Shown here: positions 1 to 64,000 of the stretch, piece after piece
Position numbering within the stretch: position 1 is the stretch's first letter
Layout: the number at the start of each line of letters is the position of its first letter
NCBI RefSeq assembly: GCF_021869535.1
Contig: NW_026262668.1
Span: forward strand, 124,001-188,000
DNA: 64,000 nt
Source of the DNA: Mytilus californianus
Taxonomy: Eukaryota
Reading direction: 5' to 3'
Position numbers and translations under genes: made by a program
The notes under the pieces: model-generated
What the model was told of the DNA's origin: nothing
Database searches by the model: none
What the model saw: only the letters and a program-made list of their open reading frames with translations

Positions 1-448
1 TCAGTCATTACAAGCTGCAGACAAAATAAGCAGACTCTTTTTCTGCATGACTGGTTCAAAATTGACTTTTGGTAAAGTGATTATTGGAAAAGGACCAGAT
101 GACATTTCTTTTTTTGTCCTTCAGGAAAGTTCAGTCTTTTTCTCTCTAAATTCTAATTCTTGGAAATATATGTTCTTTCAAGAATTTGGCCATAAATTTG
201 GTTCTTTCATAGAAGTAAAGATTGATTCATTCCTTTTCAAGGATAATTGGATTAAAGTACATTTACAAGAAGACATTTTCATTTAAAACCATAAAATTTA
301 TTACCAGTGAAATTGAATATTTCAAATGTGATAAAAGCACTTGATCAAATAAATCTAAATAACAAAATCAGTATGTGATAAATTGACAATTATAATTTTG
401 GCAGAATCTATTTGACGTAATTTTCTCCTAAAGAACATTGATGACAAT

Positions 449-772
449 CATGTTTAATGCCGCCACATTCTGTCCCAAGTCCTGTAATTCAGTGGTTGTC
501 CTTGGTTGCTGAATGTCATCTGTTTTTCGTTAATTGTTTTGTCATAAATTAGGAGGTGGGTTGCTGTCTCTTATATTTGTTTTTCATTTGTCATAAATGG
601 TTGGTTTTCTCTTTTGAATTGTTTCACATTTTGTCATGTCAATGGTTTTTGTAGCTGACTATATGGTAAGGGTTATGCTCATTGTTGAAGGTTGTACAAT
701 GACCATGTCATTTGAATTCTGGTGAATAGTTGTCTCATTGTCGATCATACCACATCTTATTTTTATATTGAT
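449..772 (+). repeat. abundant unclassified dispersed repeat ending GTTGTCTCATTGGCAATCATACCACATCTT
   Basis: Same 3' motif recurs at ~9168(+), 12282(+), 17128(-), 31498(+), 37385(+), 40935(-), 50798(+), 51712(-) and 52430(+). Confidence 0.75.
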
Positions 773-1090
773 ATTTAGTAGAATATGTAACTTCTCAAAC
801 TTAATATGTTTAAAACAGGATATTACTATCATACTCCTTTATTCATACAAAATATCAGTGGTTTCATGTACAAAATATCGTGAAAATGTAAATGAAAAAA
901 CATCAAAGTACAACCGCTTATGTAAAATAAATTGAATGAATAGAATTTTAATGGTTGAGAAACGTAACAAAAGGACATTTTACTATTGACAATTTAATTT
1001 CAGTAATGATTATTGATATGTATGTTAAAAGAAGGTTTTATGAAATGTGGTAATAAAATGAAAATTCTGAATTTTTGTGTAAATTTTTAG

Positions 1091-1168
1091 ATGATGAAGA
1101 GAGAAGAAGGGAAGAGTCATCAAAGAGAGCAAAGTCTGCAACAAAACGGAAAGCACCAAAACCTTCAG
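1091..1168 (+). CDS. CEP350: CEP350 exon (DDEERRREESSKRAKSATKRKAPKPS)
   Basis: ttttAG acceptor, GT donor, phase 1-1, purine-rich open frame. Confidence 0.8.
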
Positions 1169-4100
1169 GTATTATTTTTAAAGTTATTTTAATAAAGGCT
1201 ATTAGATAAATGCATAAAGTGTTGAATGGTATTATTTGTGGAGCCTATAACTATATCTGCCAACATATACAGATTATTACCGTAAGCTGTGAATATTATG
1301 GTATTTTTGGAATAATTCTTTCTCATCTTTCACTCAAACTTACTACAACAAATTGTACAATCATCTGTAAAGTAGAACTTTGCAAATTATTAAAAATTAG
1401 AAGCAATTAAAAGGATTTGATGAAATTCGGACACCTGAGTCAAAGTGACAGAGTTTTTTTTCTACTCTGACAACTGATATGAGCAAGATCAGGTGTGAAA
1501 AATAATGAGGAGTCTCTACGAACTAAAACCAGTGAAATTTTTACAATATCATGTTAATAAATATTTGGACTACACTTCAATTCGATATTAAATTTAGTGA
1601 AATTGACTTTCCAGCAAACTCTTGCTTTGAAATGGCATGTTTTTAGGATTACTTATATCCCCACATTTTTTTTGAAGTTTTTTAATTATCTACTTTATGT
1701 TGATTTGATATATTTGAAAAATTGGCCTTTCAATGTAGACTTACTGATTACATTGGAATTATGTCAGATTAGGGTACGACTTTTGGCGTCTTGTTGTGTT
1801 CAATGATATATTAGGAAAATTTGATTTAATTTGATGACCATTTGAGGAAATCAAGCTATTTTTAATAGCAGTAAACATATGTTATAAAGCCATTTGTAAG
1901 TCTCGGGAATATAGGACTGTCTTTGGTGAAGAAATCAGCATGAAAATGTTCAGAATGTTGTCAATGCTATTTTTCTTCATTTTACATTTTCTCTTCTTTT
2001 TCAAAGTACATAACTTAGGTTGAAAAATAAAAAATCAATTACGAACTCCAAATCTCTAAATAAATTTAAAATTGATTGGTAATCCATGTAAATAGAAAAA
2101 TATTTTTGATTAATTCATAAAGGTCACGTCGTAATGTTGACTCAGATGTTAAATCATATATCCATTTACATTTCTTTTTGATTTATGTAGTATAGAACTT
2201 AAAATTGACAGAATACAACTTAAATACAAAATACAAATACAAATATTTTAAAGTTAAACCTTAACTTTTACTCTGGTAAATAGAATTTTATAAAATAATC
2301 ACATTATAACCCATTCCCCCCTTCTGCCAACTATATTTAAGGAATTGAGTTTATAGGGTATGTTTGAAGGTGAAAGTTTTGCTAGGCTGAATAATATTAA
2401 TTGTGCCAGGTATATTTGTTGCCGGCCATTAGAGTCTGGTGGCAATCAAGGTTAAAATGTTTATCTTCAAGGTCAATGACATTATCTTAGTTCAACTAAA
2501 TATACTACTTTACATATGTTATATGACATCAAAATATTCAAAAGTCAGTTTTTCAAAGTATTTGAAAGCCTTGAATGATATTGATAATATTTAGTGTCAT
2601 TCATGTCCACCACCTGAGGGTATGGTGATGAGTATGATTAAAAAATCTTTCTTGAGGGGTCAAGGTAACAAACTTAATTCCATATCCAAATTGCATGTTA
2701 TTTCCATGTCAGAAGTCTTTAATGCCTTGGAAAGATATGAATGATATTTGATCTGGTTGTTCCCTACCACCAGAGAGTTTTCTATGAATAAGATTATAAT
2801 CTTCTTTTTTTTAATGTCAATTTTCTTTAACGTACATTCAGATGATTGCAGAAGATTTTTTAATAGATTGTTCTTTAGTTTGAATAAAAAGGTTTCTTTA
2901 AAAGATTGTACTTTATGATGAATGCATGGAGCTTTGGTCAAATTATATTGCCGTATTTTACTTTGATTTAATAAATAGATGCACACAGTTAGAGCAATTT
3001 TCAACAATTAATATCCCTGTATTCCCCTGCTTTCTTCTAAACATGCGTTGAGTTCAGTGTTCAGTTCCAAACAAACCAATTAACTTAAAAAAAAAACTGC
3101 TCAGCTTTAAGCCCCATTCAATTAGTTTTATTTTGAGCTACAATTGGTTCTTACTTTTTGGATAAACAAAGTCTCTAAATGGTATTGCATTGTTGATGAA
3201 TTATAAGCTTGTACATGCAATAATTGGGACATAGTCATATGCTATTTTAAAATGTTATGTGTGGATAAAAATATCTGCACAGTATTTAAATATCTTATTA
3301 CAAAGTTGGGATCTATTAAAAAGAAATAAGCAAGTGAAAGTAGACTTCTGTCTGGGTTTCTTCTTATATTTTCATAAAAGAAAACATGAAAAATCTAAAA
3401 CATATTTAATTTTAACAGGCAATTGCTCAGTAGCTTTTGGCTTCAACCCTGTGATAATGATTTTGGAAACTATCCCATACTATCATGAGGTGTTCCAAAT
3501 TAATTTTTAAAAGTTGACTGGCATCATGCCAAATTTATTCAAGGCCATATTGCCTTATCATGGGTGTACAAACAGTTGCCCATTGATGCAAAAGTTCATC
3601 ATATGTAAATTGAGAAATGGAAATTCATAAATAGTAAAAATTTGTTTTAACCTTTATGTACTTGTTGTCTAAAAATTTGGTGAAGATTGTTTTTACAGTT
3701 AGCAATTAAGGTATTGACCCAAATGTTAATGCCAAGAGACTTTTACATATATCATTTGAATGTGTTCAATGAGCTTTCATAATTAAATTCCATCTTCCAA
3801 TGTTCTTCCCTGTTCTACATTAAGGTCTTAACGCTTCATCAGATCAGTATATTGACTTCCTTTAAGTGATATTTTTTTCATCGTTTCATGTTATTAATAT
3901 ACCTTAATTACAAGGATAAACCCATTTTAAATGATTTCATGACACTTTTAACGACAGTTCGGAACAGGTAAAGGGAAGGAAAAGATTACGATATTTCATA
4001 CTTCACTGGTTGTTGTCAGATAAATTTCGTCATAAACTGCATCCATTCATTTTCAGACTACGGCCATTAGGCTTATATTAACCCCACTAGCAGAAATGAT

Positions 4101-5434
4101 GTCAATTGGGGGTATATTGGAAAGTGGAGCATTTTATAATGTATAATGTGTTGAAGCTTGTATTTTGAGTTGCACTTTTTTTTTTTAAAATACCTTTTAA
4201 TCCACTCCTGTCCTGAACATGCATGAAATATTTGCAGCAAAACTTTAAACAAACAACAATCAATCAGTTTAACTTGTGCCAGTTTAAATTGAATTTCTAC
4301 TGCAGTCATTACTGCAACAAGGGAATAAAATCTCCATCATTGAAAAAATCTACCCCAGTTATCACAGAGTTTACGAAAAATAGTCGTCCGAAAGATTATG
4401 CCATGGACTAGTACATTGAAAAGATTTCAAGAACTCTGGTTATCAAAAAGTTTTAAATTTGTTAATTTTAAAATAAAATTGTTATTTTATATAGCTTAAT
4501 CTGTTCACATTCTCAATTTTACATATAAAAAAAGTCACCTTTAATTATGAGGCATAACATTGTTACACTAATTGATATTTTGAACAGATAAGTTAATTCC
4601 ATATATATTTGTTGGAAACCTGTTATTTTAATGATTTTTATGAAACTAATTTTCAGCTCCCCCAAAATAATACCTATTGGACTTTTTTCTCAGTACCTAA
4701 AGTTGGTCTTACACCAAATCTCCATTAAATGGGGACACTGAGTGCTAGTCTATTTAGAGAATTATTCCTCCCCACAATAATCAATAGCAGCTTGTTTCAA
4801 AGTGGAATGAAGCTTTTATCTAGAATCAGCTAATCTATGTATGGTAGGTGTGTAAACAGAACAATATTTAAATATTTTTAAAACACAGGTTTTATTGATC
4901 AGTATTTAATTAAATTTGTACTGTAGTAGTTTTTGATTACTATCAATTTAAAACACAATACTGGGACAAATTCTGTCAATATATATTATCTACACACTTA
5001 ATGAGGGTCACAAAAGGGACAAGTTACAATGCCACCACCCTTAAAGAAACTTCATAAAAAAAACACAATTGAAAAGTTAATTAATAAAGCCCATATATGT
5101 AGCAATCATTTCAATGGTTCTTTGGACATTGGCACAAGTCCAAGAATATATTGTTTGGTCCATAAAAAGGTTCTAAATCTTGACCGAATGACCAGTAAAG
5201 ATTGAAGGATTTAAAGTACATGTATAACTCTACCTAATTCAGTGAAATATTATTTTTGATCTGAAATGGCTTTTAATTCAAGTGAAGATCTGTTGCCATT
5301 TTCACAAAATACTTTTATGGAAAAATAATTGCAAAGTATTGAATTATACAGTATTCAAATTTAGTCTTTTAGATTTTTTTGTTAAAAGAGTTTCTTAGGC
5401 TTTAGAAATTACAAATATATATTATTTTGTATAA

Positions 5435-6127
5435 TTATCACCCCGCTTAAAAAAGTGGGGGTATACTGTTTTACCTCCGTCCGTCAGTCTGTCTGTCCGT
5501 CCGTCCCAGGAATATTTTTTGTTGCATCTTTCTCAGCATTTTTCTAGTTTCATGACAATAACTTGTGTGTAAGTGTATGGATCTTTCTGAAATTGTACTA
5601 CAAGGTTCCATATCACAAAGGGAAAGCTGGGGATTTTTTTTTTCTTTAAAATTTTCCATTTTAAGTTGGTTATTTTTTATTAATATATAAAAGCAAATAA
5701 TAATGATATGGTTTGATTTCATCAAAAATTGAAATATTGGGGTTCTTTGATATGCTGAATTTAACAGTGTATTTAGATTCTTAATTTTTGGTCCCGTTTT
5801 CAAATTGGTCTACATTAAGGTCCAAAGGGTCCAAAATTAAACTTAGTTTGATTTTAACAAAAATTGAATTTTTGGGGTTCTTTGTTATGCTGAATCTAAC
5901 CGTGTATGTATTTAGATTTTGGATATTGGACCATAATAGGTAAATTAAAAATTTTAAGTTCTTAGACCACATTCATTCTGTGTCAGAAACTTATGCTGTG
6001 TCAAATATTTAATCACAATCCAAATTCAGAGCTGTATCAAGCTTGAATGTTGTGTCCATACTTGCCCCAACTGTTCAGGGTTCGACCTCTGCAGTTGTAT
6101 CAAGCTGTGCCCAGTGGAGCAGTTTAT
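5435..6127 (+). mobile_element. chimeric HINE (non-autonomous Helentron-like element)
   Basis: 5' hairpin CCCCGC…GTGGGG and (TCCG/TCTG)n. Body and 3' end are homologous to 41191-42170. Confidence 0.7.
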
Positions 6128-6410
6128 TAATATTACTAAAGGATTAACATAATTAGGTTATCCAATTTTTTCTACTGCTCCCTTGGGAGTTAAAGTGTTT
6201 GACCTATTTGGTCCCATTACTCAAGTTGCATTTATTGTTAAACATCAAAAATCTCACAGGACATTAAATGAGAAATAATTTAAATTTTAAGTTTTCAAAT
6301 TGTAGTATATATTTGTAGATTTGTCGATGGTTTTAATGTGGAGATTTAGTTTTCGTAGCTGATATATTTATTTTCTAATCATCACAGTGTATTTATTTTT
6401 TCTTTAACAG

Positions 6411-6724
6411 CTGCAGAAATAGACAAACATTCCCAGATCAAACAACGACATTATGATGCAGAAGAGATTCGCCATTACATACAGAAAAAAAAAGCTGAAC
6501 GAATACAGAAACAAATAGAAGAAGAAAAACGCCAAAAGAAAGCAGACGAACTTCGACGGAAACAATTAGAGGAATTGTATACAAAACAAAAACAGACAGC
6601 ATCACATCCTAAAAAATTCAGGGACATAAAACATAAATCCAACAATGAGACATTTTCACATCCTATGGCGCTATCTGACTTGCCAAGACATCATCCTTTC
6701 CAACATGAGAGGAGTCGGCAAATG
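6411..6724 (+). CDS. CEP350: CEP350 exon, coiled coil (QRHYDAEEIRHYIQKKK...)
   Basis: taacAG/GTaaac, phase 1-0, conserved RHYD motif. Confidence 0.92.
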
Positions 6725-8240
6725 GTAAACACATTGTATAAGATTTAAAAGATACATTAGCTTTGAACTAGGTTGATTTGTGACTAGTATTAATAGTCCT
6801 AATGAATCACACGCATAGCCAGAGTTCTTCAAAGGGTTCAAACAAAACCCCTTCCTTGGAAACAAAAAAAATACTAATCAAGACAAATACTTTTAATTCA
6901 GATATTAATGCATACATTTATTATTGCGATTTTTGAAGAATGGACAAAAATGCGAAACTAATTATTGTGATTTCAAGAAAATCTGCATACAGATATATGT
7001 ATCAGATTTCAGAATGCGACTTCTTATTAAATAAATGCTATCCTCACCCAGTCACATTATTCGCAATAATTTCTGAATTTACAGTATATTCAAGTTGAGA
7101 TTCAGATTGAAGTTTGACAACAAAGTCGGGGCATCATGACCCAAAATAACCCCGTCAGTGAGATCCAGGCTATGGGCCTGTGCATTAACCTTATTTCCTC
7201 ATTCAAAACCATCTGCACTTATAAATTTGATTCAAAGCCTACACTTCAAAGGGAAAATTTTTACTAGGGAGATAGAAAAAACATCAGTGTGTCAATTTGA
7301 TGAGATAGTGAATATGAAACTCAAATGCTTCCTTAGCATATGCACTATAAATGACTGAAATGATTTTAGATTGGGTTTTGTTAGATAATGCACATTCCAT
7401 TTGTAATACCGTAACATGTTATCCTAGGTTAGAATCTCTTTAACCTGAAATTTGTTTGAATGTTGAAAAATCGTCCAAATCAGAATAACTTATGATCTTT
7501 AAAAAGTGACTATACATGTAGATATTTCTATAAGACAGTTTGAAAGCTGAATTATTAACTGCCATAAGATGTGTTAAAGCTTGACTACTATAGCCTGGTT
7601 TTTTTCTGAATATTGAGTGTCATTATTATGTAATTTATTTGTTTGTTGCTAGAAGTTGTTATTAAAATATTTGAACATTATATAATCATCTGAAATTGTT
7701 TAGCGAAAAAATTCTTTTTATTGAACCAATACACATATCAACATCTTAATACACAGGAAGTAAGTGTCGCATTTCAAAAAAAAGTATAGCCATGTAGGAC
7801 AATCCTTTAAAGGTCTCATTGTACGTTAAATTTCAGCTTAAAAGGGTTTTTGAATATTTTTTTCTAAAGTTTGCCTGTAAGAAAATATTTCATTTTGACA
7901 TGATATGACAAAGGAAACTGACAAGTTTGTTGAAAGTAGCAAACAAAATGAACAATCTTATGTAACATTTAATTGGATGTAGTTAACTAATTTTGCTGTA
8001 ATTCTTGGAATCTGCAACTATTTCATTGTTTTTTGCATTTTTTCTTTTATGGTAGAGATAAAATTATATCTTTAGATTATCACCTACTTTTGAATATTGG
8101 AAATTAAGTTACAATTGGTTTTGTGTTTACTCCAGGAGAAATGTATGGAGTAAAGTACTTTAAACTGGGAAGATGAATTGATGAAAAGGGAAATCTAACA
8201 ACTGATATCTGATACTGGTTTATGTTATTATTTATTTTAG

Positions 8241-8356
8241 ATGACAAGTGATTCTGAGAATTTAGCAGCGGACGATGAGATGGAGATGAGCGATGGTAGT
8301 TCTACTCTTACGGGTGATTCTATGGATGAAGGAACTCCCTTAGATACTCCTAAAGG
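8241..8356 (+). CDS. CEP350: CEP350 exon (MTSDSENL...DTPKG)
   Basis: ttttAG/GTaaac, phase 0-2. Confidence 0.85.
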
Positions 8357-8520
8357 GTAAACTTATTTCTAATTGTTACTTTGTGAACATAAATTTATAG
8401 AGAACTGTTGCATTTGAATGTATTCAAGAAATTACTGAAAATAAGCTATTTATACATTTTCAGTACCTTTTCTTTAAAATGAAAAAAGGACAAATATACC
8501 CTTTAATAGAAGAATTCTAT

Positions 8521-8713
8521 GCAACTGTCATACAAGTGAGAGAGAGGTTCAGCTAGCTATAAAACCAGGTTTAATCCACCATTTTCTACAAAGGAATATG
8601 ACAGTTGTTTTCCATTCGTTAGATGTGTTTGAGCTTTTGATTTTGCCATTTTATAAAGGACTTTCCGTTTCGAATTTGCCTTGGAGTTCGGTATTTTTGT
8701 CATTTTACTGTTT
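8521..8713 (+). repeat. dispersed repeat, inverted copy at 19219-19330
   Basis: GATGTGTTTGAGCTTTTGATTTTGCC…GGAGTTCGGTATTTTTG matches the reverse complement of 19219-19330. Confidence 0.7.
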
Positions 8714-10521
8714 AGAATTTATCCTGCAGTTAAAATTTCTTAAACAGTATATGATATCCATAGGAGTGATTTGACAGAGTGTTCTGTTCATGTTATCATT
8801 TGAGACAATATGTGATTTCATTGAGAAGGGTGGACATAGCCGGAGATTGTACCTGATTTTCATTTGAAAATGAAAGTGGATGCAAACAAAACGATACTCC
8901 CTATTGAAATTTGTAAAAAAAAATATTTAAGAAAATTTTCTTAGAACTATTTTTCCAAAACATTTTGCAATGAAGGTTAATTCAACCTTTTTCATCATTT
9001 TACTTTCTTTTTTTTTTGGGGGGGGGGGGAGATTTACCCATCAGAGTTAATTCTCTTGAACACATGCTCATGAAAATGCTTTGATTTTCTGTTTGCAACA
9101 TTTAGGATTAATTTTGAGTGGATAATTAATTCCATCATACAGCGTACTACATCCACATTTGAACCCTGGTAGATAGTTGTCTCATTGGCAATCATACCAC
9201 AACTTCTTATTTTTTTGTTAATAGACTTATTTAATGTTAAAATAAATCTAAAAACTCATCAATTAATGTCACTCTCAAAAAAAATTGTGCATGGCTGATA
9301 TTTTAGTCATATCAAAATTTAACAATTCATGGCTTTTAATTGTCGATAATCCTCTTAAAAAAATAAACATAAATTAAATTTAAGGGCTATATTAAGAAGG
9401 TTAATTGCTTTGTAATTGAACATTTAATTTTGAAAACCAGTCATTTTATGAAATATATATTCAAATAATATAGGAGTAAAATTTATATAGGTTAGTTTAC
9501 TTAAGCTGTAATATATTGACATCTAAAATGGAAAAAAATATAATGAAATATTGAAGTATGTGACCGTGGACTTGAAAACCCTATGATCTGCATTTGATAG
9601 ATGAATTGGCATGAAAACATTCTGCATAAAAGAAATCATTCCTTTATTCAAGACGTGAAAACTAAAATCTTCCTTTTTGTCCAAATGATTAAAACTGTGT
9701 GACACATAGTCCACCCCCTACTGAAATGTTTTGCAGCAGTGTTTTATTCTCTGTCTATTTGGATGTAAACAATTTGAACTAAATAGAAAGTGCCACATAA
9801 TTCTATTATACATTATGATTGAATAAATATACTTTTGATCACACAAACAATTAGTTCAATATTTTAATAAAATATAAATATTAAAATTCAAACTCGTTTT
9901 CTTGGTGGTGTTAAATGTTTTATGCAATATACTTGAACATAAAAGCTCTTTGAAAAATTTGTTTACAGAATTTCTAAAAATGAAATCTATTGTTGGAAAC
10001 TTGAAAAGCTGAACATCATATTGACTTTATTAAATCAGTTTGCCAATATATATACATGGATAATTTACATTAAACTTAAATATCAAATACTAGGGAAGGC
10101 TAGATTTATCATTTTAATCACTTTTTTTTTTAGAATTTCATAACGGTTTTCAAATACAGTGAAAGTGCGGAGAACGTCGCCTATTATGCTTTTCAAAATT
10201 TTAAATAAAAGTTGTACGTTATATTGTATATCATTCAAGACATTCAAAGGTACAAATGGTAATTTTTATTCGGTTTATAAGAAATGTTTTACCTACACAT
10301 TAAGATTCATAAATATTCAAAGGTTAAGACAAGAAAAGGGATCACTTCTAAAGGCCTTTTTGTTTGCATTCTTCCATGGTTTAGATTTGAAATAGACTGC
10401 AAAATTTATCTCAAATGTATACTGTTGGTGATTTTAGTTCATAAAAGTGTTTATTAAATAGCATAGTATAACATAATATGAATGTAGAAAGCTAAGTGAC
10501 ATTTCTTTATTTGTTTTCCAG

Positions 10522-10892
10522 ACAAACGGACGACAAGTCGAAACCTAGTCAAACAAGCCAATGGAAAGCCAGTTTACAAAAAGAACATGAATTTCTCATG
10601 GAAAATAACAATTCTAAAACTGTTGGTGGATTTACGTTTAATTTAGACAGTGTTTTTAATAAATTTTCTCAGGCTGTAACTAATCAACAAAGTGAAAGTG
10701 AAAATAGACCATTATCAGGGAATTCTGGGTACATTGGAGGATCGGCTGTTTTAAACCCTCCCCGTCCTTCAGCAGAAGGCAGTGATAGGACAAGAGAACA
10801 AAGGTTACAAGCTATTAAGGAAACAGCAAAACATTTACAAGAAAAAATTCAAAATGAGGCTAGAAAGCTGAAAGGGGAGGTGATTGAAGATG
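10522..10892 (+). CDS. CEP350: CEP350 exon (QTDDKSKP...GEVIED)
   Basis: ttccAG/GTaagt, phase 2-1, lies within ORF 10496-10975. Confidence 0.9.
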
Positions 10893-11017
10893 GTAAGTTT
10901 TTACAGCTGCCTTTGAAAAGGCTTATAAATTCATCGGGAGACTTATTGGCTTTGCCCCATTTTCATTATTATTAAATTTATATCTATTATTATTAACGCT
11001 TCAAATTATTATTTATT

Positions 11018-11282
11018 GGGGCCTCGGTTGCCAAGTGGTCGAAGTAGTTGAACTACTGTATCACTAGCCTGTCAACACTGAGGTTGTGAGTTTGAATCCC
11101 GCACGGGGCAGGAGCACTCGACCCCAATCTTAATTGGCTAGGATTGTCAGTTTTGCTACCAAAGGTCAGTGGTTCTCTCTGGGCACCCCTCCTTCCTCCA
11201 CCAATAGAAACTGACTGCCACAAAATAGCATAATAGTGCTGAAAGTAGTGTTCAACACCAATCAATCAATCAAGCAATCAAT
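11018..11282 (+). mobile_element. tRNA-derived SINE with (CAAT)n tail
   Basis: A-box-like GGTTGCCAAGTGG, B-box-like GAGTTTGAATCCC (11088-11100), central GTGGTTCTCTCTGGGCAC…TTCCTCCACCAA, ATCA tail. Confidence 0.8.
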
Positions 11283-11639
11283 ATTTTTTATTGCCATAGT
11301 ATTGTTATTGGATGACGTTCACTGTATTTCAGATAAAAGTATTAGCATGAGAAAAGTAATTGGTTCAATTTCCCATTCAGTAGTGTTAACACAATGGTGT
11401 CTTTTTAAGGTAACTGATCCCTTATTAGTATTATACAGCTTAAAATGTAAACCTTAATATGTGTTTATTGAAGTTTCCTTGAAGCACATTATTAGTATAA
11501 TTTCCTCTGGTTAGATGTAGGAGTGGTCCCATAACGTCAAGTCGTAATATAGTCCTTCTGCTCGGTTTGACATAAAATTTATAGTTTTATCACCGTCATC
11601 AAGGTAAGTTGGGTGTTTAAAAAAAATTCATGAGACTTG

Positions 11640-11990
11640 TAAATGGTTCTTAAAATACTACCAGGCCTAGGATCTTGTACCTACGCATGTTTAAATCCAT
11701 GTTAGATGATTTGTACCTATTGAGACAGCATAACTTACGAAACAAACACAATTGACGCATTGCTCGGAAGTTGCATAAACGTCTGTCCTGTATCAGGTTA
11801 AAGTTTAGGTTTAAGATAGTGTTCCTTGAAGTTGTAGTCACATCAACTTGAAACTTAGTACAGATGTTTATTATGGTGTGAGCTGTTTAAGATATATGCG
11901 AAATTAGGGTTTTGATCTATATTTCATAGGTCACTGACCATGGAATGTGATAGAGTGAGCGTAGGACATATAATTTTTTTTTTATCCTGT
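11640..11990 (+). mobile_element. degenerate HINE related to 29142-29406
   Basis: Shares CAGGTTAAAGTTT, ATCAACTTGAAACTTAGTACA and downstream blocks. Confidence 0.55.
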
Positions 11991-13541
11991 CTGTATACAG
12001 AAACAAATTGCTAGATGAATGTGTCTGATATACTGATGGGCTGTTGACAAACAGCTGTTTGGCTGATTTTGTCATTAAAATTTTCTTTTTGGAAAATGAA
12101 TTGACATTTTGTCTCAAGTCAAGAGCCTGTTACTCAGTATTTTTCATTGGTTTCTGTATGTCATATATATTCTTCATTTATTACTTTGTCATATCAGGGC
12201 CTTTTATAGCTTTCTATTGGTTGTGCTCATTGTTGAAGGCTGTAGGGTGACCTATAGTTGCTGATATCCCTGTCATTTGGACTCTGGTGGATATTTGTCT
12301 TGTTGGCAATCATACCACATTTCCTTATATTTGTATTATATTATAGTTAAATTGGTACATAGTATAACCTAGATAACCTGTATTAATGCAAAATTTGAAT
12401 AAAGGTCCATATTTGTATCTAAAGTTAAAAAGTTAATTTTTTTCCCATAACCTGCCTGTTTGTAATACCTGTAATGCAGAAAGTGGCTTTAATATGTCAT
12501 TTTTTAAAGTGATTAATTGAGTGATTGTATCATGAAATTAATCTAAATGACCCTGGAGCTACTCCATTGCGATATGATTAAAAGTTTAATTAGATGCAGA
12601 AATGTAGTATTATCACGGAAAATGGTTGAAATAGTGGTAGTTTGTGGCAGTTCATATAATGAAAATTGTCAATTTCTAGTTCAATGAACAAAAGGAAAGA
12701 GTCATTAGTTTTTTAAAAGAGTATTTTTAATTTGAGATTAAAAGATTAAGTTTCTGATCAAATATTTTTGTTTGTATAAAAACATTGAACTGTGTTATTC
12801 AGGATATTTCTCAAGTTCAAGGTTATTTCAGTAACGATTTATCAATAACCTTAACTGATTTATAATAATGCTATATCAATGAAAAAAGTATATCGTAAAT
12901 AAGTTAAAAAAAATTTTTAAAAATGGTCTGAATCTGTTTTTAGAAATGTCTAAATTCAAATCTGATCATCTTTTTTTTCCTTATATTTAACAGTTTATCC
13001 TGCCCCTTCTGTTCTGTACATTAACTTGTTTTACCAGCTATTTTTTTCTTCTTTTAAATTTGAAAACAACTAGAGAATTCAAAACTTGGAATTTGCTATG
13101 ACAGAGTATGGTCCGTAGACATAATCAAAAGTACCCATGTAAGCAGAGTTTTCAAAATTGATGGCATGTTTTTTCATGATATCTTGTCAGACATGTCAGA
13201 CTTATGGGAATACCATGCCTTTCAGTGAGTCATAAAACTTTACTCAAAGTACAAAATTGTGCTCGAAACACCAAATCTAGTACTTGTTTTTTGGTTGGAT
13301 GGTTTTTATTCTGAGAAGATGACCACAAGGTCAGATTACATTATGTTTATGTTTATTTTATTCAAACTATATTTGGTACAAGGTTTTGAGAGGTCCATTT
13401 AATCTAAATTTTCCGTGCATCTGTAAAAAAAAAATTGAGTTTGCAAGCAAGAAAAGGTTTTTAAGATGAAGACCCTTTTACTTCTTGCTTTAAAAAATTG
13501 ACAGAGAGAAATAAGTTAAAACAGTTACTAGACTGGGCCTT

Positions 13542-13567
13542 GGGGGGTGGGGGGGGGGGGGGGGGGG
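13542..13567 (+). repeat. poly-G tract (G6-T-G19)
   Basis: Direct reading. Confidence 0.85.
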
Positions 13568-15701
13568 AGGTGTGCATAGTTTTATGTTATATTTGCATCA
13601 GAAGTTAGACTTGAGAGTTTCAGAAAATCCACCAGAAGGTTGTTCAATATTTTATAGGTATTTCACATGATAAGATATCACAACATTTAAGGTACTTTTG
13701 AAACCATCCATAGATGACAAAGGAAGGACTTGTTCTGATAGTCTTGTTAGCAGTCTTAAAACTGTAACCAAATATCATCAAATCTTGCCTCAATTTTCTT
13801 ACTTCAAAGTAGACAGATTTAAAGAGCTAAAGATCTAACATAAATTCTGTAATATCTTCTTATCTTAATTCATATTTCAAATGAGTAGAAGAATATAGTG
13901 GTTATTTATAGAATTTAGCTAAAGTTATCTTATTACAGTGAAATGACCTTTGAAATTTTAAATAAAAAGTGTCAAAGTAAAAGTAAATAGTAAATAAAAA
14001 TCTTTTATTTTCAGTAGAAAAACTTAATTACTCAACAAGTAATTTCATCCACTTAAAACTACAAAGGGAGTCCCATTCATATAAATTTCACTTTTTCAAA
14101 TTCTATACAGAACCTTTTTTTTTTTTGTCAATATAAGTAATTAACATTTTCACCTACTACGGTAGTTTTATATTATTGACGAAGTTCAACTTGACCTTGT
14201 TTATTTCTATTGTAAAGTGTAGAACAAATTCCTTTCACCAATTATAGATTTTTTCCAATGTATGTGGTAGATCGTTACAGTATTTATTTGTTCGTGTACA
14301 AAACAATGGGGTAAGTGAGTTTGTAATATATTGATGGAACCTCCGTAGGTCTAAAACTGCTGATGTGAAATTTCGACGAGTAATAAAGAGGCAATCTTTC
14401 AGGGGTATTAGTGTCTAGATAAATCAAAAAAGTTTCAGAAAAACAAAATAAAGTCTTCTTGTTTTTATTGATTTAAAATTTTAAATATTGACTTTGACTT
14501 TTAAAATTTACAGGTTAATTTGTAGGTTGACCAGTATTTGTCAAGTAAGAGAAAGAGATTTTAGACCTTTTTTAAAGTACATTTATTTTGAATGAAGGAG
14601 CTCTTGAATATTCAAAAAGAAAAATGTCGGCAGAAAAGTTTAGATACCTAAACATAAAGTTCATGAAGGGCTTGTGCATGATAGAGACAGCCGTTCCCCA
14701 CATCTTAATCAAGGAAATATGCTTGTACCACTTAACACCGGTGATAACGATATTTACCACTAAATTTCAAACTTAAAAATGTGAGATTGAAAAAACCCAT
14801 ATCGCGCTACTCAAACTATCACAAAAAAAAAAAGACCAAAAGAGAATTTAAGGAAATAGCGATAAATATTGTTATCAAGCTGGATGTGTTGCTGTCTTAC
14901 AGTATTATGGTATATCGATAATAGTAACACCTTACTCATTACCTGTTTGAATGTCATGACCTTGATCAAAGGTTACTGTTGACCAATACTAAAAACTCAT
15001 CCTCAGCCTACAACTACTCACTGAATTCTCGATCGGTATCATATTTCATAAGATGTTGCTCATATTTAAAAGTGGACTGTGACAAACGTTTTGCATTTAA
15101 ATTTCTGAATTGCTCCATTGTTTTTCCTGTATATTGGTGAAGGGCGGGTCATTTCTCCTAAATATTTACTTATTCTAATATTTTAAAAGATTAATGACCT
15201 TGGAAAGTTTTAAGATTATTTGCACATGAGATTGATTCTCTACAAATTAAACACAAACATGCTGTTGAATACAAAATAACATCTATAGCATCACTCTTCT
15301 CTCCTTATAAACATGATAGACCTTTGACTTATCTACTGATATCTTATGTTTTAGCATTAATTCAGCTTTTATTTTTATCACATAAAGAGCAAAATTGAGT
15401 TACGTGGTAAATTTTCTTTCTAAAGAAAGGAATAAATAATGGGAAATTGAAACGGAAATTGTTTGAATATCTAGAATTAACATGCAAGTTAACAATCAGT
15501 CCGTCTTATGTTTACTGAAATTGTCCATACATTATACTGTAAATATGTTGTTTATAAAAAACATAGAATATTCATCACTTGTACATCCTTCATTTCAAAA
15601 TATCCAGTCAACGAAAGATTGGGTTTGTAGAGGTTTTACTGTATGGGAAAAAAAAACAGGTACTTGGACTAGTCAACTTTACATTTGTGTTCTATTTGTA
15701 G

Positions 15702-15824
15702 ATGGCAGCACAAATCAAAGATGGGCATTCAACCGACATGGTAACGAGGAGGACTTTGTATCAAGATATGACAGAATGACAGACGCTGCCAATGATTACT
15801 CAGTTTTTACCTCAAATCTCCCAG
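15702..15824 (+). CDS. CEP350: CEP350 exon (DGSTNQRWAF...SNLP)
   Basis: ttgtAG/GTagtg, phase 1-1. Confidence 0.8.
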
Positions 15825-15884
15825 GTAGTGTTATGTTTCATCAATAATAATTACGATTAACTTATAAAAAATGAAAACAACACA

Positions 15885-16078
15885 TTATAAATTTCATGCG
15901 TCTGAAGCGCTTTTCTGGATTTACCTTCATCACGAACGCTGAAAGCCGAATATTTGAAAGCCATGACTATACACATGTATCAGCACTGAAACAGTTGAAG
16001 AGCTATATGACCAAAAATAGCAAAATCCATCTAAGGTCTACTTTGCCTGAGGGAGTTGAAACCTTAATTTCTTTATAA
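15885..16078 (-). mobile_element. short repeat bearing a degenerate minimal type I hammerhead motif (15898-15939)
   Basis: Minus strand reads GCGTTC-GTGATGA-AGGTAAATCCA-GAAA-A-GCGC-T-TC-AGACGC. Confidence 0.6.
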
Positions 16079-18295
16079 TTTTAAATTTGATTTATAAACG
16101 GACAATTTTAGAAAGGTTTGTTATAAATCATGTCAGTAACGAAGTAAGTGTCAAGCAAGTTCTCTGTGTATTTAACCTTCACCTGCTGTTTTGATCAGTA
16201 GAAGAATAAATTACGAAATCCTATCCAACTTATACTAGGATTATACAAATTTTCTTCTTTATATGAAATAAAGGAAAGCCCATTACAAGGATGCTGCTTC
16301 AAGGCTTAACACACATTATGTGACATAATATTTGCCTAATCCTAAACAATGCAACAAAAAAATTACATGTTCTCTCTGTAAAAAAAATCCTTTATTGATT
16401 TTAATTTCCCCCCACAAATTGAAAACATACTGATGCATATCAGAAATACTGTAATTTCATATATGTTAAGTGAAATTAATAAATTTACAAACATCCCTTA
16501 TCAATATTTAATGTACAATCCATTGAAATGCTCACATTGATTTCGAACAAACATTTCACATTTTCTTCAAAAATATTGAAACCATTTATTTCAAATGACA
16601 TAAATAAACAGAGCGAATTGGAGACTTCTAATTAAATCTTTATATTCATTGAAACATTGTTGACACATCATTGTTCATATGCTAAAACTAATACCACAAT
16701 ACTACCGTTACAAAAATATCTATGATGTAGGTAAAGGTGGCACCAAATCATTGTTTGGCTTCACCCCACAATTCAGAACTATTTTTTCTCATTTGAAGTA
16801 TTGTAAGGATGCCCACCTTTCTTCAATTTCGAATGAAGACTTTTAAGAAACAGTTTTTTTTAATGAGCGGAATTTGGGTCAGAGGATAAATGCCTTTAAA
16901 CCATAATCTATTGAATATAAGTAAAACATTTATGAATTTCTATAGTCACTATATATCATTCATTTTTATTCCTTACCAAAGACATTTCTTTTCATATGAA
17001 AGTCTCTCTAATGTGCATTTGCATTTCTATTTTTGTCCTAATATTAAAGAAATATGATAGATATATTTATATATTTGAAAGGGAAATAAGGGATATTTAA
17101 AATGACACAATACACAGCACTATGAAAATAAGGAAATGTGGTATGATTGCCAATGAGACAACTATCTACCAGAGTCGAAATGGTTTAAGCAACTATATGT
17201 CACTGGACAGTCGTCAACATTAAGCAAAACCAATACCGTAAAGCTATCTATAAATGGCCTTGACCTGACAAAATGTAAAACATTTTAAATGCAAAAACCA
17301 ACGCCCTAGTTCTTATTAAACCAAGCTCATTTTCTTTATGCAAATGCAGTTGCATTAATTTGGTCGTTAAAAAAAACATTTTAAAAATAGAGTACATGTA
17401 CTTCTAATTTCATCTTCATGATTTGTATAACTTTTTTCCTTAATTAAAGTCATATTACAAATATGAGTTATTCATAAAAAGACTTGTTTATTTAATTTAC
17501 AAATTTATGAAATGAAATAGTAAGTAATTTCAAAATTTGAAATAACACTCCATTTTGAATTAATGATGCATTCACAAATTTCCTATTAAATTGACAAATA
17601 TTGGGTGTGACTTTAAATATTTGTTATTATACTATTAACTTATTTTTGTAATATAATTCATTCAGTTAATAAAATATACTTAACATTGCTTAATGTAAAG
17701 ATTTGCATTTCAGTTCAAACTTTTTGTTACTTATATGATAAATAAAAATAGGAACTTAAATAAAACAAACTTCAAAAATTTCCTGAATAAAACATTCTTA
17801 AATTCATATAAAGTATATTTTCCAATCTATAAAATATATTAGAATATCTGACATCTTTTTAATTTGTATGAGCGTTGCATATTTTACATATTTTGTAGTT
17901 AAACATGCATTTGTAAAGTTATTTTTTAAGGATTTGACAGTTTGTTTAAAAATGGACCTTTGTCAACTTTGTTTATTACGACAAAACAAGTTATGAAGAG
18001 ATGGTTTTTCTGTGCTTAAGATCATCATTTCACATTCAGTTTTTTTGTGACTTAGATTTAAAATCTAAAGTATTCTAAATGTTAGTTAAGAAAACTATGA
18101 CCACCTATCCTTGTGATTATTGCTTACTTAAAAATAATATATTGAAAATTTCATATTTAAATTCTTTTTGCTTGAAAATTAAATTTCATCAAATGTCAGT
18201 TACACATTTATATTTAGATAAAATTTGACATAGATACTAAGATTAAGCAATACAAACGAAAACCTTGGGTGAACTCAAAGTTAACCATATCATGA

Positions 18296-18727
18296 GGCTG
18301 CTCATTTTTCTTGAAAACTATATGGTGGCAACTCATCCATTGCTGAAAAACAATACTGTGGCAGATATGGCTGTTTATCCATTGGTGAAAAATCATATGG
18401 TGGCAGCTGTGGCTGGTCATCTATTGCTGAAAAATTATATGTAGGCAGCTGTGGCTGATCACCCATTGCTGAAAAACCATATGGTGGCAGCTTTGGCTGC
18501 TCATCTATTGCTGAAAAATTATATGATGGCAGCTTTGGCGGCTCATCCATTACTGAAAAATCATGGTGGCAGCTGAAGATGCTCATCCATTGCTGAAAAA
18601 AACATTTGGTGGTAGCTGTGGCTGCTCATCCATTGCTGAAAAACAAATGGTGGCAATTGTGGCTGTTCATCCATTGCAGAAAAATTATATGGTGGCAGCT
18701 ATGGTTGCTCATCCATTGCTGAAAAAA
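18296..18727. repeat. 42-bp minisatellite, ~10.5 copies
   Basis: Consensus GGCTGCTCATCCATTGCTGAAAAATTATATGGTGGCAGCTGT. Confidence 0.9.
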
Positions 18728-18932
18728 CAATAAAAGGTCTAATTTTAAGAAACTGGGGCTGTGGGGTTGCTTTCTGATTGAAGTTGACCCTTACCTGTTT
18801 TATGCGTATTAGAAATACTTATAACATAGACTGAAGGTGAAATGTGCATCAGTCTTGCCTTTGCTGGTATACATTTTTTGCCTTGTATATGAATATACAA
18901 CTTACTTATACTTACTCAACCTGTTATTTTAG

Positions 18933-19105
18933 GTAATCAAAGAAATTCCACATTTAATGACACTGATGACAACCCTGTTGAAGCAGCAGCCATTAGAATC
19001 CAAGCTGCATACCGTGGACATACAGTACGACAAAATCTTAACAGTTGGAAACTTCCATCAGGACAAACTGTTGGGGGTCACATCAGACGTGCTGGACAAG
19101 ACGAG
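18933..19105 (+). CDS. CEP350: CEP350 exon with IQ motif (AAIRIQAAYRGHTVRQ)
   Basis: ttttAG/GTaggt, phase 1-0. IQxxxRGxxxR encoded at 18998-19030. Confidence 0.88.
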
Positions 19106-19740
19106 GTAGGTTGCTAAATTACTATTAGATTTCAAACTTTTTTTTTCTCTCCAACAGAAGCTGAAAGATTATTTGTATGTTCTTTCCTGTGAAAGATTTA
19201 CTCTGACCAGAATGATTGAAAAAGGTAAAATAGCAAAAATACCGAACTCCAAGGAAAATTCAAAACGGAAAGTTTCCCATCAAACGGCAAAATCAAAAGA
19301 TCCAACACATCAAATGAATGGAAACCATACCAAATATATATGGAAAAATAAAAATTCTTGCTTTACACAGCTTATTTTGCTTATATTCAAATTCATTCTG
19401 AGTGAAAAGTACTTGAGACAAGATTTACTGAAAAATAAACTTTTAAAAATGATTGTGAAGTGTCTTATTACAGTTAAAAATTGAAATTCAATCAGAATGA
19501 ATATATTTTACATGTTGATTGAAGAAGTTGGTTTCTGATAGCGGTCAAACTATCCACGGATAGCGGTCAAACTATCCAAAGCAGTTTGCTCAGCATAATA
19601 AGGCAAGGACAGTTTTGTTTCTTTCCGTACAAATGAAGGAAACTTGTTTATCTTTGATATATTTTTCCTAACTTGAGGGGAAACTTTGATTCAAGCCACT
19701 ATATCCTGATATATATATATATGAATGATTTGTCTTTCAG

Positions 19741-19830
19741 GATGAATCGTCAATAACAGAGACGTCAACATTCAGTGAGATCACTTTAACAGAAGATTCT
19801 GAAAATTCACTTTTGTCTAATCAGAGATTG
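19741..19830 (+). CDS. CEP350: CEP350 exon (DESSITET...NQRL)
   Basis: tttcAG/GTatgt, phase 0-0. Confidence 0.85.
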
Positions 19831-20162
19831 GTATGTCTTAGAATACATTTACTCTTAATATATTAAGTGTAAACGGTAGAATTGAAGGGCAAAGGTTTTC
19901 TCCACTATCAGAGATGTCTATACTTGATTCAAGTGGAAAAACAACATATATAAACAGCTAAAAAAAAATCAGCTCATATTTTGGAGGGTTCATTTTCGTC
20001 ATGAGGCAGATAAAATCATAATTATAACTTTATGAACTTTAAACTTCAATATTCAGTGTTTCAAAATTTTACAAAATACTACTAAATGAGAATAATTTCT
20101 CTCATAAAATAAAAAATTCATGAATGGTTGTCAGAATAACAACAAGGAGCACCACCTTTAAA

Positions 20163-20341
20163 TACTGTGAATTCGTCATTATTCATGGAATGCCAATTTT
20201 TGTGGGTATAGGTGAACCCTGAATTTAAATGTTAAATTTCGTAGACTTTAACAAAACCATGAAATCAAATATCCACAAAAATATGATTTTTCTTCAATCC
20301 ACAAAAAATTGGTGCCCACGAAAGTAAGTGATTCCACAATA
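20163..20341. mobile_element. TA-flanked MITE (TACTGTGGATTC family)
   Basis: Degenerate TIRs, homologous to 29490-29705. Confidence 0.65.
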
Positions 20342-22016
20342 GCTTCTTGTAATCCCTGGGTCATCTGTTGATTTTCAACAAATAACATAAAAACAATTGT
20401 TATTGTGTGAAATTCTATTTGAACATTTGAATAATGATCCAAGAAGTTAGTAAAGTTTATTAGGTCATGGGTGTAATTTGCAGAATCATTTGTGCTTACT
20501 GGAAAAACATCTTTTACTGATACTCAAAATTTAAGTACTAATGATAAATGCATAAGCTCAAAATGTTTAGATCCTTTCATAAAAAACCCATTTATTAAAG
20601 AAAAATCATATTTTCATTTTACTAAATTAAATTTCTTTGTTAAATATTTCAACATTATAGATAATCACCAAAAAATGAAAGCTATGAATAATAATGAGAG
20701 AAAAAAACAAGGACAAAGAATGGGAATAATTAACTTTGTTAATATTGTTCCATCAAGAATGAAGCAGTGATATGAAACAGTGATAACTTCACATGGCTTT
20801 ATGCTATTTGAGTGGTAAAATTTCATTATTTTTGTGTCACATTAAAATGAAAATTCATGACAAAAACAGTGTGATTGTTTGCAAGATGAAAATTGGATCT
20901 TTATTTAAGAAATTACTTCTGCTCATCATACACCCATTTTACTTTCTATTGATTAAACAGATAGTTAAATTAAATGGTGCATATACTTTGGCTGACTTCT
21001 TTTGATAGGAATTTGTTAACACATTATCTCATGAGATTTCAATAAGTCATTTAGTTTAGTGAATGATGTCATGAATATGCATATTCATTGCTCGAGGGCT
21101 CCCACATGATCTTATTTCCTTCACGAACTATTGAATAAATGTTTTATTTTACCTCTTCGTTCCTAATTTGAAATTAATATTCATAGGAAATAAATAGATG
21201 TTTTGATTATATATTTGCTGCTAAATGCAACATCCAAAATGAATATATTAATTATTGATGTTCAGATAAATGTAATTTCAAAAATCATCTTGAGGTTATT
21301 GGGTTGTTTATTGTCTTTCATAACTGTTATAAAGCATTAACTAGACAGATGCACAATTTTCATAACTTGAGGGATGGGAAATACTTGTAAACTGAATATT
21401 TAAACTTTTCATCAATAAGCATATTTGTAAAATTAATATTTAAATTTTTCATCAATAAAAACAACTTAATGAATAAAAGTTTTATATTTTGGTACTATAT
21501 TTTATTTAGCAGAACTAGAGTTGCAAATGCCATGTCAATGGTTACTTGAATCAAAACCAGTTAGAACAAAATTTGAAACTGTCAAATTCCTAATTGATGC
21601 TGGTAAAACAATACTGTCAACACACCCATCTGATTATTCCTGTGTATAAGCTTTGCATACAAGGATCTGACAACACTCTGTTTTACTTTCTGTTCTGGTA
21701 ATTATTACATCAACCAATGAAATTTCAGCCTTCAAATTTTTTGAAGTTGTGTATTAATCTGACAAAACTAGAGGATCCCGAAAGGTCTTTAAAACAGAAA
21801 GTAGACTGGAGCATATTCAGATCCTTGTAAGCATAGCTTAGGATCAGAAAATAACCAATAAACATGTTATTATCTTAGACATCTTAATTGTTGTCTTTTA
21901 TCCACTTAAGTTTAATTTTTCAAATTTAAAATGCAAATTTAATGCTTAGATATGTAGAAAATCATTTCAGGTCTTAAAAAGTAATTTATAGTTAAATTCT
22001 AAATCTCATTTTGCAG

Positions 22017-22197
22017 GTTGGCTCAGGGTTACGAGAAAGAGATTTTCATGCTGGTGGACATCGGCACCAAGGTCCTACAGAAATGGTCATACCACGTCCT
22101 TCAACACAACACAGAGGAGGAAAATATTCATGGGAGGAACCTAGGCCAGATCCAGATAATGTCTTCAACGTATTTGCTAGGCATCAACGAAATCAAG
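22017..22197 (+). CDS. CEP350: CEP350 exon (…YSWEEPRPDPDNVFNVFAR…)
   Basis: ttgcAG/GTactt, phase 0-1. Resembles the vertebrate WEE..SPHSVINIF motif (recalled). Confidence 0.9.
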
Positions 22198-22559
22198 GTA
22201 CTTGATACATATTTATTAGTGATATGAGCTGTCAGTTGAAATTATTCAAAAGTATCTATTTTGTATGAAAATATTTTTAAGTATAATTTTCTACTTTTTC
22301 ATGAATATGTTTTTGGTCATTCAATTAATCTCTGTATCATTTTATATGTGCCTATAAAATCGTTGAGAGTCAACATTTTGTTTGGTACTTTTATTCAAAC
22401 AATGAAATGTTTTTATTGAACATTTCTGATATTGTTGCACATGGATAATGTTCAAGATGAAGATGTATGTAGATATAAATCTTGAACACAATTTCTTTTT
22501 TTCTGAGTTATCCTTTAAATTCATTCTGCAATTATCTATGTTAAAATCTATACTTCCAG

Positions 22560-22779
22560 ACAAACAACGACAAGGATATTCAACAGAACCAAAGAAAATG
22601 GAAGAGGAGTATAGAAAGGAACAGGTTACCTCACAACATACAGCTCCAAAGATTAGGTCCACACAAAATAGCCTGCCTAGAAACAGAAGTCCAGGAGTTG
22701 GTGCTAGAACTCATAGTCCTGGCTTTGGTTTGAGGAGTGAAAGTCTTAAAGTATCAGTACATCATAGTGTTAAATCAAG
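22560..22779 (+). CDS. CEP350: CEP350 exon (DKQRQGY...HSVKSR)
   Basis: ttccAG/GTaata, phase 1-2. Confidence 0.85.
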
Positions 22780-23094
22780 GTAATATGACTACATTTTGTC
22801 TTTGTTTTGATTTTCAGGTTGTTGATCAGGGGTTTTATAATACTTTTGAATATTTCTTTTTATTACATTGCTTGCAATGAATTACCGTGATTTCCAAGTG
22901 AAATAAAAATCGCTAATTTCACAAGTGAAATAAATTCGGTTATTTCACCCCTCTGTCGTCATACAACAGTAGGTGTTGTCAAGACGTTGTCAATGACGTT
23001 GCATCAAAGCAACTGTGAATGCGTAGAAAAAGATATAGTTCCTTACATTTTCTACTTTAATTCCATTAAAAAGCCTTTTGTCAATGTAATAAAA

Positions 23095-23254
23095 AGAATA
23101 ACTGATCAAAGAATTCAAATAACGAAAAATATTCATCTTATTACCGAACAACACTGATAATTAACTCATGCGTTACGTGCATTTGTGAATTAATGTGTTG
23201 TTCGGTCACTCTTTGAATATTTTTCTCTATTTGAATTCTTCAATTAGTTATTCT
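23095..23254. mobile_element. foldback MITE
   Basis: Arms AGAATAACT…AAGAATTCAAAT…GAAAAATATTCA…ACCGAACAACAC are mirrored as the reverse complement. Confidence 0.65.
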
Positions 23255-23498
23255 ATGAATATTTTCATATGTTATGAATAAAAGGATATTAATTAGATTC
23301 AGTGAAAAAAGGATACATCAGTTAAAAATTAGAGAAATATAAATATATTTTATGTGCTGATCAGACATTTGTCATTTATACAAAATATAGACCTATTTCA
23401 TTATAATTTTCAATGGTAAACTGTAAACGTTATATTGTGCTTAGGGATTACCCTAAGTTTCAAACATAAGATCTTTACCAACTACAATTTGTTTGCAG

Positions 23499-23606
23499 AA
23501 ATGAAGACACCAGACCAAAGACTTCAGTGAGCTTTAAACCACTACCATCTGATAGTGAACACGATGATACATTCCAAGAAGTTTCCTATTCTCGTCAGTT
23601 TGAGTT
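23499..23606 (+). CDS. CEP350: CEP350 exon (NEDTRPKT...RQFEL)
   Basis: ttgcAG/GTaagt, phase 2-2. Confidence 0.85.
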
Positions 23607-23667
23607 GTAAGTAACTCGTGCGGGTTTTTATTCAAATCTTCTTGTGACAGTTTATTGCAGCAGAATA

Positions 23668-24287
23668 TACTGTACATTCATTATTAGTCCCCTACCAACC
23701 AAGTTGAAGGGGACTTTAGGTTTGCACTCCGTCTCTCTGTCTGTCTGTCTGTCCATCCGTCAGTACGGCAAATCAGTTTTCCACACTTTTTTTCTTCATG
23801 CTTGAATATATTGATTTGATATGTGGTGTATTGTTTAATCATGACAAGTTACAGATCAAGTTCGAGTTTTGTTCTGGTCTGATGATTTTGTGCAGAGTTA
23901 TGGTCCTTGGACTTAGAAAATTCACACAAATAATCAGTTTTTCTCACTTTTTTCATCATGCTTGAAGATATTGATTTGATAATTGGTATATAGTTTACAC
24001 CATGACAAGTTATAGATCAAGTTAGCATTTTGTTCCAATACAATGAATTTTTGACCAGTAGGGGACTATGTATTGCCATGCAAAACTCAATGCTTGTTAT
24101 TTGTTGGATACCAAATTTCGTAGATTTTGTGGTTACAGGAGAACAACAAATTTAAATGTTCAAAAATAAAAATTTTCTGTAGGCTTGTATGCAGACTTTG
24201 GCAAAACCACAAAATCAAATATCCACAAAAATACAATTTTTCTCAATCCATGAAAATTGGTTCCACGTAAATAACTGAATCCACAGT
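23668..24287. mobile_element. TACTGTGGATTC-family MITE split by a HINE
   Basis: 5' TIR at 23668-23685. Remainder resumes at 24099 (ATTTGTTGGATACC) and ends GAATCCACAGT. Confidence 0.7.
23684..24098 (+). mobile_element. HINE with two ~161-bp repeats, inserted into a MITE
   Basis: subTIR TAGTCCCCT / AGGGGACTA, 5' hairpin, (GTCT)n, 3' hairpin GTATTGCCATGCAA(A)AC, T-rich insertion site. Confidence 0.75.
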
Positions 24288-24854
24288 GTACCCTTTTTTT
24301 GTCTATATATAATACTTCATATGGTTAGACTTATAAAATAGCCTGTAGAAATGAAATTTTATTTTTTTAATGAATTAAATATGGGTATTGAGTATCAGAA
24401 ATTTAAGGAACTCTGAAACAGAGGAACAATCTAATAACTGTTGAGTTTGTATAAGGCTGAGAGTATAGCAATCTTTAGCAACAATTTAATGTAACTTTTT
24501 CTGGGTACATTATATGTTTGACAGCCCATAGCTCATAAAGATTATAAACTTTTTCTTTGTTGACAAAGAAGTATATCATTTTCCCTAAATAATTCAAATT
24601 ACTGTACATATTACTGACTGTCAATTCTTGATCAAATTTGTGATAATTGATAATGTTGTGTGAATTTTCATTAAGGTGATGCATGTCTTTGTATTATTAA
24701 TATTTCATAAAACCTCAATTTCTGAATTTACATAATCGAAGAGTATTATAACCTTTAAGTTAATTTCATCATTGAAGCTAGGAAGTGTTTTCCAGAAGTA
24801 TACGTTACATTTTGTATCATAGATTATACATTTTTTTTGTTTTACCGATAAAGT

Positions 24855-25062
24855 CTTTTGGCTCAGAATCAGAATAATGTGACTGGGAAAGGTTATATTT
24901 CTTCCTGTTTACTGTTAATACCTTTTTAACTAGAATTTTAAAAATCTGACTCAGTGTGTTGGTCTAGAACAAAACATTATTTTGACATATCAACAGGTTC
25001 TCAACCTGATTTGCATGTAATATTCTCCACTAGATGTTAAACAACAATCTATCTGATAAAGT
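24855..25062 (+). mobile_element. SINE 3' fragment
   Basis: TTGGCTCAGAATCAGAATAATGTG…CTCAGTGTGTTGGTCTAG…GTTAAACAACAATC. Confidence 0.5.
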
Positions 25063-25087
25063 CTCACATGTATTTATTTTTTTACAG

Positions 25088-25211
25088 GAGTAAAGATGAC
25101 AGAAGTAAGCCTGAAAAAGCTTCAGTTTTATCTCATTCCAAACCTAGTCAAAGACATTCTGCTGATACAGATACAGATACCTCAAGTATAGAAGACTTCT
25201 CTAGAATAGAG
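25088..25211 (+). CDS. CEP350: CEP350 exon (SKDDRSKPEK...FSRIE)
   Basis: ttacAG/GTttgt, phase 2-0. Confidence 0.85.
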
Positions 25212-25289
25212 GTTTGTTTTGTATTAATGACTTTTGTATCTCGTTTCTGAAACGATCTGTCTGTCTGAAATGTAAAGTCATAAATAATT

Positions 25290-25553
25290 ATAGGTTATCG
25301 TTGGTCATCTCAACGAGATTGATATTGTCACTTGAGCCGGTAGGGCGAAAGTGAGAAAAGTAATCGAGATGAGATGTCCAATGATAATCTGTTTATTGCT
25401 ATTTTACCTACGAGGACGTTGTTAATTTCATTAACAACGGCCACGTGTGCCCTTAGTTTCTAGCAATAATTTTTCATATCACACTACTGTGCTGAGATAG
25501 GAAATTATCAGTCAGTAAGATCAAAGGAAAATTTCGTAAAATAGCAATAATAT
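25290..25553. mobile_element. composite foldback element
   Basis: Palindrome 25290-25392 plus inverted TTATTGCTATTTTAC / GTAAAATAGCAATAA. Confidence 0.55.
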
Positions 25554-25866
25554 GTTTTATTATCAATTTCTTTTACCTGAATTGCATTTGAATCTACCTT
25601 GGAGGGGAAGAAACACATTTTAATTTTTAATGGTAGGTAGAGGTCTCAGTCTCAGATGATAAATGTATTATGAGTTAATACATATATTTTATAAATTCAG
25701 ATAAGAATGATGCAGGAAAGTATGTCAAGTACAACAAAGTATGGTTCTTGTTTTTTTCCATCTTTTTTTGGATAAAGAAAATAGAATGAATATAAAACAC
25801 AAAAAAAAGATTTTTTTTCTCTTAACTACAGACAATTTGCATCAATTAAAATTTTCTTGTTAATAG

Positions 25867-26088
25867 GAACCAGACAGACGTTACCCACATGTTGTACCAG
25901 ATGATGACAACTCGACACCTAAAGCCTCATTACGATACTCACCCGACACATTAGAGAGCAAGTTCTATTCTGAACTGAACCAGTTAGAGAGTATGGAAGA
26001 GTCCATGCGACAGTTGACAGGGGTGGAGAGGACAAGAGCTGTCTCTATGGCACAACAGGAAACTGTTTCACTTGCTCAGATGTTGAAG
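25867..26088 (+). CDS. CEP350: CEP350 exon (…YSPDTLE…AQQETVSLAQMLK)
   Basis: taatAG/GTagtt, phase 0-0, strongly conserved CEP350 block. Confidence 0.93.
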
Positions 26089-26618
26089 GTAGTTATGAAA
26101 TGTTCAGTGGTCTCATTGAGTATGATAAGTGTGATTTTAACCCCTCAAGGGGTCTTTTGACTCTGCTGATAAAGTAAAAAGGGTATTGCAGGAGGACATG
26201 CACTCATGGTTTTGATGAAAGTGAGAATTGCTCAAAACTTTAGTTTTTGGGGTAAAGATTGCTAGAAATGCATCAAAACCCTATTGCCAATGACATGATA
26301 GCTATATTTTCCAGGCCTCGTCTATAAAGAGCACAAACAACATTATGCAGTTAGGTGAACATTATGTAGATCTTATTAATGAACATGTCATGCGTAGTCA
26401 ATGTTAAAGGGAGTAATACCGCCATTGATGTTCCCCTATTAGTCTTTGTTAAATTGGCATTTTTCAAACAATTGTGCAGAATTTATCTTTGTTTCAAATA
26501 AAGAAATACTTGGCATGAGTAAAGTTTTATCCTGTCCAGTACTACAGTGAAAATTTCAAATAACATTTCATTGCTTATAAGATAATCACCGGAAGTAAGC
26601 CAATCAAATTTTCACACC

Positions 26619-27410
26619 TTTTGTCTCGCCTTGACGGAGTATAAAGCAAGACATAGGTATGCTGTTTCCGGCGGTGGCGGCGTCGTCAACAATGCATTAG
26701 TTTGTGATTAGGTCTAGTTTATGGTGAACCACTAGTGGTAGGTCAATGATATTTGGTATGTAGTTGTATTAGCATTGGCACATCTCATTACCATGGAGAT
26801 TATTTGGCCCCACCCCCTCAGTCATGGTCTATTGACTTTTAAACTTTGCTTAGTTTACATGTATTAGTTTGTGATTAGGTCAGTTTATGGGGAACCACTA
26901 GTGGTAGGTCAATGATATTTGGTATGCAGTTGTATAAGCATTGGCATATCTCATTTCCATGGAGATTATTTGGCCCCATCCCCTCAGTCATGGTCTATTG
27001 ACTTTGAAACTTCTGCTTAGTTCACATGTATTAGTTTGAGATTAGGTCAGTGATATTTGGTAAGCAGTTGTATAAGTGTTGGCATATCTCATTTCCATGG
27101 AGATTATTTGGCCCGCCCACTCAGCCATGGTCTATTGACTTGAAACTTGCTTAGTTCACATGAATTAGTTTGTGTTTAGGTCAGTTTATGGGGAACCACT
27201 AGTGGTAGGTAAATGATATACAGTTGTATTAGCATTGGCACATCTCATTTCCATGGAGATTGTTTAGCCCTGTACCTTCAGTCATGGTTCATTGACTTTG
27301 AATATTTGCATAACTTACATATTAATAAAGTATTGCTATTTTAATTTCAACATTTGCATTATCAAAATAACAAATAGGCGAGACATATCTCTGTGTTAAC
27401 AGTTTATCTT
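26619..27410 (+). mobile_element. HINE with ~4 copies of a 167-bp repeat
   Basis: subTIR GTCTCGCCT (26623) / AGGCGAGAC (27376), (GGC)n. Monomers start at 26696, 26863, 27030 and 27164. Confidence 0.78.
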
Positions 27411-28151
27411 TCTGTTAACAAGCTTTAGTAACCATGTCACCTGAAGTTTCCAAAATATTTTATAGGAACAGCAAATAAAAAAAGAATGGTGCTTTGAAAC
27501 ACCCAAGATATATGTTTATGACTCAGAATTTTTTTTCTGCAATGAAATTCAGGGTTAATTTCCTACAACTGTCAAATTCAAGGGAATATTTTTTTTTACC
27601 CTTTTAAGTATAAAACTGGATGTGACGTACTGTGATTTGGTGGTATAACACCTAAATACTCAGATATTAAAGTTTCAAAATGACGTGTTTGCGTATTATC
27701 ACATTTGTCAATAAAACTATTTTATTGAAAATAACTTAAGCATGGTATGTCATGTATGTGAATCTATCAGTTCTAAAAATTAGTTCAGTTACAATTATTG
27801 ACCTAAGAAGATAATTCCAATTCAAAATATTGCCTAAATGTGTTCCTTGCTACAACGAGGCTCATACAACGCATTGTTTAATTTTATGTTCATTCTGCAA
27901 AATCAAATCAATCTTTACCTTTCAGTGCTAACAAGCACTTTGATTTGTGTTCACTTTACATTTGTAGGTCTGTACAAATGCATTGTTATGCACTCTAGAT
28001 TTTTAACTTAGGCCATAAATAAATGTTTTCCTTTTGTAGACTTGCTTTGGTCTGTATGAGTTTAAACTTTGATTCGTTATGATATTTCTGATTTGTAAAA
28101 TTGCATTAAAAAAATAGTATGAAAATGTCAATTATCAATTATTTCTTATAG

Positions 28152-28406
28152 GCTCGACAGCAAACTCATGAAAGGGACATGAAACTTTTGGAAATTAAGG
28201 TTCAAAAAGAAAAGCAAGAGGCAGCTAGAATAGAAAAAAAAATGGAGGAGGCCAAACAAAGAAGTAAAGAAGCATCACAGAATGCTAAAGATGTCATGAT
28301 GAGGGTACGGGGGGATGGTAAGGAAGCAGAGCCTAGCGCAAAGTACAACAATAACAATAAACTGGACAATAGTGATAACATCAGACCCAAACGTGCTGTT
28401 AAACAG
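28152..28406 (+). CDS. CEP350: CEP350 exon (ARQQTHERDMKLLE…AVKQ)
   Basis: ttatAG/GTaagg, phase 0-0. Confidence 0.92.
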
Positions 28407-28840
28407 GTAAGGCCAAATAATATAAATATATATATATATACATGTTCCCTGCCACCTGGCAGAAAAAAAATAGGGTAGTAAGGTAGGTAAAATTGTTTTG
28501 TCATGAAATTTTTACAAAACACTAAATTGTGATGGAGACTTTTTATTTTCTATCTTGTAAAGCAAAAACCAGTGCAAATAATACCAAATTGAAAAAAAAT
28601 GTTTGCAAAAACATTTTAAAAAATGTTACCAGCTGGGTATAATTTTTAAGCATTTTTGGTTTGTGAACAGTCTTTTTATTTTGCCTTTCAAGTTTTTTGC
28701 AAAAAAGGTTTGACTAATTGAATGGTATTTCCAAATGTCTGTCTGCCAATGTTAATCAGAATTGTTTTTAAGTCTTAGAATATATTATTCAAAGAGTAAA
28801 ATAAAGATAATAACAAAGCATTATTTTCCTTGTATTGCAG

Positions 28841-28959
28841 AATCAGTCAAGCAGTGATTACAGGGGACCAGACTCTGCCAGGTCTTATAGTGAAAAAACA
28901 TCACTGAAAACAGCACCCTCATATAGTGAGAAAACAAAAACATCTTATACATCATCAAG
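28841..28959 (+). CDS. CEP350: CEP350 exon (NQSSSDY…YTSSR)
   Basis: ttgcAG/GTgaga, phase 0-2. Confidence 0.85.
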
Positions 28960-29141
28960 GTGAGATATCATACAGTCAAAAATATATTCATTAATTATTG
29001 ATGATTTTTCAAATGAGAGGGGAGGTACAATCTCATTGAGGGGTGACAGGAACATCCTTGAGTTTGAAAACCATTGACTATTGATGATCTGTTTATTGCT
29101 GTTAACATCAATGATGTAGGCTCATGACAACATACGTTCTC

Positions 29142-29406
29142 TTTTTATGCCCCATTTATGGACATTATGTTTTTCGGTCTGTGCATCTGTTTGTTCGTCC
29201 GTCTGTCCCGCTTCAGGTTAAAGTTTTTGGTCAAGGTAGTTTTTGATGAAGTTGAATTCCAATCAACTTGAAACTTAGTACACATGCTCCCTATGATATA
29301 ATCTTTCTAATTTTAATGCCAAATTAGAGTTTTGACCCCAATTTCACGGTCCACTGAACATAGAAAATGATAGTGCCAGTGGGGCATCTGTGTACTCATT
29401 CTTGTT
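29142..29406 (+). mobile_element. short HINE
   Basis: tttttATGCCCCA…TGGGGCAT subTIR, GTCC-type microsatellite. Confidence 0.65.
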
Positions 29407-29489
29407 CTTGACTGAGAAAAACTCATATCACTCAAGTAGTGTGATATTAAAATGATCACAAAAAAAGATCAAAAAAAAATTTGAGAACA

Positions 29490-29705
29490 TACTGTGGATT
29501 CATTTATTTTCGTGGATTGAGGAATGCCTGTATTTTCGTGGATTGAGGAATGCCTGTATTTTTGTGGATATTTAATTTCATGGTTTTGCCAAAGTCTGCA
29601 TACAAACCTATAGAAATTTTTGTTGAACCTTTAAATTCGTGGTTCACCTGTACCCACGAAATCCACGAAAATTGGTATCCAACGAATAATAATGAATCCA
29701 CAGTA
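29490..29705. mobile_element. TACTGTGGATTC-family MITE with internal 27-bp duplication
   Basis: TACTGTGGATTCATT…AATGAATCCACAGTA perfect 15-bp TIR. Confidence 0.82.
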
Positions 29706-29816
29706 GCGATAATCATGGAGCTCTATTTAATTGTATTTCTCTTTTATATTTGGAAGATGATCATTGAAATTGAAAAAGGAAACTGAATCAGCATTAGCTT
29801 TTGAATATGTGGCTGT

Positions 29817-30108
29817 TTTCACAAAAAATCTTACAAGTATTTTATTTTAAATCATAAACATTTCAGTGTATTAGAGGGGCAAAAGATAACAAAGGGATAA
29901 TCAAACTCGTAATTCGATAACGAACTGACAACGCCATGGCAAAAAATGAACAACAGCACATGGAACACAACATAGAAAACTAAAGACTGAGCAACACAAA
30001 CCCCACTAAAATTAGTGGTGATCTCGTGTGCTCTGAAAAAAGTAAGCAGATCCTGCTCCACATTTGGCATTTTACATCTGATTTAAATTGTAAGATTTTT
30101 AGTGAAAA
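29817..30108. mobile_element. foldback remnant with a ~200-bp dispersed repeat inserted (29870-30070)
   Basis: TTTTCAC.AAAAATCTTACAA…TTTAAATCA inverted on both sides. Insert ends AGTAAGCAGATCCTGCTCCACAT. Confidence 0.5.
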
Positions 30109-30263
30109 GAGTTGCTGAATCTTTAGTGAATCTATCAGTTCAAGATTACAATGCTTTGACTGAAAAAATTGTATAAATATATCAATTTATCCTTGGATTT
30201 TGATATTGAAAAGTATTGTAAATTTGTTAAACATTGAAATAGTTAAACTGATGACATTTTCAG

Positions 30264-30400
30264 GAGTGTGTCTAGTAATGTAAAGACAGCCAGCGATACA
30301 CAGAAAGGTCGTGACAGTGACTCATCCATCATATCTGTCAGTGGTGCTGATGCAAAAGATGAGTCAAAATCTGAGAGTATATTAGAAGATATATCTCAAG
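30264..30400 (+). CDS. CEP350: CEP350 exon (SVSSNVKTASD…EDISQ)
   Basis: tttcAG/GTgggc, phase 2-1. Confidence 0.85.
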
Positions 30401-30811
30401 GTGGGCAATAAGAATAGCAAGGTTATAATTGTCAAAATAGTTTCTTTATTAGGTCTTTTAGCAGTTATGAGTCTAGGAACAAGTTTTTGAATGTGAAAAT
30501 ATTTTTGGAGAAATATTAAGATGAGACAGAATAGTATTGGTGTGGTAAGATATAGGAACAGACGTGCAATAATGACGGTAACTCACTCATTAGATTTGGC
30601 ATGAGTGGAATCTTAAATGATGATATAAATTTATTTAGATTATGCGGAAGAAATACTCAAAACATAAGTAAAATGCATAAAAAAAATCTTTTTAATTATT
30701 TTATGTTTAGAAATAGAAGCAAAATTAAGCTTTCTGACTCAATCTATTTAAATACACACTCTGTAATCTCCAGGACGTGAATCAGTCTTGAATACTCATT
30801 TATTTTTACAG

Positions 30812-30970
30812 CATCTGGTGATGAATACTCTATTAATTTTGATGACACAATGACAGAAGATGAAATTGAAGAGAAATCATTCAAGGCCATTTTACCGTCA
30901 GAAAGTCATCGTAAACGTGCCAAAAAACATCACCTTGATAATATGTCTGTCACATCAGATGAAGGTTCAG
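30812..30970 (+). CDS. CEP350: CEP350 exon (EYSINFDDTMTEDEIEEKSF…LPSESHRK)
   Basis: ttacAG/GTaagg, phase 1-1, conserved block. Confidence 0.93.
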
Positions 30971-31651
30971 GTAAGGAAAGTTTGCAATCAGAAAATCTTA
31001 AAATATATTCAAACCACTGGTATAAATGGACTTGGTAACTAGTAATTTGTTCAACATGTTTATAGATTATTTGCCATAAACGATTTTTATTCCCCTCATC
31101 AACAACTATTCTTTATTTTAAGAGGGTTACACATTTAGTTATACATTGTATAACTAATCTTCCCTGAGGCCCTCATCATAGAAAAAAATCAAACAAAAAA
31201 TCGTTGAAAAATATCAACTGGAATGGGAAATCAAGCTTTTTCTCAAGCTTGTTGGAAGGTCTGTCCTTTAACTATTAAGGGATGAAAATATTTTACAGTA
31301 CAGTTTATAATATAGTTTACATTTATATACTAAAATACAAAATAACATTTTTTGACTTTTGACAAGCTTGAAAATGGCATACACACATGATAATACATTT
31401 TCTTAAACTTTTGACTTTAAGCATACCTGAAAAAGTTTATTTTAGAAACAAGCTATGTGTCAACTAAAATTTAATAACATGTATTAATGTTGTCTGCTCT
31501 ATGGTCGGGTTGTTGTCTCTTTGACACATTCCCCATTTCCATTCTCAATTTTATTAATGAGTATTTTCTAAAAATACTCATTTAAGATATAGGTTTAGAT
31601 ACTTCAAGCTTTTTAATAGTAACGATATAAAAATGTTAACAATATTTGCAG

Positions 31652-31950
31652 TGCCAAGTACCCCACGAATTTCGGTAGATGACCTAGGGTCATATGTTCT
31701 GGGAGAAGATTCCTTTAATAAATTTACAGAAGAAATGGTCAAACAGTTTATGAAGGAAGAGGAAATGAGAGCTCAACACCAGACCTCTCTTCTCCAACTA
31801 AGAGAAAAAGCTCTTGTAGAGAAAACCAAAGCTGAATTAGAGTGGTTAGAACAACAAAAACAAAGAATTAGGAACAAAGGGGCTGATGATTCCTATCCAC
31901 AAATTATAAAGCGTCAGAGAGGACTCAAGATGAAACTGCAAGAGCAACAG
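31652..31950 (+). CDS. CEP350: CEP350 exon (SFNKFTEEMVKQFMKEEEMRAQHQ…QEQQ)
   Basis: ttgcAG/GTaaaa, phase 1-0, conserved block. Confidence 0.94.
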
Positions 31951-32300
31951 GTAAAATTTATTTACTAGATTTATGGAACATCTGATTCAACTAAAAAACT
32001 TTTAAATTAGAGAGATAATTAGTTTTATCTAACATGTGGAACAAAAGTTATAACATCTCATTTTTCTTCTTTTTTAATTTAAGTTTCATACATGAACTTT
32101 AGAAAGGATGTATCTTGAAACAATCTGTTATTTTCTGCATTTTGTTAAATTATCTTGATCCAGCTGTCAGTGAAAAGTATCCTTTTCACTTGAAGTCAAA
32201 AGTCAGTGGCAAAAAATTGAAATAACACTTTTGATACTGGAATTGAGAATTAAAAAAACTGTACATAATTTTAAGCACCAAACTATGTTGAATATTTCAG

Positions 32301-32408
32301 GCTGAGATCAAAAGAATGAGAGAGGCGAACAAAGCTGCTTCCCGAGAGAGACAATTATTGTTACAGCAGCGTGAAGAAATCAGCCGACTCAGGCAGTCAA
32401 CTAAACAA
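32301..32408 (+). CDS. CEP350: CEP350 exon (AEIKRMREANKAASRERQ…)
   Basis: tttcAG/GTaagg, phase 0-0. Confidence 0.92.
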
Positions 32409-33178
32409 GTAAGGGGAGAGAACTCAAGAAATTTACTGAGCATTAGAAATCATGAAACTGATTTTATTTTACCTGTAAGAAGTTGAAAGTTTTCCCCTAT
32501 AATCCTGATTTTTTAATTACCACTCTGGCTTATTATTCATCATCCTCCTTTGGAAAATAGGTTACTATTATAAAGCTCTGTATTTCTGTTTCTTTTTATC
32601 TTTTTTTTTGGCATGTAGATCTTCTTTTTCAACAGAGATATAGAAACTGGGTATTGTTATTTTGCTTTTCCCACTTCTAACAATTAAGTTCCAAATTTCA
32701 ATCCTATTACTCCAGCAACTCTGTTTTGCATATTCTTTCTTATTTACTGAGATGTATATCTACTAAAGTTTTCTGATATAACCATTGATATTAAGCAGTA
32801 ATTTCATGTTGAAGATATGAGAATTGACATTAAGCAGTGGTTTATCTTTTAAGTATAATCAAGTTTTAGCAGACTTTGAAGAGTAGCTTTTTTTCAACTT
32901 AAATAGTATAATATATTTAAATAAAAAAAATACCAGGATTGCTCAAAGGGAAGTAATCCTGATTTATAACTTCTTACTGAATAATTTTTCTCTTTCTCAA
33001 ATAAATCTCTCCGCAATATAGCCTTTTTGAGCTGATGTGGCGTAAAGCAATCACAAACCAATCGATCAATCTTAAATAAATTCTTTTTACATCATATACA
33101 AATAATATCTTGAATAATTACATGTAGTTTAAGATCATTTACAAATTCTAATATCAAGAAATGCATTTTATGTTTCAG

Positions 33179-33247
33179 ACTAAGGAAAAGTTGGGTGGTA
33201 GATTAGGTCGTCCTGCAGAAGTCCACACAGAAGATGAATTTTATGTT
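33179..33247 (+). CDS. CEP350: CEP350 exon (TKEKLGG…EFYV)
   Basis: tttcAG/GTatgt, phase 0-0. Confidence 0.8.
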
Positions 33248-33258
33248 GTATGTACCTA

Positions 33259-33393
33259 ATTGTTATTCTCTACGTGATGTCATTGTTATTCTCTACGCGA
33301 TGTCATTGTTATTCTCTACGCGATGTCATTGTTATTCTCTACGCGATGTCATTGTTATTCTCTACGTGATGTCATTGTTATTCTCTACGTGAT
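33259..33393. repeat. 23-bp minisatellite, ~5.9 copies
   Basis: ATTGTTATTCTCTACG(T/C)GATGTC repeated head to tail. Confidence 0.95.
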
Positions 33394-33851
33394 ATCTACA
33401 TTCTTTAACTTAATTTGAAATTTTGATAAAGTACAACTGTTTTTACAAATTTTGAATACATATATTGACTGTATACAAGTTCATTTTTAATGAAATAATG
33501 CAAAATTTCAACATAAATCCAGAGTAGACTTGTGGGTAAGAGCATGTTTTCATAAACAGAAAAGACATTAAAATCTTCAATAAGTGATAATTCTTATTTC
33601 TAGGGTTCAGTTTCAGCTTTTGCTTACATGATTTTAATCTGAGTTGCAATATTTTAGTTTTCAAAAAGAAAGTTCTACAAAGAATTCTATTAAAGAATTT
33701 ATTATTCCTCACACAAACATGGAAACTTACAATGTACTGGCTGTATTAAGAAAGTTTTGCTCAATTTGCAAATCAAATATTGGCAGAACATATTCAGATT
33801 TCCCTCATTGAGATCAGTAACGTAGAATTGAAAATTTTATACATTTTATAG

Positions 33852-33897
33852 AATGAAGATGAAAAAGATACAGATAACGAAACATCTCAAAAGAAAG
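33852..33897 (+). CDS. CEP350: CEP350 short exon (NEDEKDTDNETSQKK)
   Basis: ttatAG/GTaaga, phase 0-1, needed to restore the frame. Confidence 0.8.
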
Positions 33898-34223
33898 GTA
33901 AGAAAGAATTAAAAAAGGTAAGACAGAACTAGGAAAGTACAAAGTTTAGCAAGAAATGAGAGAAAGAAAATATTCAGTTTAGAAATGTTTGATGGCATGC
34001 TACTGTTTATAGTAAGAGTCTATCAGTCTTAACACCATCATTCCATTAAACAGTTAAATATCATCAATTTGTTAAAATTTTCTTCGTAAACACCTATAGC
34101 ATGGTAAGTACATGTACTGGTACTACAAAAAAGGAGGGTGCATTAGTTTATACTATATTACAATTTATGTACTCTTTGATATGTGATCAGTCAAAGTAGT
34201 AATACAATAAATTGATTTTGCAG

Positions 34224-34520
34224 ATTATAAGTCAGACTCTGAGATTTACACCGAACCAAAAGCTGCTGGTGGGGAGAAGAGTCTGGATAAACTGAAGAAA
34301 CTTCATCTGGACGAGAGATACCTGACAAAACGAGAACAACGATTACGAGAGAGAAAGAAATCAGCCAAAGAGTTGTTAGATTGGAAGAAACGATTGGATG
34401 AGGAAGAACAAGCTGTGTTTGAATTAGAGAAGAAAGCATTGAAAGTTTGGGATCATGGGGAAAAAGGAAAAAAGAAAGAAAAAGAACCTGAAAAGTCAAA
34501 AACTCCATCAAAGGTCAAAG
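34224..34520 (+). CDS. CEP350: CEP350 exon (YLTKREQRLRERKK…LLDWKKRLDEEE…)
   Basis: ttgcAG/GTaaat, phase 1-1, conserved block. Confidence 0.93.
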
Positions 34521-35038
34521 GTAAATGTTCATACTCAATTGATTCAGTTTCCAACAATTGTGCTAATTTTGATGCTAAGAATTTATGTAGTGAAATACCC
34601 AATAAAGATTTTGTACCAAAAATGAAAAATTGGGCTCTAAATAGATTTAACAGAAATTCATCATTATCTTACACTGTTTTAGCTATATGAACATACTTAC
34701 TTGTCCTGTTATGACTTTTATTCAAATTTTGACCACTTCATGTATTTGAGTGTAAGTAATTCTTCCTTCAATCAGTTCATCCCGTTAGGTATCTGAGTAT
34801 TGTCGACCTAAGGAAATGTTGAAAGACAGCAACCCAACAACACAAAATAAAAGATATCTTAAGTTATCAACTTTTTCACTGTGTGACTCATCAGATGACA
34901 ATATGAATACTTAAAATTCAGGCTGAAATGGGCATTCACAGACCTAAGATATAGTGGGTGTGTTCTTGTACAAGTTATATAGGAATAAAAAAATAATTCA
35001 AGAAATATTGTTGTGATTGTGGTTTTATTATTTTGCAG

Positions 35039-35264
35039 AAACTCATCCCCCATCAGTAACACAGGATGATACTATTATCTCAGAAGCAATAAGTTTGGCG
35101 AAGGATGAGTCTATAACTAATACTCCACGTGCAGTCAGTGCCAGTGAGAGTTCTCCAGAAGAAAGACAGAGATTAGGCAGGAGTGAAAGTGAAAGTTCTA
35201 TTATAGAGGAAGTAAAGACAGAATACAGTATGTCAGAATCAACTACTCCTGTCAAAAGTCGCAA
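35039..35264 (+). CDS. CEP350: CEP350 exon (ETHPPSVTQ…VKSRK)
   Basis: ttgcAG/GTaagt, phase 1-2. Confidence 0.87.
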
Positions 35265-35630
35265 GTAAGTTTACTGTCAATTTACATTCATGAAAAGTTT
35301 GCTGACAATCTAAATTCATGTTAGGTAACTGCTATGAAAAAGAGGCATGAACTAAATAAGCTTGATATGATTTTGATTCAATTTCTTTTCTACTGAAATT
35401 ACTATCAGAAATTGTAGAGTTGCCTCCTATTTTCAACATTTTGATCATCAGAACTACATTAAATTTTAAATGGAACAGCTGTAAAAAGTATGTTTAATGT
35501 ATTGTACCTGCTAAGATTATCATAATGTTTGCATATTAAACAAGCAAACCTGAAATATTTTTGGAAATTATTATTGCACTTAAAAATTAAAACATTTTCT
35601 TATGTAACTAATATTTTTGTAATTAAACAG

Positions 35631-35869
35631 GTCAAAGGCACCAGATTCTGCCACTATTGAAAGCCAGTATAGTGAAACTTTTGAAGATGCCACCAGTGTT
35701 CAACAAACAAAAAGTAAAAAGTCCCCACGGTCTCCGCTTGACAAGCTAAACAAGCGTGGTTTTCAGATGGGGGCTCTAACTGGAAGAAATATCTCCTCAC
35801 CTCGCTCTTTGTTCAGTAAAACCAGGAGCTGTTCAGAAAGTGAATCAGAGGAATCTATATCACACACAG
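35631..35869 (+). CDS. CEP350: CEP350 exon (SKAPDSATIESQYSETF…ESISHT)
   Basis: aaacAG/GTtagt, phase 2-1. Confidence 0.87.
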
Positions 35870-36732
35870 GTTAGTTCGTTTAATTAGATATAACTGTTGT
35901 AAAAGTAGGTCATTACTTTGGAATAAGCAGGTCATCAGTGGATGTGTGTGAAAATAATCTAAATATGGGTGAATAAGCGATATCAATTTCACTTTTTATC
36001 TGCTTTGTTGACATAAATATCAAAGAATTGTATTGTAACCACATTGCCAAAGAGGGTGATTTACTGTTTTGACTTTGTCAGGTCTTCAGTTCATCTGTAA
36101 ATGTCTTTACTTATTACTCAGCTTCTATTTCAAAAAATTATATAATACTTGGTTTGGAACTTTATACTGAGGAGCTGTAAAGTGAAATCAATTTTTATGT
36201 CTACTAGGCAGTCATTTCATGTTTGACACACGTTATGAAAATGTTATTGTACCTACTTAGCATGAATTTTTTTTGCATAAATTCATGAGCAAATTTTTTT
36301 CCCCCTGACTTTCATTATAGCTAAATTATAAATTTTCATTGTTCATTGGTAAATGTTAAGTTTTTGTGGTTTTGTCAGTTTATTAGATACTATGAGCAGT
36401 AAGTCAACTATATTTGGTGTATGTGTCACCGAGGTCCAGAGCACTGTTAGGTAAGGGGAGTTAATTCACATGTACCTGAACCAAGGGACAGGGGGTCAGC
36501 TTATTGCTAGACTTTAAGATGTTTATTTATCTTTGAAACCATCCCTTCCTTAGTTCTTTGTCTTTTTTTCATTTGTACTTGCTAACTACATAACGCAAAA
36601 GTGAAAGAAAATTATGTATTTACAGAAATAGTTAATAAAGTGAAAATAACAATTTTCCAATGAAATTGTATGAATATTATTAGATAAACATATAACATAC
36701 TTACGAAGGACACTCTTCAGTATAAAAGGACA

Positions 36733-36944
36733 TACCTAGTATTCATTATTATTCGTTGGATACCAATTTACATGTATTTCGCTGGTACAGGTGAACTACA
36801 AATTTTAAATTTAAATTAAAAGTACAAATTTTCTATAGGTTCATAGGCACAATTTTGTTAAACCATGAAATCAAATATCCACGAAAATACAATTTCTTTA
36901 AACCATGAAAACTGGTTCCTTCAAAAATAAATGAATCCACAGTA
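36733..36944. mobile_element. TACTGTGGATTC-family MITE
   Basis: ATTCATTATTATTCGTTGGATACC…ATGAATCCACAGTA. Confidence 0.72.
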
Positions 36945-37133
36945 ATTAATGTCGTATGCAAACCATGTACAAACATATGATGCTCTCCTTAATGTTTTGT
37001 TGTTATGTTTCTTCCTCCATATGTTTTTTTTCTTTTTTGTACTGGACGTTAAGCAACCAACAATCAATCTATCTTTTTTGTATTGTGTATTTAAGCTTGA
37101 ATAGTACTGCATTTCTACTTAATACTTTTATAG

Positions 37134-37309
37134 ATTTATCCTATGCTGAAACTATGTCTGATCTCAGCGATTTCGAAGGTCGTGTACGAGCCCTGAATGA
37201 CGAACTTCGTCATCGAAAACAAGTTGCTGATCGACTCAAAAGAGAGAGAAAAAGAAGGAAGAGGGAAATACTGAAAAGTAAAGAAGATGCATTAAAGAAA
37301 CAAATAGAG
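37134..37309 (+). CDS. CEP350: CEP350 exon (ETMSDLSDFEGRVRALNDELR…KKQIE)
   Basis: ttatAG/GTatta, phase 1-0, conserved block. Confidence 0.92.
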
Positions 37310-38150
37310 GTATTACACGGTCTTTAAGAAATTTAGGATAAACAATCATATTTATACTAAAAGCAAACTTAATTATTTTTTATCTTTGGGTTGCTGTCTC
37401 TGCAATGTACCCAACATCTTCTTTTATTCACAGTGATGGAAAAATGAAGACTTTAAAATATAAGCCAGCTAGCAATTTAGCTGTCAGTTTAAAAGAGCTA
37501 AGAAAGAATTCAGCAACATTATCCTGGTCATGGCACCAAAATAGTTGAAGAAGTCGCTGATACTTTGCATTGTTTTACTTTATTGTATTCTCTTTTGAAT
37601 ACCCACCTGGCATTTGGTGTAAATATATTTGATATATCTGTGCATCAGACAAGGTAGGGCCCAAGTTGGCTTAATTCCAATAAATCCACCAACTACTTTT
37701 GGATATTACAAATGTTATAAATGTTCATCCTGAAAATGCATGAAATGGTTGCCATTGGATCTCTAGCAAAAATCAATCAAACCTATGTACAAGTGCTAAA
37801 AGGGTAGAACATCATATTTTCAAATGATATATATACTGTTAGGCCTTACTCCCATTTTGATGGTGTTTTCTATCTCTTAAGAGGGACTTTTGACTACTAA
37901 AGAACAAATTAAGCACAACTCTTTCCGTTATAAAGGAATAAGCAACCCTATTTAGACACACTCCCCTATCAATAACTTTTTTAAATTATTTGTATTATTT
38001 TAAGTCCAGTTTTATTATAATTTGAAGAAAGCTTGTTTATTGATTAAAGTTAAATCTACTAAGCAAAAAATATTTGTAAAAAAAATTCAACAGCTGCAAC
38101 ATGTCACAATGTGTAAATGACTAAAACTTTCAAACATTTTGATATTTCAG

Positions 38151-38367
38151 GCTTACGACAACCAGATTAGTCAGCTGAAAACTGAGCTACAGAAAGAGAT
38201 GGAACATGAACCTGTAAATAGTGTGAAACCTCAGATCAAACAACCTAAAGTCAGTCCTACCAAGAACCTCAAAACACCCCTCAAACAGAACGATGAAGCT
38301 CGTACTTCTAGTAACTCAAGCTATGATGAATCTGCTCAGAGTTCTCCGTCAATTCTTGATGATAAAG
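38151..38367 (+). CDS. CEP350: CEP350 exon (AYDNQISQLKTEL…LDDK)
   Basis: tttcAG/GTaaat, phase 0-1. Confidence 0.9.
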
Positions 38368-38471
38368 GTAAATTTATCTTACTATTTTTTCAAGGTTTCT
38401 GTAAAAAAAAAAAAAAAAAAAAATCCAATTGCATAAATTTGTATTGTAACACAAGTTTGTGCCTCATTATA

Positions 38472-38665
38472 TGAGGACACTTCAAAAAAAAATTATTGGG
38501 TGGGGAATGTGAGGCACTCAATTAATTTAGATTGGGTGCTTGCATTTTCCTTAGAATTTTGTAAGAATTATAGGTAAAATGAAAATATTTATTTTATGGG
38601 TGGTTGGGGGTCTTAAAAAAGTGCCTATCACCCACTCGTGTGTTTTTTTCTGGAACAACCCTTAG
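38472..38665. mobile_element. degenerate MITE
   Basis: Imperfect inverted ends TGAGGACACTTCAAAAAAAAA / TTTTTTTCTGGAACAACCCTTA. Confidence 0.4.
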
Positions 38666-39015
38666 TAAATCGCACAAAACAATTTAAAATGATGTTCAGT
38701 CTGAAATTAAGTGAAAGTCATGTAGAGCTAATTAGTACAATAAACTTATCATTTTGTCAACCCTGTATAAAAAAAATTCCACTAAAATCTGAAAAGAAGT
38801 CTTTCTGTATGAAAAAGAAGTACATCAGAATAGCTATTTGATTTATAATTTAAAAGTTAACAACCATAATTCAATATATATGATAAAGTATACTATTTGA
38901 TTTTTTATGTCCCCACAAGAAAAAGAGCTTGCTCAGTATTTTTTAAAGCTATTGTTGAAGTCATAAAAAATATGAGAATTTCTTTTCTTATAAATTTTCC
39001 GTCTTATTGTTTCAG

Positions 39016-40781
39016 AGAGTAAACCAATTTCACCTGACCAAAGACCAACACCTCCAAAATCACAAATTCCTACAAAAATTTCATTGGACAAAATTTCAGA
39101 AGGAAGTGAATCATCCAAATCTCTGGCGACAGTAGAGTCAAAGAAGAGAGTTACAAATGGAGAAGATGAATCTATTAAAGAAGAACTTACTGAACAAATT
39201 CAAGAAGAAATTTCTGAAGCAGACAGTTTCACAGACAGATCAAAAACTTCATCCGCATTGCTTAAAATACCTAAATCTCAAAAATCTGAGGTGAAAAGCC
39301 CAAGAGAGGATACTGATAGGAGTCCAAGGGACTACTCTTATCAGGATGACTTTACTGAAGAGATGACATCTCATAAACAGATAACAAGTGCCCGAAGCTT
39401 GCCGCCAGAAAATGTAGACTTGAAACCTCAACCATCTCCACGATCAATTACAGAAAATGTGATTTCGGAAGTGATAAGTGAACATGTATACAGCCATGCT
39501 GATGATGATGAATCATTTATTAAACCTTTGGATAATGTCCATAATGATAACAATGAGTATGACGAGAGTGACATTGAACCAAAGTCACCTCCTTCTACAA
39601 CAAAAACTGATTCACGACCATCCAGTGGTAAAAGTATTTCAAGTTTCTTTGAAGAATCTGAATCTGACCGATCGGAAATAGAAAAGAAGCCAACTCGTAT
39701 TACCTCCCCTGATAAATCTACCGATGAATCTCCTATACAAACTGCCCGTCCTTCTATGATTCCTGGAGGTGTATTTGATATAGATCAATTAATTGGACCA
39801 GATCAAGAATTCGATGAGGACGAGGAAACACCATTGGCTTCTCCTAGAGATGAGGAGCCTCCATCTACTACCGAAGATGATGAAAGAACAGAAGATTTCG
39901 TTGACTATACTGTTGGAGATCGTGTTCAAGTAACAGGTCCTAATGGCACAAAAAAATGTGGTACTCTCATGTTCAAAGGACGGGTAAAATTTGCCACAGG
40001 TATTTGGGCGGGAGTCGAATTAGAATCTCCAGAGGGGAGAAATGATGGAACGTATGATGATGGTCAGCGGTATTTCACATGCAGACAAAATCATGGAGTA
40101 ATGGTCCCAGCAAATGACCTGTCTAATGCTCCTCTTCCAAAAATGAGGACAAGCCAGGAAAGTTTAATTAGGAGTAGTATGGAAAGTAATTTAAGTGGAG
40201 ATATGTCTGTTGACCAGGATGATTTAAATCAACTTATTCAAGAAGTGGATGAGAATGTACAAAACTTTGATGATGATCAACATAAACAGGAACAGGAACT
40301 GTTGGCTGACAAAATTACAGATAAAATACTGGTCGACTTGGTAGAGAAAGAACGCAATTTTATATCAAAGAAAAATTCTCCGCCAGTAGCTCCCAAACCT
40401 CAGCGAACTAAAGACAGTGTTCTACAGAATGGTTCTGAAAACATTTTAATGAATGGTAATGCAAATGAGTTAGAAAAGGAAAAGTTTGTAACGAAAAATT
40501 TAAAAAGTGATAATTTGACAAACAAACTTGTAGACACGTTATTAGATGATGCTTTGACTAAAATGATCACAACTAGAAACAAACAACGAAACAGGGGCGG
40601 AGAAGTTACTAATCTTATAGATTTCGATGATTTTCCTGAGGAGCAAAAGGAAATTAAATCAGAAATGACACCATCTGAAGAACTTCTTGTTGTCTTAAAT
40701 AAACCTGAACCAACTAATGTGCCTTCTGATGTACCTCCTCGACCAGGGTCGCCATTGCCAGATCCTAAAGGTTCTCGACAG
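39016..40781 (+). CDS. CEP350: CEP350 large exon containing the CAP-Gly domain
   Basis: tttcAG/GTatgg, phase 1-0, 1766 nt open. CAP-Gly at about 39906-40122: VGDRVQV…GIWAGVELESPEGRNDG…YFTC..NHGV. Confidence 0.95.
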
Positions 40782-41190
40782 GTATGGTACAATATATTTA
40801 CCTTTATTATTCTATAGTTAAATACCAACTGTTTTATTCTTACAAAAGAGGAGACTGGTTTTTATTGAAACAAATGAAATGACAGCATGTTTTTGAGTTT
40901 TGTGAAGAAAAAAAAATTAGATATAAAACTGGCTATGGTATGATTGCCAATGAGAAAACTATCCACAAATTCTAAATAATGTGGATGTAAGCAACTATAG
41001 GTCATCATATTTGAAACAAAATAACCAATGACCTGATGAATTATGTGTATATTTTTATTTTCTTGATCAGCCAAAAAAAGAAATGGTGGTTAAAGTAACA
41101 ACACACACAGTTAAGAAAATCAGGATTATTAAGTAAATTGTCAAAAGGCAAACATTTATTTTCCCTTTAAAAAAATATTTTATGTTCTGA

Positions 41191-42170
41191 TTTTTATACG
41201 ACCGCAAAAAAAATTTGTGGTCGTTTATTGGTATGACGTCGTCGTCGTCGTCCGAAGACACATTGGTTTTCGCACTCTAACTTTAGTTTAAGCGAATGGA
41301 TCTCTATGAAATTTTACCATAAGGTTCAATACCACAAAAGGAAGGTGGGGATTGATTTTGGGGGTCATGGTACCAACAGTTAAGGAATAAGGGGCCAAAA
41401 AGGGGCCAAAAATAAGCATTTTTGTAACTTCCAGACATAACTTGTGTGTTAGTGTATGGATCTCTCTGACATTGTACCACAAGGTTCCATATCACAAAGG
41501 GAATGCTTGGATTGATTTTGGGGTAATTGCCTCTAAATTTTAGGAATTAGGGGCCAAAAAAGGGGCAAAAAACAAGCATTTTTCTAGTTTCATGACAATA
41601 ACTTGTGTGTAAGTGTATGGATCTTTCTGAAATTGTACTACAAGGTTCCATATCACAAAGGGAAAGCCGGAATTGAGTTTGGGGGTAGTTGCCCAAAATG
41701 TTTAGGAATTTGGGGCCAAAAAGGGGCCAAAAAACAAGCATTTTTCTAGTTTCCAGACAATAACTTGTGTTCAAGTGTATGGATCTCTCTGAAATTGTAC
41801 TGCAAGGTACCATACCACCAAGGCTGGGATTGAGTTTTGGGGTGATGAATCATAAGGGGGTTTAAAAAATTGTGGGGGGGGGGGGATTTTTTTTTCCTTT
41901 TTTTTTCTTTAAAATTTTCCATTTTAAATTGGTTATTTCTGATTTATATATAAAAGCAAATAATAATGATATGGTTTGAATAGGTAAATTAAAAAATTTT
42001 AAGTTCTTAGACCACATTCATTCTGTGTCAGAAACCTATGCTGTGTCCAATATTTAATCACAATCCAAATTCAGTGCTGTATCAAGCTTGAATATTGTGT
42101 CCATACTTGCCCCAACTGTTCAGGGTTCGACCTCTGCGGTCGTATCAAGCTGCGCCCAGCGGAGCATTTT
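41191..42170 (+). mobile_element. HINE with ~160-bp internal repeats
   Basis: subTIR ATACGACCGCA (41196) / TGCGGTCGTAT (42135), (GTC)n, 3' hairpin GCTGCGC…GCGGAGC. Confidence 0.8.
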
Positions 42171-42480
42171 ATTTTTTTATATGAATATTCATTAAAAGAA
42201 GTTGAAACTGCTGTAAATTCAAAAATTACTGCAAACATTTATAAATACAATGACAAAAAATAGATATTTGTGTGGATAAAATCTCAAATCAATGAGTTAA
42301 GATTCATTTGCTAACTGACGCCATCAAGCATAACAGCAGCACTGAAACAAAGCAGGTCAACTATAAACATGACGAAAATTGTTTTGTTTCCTAGTTATGC
42401 AAATTCAAAAGAAAAATTAAATAATACCAAAATGTAGTTATTTTAATGGTTTATCATCAGTTATGAATGTTGTTTTTCAG

Positions 42481-42598
42481 AATCACTTGAAAACATTACA
42501 ACAAGACATCACTGATCTGTTAGGAGGGGAGGAGGAGTATATAGACGATGATATTATTAAGCCTGATAAACCTCCCCCTCCTTATCCTGAAAGTGAAG
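42481..42598 (+). CDS. CEP350: CEP350 exon (NHLKTLQQ…KPPPPYPESE)
   Basis: tttcAG/GTaaaa, phase 0-1. Confidence 0.88.
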
Positions 42599-42748
42599 GT
42601 AAAATTATTTAGTATTTTTATTGATATACTGTGATAAATTTGTTTAAATTTAGAATATGAAAAACTTTTGTTTAAATTTCATTACCCCGGTATATGGGAT
42701 GAAACAGCAAATGGCATTCAGAGGAAAACTATTATCTATCCTGACAGT

Positions 42749-42931
42749 TTCTGTGGGTTCATTTCTTTTCGTTGATGCTAATTTTCATGGATTGAAGAAA
42801 GACCACATTATCAGTGAAACTTGATTTCGTGTTTATGATAAATTCACCATGGAAACCCTATAGAAAACTTATGTTAATCTCTGATATTTGTGGTTTACCC
42901 TTAATCCACCAATAATAATGAATCCACAGTA
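42749..42931. mobile_element. TACTGTGGATTC-family MITE
   Basis: CTGTGGGTTCATTT…AATGAATCCACAGTA. Confidence 0.65.
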
Positions 42932-43151
42932 CCTTATAGCGAGTTATTATAGCGGGTGTAAAATTTCACGATTTTCATTGAATAAGGTATAGAAAATGTT
43001 TTGGCGGTTATTATTTTGGTGGATTCAAAACTTTTATACAATACCATTGCATGTACACTTTTAAATTGGCAGAATTTATGTTGGCAATTTTGTTCTATCC
43101 ATGAAAATAAGCGAAAATTTACACCCCGCGAAAATAACTCGCTATACAGTA
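42930..43151. mobile_element. TA-flanked MITE (second family) abutting the previous one
   Basis: TIR TATAGCGAGTTATT…GCGGGTGTAAAATTT / AAATTTACACCCCGCGAAAATAACTCGCTATA. Confidence 0.72.
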
Positions 43152-43730
43152 TTATATTCTTAAAACAAATGTGGCATCTATCTCTCTGTATTTGTATTAT
43201 ATTGGAAATGAACTCAAATATTGCTGAGTAAACTTTCTTTCTTCGTGACACATCAAGGAATGAGTATGCTTTCTTTACACGTGTTTGTGATATTAAAGTT
43301 ATAATATGATTGTCAAAACTGTAAAGCCATGTCTCAAAAGAAAATTCTAATACATGCCAATAAAAATCTGTTCCGACATTTGGTTTATATGCTTGTCTGA
43401 TATCGCCAAAAGGTTTGAAGCTACTATCTGAATGATTATGATGGAACACCTCCAAGTCAGAATCTCTCAAAAATGTAACCATACTTTATGCATGTTGGCT
43501 TTGGGAGGCAATGATAGAGGTCAACAGACTTCTGTTTTAGATCAAAGACTTGAACAGGATTTCTAAACATAAAAACACACTTTTGATTACTTCTTCATAA
43601 AGGCACCAAACATTTTCAGTTCAAATGGCTCATAGATACTTCAGTGCACATCAGTTTAAAGTTACTAGTATCATTTCCATTTTCATGCAGTTAATATAGA
43701 ATAAAACAAAAACAAAATTTATCCTTACAG

Positions 43731-44380
43731 AGCAAAGACTAATGAAAGCTGAACTTCAAAAAATGGTGTCGGAAGACCTTTACTATGCAGTGCCACATGA
43801 GTCGGAGGAAGTCCGTGGCATTGTGGCGGATGTTGTCGAGATTTATTGGCAGTCGAGACGTTGTGGTGAACCGTTAGACAATGTTCAAATTCCAGATAAT
43901 TATTTTTCAAAAGAGGACATTAATGGTGATTTAGATAGTAATAGCAGACGGGTGTTTAAGACATTACTGTTTGACTTAGCAGGGGAAGTGATTAGAGACA
44001 TTTATAAAGACGAAGAGGAGGAACCGCCTCCGTGGCAAAAACCTAAACGTAGACAACAAAAACATTTCCGAGGTGCTTCACCTCCCACAACGATGGAAAA
44101 TTTGACTCCTATTGTTCAGCAAGCTGTGATAAACACTCTAGGTTTGAATGGCTCTCGCAAAGCCGACCGAAATAAATGGACGGTGCGTAAACGAAAGGAT
44201 CACGTAGACAATATTCTTGTTGAAGAATTACGAGAGGAAGAACCAAGGTGGATAAACTATGATGAGGACGAATTAGCCGTCAAAATGCAACTGACTGATA
44301 CCATATTTGACATGTTATTGAACGATACTGTTCAAACTATGAACAAAGTGTATCAGAAAAAGAAAAGTAACAGAGTGTGA
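43731..44380 (+). CDS. CEP350: CEP350 terminal coding exon, conserved C-terminal (DUF4378-like) domain
   Basis: ttacAG acceptor, phase 1, TGA at 44378-44380. AVPHESEEV…VKMQLTDTIFDMLL. Confidence 0.95.
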
Positions 44381-46714
44381 TCTATGTTTATGTGGTGAAT
44401 CATGAAAACATAACGTGGTTGTAAGCCCTGAAAGAAAGATGTTCGTGTTGCATTCATATAGCAAGTAAGGTTGTCATGTGACACTCATGTGATATTTTGT
44501 ACGGGAGGTGGTAGTCATGTGATATTGTTACAGACTTTGTAAATAGAATGACTATTTATTTTTTGTATAGAAGTTAGGCGAGATATCCAGTGATATTGTG
44601 TGGTGCTATTTATGGAGGTCATTTCTAGATTTTATTCATCATTTTGATAAAGAAAAATACGGAATTAGAACAACATTCCTGTTATTCATTCACTTGAGTT
44701 TCAGATTTGCAAGCAAATATTTGGTTAACTGATCTATTGAAGAAAAACATTGACCTATGGAATTTATATTTGAATAAAAAGGACACTACTGAATTCAGTT
44801 TGTGAAAAAAAAAAAACATGTTCATAATCATGAAGTTCCTTAAAGAAAGAAGCACTTGGTAACAAAATCATTTTAGATAATTATATATCATTGTTTGAAG
44901 TTGAATGACATTTAAAACTTTTTAGAACAATTATATAGGGTTTTGAGAATGCAACCATACCTTAAAAAAAAGCACCAAAAACATTTGCTCAAACATATTT
45001 GAGTTGCTTCCCTTTGCTCATATTCAACACTATAAATGAGTACTATTAAAATGGCATATATGAAAAAACATTCCGTCCAGTCATTATCATATCATTACTA
45101 CATCAAATTCGATGCTGAATAATCTCATTGTTAAAATGGCTGAAAAATCCGTCCTCATGAAATCCCACCTCATTTTTGTTGTATACTGCAAAAGTAAACC
45201 TTTTACAATTAGCATTATGTTTATGAGAATAATAACTAGATTTAACATTAATGTATTGAAAAGGCACAATTTTTTTTTTGTGTAGTTTGAATTTTAACAA
45301 AATTTCAAACACTGCCATAGTAAGTATAGATCTAATCATCTTAATTGTTTTAAACTTTGATTTTGCAAGCATGGATAAATTAACTCTTAATTCGAAAACA
45401 AAGAAGAATGTGTGACCTCTGTCATTCGAAAACTAGCTCAAACGGCACAAGTATCCTGCCTTGCCTTCAGACAAAGGTTTGATGATAAAGAATTGATAGT
45501 AGTCTGTATTTTAGAGATTGTAATTTTGTAGATTAAGACTTTCATGCAAAACAATTATATGAAATGGGAGATTTGGCAAAAATTAAAACTAATCAAATTT
45601 GTTCAAGCAGTGAAATTGGAAAATATAATCTTGTATGAATTTCAAGACTTCCTGTATGTGAAATTTGTGTGTTACTTTATTTTTGTTTAATACACAGAAT
45701 TAGCATTTAAACTTTGAAATGGATTAGTTTGTTTTTTGTAGAAGAAAAAAAACATATATCCGGTTCTGTTTAATTATATTTATTATGAGACAGATAATGC
45801 ATTTATTTTTGTGTTTTTAAACTGAGGCATTTAAATTTCGATTCATTTAAATCTAGGATTTTAAAAGGTGCACCTGCTGCTTGTTTTGTATTTTATAAGA
45901 CTTCATTAATGGTTTGTGTTAGTTTGTTTATTTCAAAGGGAATCCAGGATTTTTAAAAGCAGGCCAAACATTCCAGGAAAACTTGTTCTCCAATCTTTTT
46001 TTTTACAATGTAAACAAATTTATATGCATATAAGCATATGGTCACCATGGCAATACAATAATAAAATTTAGGAAATACAGTGCTATCTTGTAGTGCCAAA
46101 CATTTCTATGTGCCACTTGTATTGTATTGATTATTGTTTTGTTTTTTTAAATTGAAATTTACTACATTTATATTTTACAAAATGTCAATGTAATAAAAAA
46201 AATTCTACAGAAAATACGGTTGAACATTTTTCATCTTAAGCATAACAAGGTTTATGATATTCAATGCCTGTTTCAAATTTTTAAGGTAAAACTTTGTCTC
46301 TAATCTGTGCTATGGGAAGATTACAGTTTTGTTTATTGATTTCAGTGCTTTTGATCAGAATTATTTGTGGCATCTCAGATGGTTCAAATACTGTGTAAAT
46401 ATTAACTATAAAGGGAAATAACTCCAAATAATTCCTCAGCTTTATATTTGACAACATATAGTTTGTATATTCTTAGAGGGCAGCATCTGTTTATATCTGT
46501 AGATGTCTATTTATTTATTACATTGTATACAATGTACAGAATTTTTTATTTATTATATTTATTAGATCTTGTACAAGTCGTTATACTTTAAAGAAACTCA
46601 ATATTTGCCCTGTAAAATCCACCGAGGTTTACATGATATTATTATATATTGTTTATATAAATAAGTTATGTTTTATATTTGTTATAAGATCTGATTTTAG
46701 CAAAAAATATGTTT

Positions 46715-46750
46715 AATAAAGTTGCTGTTTTATGTTTTGAATGTGGCATT
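46715..46750 (+). terminator. candidate CEP350 polyadenylation signal
   Basis: AATAAA at 46715-46720 followed by a GT-rich tract. Other AATAAA at 44773 and 46192 are alternatives, so the true site is unresolved. Confidence 0.35.
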
Positions 46751-48009
46751 AAATCAGTTTTTGTTTTCTCAAGAATCAATCAATTTTGACAAATTTGTTA
46801 ATGAATTACTGAACTTGTTTTTATTTTCTGTCTCCTTTCTTCTAAATGTTCGTAATAAATGACTATTACTTTAAAGTCTATAAAGCAAGATATATTCTTT
46901 TGGAAGGTTGTGCACATGGAAATATAGATTTTGGGTTTTTATTAATATCACAAATAACAAAAGTAATGATTTCTGGGAATTATATATAACATTTATAATG
47001 GGGTTGAATACCAAATTTGATTGATGCCTTGTTGTTTCCCCCAAAATATGAAGCTGGTTTTTCTTGTTAGACAATTAAATCTGAAGAAAATTTACTGTGC
47101 TGTGTTATGACCAAAGATCTGCAACAATGTTTAGCAAAATTTTACAGACCATTCCTTTCTCAATTGCAAAAGAATTGTACTTAAAATGTGATTTCTTGGT
47201 AACACTGGATTAATTCATTTAACTCTTACCGTCTGATCTAATTTCAACCATACTAGGTGACAAATGAATATATTTACAAGGTACTGATTTATCAATGTAC
47301 AAACATTTCCAATTTTGTTTTGTCAACCAATGAAATTCCCTTATTTAGTCATATGCAAATTAAACCAGATTTCAAAGTTTCAAATGTCATAGTTCCCTCC
47401 TTACTTCAGAAAGTTCTGTCCTACAAAGAAACAATAAAATACAAATTAAGTCACTGGCAGATCATTTTATTTCATGTTGATCATTGATATTATTTGCTGT
47501 AGAAAGTTCTTCCATTCAAGCATAGAAATAAAACATTTCTAATTTCCTGAATATTTTTCTTTTAATTATTATGGGTTTTTTTTTTGTGACAAGCTGTTTA
47601 AAAATTTAGAGAAAGTTTTGTGTTTAAAATTTAAGCCATCATACAAATTTATGATTATATTCTGCAAAGATATTCTAACTTTGCCGTGAAATATAGGGAC
47701 CAAATTACTCTAAAATATTTCCTGGCTCAGTTTTCCTTAGTGCTCTTGCTCTCAAGAAACACAAGATGTAGTCAGTATTAGTTTTACAATTATGACAAAG
47801 TGTTAATTGTCCATTCTATGTTGACAGTGTAATTAATCTATAAATAGATTTAGTCAACAATAATATTTTGTATTTTTTCATAAGAATATTTTGTATATTT
47901 GTAGTCATTCATTTCATTTTTGTAATCTATGCAAAAATTGTAACACTTGTGCTTCTCAGCAGTAGAGGCATAGAAAATAAAATCTAACAGAAAAATGACT
48001 GTCTACTTG

Positions 48010-48600
48010 TTTTTATAGCCCCGTTACAAAGTTGTCGGGGCCATATAGTTTTACCCTTGTCTGTCATTCTGCCATTCCGTCATTCCGTAACAAACCATTA
48101 TACACAATTTTTTTCTATACACCTTCAGATATTGGGCTGATTTTTGGTATGTGAGTTAACCATGATGAGTTACAGATCAAGTTTAAGTTTCGTTCCCCTC
48201 TTCTGATTTTTGCCGATATTACGGGCTTTGGACTTTGATAAATTGTTGAAAATCACATTTATACGGACTTTTTTTCTATACGCCTCCAGATTTTGCGCTG
48301 ATTTTTTATATGCAAGTCTACCATGATGAGTTACAGATCAAATTTATGTTTCGTTCTGCTATGCTGATTTTCATGTCATTTCAACACATCTTGTTAAATC
48401 TGCAGTACATCCACTTCCAGTTTGCTGATAGTTTGAAATTTAACTTCTCATTGATCAAGGAAATTTTTCATCAAACTAGTATTGGTCTTGAGAGCTGGAT
48501 ACTATCCATGCATGTTTGTGTCCACATGTGTTTTTGAAATTGCAGATTTTTCAACTTTTTGAGATGGGGCCATGCGTGTTGTTCCGACACATCTAGTTTT
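48010..48600 (+). mobile_element. HINE with two ~161-bp repeats
   Basis: 5' hairpin GCCCCG…CGGGGC, (CATTCCGT)n, 3' GGGGCCAT plus GTGTT…GACAC hairpin. Confidence 0.72.
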
Positions 48601-48954
48601 ACTTCTTTTTCAGCATTACAACTGCAAACAATCAGATTGTTATAACAGGCAAGAATAGTTGCAAAGCATTAAAATTGTAGCAAGAAATTTAAAAATTTAA
48701 TGGAGATTTGTGCTGAAAAATTCTGTTTAAAGAAACTAATAAATGTTTTTACTGAAAAAACAAAACCTATTAAAATTGGCTTTAGGACTACAAATTCTGT
48801 ATTTTCCACTTATATCCTGACAGTTTAGTTGTAAGAAAGGTCAGAATCTTTAATGCAAGATTGTTTCTTGATCATTGAATAAAGGGCACTGTTGCAAAAG
48901 TTATATTATTTAGTTAACCATGCCAGTATGAGAGTTTTCTTTAACAAAACTAAA

Positions 48955-49115
48955 ACTGCCTAGGTTGTTTTGTGGTAAAGTGCTTGCCTTTGGGTGTGAA
49001 AGGTTTGTTCGATTCCCCACTGATTCAAACCAAAGACCTTAAAATATATATTTGCTGCTTTTCTCACAAGGATTAAAAGACTTAACCAGCTCAGAATCTG
49101 AATAATGCGTCAAAG
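48955..49115 (+). mobile_element. degenerate tRNA-derived SINE (second family, 5' part)
   Basis: GTGGTAAAGTGCTTGCC, GTTCGATTCCCC, CAAACCAAAGAC…TTTGCTGCTT, GCTCAGAATC. Related 3' fragment at 24855-25062. Confidence 0.6.
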
Positions 49116-49283
49116 TAGAAAGCTTAAACAAGTTTTTTGATTATTTGAGAGATTGGAACTAATATTTCAAGTCTTTCCTTAGGCATCGTCTCACTAGGGT
49201 GAAGCCTTGTTAACTACTAAAACTGCATACACTTTAATATAGTTCCCTATACTTTACATGCATACTAATCTTCTCGTTTCTCG

Positions 49284-50641
49284 TTGTCGAGCCTGCGACT
49301 TTTGTCGCAGAAAGCTCGACATAGGGATAGTGATCCGGCGGCGGCGGCGGCGTTAGCTAACTTCTTAAAAGCTTTATATTTTAGAAGGTGGAAGACCTGG
49401 ATGCTTCATACTTTGTATATGGATGCCTCATGTTACGAAGTTTCCGTCAGTCACATGTCCAATGTCCTTGACCTCATTTTCATGGTTCAGTGACTACTTG
49501 AAAAAAAAGTTAAGATTTTTTGTAATGTTAAATTCTCTCTTATTATAAGTAATAGGATAACTATATTTGGTATGTGCGTACCTTGCAAGGTCCTCATGCC
49601 CAGCCAGACAGTTTTCATGGATCAGTGAACAAGGTTAAGTTTTGGTGGTCAAGTCCATATCTCAGATACTATAAGCAATAGGTCTCGTATATTCGGTGTA
49701 TGGAAGGACTGTAAGGTGTACATGTCCAACTGGCAGGTGTCATCTGACCTTGACCTCATTTTCATGGTTCAGTGGTTATAGTTAAGTTTTTGTGTTTTGG
49801 TCTGTTTTTCTTATACTGTATGCAATAGGTCTACTATATTTGGTGTATGGAATGATTGTAAGGTGTACATGTCTAGCTGGCAGGTGTCATCTGACCTTGA
49901 CCTCATTTTCATGGTTCAGTGGTTATAGTTAAGTTTTTGTGTTTTGGTCTGTTTTTCTTATACTGTATGCAATAGGTCTACTATATTTGGTGCATGGAAT
50001 GATTGTAAGGTGTACATGTCTAGCTGGCAGGTGTCATCTGACCTTGACCTCATTTTCATGGTTCAGTGGTCATAGTTAAGTTTTTGTGTTTTGGTCTGTT
50101 TTTCTTATACTGTATGCAATAGGTCTACTATATTTGGTGTGTGGAATGATTGTAAGGTGTACATGTCTAGCTGGCAGGTGTCATCTGACCTTGACCTCAT
50201 TTTCATGGTTCAGTGGTCAAAGTTAAGTTTTTGAGTTTTGGTCTTTTTTTCTAATACTGTATGCAATAGGTCTACTATATTTGGTGTATGGAATGATTGT
50301 AAGATGTACATGTCTAGCTGGCAGGTGTCATCTGACCTTGACCTCATTTTCATGGTTCAGTGGTCAAAGTTAAGTGTTTGAGTTTTGGTCTTTTTTTCTA
50401 ATACTATATGCAATAGGTCAACTATATTTGTTGTATGGAAGAATTGTTAGCTGTACTTGCTTGCCTAGCATGGTTCATCTGACCTTGACCTCATTTTCAT
50501 GGTTCATTGGTCAATGTTTAGTTTACTTGGTTAATGTTAAGTTTATGTGACAGTTGTAATAAAGCTTTATATTTAGGACTATCAACATAATATCAATGAT
50601 TAGTAAAGAAGGCGAGACATTTCAGCGTGTGCACTCTTGTT
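49284..50641 (+). mobile_element. HINE carrying ~6 highly similar 147-bp repeats
   Basis: 5' hairpin TGTCGAGC-CTGCGAC…GTCGCAG-GCTCGACA, (GGC)5. Monomers start at 49696, 49843, 49990, 50137, 50284 and ~50430. 3' AGGCGAGAC. Confidence 0.82.
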
Positions 50642-50924
50642 TTTTATATAGATTAGACCGTTGGTTTTCCCGTTTGAATGGTTTTACACTAGTAATTTTT
50701 TGGGGCCCTTTATAGCTTACTGTTCGGTGTGAGCCAAGGCTCCGTGTTGAAGACCGTACTGTGACCTATAATGGTTTACTTTTATAAATTTTGACTTGGA
50801 TGGAGAGTTGTCTCATTGGCACTCATACCACATCTTCTTATATCTATATATTATGCACACAAATGAATTGAGGAAAATTTGGGATATATTTTTAGAACTT
50901 ATACTCAAGTATTTATATCAATAG

Positions 50925-51895
50925 TTTGTTCTCCCCTACGATGAAAGTCTCAGAATGAGGGGAAAAGGGATGCTAATCTATCGTTAATTTTGGTATAAAG
51001 CTTTATATCTCAGAAGATAGATGACCTTGATGATTCATACCTTGTATACAGATGCCTTATGTCACATTTCTGTCTGTCTGTGACCTCATTTTCATGGTTC
51101 AATGAATGCTTTAAAAAAATAAATTTTAGTCAGTTGAATTTCTGACTTTAACTATATTTGGTATGTTTGATCCTTGCAAGTCTACAGTTCCATCAGACAG
51201 GGTTCTCCTGACCTTGACCTCATTCCATGTATCGGGGATGATGGTTAAAGTCTTGTGGTTTGTGTATCTCAGATACAATAAGCAATAGGTCAAACATTGG
51301 ACTGATTGTAAGTATACATGTCAATCTGGAAGATTTCATCTGACCTTGACCTCATTTACATGGTTCATTGGTCAAAAAATTTTTTAGTTTTTCTGGGTAT
51401 GACTGTTTCTCAGAAACTATGAAATCAGTTTTCCTGGTTAAGTCCTTTTCTTAGATATTATATATAATAGGTCAACTATATTTTATGTATAGAATGATTG
51501 CAAGGTGTTCATGTCTGTCTTGCAGGGTCTCATTAGACATTGACCCCATTTTCATATTTCATATTTCATTGGTCATTTTTTTTTTGTGGTTATGACTTTA
51601 AGCAAACGGTCAAAAAAATTTGATGTTTGAAATGTTTGTATGGTGTAGATGCCTCTCTTGCAGGTTTCATCTGACCTTGAACTCATTTACATGGATCCAT
51701 ATGAAATAAGATGTGATAAGGGTTGCCAATTAGACCATCATCAGCAGAGACCAATTGTTAACCAAACGTAGATGTTCGCAACTATAGATCACCGTACGGC
51801 CTTAAGTTAATGTGATAATTATAGTAAAACCTTTATCTCCAGACTTTCACATAAATTATATCATAGGCGAGACATTTCAGCCTGTGATTTCTTAC
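50925..51895 (+). mobile_element. older diverged copy of the 147-bp-repeat HINE family
   Basis: Repeated TCTGACCTTGACCTCATT motifs, AGGCGAGACATTTCAG 3' end at ~51866. Confidence 0.65.
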
Positions 51896-52143
51896 TATCA
51901 GGATGAACTGATATTTGAAAAATTCATGATCAACCCTTTCAGAGACATAAGTTACAGTATGGAATGTTGGGATCGATTGCTTCAATTTCTATTTTTCCAT
52001 ATAATACTGTACTCAGATTTAGACATTGTATGCCAAGAGAGGTCGGGCATACTAGGATAACACATGACTGCATTAAGAAAAAAACTGAATGTATACTTTG
52101 GAATTCCAATTATTGAGTAAAACATGGTTTGATAGAATGTATA

Positions 52144-53971
52144 TGTTAGCGGCAATAAGTGAAATTAGGCATTAAGCTTAAATCCTAGGCAGTAAGACTA
52201 TTGCCTAAATAATGTTAGGCATTACTCTTAAATCTTGAAAATTATGTCCAGGCATTAATGTTAATGCCTAAAATGAATATGAGAGTAGATAATACGAAAT
52301 TTATTCAAAGTTAAAATACATTTTGTACATAAAAAAATAATAAGAACTGAAGTTTGAATTTCAATAAAATCATAAGTAAGATATTGATGTTAAAACTCAT
52401 TGAATAAACCTCTTAAAATATATGTAAACTTGTTGGATAGTTGTCCCATTGGCAATCGCACTACATCTCCTTATTTTTATATTGATATAAAAATTGTATT
52501 GAAATTTATTTGTTACCGATTGGTGCGGAGCTATGGCACAGACTTCACAGTTTCATATTTTTTCTATCATTTGTACCTGTTGATCGTCCAATACCTTTGT
52601 GTAGAGCAGAAATATTTTGAATATGGACGAATTTGATTCCAATTGGCCACTGTTAATTCGTTGCTCCTCATCAGTGCAGTAAGCATGTCATGAATATTTC
52701 GGTTTGACCACTCAATACTACAAGTAGTTGTGGTTGGAGATGTATTGGCCTCCCGTGAACAATAACTATAGTTCTGGCCACATTATCATTAATTCAGATA
52801 TAACCTTAGCTGTAAATTCACGACCTTTGTCACCTTGCTGTTTATGTGGCACACCAAATATTGTGAAAACAATGCATTTTTTTGCGTTAGAGCTCTAGAA
52901 ATATAATTTTTGTTAGGTGATCTTGGTACACCATAAGAAAATATAGTTTCCATCTCACTTTCATTGGAAATCGATTAAATCAACCTGTACTCTTCTGCAA
53001 AACTCTTTGGATAAAACGGGTTTTACTACTACTCCCCTCCCTATGCACATTTTATCATGTTACAATTTTCACAAAATGGAAGAAATAGTACAATGGAATC
53101 ATGGAAAATGTTTGCAAAGCCATTATTAAGTTGTTTAATTCTACGATCTAATATAATAATAGGCCGCTTTGACATATTTCTTTATGTGTTTTTCCAAAAG
53201 TACCATACACCTCTAGAAAAACATAAACTTTGAAATTTCCCTCATCATTCTCTTTTACTTTAGTTAACAGTCTTTCAAACCTCCAATGGAAAAAAATTGC
53301 CATACCATTTTAAATTGTAATAGTCTATAGTTGCCTTATTTTCTAATTTTGAAAGTTTAATCTTTGTCAAATGATCATTGTACTTTTGCCTTGGGTATAT
53401 GGTTTTTGTTTTCCCTGATTCAAATTTATATTCCGCAAAGATTCAAGATTTTTTTGTTTCTTAAATGCTAATAATCCAGATTAAGAAATGAAGAGACAAG
53501 ATGCATGGGTATTTAAGAAAATTTACATATCCAATAAAACAGATGGAAAGATGATGTGACTGTCAAAATTTCATATCTTCAATTGTCTATTTTTTACCAG
53601 CTCAAAACGGCTCGACCATTGAAGAGCAATACCACAAAGAAAAACGAGTAAGTTCTGTTTTGAATACGAAAAAATACTAAAAAATGAAGATCTTTTAAAT
53701 CAGTTTATATTAGTTTTTGGAATATAATTTTTAAAATATTATTCATCAAGAGTATTTCCCCGAATTAAAATGTATTTGGAAGAAAAACAAAAATCCCAAA
53801 ATTTACTTATTGCCTGAAATGATGTTTGGCAATAGGTTGAATAATTATCATCAGATTTCAGGAAATAAGCTTAATGACTGGAAATTTCAGGCAATAACTT
53901 AATGCCTAGGCGTTAGCTTATTGCCTATAAAATTTAAGCTTAATGCCTAATTTCACTTATTGTCGCTAACA
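52144..53971 (-). mobile_element. decayed Ginger2/TDD-type integrase DNA transposon with intact termini
   Basis: TGT…ACA ends and 40-bp TIR (39/40 identical) TGTTAGCGRCAATAAGTGAAATTAGGCATTAAGCTTAAAT, with TATA on both flanks. Minus-strand frameshifted peptides: GVVVKPVLSKEFCRRVQVDLIDFQ, MVYQDHLTK, FTIFGVP…GDKGREF…WPEL, SIEWSNR. Confidence 0.85.
52545..53440 (-). pseudogene. KRBA2/SCAND3-like rve integrase relic (multiple stops and frameshifts)
   Basis: CxxC (CENC), DLID, GDKG and SIE motifs in correct order across shifting frames. Confidence 0.82.
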
Positions 53972-54569
53972 TATATAAACATGTAAAGATCTTTCTTAAT
54001 ATATTTGTCAAAATATTTCAATGCTAATAACATGTTGAACATCATTTCTACCACTTCACGAGCAAGAAACTATTGTTTAATTCTAAAAGAAATCGGTATT
54101 AGATGTAAATCTAATATTAAAAGTAGTAATTTTGATAGCTTGGTATTTATTTTCTATGTTTTCAACCGAGGAAAAAGAAACATTATGGCTACTCTCACAA
54201 GCCTGGGCCAAAGAGTCAAACATTCTTTATTTCAATGAAAATAAAAGCATGTTTGACCTTAATGAAAATCACTAAAAATCGCCTCTAGCTGACACATAAC
54301 CCAGTGATCTTGTAGTATTTGAGTCGTAGTATAAATAATCGATTTCAAATTCCTTTCTCAAGGTCAGTAATTTTTCCGATAGAAAGAGATGTTAAGAGAA
54401 TGGTGATCCCTTTGTTCGTGATTAAATACGAGAGCACTTTGCTATATTCTAAGTGTATTCTTAATTTTTAAAAATATCACATTTGAAATAAACAGAAAAA
54501 AATGGATTGTTGTTTTTTTCCGTCACGTTTAGCTGTTCACGTGTAGGTTTGATGCAAGTTACATATTTT

Positions 54570-55644
54570 TAGAAACACCTAACTATTTAAAACAAATTTT
54601 GGTTTTGAAAAATATCTAACATTGATCAAGAATTTTGAACTTAGAAGAAGTTTTACTAAATTACGTGTATCTTCTCATAGATTACAAATAGAATTAGGTA
54701 GATATCAGGGTATTCCCCGAATTAACAGAATATGTAATAAATGTTCTTCCAATACTGTCGAAGATGAGGCTCATTTTCTATTTGATTGTAACAAATTTGA
54801 GGATGATAGAAATTGTATGTTAGCTAGTATTGCACAATATAATTCTTATTTTAATCATATGAACAGTCAAAGCAAAATTATCTGGTTATTTAGTGTAGAA
54901 AATGTTGAGTTACTTAAAATAATATGTAATTTTATATACAAACATCTTCCTTAGTGAAGATTAGTTAAAGGAAATCTATGTGTGTATATACATTTGATTG
55001 GACATAGAAAATTATATTCATCTGAATATCACAAACATACTAGCCGATTAAAAAAAAAATAATTGTTAAGATATATTATTTATTCAAATGTTCTCTTATA
55101 TCCTTGAGGCGTCGTCCCCTGGTATCAACTGCATTCAAGTTACCTATGATGCTTCCTTGTTTGCTTTTGATACAGGTAGGAAAGAGACATTTACACACAT
55201 TTTACATGCCTATGGCCCATAAGGTATCGCCCCCTGGTGTCAGCTGCCTTTAGGAAACCATAATGCTTTCCTATTTGCTGCTGACACAGGATGAGTCATG
55301 GACATGTTTAATTTCTACTTTCTTTTTGGCTAATTATTATATATTTAATTGATCCAACTTTTTGTGTACTATACATATGTGGATATCTATTTTTCTTTTT
55401 TTCTTTTTGGGCTGCTTGTTTGTTATCTATATCAACCACACTTGCAATAAAATGCATTAGTATTAAAAAAAACAACATACTATAGATTCTTTATCTACGT
55501 ATTCTTTAAGAACTTAAATAGTTCTCGTTTAACTTTTTTTTTTATCTCATTGTTTGTATTGTATTATGAAAAAATTATTGATGTTGTAATGTTTATGCCC
55601 TTTGGGGCCCATAATTGGAAATAAAATATCTTATCTTATCTTAT
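54570..55644 (+). mobile_element. 5'-truncated non-LTR retrotransposon (ORF2 C-terminus plus 3' UTR, possibly RTEX-like)
   Basis: LFKTNFGFEKYL…TKLRVSSHRLQIELGRY…RICNKC…EDEAHFLFDC Cys/His domain. 3' hairpin GCCC-TTTG-GGGC, AATAAA at 55620 and (ATCTT)3 tail. Clade assignment is from memory. Confidence 0.8.
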
Positions 55645-57563
55645 AGAGGAGACATGTTTAAAATAGACTGTATCGCAACCATTTAAAACTAACACTATGC
55701 TTTTGAGTGCATTTCTTTCTAACCTAAATTTTGTAAACGTTGTGTGGCGTTTGTTATCGTTTGCTAAACGCTACAAAAGCAGAAACAAATACATCGTTTA
55801 ATCAGTGTTTACTGACCCTGTTTTGAACTTCCAATAATGCATGCACATGTTGTTGGTAAACAGACTTATTACGCGGCTATAATTAAATGCGGTTCCTTCA
55901 ACCAACTTAGTAATAAATCTCAAGACTTTACACCGTACTAACAGTGTTTCGGGATTTTTTGCTTAGACTGTTAAAGCATTGGTCCCTTTTCAAATTTTCA
56001 CACCTTTATTTTAATCTTATTCCAGAAATAAATCATAATTAAGGTGTAACACGACTGGTTATATTGATTGAACAATCTTCGCTAGCCGGCTAACGACGAT
56101 GGTCAGTCTTCAACAATGCGCAATGTGCACTATATATCATCTACACATCAACACACCAAAAATCAGTCTGACGCTGAATGTATAAAGGGTCCTAGATAAG
56201 ACAGTACTGTTGTAAGTATTCTCAGAGACATGCTTTTGTATAATAATATGTCTCTTGTATTTTTAAGGTCGGGGACTCGTAATTGATGAATTATTAACTA
56301 CACGAAATCATACCTCATCTCCTTATTTTTACATGTATTATTTTAACTTAATTTAATTCATATAAATCCGGGTTTTTTGTTTTTTTGTTTATCGTGTTCA
56401 TATATTACAATGTGTGTTGTTTATTTTGTCACAAATCTTATATAAGTTGATTTATAAAGATTTTATATATATTAAGTCACATCAACATATAATTTCTTAT
56501 TTCAAAATTATGATTACTTTTATCAGATACATGAATATGCATATATACATATATAATATCTCTGCTTGTATATTTCCATCATAAAATCAAAAAACAACGG
56601 TTAAATTCCTCATTGGATTTGTTATTACAGCATGTACTCTATTTATTGTTAAAACTTTTCAAATTAGGTAAAATGCGTTTTATTATAAAAACTGTAATGG
56701 AAAATTACCTTAAAGAAACCAGAAATTCGATACTTTGCTAAATGTCAATACATTATTTCTCTTACCAAAATGTTAGGAATTGAGTACTAATTGAGGGTTT
56801 GAAGGGGATGAAATAAAACAAAGAGATATAATCAAAATCAAAGATTATGAAAAATTTCTTCGTAATATATTGAATAAAATAACTCCCTTACAGAACTTGT
56901 GCATTCGACAGACACAAAGTAGTTGTATTGATTTAATAAATACTGTTTTGTATCTTTTTGGGATTGGTAACAGAACAAAAAATGAAATGACGTCTGCAAT
57001 AATATCATAATGATTATACTAAATTGAATAAGGAAGTAACCGTCTTTTCAATGTCACTGTCCCGTTACCAGTGTATTTAATTTCAATTATCTAAAAATTA
57101 AATAACACAATGAAGACCAAACAAAAGCAGATATATATATATAGGTATATTTAGGTATGTTTAGAGAATTGTGTCATTTTACGTAGAAAGGTAAAGTCCG
57201 GGTTGATAACTTAATTTCAGTGGGTCTACCCGTGATGTAATATAGTCTTGGAACTGGATAAAAAAATCAGTCAAGTTTTTGTGTGCGTAGGACGGATTTT
57301 ACTGATTTATTTCCATAATACAAGTTAGTTACTTATCAATTTACATTTAATATTGAATTCAGATGAGATAACATAATTTAAACTTTTAAAGTTGAAATGA
57401 ATTGGTTATGAACGGTCTTTTCCCCTGTTAACTGACTTTCTGATTGGGCATTTTTATATACAATTTTTAACAAGAATCGATTTGCTTCGATAATAAAGTC
57501 TCATTTCATCTCTAATTTCATGAGAGTGCTTGTAGCAACCAAACACATCATTATCTCACGGAT

Positions 57564-58520
57564 AATAGAGGTCGGTCAATTTAAAACGTATCATGTAAAT
57601 CGTATCGATACGTATCTTGGGACATACTAAATATATATGTCGTACTATCCTTGAGTGAAATATCGTTGAATATGCGCTTAGTTACGAGGTTCGTGGCACA
57701 ATGTGTGTAACACATATAATTGGCCATAATTGTCAAAAGTTAATTACCGAGGTATATCGCGTCTGGAACATAATCGAATCGAGTGCACCTTATTTTGAGC
57801 CACACAGAATGTAGTAGAAGTTTGTCATTAAAACTTAAGATTTTCAAATGGTACGTTTCTAAATATAAGGTAATGCAAAATTAAGAAATGAAGTAAACTC
57901 AGCTCCTTAATGGTAACGGTAAAAATCATAAAACAGGCATGAAATAACAAAAATGGGGAGACAAGTGTGACAGGCCATCGCAAATAGTAGGCGTTGTAAG
58001 TGATTGATTTGGTCCCCAATTATATCAAGTCCATTATGTCAAAACAAAAAGTACTTCAAGTTAATGAATAAAGGTGTGAGAAAGTAAAATAGTATACATT
58101 TATTTCCCGTGTCGGAGGGAGATATGAAGATTTGTTCAATGACATGTGGGATAGTCTCAACCAATCACATATTGATTAAACTATCAATATGTTTAAACAG
58201 TGGAAAAAAACGATTTGTTGAACTTTGCTTTTGAAACGCAATCATCGGGCTAGGCATGCATAGGATGCCTTTATTTCTTCGTTGCATTTCGTAATTTGTA
58301 CGGTCTTCGTGCCATTTCCCCATATCTGCCAATCTAGTAAAACTGTATAATTGTTTAAGCTATAGGATTCCATGAAATGAAGAGGATAAAAAGTTTTGAT
58401 ACGCAATATAGACTTGGAACTCGGGATCAAATATTGTGTTTTCTTCAGTATATCTCCAGATACGTTAACGTCAACGTATCTGATACGAGTGGATACGTTT
58501 TAAATTGGCCGACCTCTATT
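57564..58520. mobile_element. non-autonomous TIR element, hAT-like
   Basis: About 28-bp TIR AATAGAGGTCGG(T/C)CAATTTAAAACGTATC at both ends, with clusters of subterminal CGTATC/GATACG motifs. No TSD recovered. Confidence 0.7.
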
Positions 58521-59217
58521 GTTGTATAAAGCATGCAGTGTTAACTGGATTGCATAGTCATCCCCCTTTCGTGTTAGTTTAGTGAAATTATTATCAAATC
58601 ATATCATTTTCCAGTGACTCGGACCAAGTTGACCCACCACTTCTTCAGGCCGAAAATTATATTTTTTAGTTACTTCACTTATTTATCGGCAAAAGTTTTC
58701 GATATACGCTTTTTTAACTACTGGGTCCGCCACTTGGCTTGCCGCAAGTTGTCGCTCGCTCGTGAATGGAATGGACACGACATATTTAAAACGCTTCCCC
58801 TTTGGACAGTCTTATTTTTTCTGCCTACCTATATAACTGAAAATGAAATTATAAAATGAGAATCTGTCTATTCAACTTCCATTAGTTCCATATATATCTA
58901 CAATGAATAGTCCATAACTTTTGAGGGATGAGTGTGAAATGTGGTTGAAAAAAATATAAATAAGAATTATATATAATCAGAGACCACATGTGTGTATATG
59001 TCTCTGATATAATTGTGCCAATGAAAATGTCCTAAAATCAGTACCCAATGTTTGTATTGTCAATAAAATTTAGACGTATTGTTTCTGAGATGCTAAGTAG
59101 CACGCCTCACCCAAATATTTGATAATAGCTACCCCTCCGTTTTGGGTTTACTGAAACTTTGCCCTAGGACCTACTGACACAAATAATGAAAATCGTCAAA
59201 TATTTCGACCCTTCTTA

Positions 59218-59225
59218 TATATAAA
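59218..59225 (+). promoter_or_regulatory. candidate TATA box of glutamine synthetase gene
   Basis: TATATAAA about 270 nt upstream of the strong donor AAG|GTAAGG at 59492/59493. Confidence 0.45.
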
Positions 59226-59249
59226 TCAGCTTATACAACAGAACCAGGT

Positions 59250-59492
59250 ATCATGGAAAAGAGGATAACACGCAGAATTACAAGTTCAAGGACACAAAAT
59301 CATTTCGATAATCATTGTGAATTCAGCTAAAGTAAAATTAACCAATGAAATCGTTGTAATCATGAGACAACTACGAGGGTCATTTAATGCTCACCGCGGA
59401 AAAATATTTAGTTGAAAGGAAGATTTTAGATAGACAAGCTGTGTAATTGTTTTGATGCGGATATTTTAAATTTCATATTATTTATTTTAAAG
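59250..59492 (+). other. GLUL: probable non-coding first exon of glutamine synthetase (5' boundary approximate)
   Basis: Strong donor at 59493 and acceptor tttcAG at 60244, 17 nt before the ATG. Confidence 0.55.
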
Positions 59493-59766
59493 GTAAGGAT
59501 TTTAATTTCTCCTTTATATATAGAATCAATTAGTATTTACTATTTTGACCACATTTAGAGTAGCCATTTAAAAATCAACACTATATTGTTGTAAAATTAT
59601 AGGAATTTTTGTGAAAAATAATGAAGATATGTACAACCAAGGTGTGCCGATTGTTTTTCTTACAACTTTTATATATTTTTGCTCATTTACTATTTTCCAC
59701 AGAAATAATTAGATAAAAATAAATGAAATCAGCTGATTTGCGCATGTTAGTCCAAAGAGTAGTCGG

Positions 59767-59836
59767 TGATGCAATCGTGACCGCAAAACAGCTGATCGGG
59801 GTCATTAAGTAGGAAACCCCCATGTAGTGATGCAAT
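59767..59836 (+). promoter_or_regulatory. two C/EBP-ATF composite (AARE/CARE) sites in GS intron 1
   Basis: TGATGCAAT at 59767-59775 and 59828-59836, each within GTGATGCAATC. E-box CAGCTG lies between them. Confidence 0.55.
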
Positions 59837-60261
59837 CACGATCGAAACCAACAAAGAAATCAGAAATTTGTTATTTTGAACAAATAAACTGTATTTTTTC
59901 TACATGTGTGTCAGAATAATTCAATCACATTAAATGGACATTCTTGATCAACAGACTTAATATCTTGTTTTTGTTAAGCACTGTTGCAAGTCCAGTATAA
60001 CATCACATATGAAAGTTTTTGGGTAATATCTATCGGTTCTCGAGACAATATTCAGTTTTTCAGATTTCTGGGAAAATCGTGGTACTGGTCAAGACCGTAA
60101 TTTTTTTGGCCTAACCTAGCCCAATTGTAAGAGTCTATACCTTTAAACAAAGCGGTCTCCAATACATGTACTTATATTTTTATAAAGAAGTAATGTTTTG
60201 AACTTTTTAACATGTGATGATCCGATCATTTATTTTTCTTTCAGGAAATTAAATCTCTAAA

Positions 60262-60418
60262 ATGACTCAAGTTCATGTGAGTAAAGAGATTTTGGGTCGG
60301 TATATGGATTTGGAGGAGAGGGGAAGAGTCATGTGCGAATATCTATGGATAGATGGCACTGGTGAAGGAATTAGAAGTAAATGTCGTACCATGGAATTTG
60401 AACCGAAGGAACCCAAAG
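60262..60418 (+). CDS. GLUL: glutamine synthetase type II, coding exon 1
   Basis: MCEYLWIDGTGEGIRSKCRT motif, in-frame TAA at 60250 upstream of ATG, donor GTaaaa. Confidence 0.96.
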
Positions 60419-61336
60419 GTAAAAATTATGACTGTCAATATTGGGCATAAAACTATTCCTGGTTTTAACCACCCGATCAATACCGTCTTATCTGGTAAAT
60501 ACTGGTTGATAAAGTTAAAATGATAATTACTGCAAGAAATCAATTGTTTGTAATGATGGTCAATTTACGGCCCAGCTCTGATCATATTATTTTGCTGGGA
60601 GCTTTGGTTTGGTAGAGCATTAAGTCCTGCTTCCTTTGGCAATACGATTAATAGTCAATAAACACTAAGTTGGGTGTTCATATATTCATTATTCACAAAA
60701 TACATGTAGATGCCATAGTATTGTAGTGTCTAGATGGTCTCTATCCAATAGTCCAAAAAATAAATAATCTGATATAAATAAAGATCCTGTGTCAATGCAT
60801 TGCTTACAAGGATCTTACAAAGTTCTGTTCTACATTTTTTGACCTCATCCTTGTAGAATTTCTATGGACCAGTAAATAACCAGTTTTTTTTATACCCGGA
60901 CCCTTTTAGAATTTCAGTGGACCAGTTTTAACCAGTTCTTTTCTTATGACCAAACCCTTTCAGAATTTCAAGTGAATCTGTATCAAGAGTATTAATTAGT
61001 TTTTTCATGTATTGCAAACTTTGCCAACTGGCAATACTGCCTTTTGAAAAATGTTTTATAGATTCATCTGAAAAACTTAAAGGTACTTGTAGTAGTGGCA
61101 GATTCAGAAGGGGATACATGTTGATGGACATACCACACATGTAATCTGTCACTGTTGAATTGCATCTTTTTTCCCTTAAAACGACTAAACGTGTTCAAAT
61201 ACATCCATAAGACACCATCCCTAAAGTCCTATATTTGAATGAATTATTACAACCCAATCATGTATGCTATAATTGTACAGAATTTATATATATATATATG
61301 CTTCCCAAACTATAAGAATATAATTGTTTTATTTAG

Positions 61337-61498
61337 AATGTCCCATGTGGAACTATGATGGTTCAAGTACTTACCAAGCTGAAGGCTCAAATTCAGACAT
61401 GTACCTAAACCCTGTGGCAATTTTCAAAGATCCTTTTAGAAGGGGACCACACAAATTAGTTTTGTGCGATGTACTCAAGTATAACAAAAAACCTGCAG
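61337..61498 (+). CDS. GLUL: glutamine synthetase coding exon 2
   Basis: [20 protein letters not shown]…DPFRRG. 162 nt, phase 1-1. Confidence 0.97.
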
Positions 61499-62146
61499 GT
61501 AAGAACTATTAGTTTTATGACAACACCTGAGAAATCTTTATAAAATTTTGAAATAGTCCCTATTAGTTTGTATTGGCAGGGATACAGTTTATTTGTCCTT
61601 TGTTTGAAACAGTTGTTTACTTTGTAAAAAAAAAAAAAACGAAAATAGTCTGTAATTGGAAAATGGACTGTTATGTGTTGTGTATCTTTGGTACAGTTTT
61701 AACTTCAGACATCTCAAAGTTGAGTTTATATCAAGAAAGTTGAGATATTAAGATTATTAGATTTTGTTTTAAATATAGTTGCATGTCTAAAAAATATTGC
61801 TCTATAATTCCTGACTATGTAATCTTGTTTTCATTTGTAAGTAGCTTTCAGGATTAAATGAACATTAAAATGAAGTGTGTTCTGACAGTTTCAATAGATT
61901 TGGCTAGTCCATTCATTTTCTTTTTTTCTTCAAAATCACACCTTAAAATGTGTTGAATTCAACTGGCATCATTGTTGGGATTATTTATAATCAAACAAAT
62001 ATGACAATTGTGAAATTTAAACTCACAAATGCACATTTTGTGAAACTTTTGTTACATTCCAAGAAAAGATTAAAAAAAGATCTTATTGTTCACTTAAAGG
62101 AATATAGCATGACACATATTAATATTTTCGTAAATGGAACAGTTAA

Positions 62147-62325
62147 GAGGGTGTGGATGGGGGTTTACAGAATAGAGAATAATGGGCAAAAAATATAAAG
62201 AATAGAGAATAATAAGGTGCTAAAATGTGAAGAATAAGGAATAACGGGCAAAAATTATACAGAATAGAGAAAAATGGCAAAAAAAATTAAAGAATACAGA
62301 AATGAAGGACCCCATCCAGACCCTC
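62147..62325. mobile_element. MITE with GAGGG termini, internal ~30-bp repeats and 6-bp TSD
   Basis: TIR 15/17 (GAGGGT(G/C)TGGATGGGG), AGTTAA on both flanks, AGAATAGAGAATAA repeats. Confidence 0.78.
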
Positions 62326-62374
62326 AGTTAAAGATATAAAATTACCTATATATGTAATTAATATGTGTTTTTAG

Positions 62375-62521
62375 AAAGTAACAAAAGAAATACCTGTGCT
62401 ATGGTTATGGAACAAGCCAAAGATACGCATCCATGGTTTGGTATTGAGCAAGAATATACATTATTAGATGTTGACGGACATCCATATGGCTGGCCTAAAA
62501 ATGGATTTCCTGGTCCACAAG
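62375..62521 (+). CDS. GLUL: glutamine synthetase coding exon 3
   Basis: [12 protein letters not shown]…[11 protein letters not shown]. 147 nt, phase 1-1. Confidence 0.97.
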
Positions 62522-62687
62522 GTACGACAAAATTATAATTACGATTATGTTTAGTGTAACTTAGTTTGCAATTTAGCAGCAACAAAAGAGTCTCGTTCAA
62601 GGCTTGTGTGCATTTGCACATGACTACAGTCATTTAAGTTCTGCACGAAATTGTTTAAGTACTGTTCAAAACAAGAACAATATGCAA

Positions 62688-62918
62688 GGCCACCCTTAAA
62701 AAGTTTTTTGTTTGATGTTGCTTAACTATGCCTTGAAGGGTTGGGTAGGTAGATACAGATTTTATTTTTTTAGCCAACAACATAAGTTACATATTTTAGA
62801 CAAGAAAACAATGTTAGAGCAGGAAAACATCTTAAAAAAAAACTTGAAATGATTTGTGTCAAAATTTTTCAGATGGGTGGGTAGGCAACATCAAACAATT
62901 TAAATTTTATTTTTGGCC
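62688..62918. mobile_element. PIF/Harbinger-like MITE
   Basis: GGCCA…TGTTTGATGTTGC / GCAACATCAAACA…TGGCC, flanks CAA and TTA. Confidence 0.6.
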
Positions 62919-63071
62919 TTAAATAATTTACCAATCTTCATTGTACTTGTGTCCACTGTAATATTATCTAACTCAGTAAACCACTCAGTAAACCTCTTTC
63001 CTTTATTAACATGCTTATGACCATATGAAATTAATATTTGAACTTTAATGTGCATTGTTTCATCTCTTTAG

Positions 63072-63399
63072 GTCCTTACTACTGTGGTGTTGGTGCCAAT
63101 AAAGTGTATGGTCGTGACGTTGTTGAGGCACATTACAGAGCCTGTCTTTATGCTGGCGTAAAGATAGCAGGATGTAATGCTGAAGTCATGCCGGCCCAGT
63201 GGGAGTTCCAGGTCGGACCATGTGAGGGCATTGATATGGGAGACCATTTGTGGGTAGCAAGATATTTGTTGCACCGTGTGGCTGAAGAATTTGGTGTTGT
63301 TGTCACTTTAGACCCAAAACCAATTGAAGGAGACTGGAATGGTGCTGGTGCTCATTGTAATTACAGTACTCAAGCAATGAGAGATCCTGATGGAATTAA
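63072..63399 (+). CDS. GLUL: glutamine synthetase coding exon 4
   Basis: GPYYCGVG…[18 protein letters not shown]…[20 protein letters not shown]. 328 nt, phase 1-2. Confidence 0.97.
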
Positions 63400-63789
63400 G
63401 TACGTGTCATTTATATGTGTCCACACTTATTTTATGATCAAAACTTGAAGTAATTTCATGCCATAAGAGAATTTTTGTGATCTCTTCCATAGTGATTTAA
63501 AGTTGGAAATTAAAAATTCATTTCAGGGAGTAAATATTAATGTGTCTCTGTAAGAGATTCTTATTTTGAATCTCCTTTTTAAACCGAATAAACAAACTTG
63601 ATTACCATTTCCTTTAAAATTTTAGTGTTAAAAAGATTAATATATGCATGTACATCAAATTGATTTGGAAGAACTATAATTAACAATATGAAAGATGCTA
63701 CATTTTATTTAGAAAATTGCCTCCAAAAGAAATTGATATAATGAAAATATTTAATCATTTCTAGAATTTTCATTATTTTTTACTTGTAG

Positions 63790-64000
63790 GACCATTGAGG
63801 ATGCAATTGAACGTCTTTCTAAACATCATGTACGTCACATTAAAGCTTATGACCCTAAAGAAGGCAAAGATAATGAACGCCGTCTGACAGGTTTCCACGA
63901 AACCTCGAGTATACATGACTTTTCTGCTGGTGTAGCAAATCGGGGTGCAAGTATAAGAATTCCACGTCAAGTAGCGGAGGAAGGATGTGGATATTTGGAA
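63790..64000 (+). CDS. GLUL: glutamine synthetase coding exon 5 (truncated by window edge)
   Basis: [31 protein letters not shown]…GYLE. Confidence 0.97.

What the first reader, a model, noticed from the sequence alone, without database searches (positions are those of the whole stretch)
59767..59836. Two exact ATF4-C/EBP amino-acid response elements in intron 1 of glutamine synthetase
Seen: GTGATGCAATC twice, 61 bp apart, in a locally CpG-rich patch with CAGCTG E-boxes (~59733, ~59789) and a GGGTCA half-site. I found no other exact TGATGCAAT in the window by eye. Rough expectation at ~30% GC is ~0.01 hits per 752-bp intron, so two is unlikely by chance, although weak flank similarity suggests an old short duplication. 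Established: TGATGCAAT (ATTGCATCA) is the CHOP-type AARE bound by ATF4-C/EBP, and the mammalian SNAT2 AARE is also in intron 1. Inference: this mollusc GS is a direct target of the GCN2/PERK-ATF4 integrated stress response, relevant to ammonia handling and free-amino-acid osmoregulation. I am not aware of this being described.
Basis: partly seen in the sequence, partly recalled or inferred. Interest (0 to 1): 0.7.

Follow-up and report, generated by a model that had tools for sequence, protein, structure and literature searches.

The report
Conserved stress-type enhancer in mussel GS intron
Two identical 11-base sites of the kind bound by the stress factor ATF4 with C/EBP sit in the first intron of a mussel glutamine synthetase gene, in a small switch-like module kept in related species while the surrounding intron has diverged beyond recognition; its function has not been tested.

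Summary
GTGATGCAATC occurs at 59766-59776 and 59827-59837, and these are the only TGATGCAAT in the 64 kb. The E-boxes, the GGGTCA and the CpG-rich patch are also as described.

The window-wide count is not unusual (1.3 expected). The evidence comes from relatives. I fetched glutamine synthetase (GS) loci of other species through the exon-2 peptide. Four-fold sites are about 57% different, and the introns do not align by blastn. In three other species the same grammar still sits in intron 1: TGATGCAA, exactly 12 bp, then AACAGCTGAT. Motif columns are 26/26 identical against 23% in the spacers. Among all 8-mers of the window's intron, ATCAGCTG and TGATGCAA are the two most over-represented in the orthologous intron.

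CARE1 is ancestral. CARE2 looks like a lineage-specific copy that replaced a decayed ancestral second site.

TGAT|GCAA is the best-bound 8-mer of mouse CEBPB|ATF4. Binding by ATF4 and stress induction of GS are plausible but untested.

Verdict: a real, conserved intronic cis-regulatory module and a new member of the CARE enhancer kind.

The parts
59342..59346 (+). CCAAT box of the putative GS promoter
   Evidence: Aligned with CCAAT in L003 and L007 and present in the same arrangement in L052.
59378..59409 (+). Conserved promoter / 5' leader block (GGTCAT ... ACCGCGGAAAAATATT)
   Evidence: It matches L003 at about 24 of 31 positions (local alignment z = 3.4). The same elements are in L052, where the GGTCAT element is inverted: L003 CGTGGTCATGTG is the reverse complement of L052 CACATGACCACG.
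59410..59492 (+). Putative non-coding exon 1. The start is uncertain. It ends at the donor AAG|GTAAGG.
   Evidence: The donor TTTAAG|GTAAG is conserved in L003 and L007, and L052 has AAG|GTAAGT.
59493..60244 (+). Intron 1 (752 bp, GT..AG)
   Evidence: The acceptor, followed by a roughly 17-nt leader before the ATG, is conserved in L002, L003 and L007.
59726..59745 (.). E-box 1 inside a perfect 14-bp palindrome (AAATCAGCTGATTT), abutted by the C/EBP-like TTGCGCAT (59738-59745)
   Evidence: ATCAGCTG is the most over-represented shared 8-mer between the window's intron and the L003 intron.
59766..59776 (+). CARE1, GTGATGCAATC (core TGATGCAA 59767-59774). This is the ancestral site.
   Evidence: The 8-mer lies at offset -21 from the E-box in the window, L003, L007 and L052; in L052 it is inverted.
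59786..59796 (.). E-box 2, AAACAGCTGAT, 12 bp after the CARE1 core
   Evidence: Identical 11-mer in L003. AACAGCTGATC is in L052. L007 has AACAACTGAT.
59798..59806 (+). GGGGTCATT, the GGGTCA half-site-like element
   Evidence: GGGTCATGA follows the E-box in L052, and AGGTCATGA follows it in module 2 of L003 and L007.
59808..59825 (+). AGTAGGAAACCCCCATGT, the probable decayed orthologue of the second CARE of species A/B (TGATGCAACCCCCTTGT)
   Evidence: It lies 11 nt after the E-box, as in L003, and 12 of 17 positions match, including the C5 run. This is an inference from a short alignment.
59827..59837 (+). CARE2, GTGATGCAATC. Probably a lineage-specific copy of CARE1 with its flanks.
   Evidence: It is 81% identical to CARE1 over 21 nt (D3). 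No site lies at this position in L003, L007 or L052.
60245..60418 (+). GS exon 2 (ATG at 60262; 52 codons plus 1 nt)
61337..61498 (+). GS exon 3
   Evidence: Pfam Gln-synt_N. Borders were set from GT-AG and reading phase.
62375..62521 (+). GS exon 4
63072..63399 (+). GS exon 5
   Evidence: Pfam Gln-synt_C. Borders.
63790..64000 (+). GS exon 6, which runs off the end of the window

Best explanation
The two 11-mers belong to a conserved DNA-level cis-regulatory module (enhancer) in intron 1 of a type II glutamine synthetase gene, about 275-345 bp after the exon-1 donor. Its core is a C/EBP-ATF composite site (TGATGCAA), followed after exactly 12 bp by the E-box AACAGCTGAT and then by GGGTCAT. 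In the mussel lineage a second composite site follows. The most likely mechanism is this: a bZIP heterodimer of the ATF4-C/EBP type binds the composite sites, helped by an unidentified factor that binds the CAGCTG box about one helical turn away. GS transcription from the upstream promoter then rises when ATF4 accumulates after eIF2-alpha phosphorylation (amino-acid shortage, ER stress and the like). Shown here: the sequence, its position, the fixed spacing, and its retention across lineages with saturated neutral divergence. Inferred: which proteins bind, and that the output is stress induction. My sub-confidences are 0.85 that it is a functional conserved DNA element, 0.6 that a C/EBP-ATF-class bZIP dimer binds it, and 0.4 that it confers ATF4/ISR inducibility.
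For: The motifs are exact and unique in the window. Orthologous loci were fetched without regard to the motif, through the exon-2 peptide. Between the window and L003, four-fold sites differ by 57% and only exons align by blastn. Even so, TGATGCAA-N12-AACAGCTGAT is present in intron 1 of L003, L007 (E-box CAACTG) and L052, whose exon 2 is only 57% identical and whose CARE is inverted at the same offset. Motif columns are 26/26 identical against 18/78 in spacers and flanks (Fisher P = 5e-13). The chance of the composite appearing in the L052 intron is about 1e-7. Of 710 distinct 8-mers in the window's intron, ATCAGCTG and TGATGCAA are the two most over-represented in the L003 intron (P = 7e-6 and 2e-5). 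L003 and L007 each hold 4 TGATGCAA in intron 1, against 0.14 and 0.13 expected. The window seems to have replaced a decayed second site with a new copy, as expected under stabilising selection on site number. CpG is retained locally. An inverted CARE at a preserved position argues for recognition of double-stranded DNA by a dimer, not an RNA signal. TGAT|GCAA is the best-bound 8-mer of CEBPB|ATF4 and the top motif in CEBPB peaks after ATF4 induction (PMC3668366). Functional CAREs lie in intron 1 of SARS and SNAT2. A cluster of ATF4 sites in the first intron of Drosophila Thor is functional (PMC5223598).
Against: There is no expression, binding or chromatin data. Most of the other distant loci show no such module within the flank available: L008 at 70% exon-2 identity, and L009, L010, L012 and L013 at 54-62%; L053 is uninformative, with only about 400 bp upstream. 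It is therefore not universal. L003 and L007 are close to each other (7% at four-fold sites), so the independent lineages number about three. In the papers I could search, GS is not reported as an ATF4 target with a CARE. Vertebrate binding specificity is being transferred to mollusc proteins. The identity of the organisms behind the metagenome contigs is unknown.
Confidence: 0.5

Rival explanations
1. The module is a real conserved enhancer, but the composite sites are used by other bZIP dimers (C/EBP homodimers, C/EBP-gamma with partners other than ATF4, ATF2/ATF3-type, or a fly-Xrp1-like factor). Together with the E-box and GGGTCAT factors these give constitutive, tissue-specific, immune or hypoxia-linked GS expression, not an integrated-stress-response output.
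For: The conservation evidence is the same as for the main explanation. The conserved unit always includes an E-box and often GGGTCAT, which looks like a tissue-type enhancer grammar. TTGCGCAT, a 7/8 match to the C/EBP palindrome core, abuts E-box 1. GS is not among the ATF4 targets named in the papers read. In Drosophila more than one bZIP pairs with the C/EBP-gamma homologue (PMC13585082 abstract).
Against: TGATGCAA is the heterodimer optimum, not the C/EBP homodimer optimum; in the array data, adding ATF4 lowers binding to TTGC|GCAA sevenfold. The exact 8-mer is kept in four species and in paralogous copies.
Confidence: 0.3
2. There is no function. One CARE-like word arose by chance in an AT-rich intron and was doubled by a short local duplication.
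For: The window-wide count is ordinary. The two copies share flanks. Tandem Repeats Finder sees no array.
Against: The same word at the same 12-bp distance from the same E-box is in intron 1 of three other species across saturated divergence. It was recovered without prior choice as a top shared 8-mer.
Confidence: 0.04
3. The patch is part of a dispersed repeat or transposon remnant, and the repeated motifs are its subterminal repeats.
For: A 15-nt inverted repeat flanks CARE1 in the window (I4). In species A/B the module is repeated three times in tandem 330-430-bp units. SINE-like pieces lie elsewhere in those introns.
Against: There is no second copy in the 64-kb window or in the other fetched loci outside GS intron 1. 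A strict pattern scan of the JGI metagenome contigs gave 0 hits, and the loose pattern gave 36 unrelated, largely microbial-looking chance hits. The inverted repeat is not conserved in L003. Independent insertion into the same intron in several lineages is very unlikely. The whole genome could not be searched.
Confidence: 0.04
4. The module acts as an alternative intronic promoter or at the RNA level (a splicing signal or a structured or small RNA).
For: In mammals intronic CAREs recruit Pol II and TBP (PMC5175342). TATA-like words follow the modules in species A/B. The RNA fold is slightly better than shuffles (z = -1.9).
Against: In the SARS case the mRNA still starts at the canonical start site. 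TATA-like words are common at 32% GC. There is no Rfam match. The spacers are unconserved, and the CARE is inverted in L052, which an RNA signal would not tolerate.
Confidence: 0.05

Closest known systems
Mammalian C/EBP-ATF response elements (CARE/AARE) in first introns: SNAT2 (+709..+717) and SARS (about 1 kb downstream of the start site)
   Same: The word is the same (SARS CARE is TGATGCAAT; consensus TGATGxAAx). The placement is the same: intron 1, a few hundred bp downstream of the start. The expected logic is also the same, with ATF4 recruited on amino-acid limitation (PMC5175342; PMC2553592).
   Different: The gene (GS) and the phylum differ. Here the CARE is tied to an E-box at a fixed 12-bp distance and is duplicated. 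Binding and inducibility are untested here.
CEBPB|ATF4 heterodimer specificity (protein-binding arrays and ChIP-seq, mouse)
   Same: The invariant 8-mer of the mussel module, TGATGCAA, is the best-bound 8-mer of the heterodimer and the top motif in CEBPB peaks after ATF4 induction (PMC3668366).
   Different: The proteins are vertebrate. The specificity of the mollusc orthologues is assumed from the general conservation of bZIP basic regions (my knowledge, not tested here).
Drosophila Thor (4E-BP) first-intron ATF4 enhancer
   Same: It is an invertebrate gene with a cluster of predicted ATF4 sites in the first intron. Reporter activity depends on those sites and on ATF4 (PMC5223598).
   Different: The gene is different, the fly site sequences were not compared here, and no partner E-box is described.
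Tilapia glutamine synthetase intron-1 enhancer (OSRE1)
   Same: The gene is the same and the intron is the same. It is a stress-responsive enhancer needed for induction (PMC7374092).
   Different: The motif is different (OSRE1, NFAT5/TonE-like, DDKGGAAWWDWWYNNRB) and so is the stimulus (hyperosmolality). I saw no homology to the mussel module.
Asparagine synthetase nutrient-sensing response unit (NSRE-1 plus NSRE-2, 11 bp apart) and yeast Gcn4 control of GLN1
   Same: From my own knowledge, not checked here: in the first, a CARE works with a second element about one helical turn away; in the second, glutamine synthetase is under the ATF4 counterpart Gcn4 in yeast.
   Different: The second element here is an E-box, not NSRE-2. 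The yeast review I opened names Gln3 as the main GLN1 regulator (PMC4238866).

Membership tests
CARE / AARE (C/EBP-ATF response element) | Sequence fits TGATGxAAx | tested here: met
   TGATGCAAT occurs twice. The consensus is as given in PMC5175342.
CARE / AARE (C/EBP-ATF response element) | Core equals the preferred word of the C/EBP|ATF4 heterodimer | tested here: met
   TGAT|GCAA is the best-bound 8-mer (PMC3668366). It is the invariant core in the window, L003, L007 and L052.
CARE / AARE (C/EBP-ATF response element) | ATF4 (with a C/EBP partner) occupies the site in cells | not testable with these tools
   No ChIP or EMSA data were available.
CARE / AARE (C/EBP-ATF response element) | The gene is induced by amino-acid limitation or ER stress, and induction needs the element | not testable with these tools
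No paper was found on mussel GS and ATF4.
CARE / AARE (C/EBP-ATF response element) | Enhancer behaviour: works in either orientation and at a distance from the promoter | tested here: inconclusive
   This is a sequence-level hint only. The CARE is inverted in L052 and in module 3 of L003 and L007, and the module lies 94 to about 1060 bp after the donor in different species.
Conserved non-coding regulatory element (phylogenetic footprint) | Motif retained at the orthologous place while neutral sequence has diverged | tested here: met
Dispersed repeat / transposon remnant | Further copies elsewhere in the genome | tested here: not met
   None were found in the window, the other loci or the JGI metagenome contigs. 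The whole mussel genome was not searchable.
Type II glutamine synthetase gene | Gln-synt_N and Gln-synt_C domains in the downstream exons | tested here: met
   Pfam PF03951 and PF00120 score above their cut-offs.
Intron 1 location | Transcript evidence for a non-coding exon 1 spliced to the exon holding the ATG | not testable with these tools
   The support is indirect: a conserved donor AAG|GTAAG, a conserved acceptor plus 17-nt leader, and a conserved CCAAT/GGTCAT/GCGGAAAA promoter block.

The most novel reading that the evidence does not exclude
Mussels, and at least one more distant relative, wire glutamine synthetase directly into the eIF2-alpha-kinase/ATF4 stress pathway through an old intron-1 enhancer with a fixed grammar (CARE, 12 bp, E-box, GGGTCAT). 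Site number has been maintained by turnover. The module is tripled in relatives whose contigs come from hydrothermal-vent metagenomes. This would make ammonia assimilation and glutamine supply an ISR output in molluscs. That link is not part of the canonical mammalian ATF4 regulon, but it recalls Gcn4 control of GLN1 in yeast.
Probability: 0.3. Interest if true: 0.65.

Novelty: new member of a known kind. Interest (0 to 1): 0.5.

Why it matters
If the module is what it looks like, it gives a concrete, mutable DNA handle on how intertidal and vent mussels couple nitrogen handling (ammonia detoxification, free-amino-acid pools) to the conserved translational stress pathway. It would also be one of very few candidate ATF4/C-EBP enhancers defined outside vertebrates and flies. 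The fixed CARE/E-box spacing and the apparent replacement of a lost site are a compact natural example of enhancer grammar and binding-site turnover, testable with a reporter of about 130 bp. If ATF4 does not bind, the element is still a deeply conserved GS enhancer whose factors are worth identifying.

Tried and rejected
There is no transcript evidence for exon 1 or for induction.
- Tandem Repeats Finder found no array. The 60-bp 'duplication' is only motif-deep.
- blastn of the upstream region and intron against the orthologous contigs aligned exons only.
- An exact look-up of the window's exon-2 ORF product found nothing.
- A word search with the chance 50-aa ORF that overlaps the module, meant to pull in closer relatives, found nothing.
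- The representative-protein search returned only exon-sized fragments. No full-length GS protein was obtained, so the annotated gene range could not be looked up.
- Metagenome pattern scans gave 0 strict hits and 36 loose hits, all unrelated. This is only a weak test for a dispersed repeat, because host DNA is sparse in that collection.
- A first-order Markov simulation timed out and was replaced by analytic expectations.
- Rfam found nothing, and the RNA fold was unremarkable.
- Literature: I found no paper linking Mytilus, ATF4 and GS, and none among those opened showing a GS CARE in any animal. Yeast Gcn4-GLN1 control could not be confirmed from the papers opened.
- A single TTGCATCA upstream of exon 1 in L003 is mutated in L007, so I did not count it.
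- Single CARE-like words 0.5-2 kb upstream in L008 and L009 are at chance level.

Full report
**1. Observation**

The window reads GTGATGCAATC at 59766-59776 and again at 59827-59837. TGATGCAAT occurs nowhere else in the 64 kb on either strand. CAGCTG is at 59730 and 59789, and GGGTCA is at 59799-59804. The patch holds 7 CpG in 120 bp, which puts it in the top 1.5% of such windows.

Downstream, an ATG at 60262 opens a type II glutamine synthetase (GS). The exon peptides carry Pfam Gln-synt_N and Gln-synt_C. GT-AG borders and reading phase give these exons:
- exon 2: 60245-60418
- exon 3: 61337-61498
- exon 4: 62375-62521
- exon 5: 63072-63399
- exon 6: 63790 to the window end

Exons were searched one at a time by reference.

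**2. Is it more than chance?**

- On the whole window it is not. Shuffles give 1.3 matches, and 40 of 100 shuffles reach two.
- Within the 752-bp interval it is. Two TGATGCAA cores stand against 0.05 expected.
- The two copies share flanks, with 81% identity over 21 nt, so they are not independent events.

**3. Relatives**

- A word search with the 52-aa exon-2 peptide gave fragments 59-96% identical. A representative search gave more distant fragments.
- The contigs that encode them were fetched without reference to the motif.
- L003, L004 and L005 are one species ('A', 90% exon-2 identity). Their record names point to hydrothermal-vent metagenomes.
- L006 and L007 are a close relative ('B', 85%).
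- L001 and L002 (96%) have only about 100 bp upstream.
- L008 (70%) and L009-L015, L052 and L053 (54-63%) are more distant.
- A note by another agent of this scan calls the genome Mytilus californianus (s1-307218). I did not verify this, and the contig organisms are unnamed.

**4. Neutral divergence**

Between the window and species A, four-fold sites differ by 57%, which is close to saturation. Species A and B differ by only 7%. blastn aligns exons only. Outside the module and the promoter, local alignment of the introns scores no better than shuffles (z = -1.2).

**5. The module is retained**

- A MAFFT alignment anchored at exon 1 and direct scans show the same grammar in the window, L003 and L007: TGATGCAA, exactly 12 bp, then AACAGCTGAT (CAACTG in L007).
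- It lies 274 bp after the exon-1 donor in the window and 311 bp after it in L003.
- Motif columns are identical at 26 of 26 positions, against 18 of 78 in spacers and flanks (Fisher P = 5e-13).
- An unprompted test agrees. Of 710 distinct 8-mers in the window's intron, the two most over-represented in the L003 intron are ATCAGCTG (P = 7e-6) and TGATGCAA (P = 2e-5).
- L003 and L007 each carry four TGATGCAA in intron 1, against 0.14 and 0.13 expected. These sit in three tandem units of 330-430 bp. Unit 3 has ATTGCATCAT, then TGATGATGCAAG, again 12 bp before AACAGCTG.

**6. A deeper case**

L052 has an exon-2 peptide only 57% identical to the window's. Starting 94 bp after its exon-1 donor it carries ATTGCATCA; the 8-mer TTGCATCA is followed by 12 bp, then AACAGCTGATC, then AGTC, then GGGTCATGA.
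- The CARE core occupies the same offset (-21) from the E-box as in the window and L003, but it is inverted.
- The chance of this composite in a 688-bp intron is about 1e-7.
- GGGTCAT after the E-box is shared with the window (GGGGTCATT) and with unit 2 of species A/B.
- The core module is therefore older than the mussel lineage sampled.
- It is not universal. L008, L009, L010, L012 and L013 show no such cluster in the flank available, and L053, with only about 400 bp upstream, is uninformative.

**7. Which of the two sites is old?**

CARE1 (59767) is the conserved anchor. In species A/B the second site lies 11 nt after the E-box and reads TGATGCAACCCCCTTGT. At that same distance the window reads AGTAGGAAACCCCCATGT (59808-59825), which matches at 12 of 17 positions including the C run. 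The window's CARE2 follows 2 nt later and resembles CARE1 with its flanks.

The simplest reading is that the ancestral second site decayed and was replaced by a copy of the first. That is what stabilising selection on site number would produce. This step is an inference from short alignments. L052 has no second site.

**8. Is it intron 1?**

There is no RNA evidence. The indirect support is as follows.
- The acceptor and a roughly 17-nt leader before the ATG are conserved in four species, so an upstream non-coding exon exists.
- The donor AAG|GTAAG at 59492|59493 is conserved in L003, L007 and L052.
- Upstream of the donor a promoter-like arrangement is shared: CCAAT, then a GGTCAT element, then GCGGAAAA. 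The L003 12-mer CGTGGTCATGTG is the exact reverse complement of L052 CACATGACCACG.

**9. Not a dispersed repeat, as far as could be tested**

- No second copy is in the window or in the other loci.
- A strict pattern scan of the JGI metagenome contigs found nothing.
- The looser CARE-N12-E-box pattern found 36 unrelated, largely microbial-looking chance matches.
- The whole mussel genome could not be searched.
- Presence in the same intron in several lineages makes repeated insertion implausible.

**10. What binds?**

- TGAT|GCAA is the best-bound 8-mer of the mouse CEBPB|ATF4 heterodimer on arrays. It is also the most enriched motif in CEBPB peaks after ATF4 induction (PMC3668366).
- CAREs are defined as TGATGxAAx. 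Functional CAREs lie in intron 1 of SARS (TGATGCAAT) and SNAT2 (PMC5175342; PMC2553592).
- In Drosophila, a cluster of ATF4 sites in the first intron of Thor drives ATF4-dependent expression (PMC5223598). ATF4 there pairs with a C/EBP-gamma homologue (PMC13585082 abstract).
- Tilapia GS has a different stress enhancer in intron 1 (PMC7374092).
- An ATF4-C/EBP-type dimer is therefore the best candidate. It remains an inference carried over from vertebrate proteins.
- The partner that binds the CAGCTG/CAACTG box, and whatever reads GGGTCAT, are unknown.
- I found no paper describing a CARE in a GS gene, or ATF4 control of GS in a mollusc. The search was limited.

**11. Rivals**

- The strongest rival keeps the enhancer but assigns it to other bZIP dimers and a non-stress output (0.3).
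- Chance plus duplication, a repeat remnant, and an RNA-level or alternative-promoter role are each at or below 0.05. The reasons are in the Rival explanations section. In brief: no Rfam match, fold z = -1.9, unconserved spacers, and an inverted CARE in L052.

**12. Verdict**

- The functional claim is untested.
- This is a new member of a known kind (CARE enhancers), with a fixed-spacing E-box partner that I have not seen described.
- Interest is 0.5.

Noticed in passing
window 59342-59409; L003 about 1494-1562; L052 956-1012: The promoter architecture upstream of exon 1 is conserved: CCAAT, a GGTCAT element, then GCGGAAAA (GCAGGAAAG in L052). The L003 12-mer CGTGGTCATGTG is the exact reverse complement of L052 CACATGACCACG. 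GGGTCATT also recurs inside the intron module.
   Followed up: partly
window 59726-59739 and 59728-59742 / 59782-59796: E-box 1 lies in a perfect 14-bp palindrome (AAATCAGCTGATTT). A 15-nt inverted repeat (14/15 complementary) brackets CARE1. It is not conserved in L003.
   Followed up: partly
L003 1945-2800; L007 830-1640: Intron 1 of species A/B holds three tandem units of 330-430 bp. Each starts AAGTG.AAGTTTGATCA(A/G)CTGAT and carries E-box or CARE motifs. The intron is 1.9-2.0 kb, against 752 bp in the window.
   Followed up: partly
L003 1-180 and 3380-3600; L007 2160-2400: These stretches look like tRNA-derived SINE pieces (GTTCGAATCC-like T-arm, then a shared core ending ...GAAATATTGTTGAA). 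They lie upstream of the GS gene and in intron 1 of species A/B and are absent from the window's intron.
   Followed up: no
window 57564-57613 and 58474-58520: An inverted repeat, 84% complementary over 51 nt and about 900 bp apart, lies upstream of the GS promoter, near CpG-dense patches at about 57560 and 58670. It may mark transposon ends.
   Followed up: no
window 54622-54954: A 110-aa ORF has a retroelement-like cysteine/histidine tail (…CNKCSSNTVEDEAHFLFDC…). It lies beside the LINE 3' region that another first-stage note places at 55101-55310.
   Followed up: no
L001 / L002: The contig pair closest in protein (96% in exon 2, 97% in exon 5) is only about 83% identical in exon DNA. Its introns are much shorter, with exons 2-6 inside 2.9 kb. 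It may be another species or a paralogue. Its upstream sequence is too short to test for the module.
   Followed up: no
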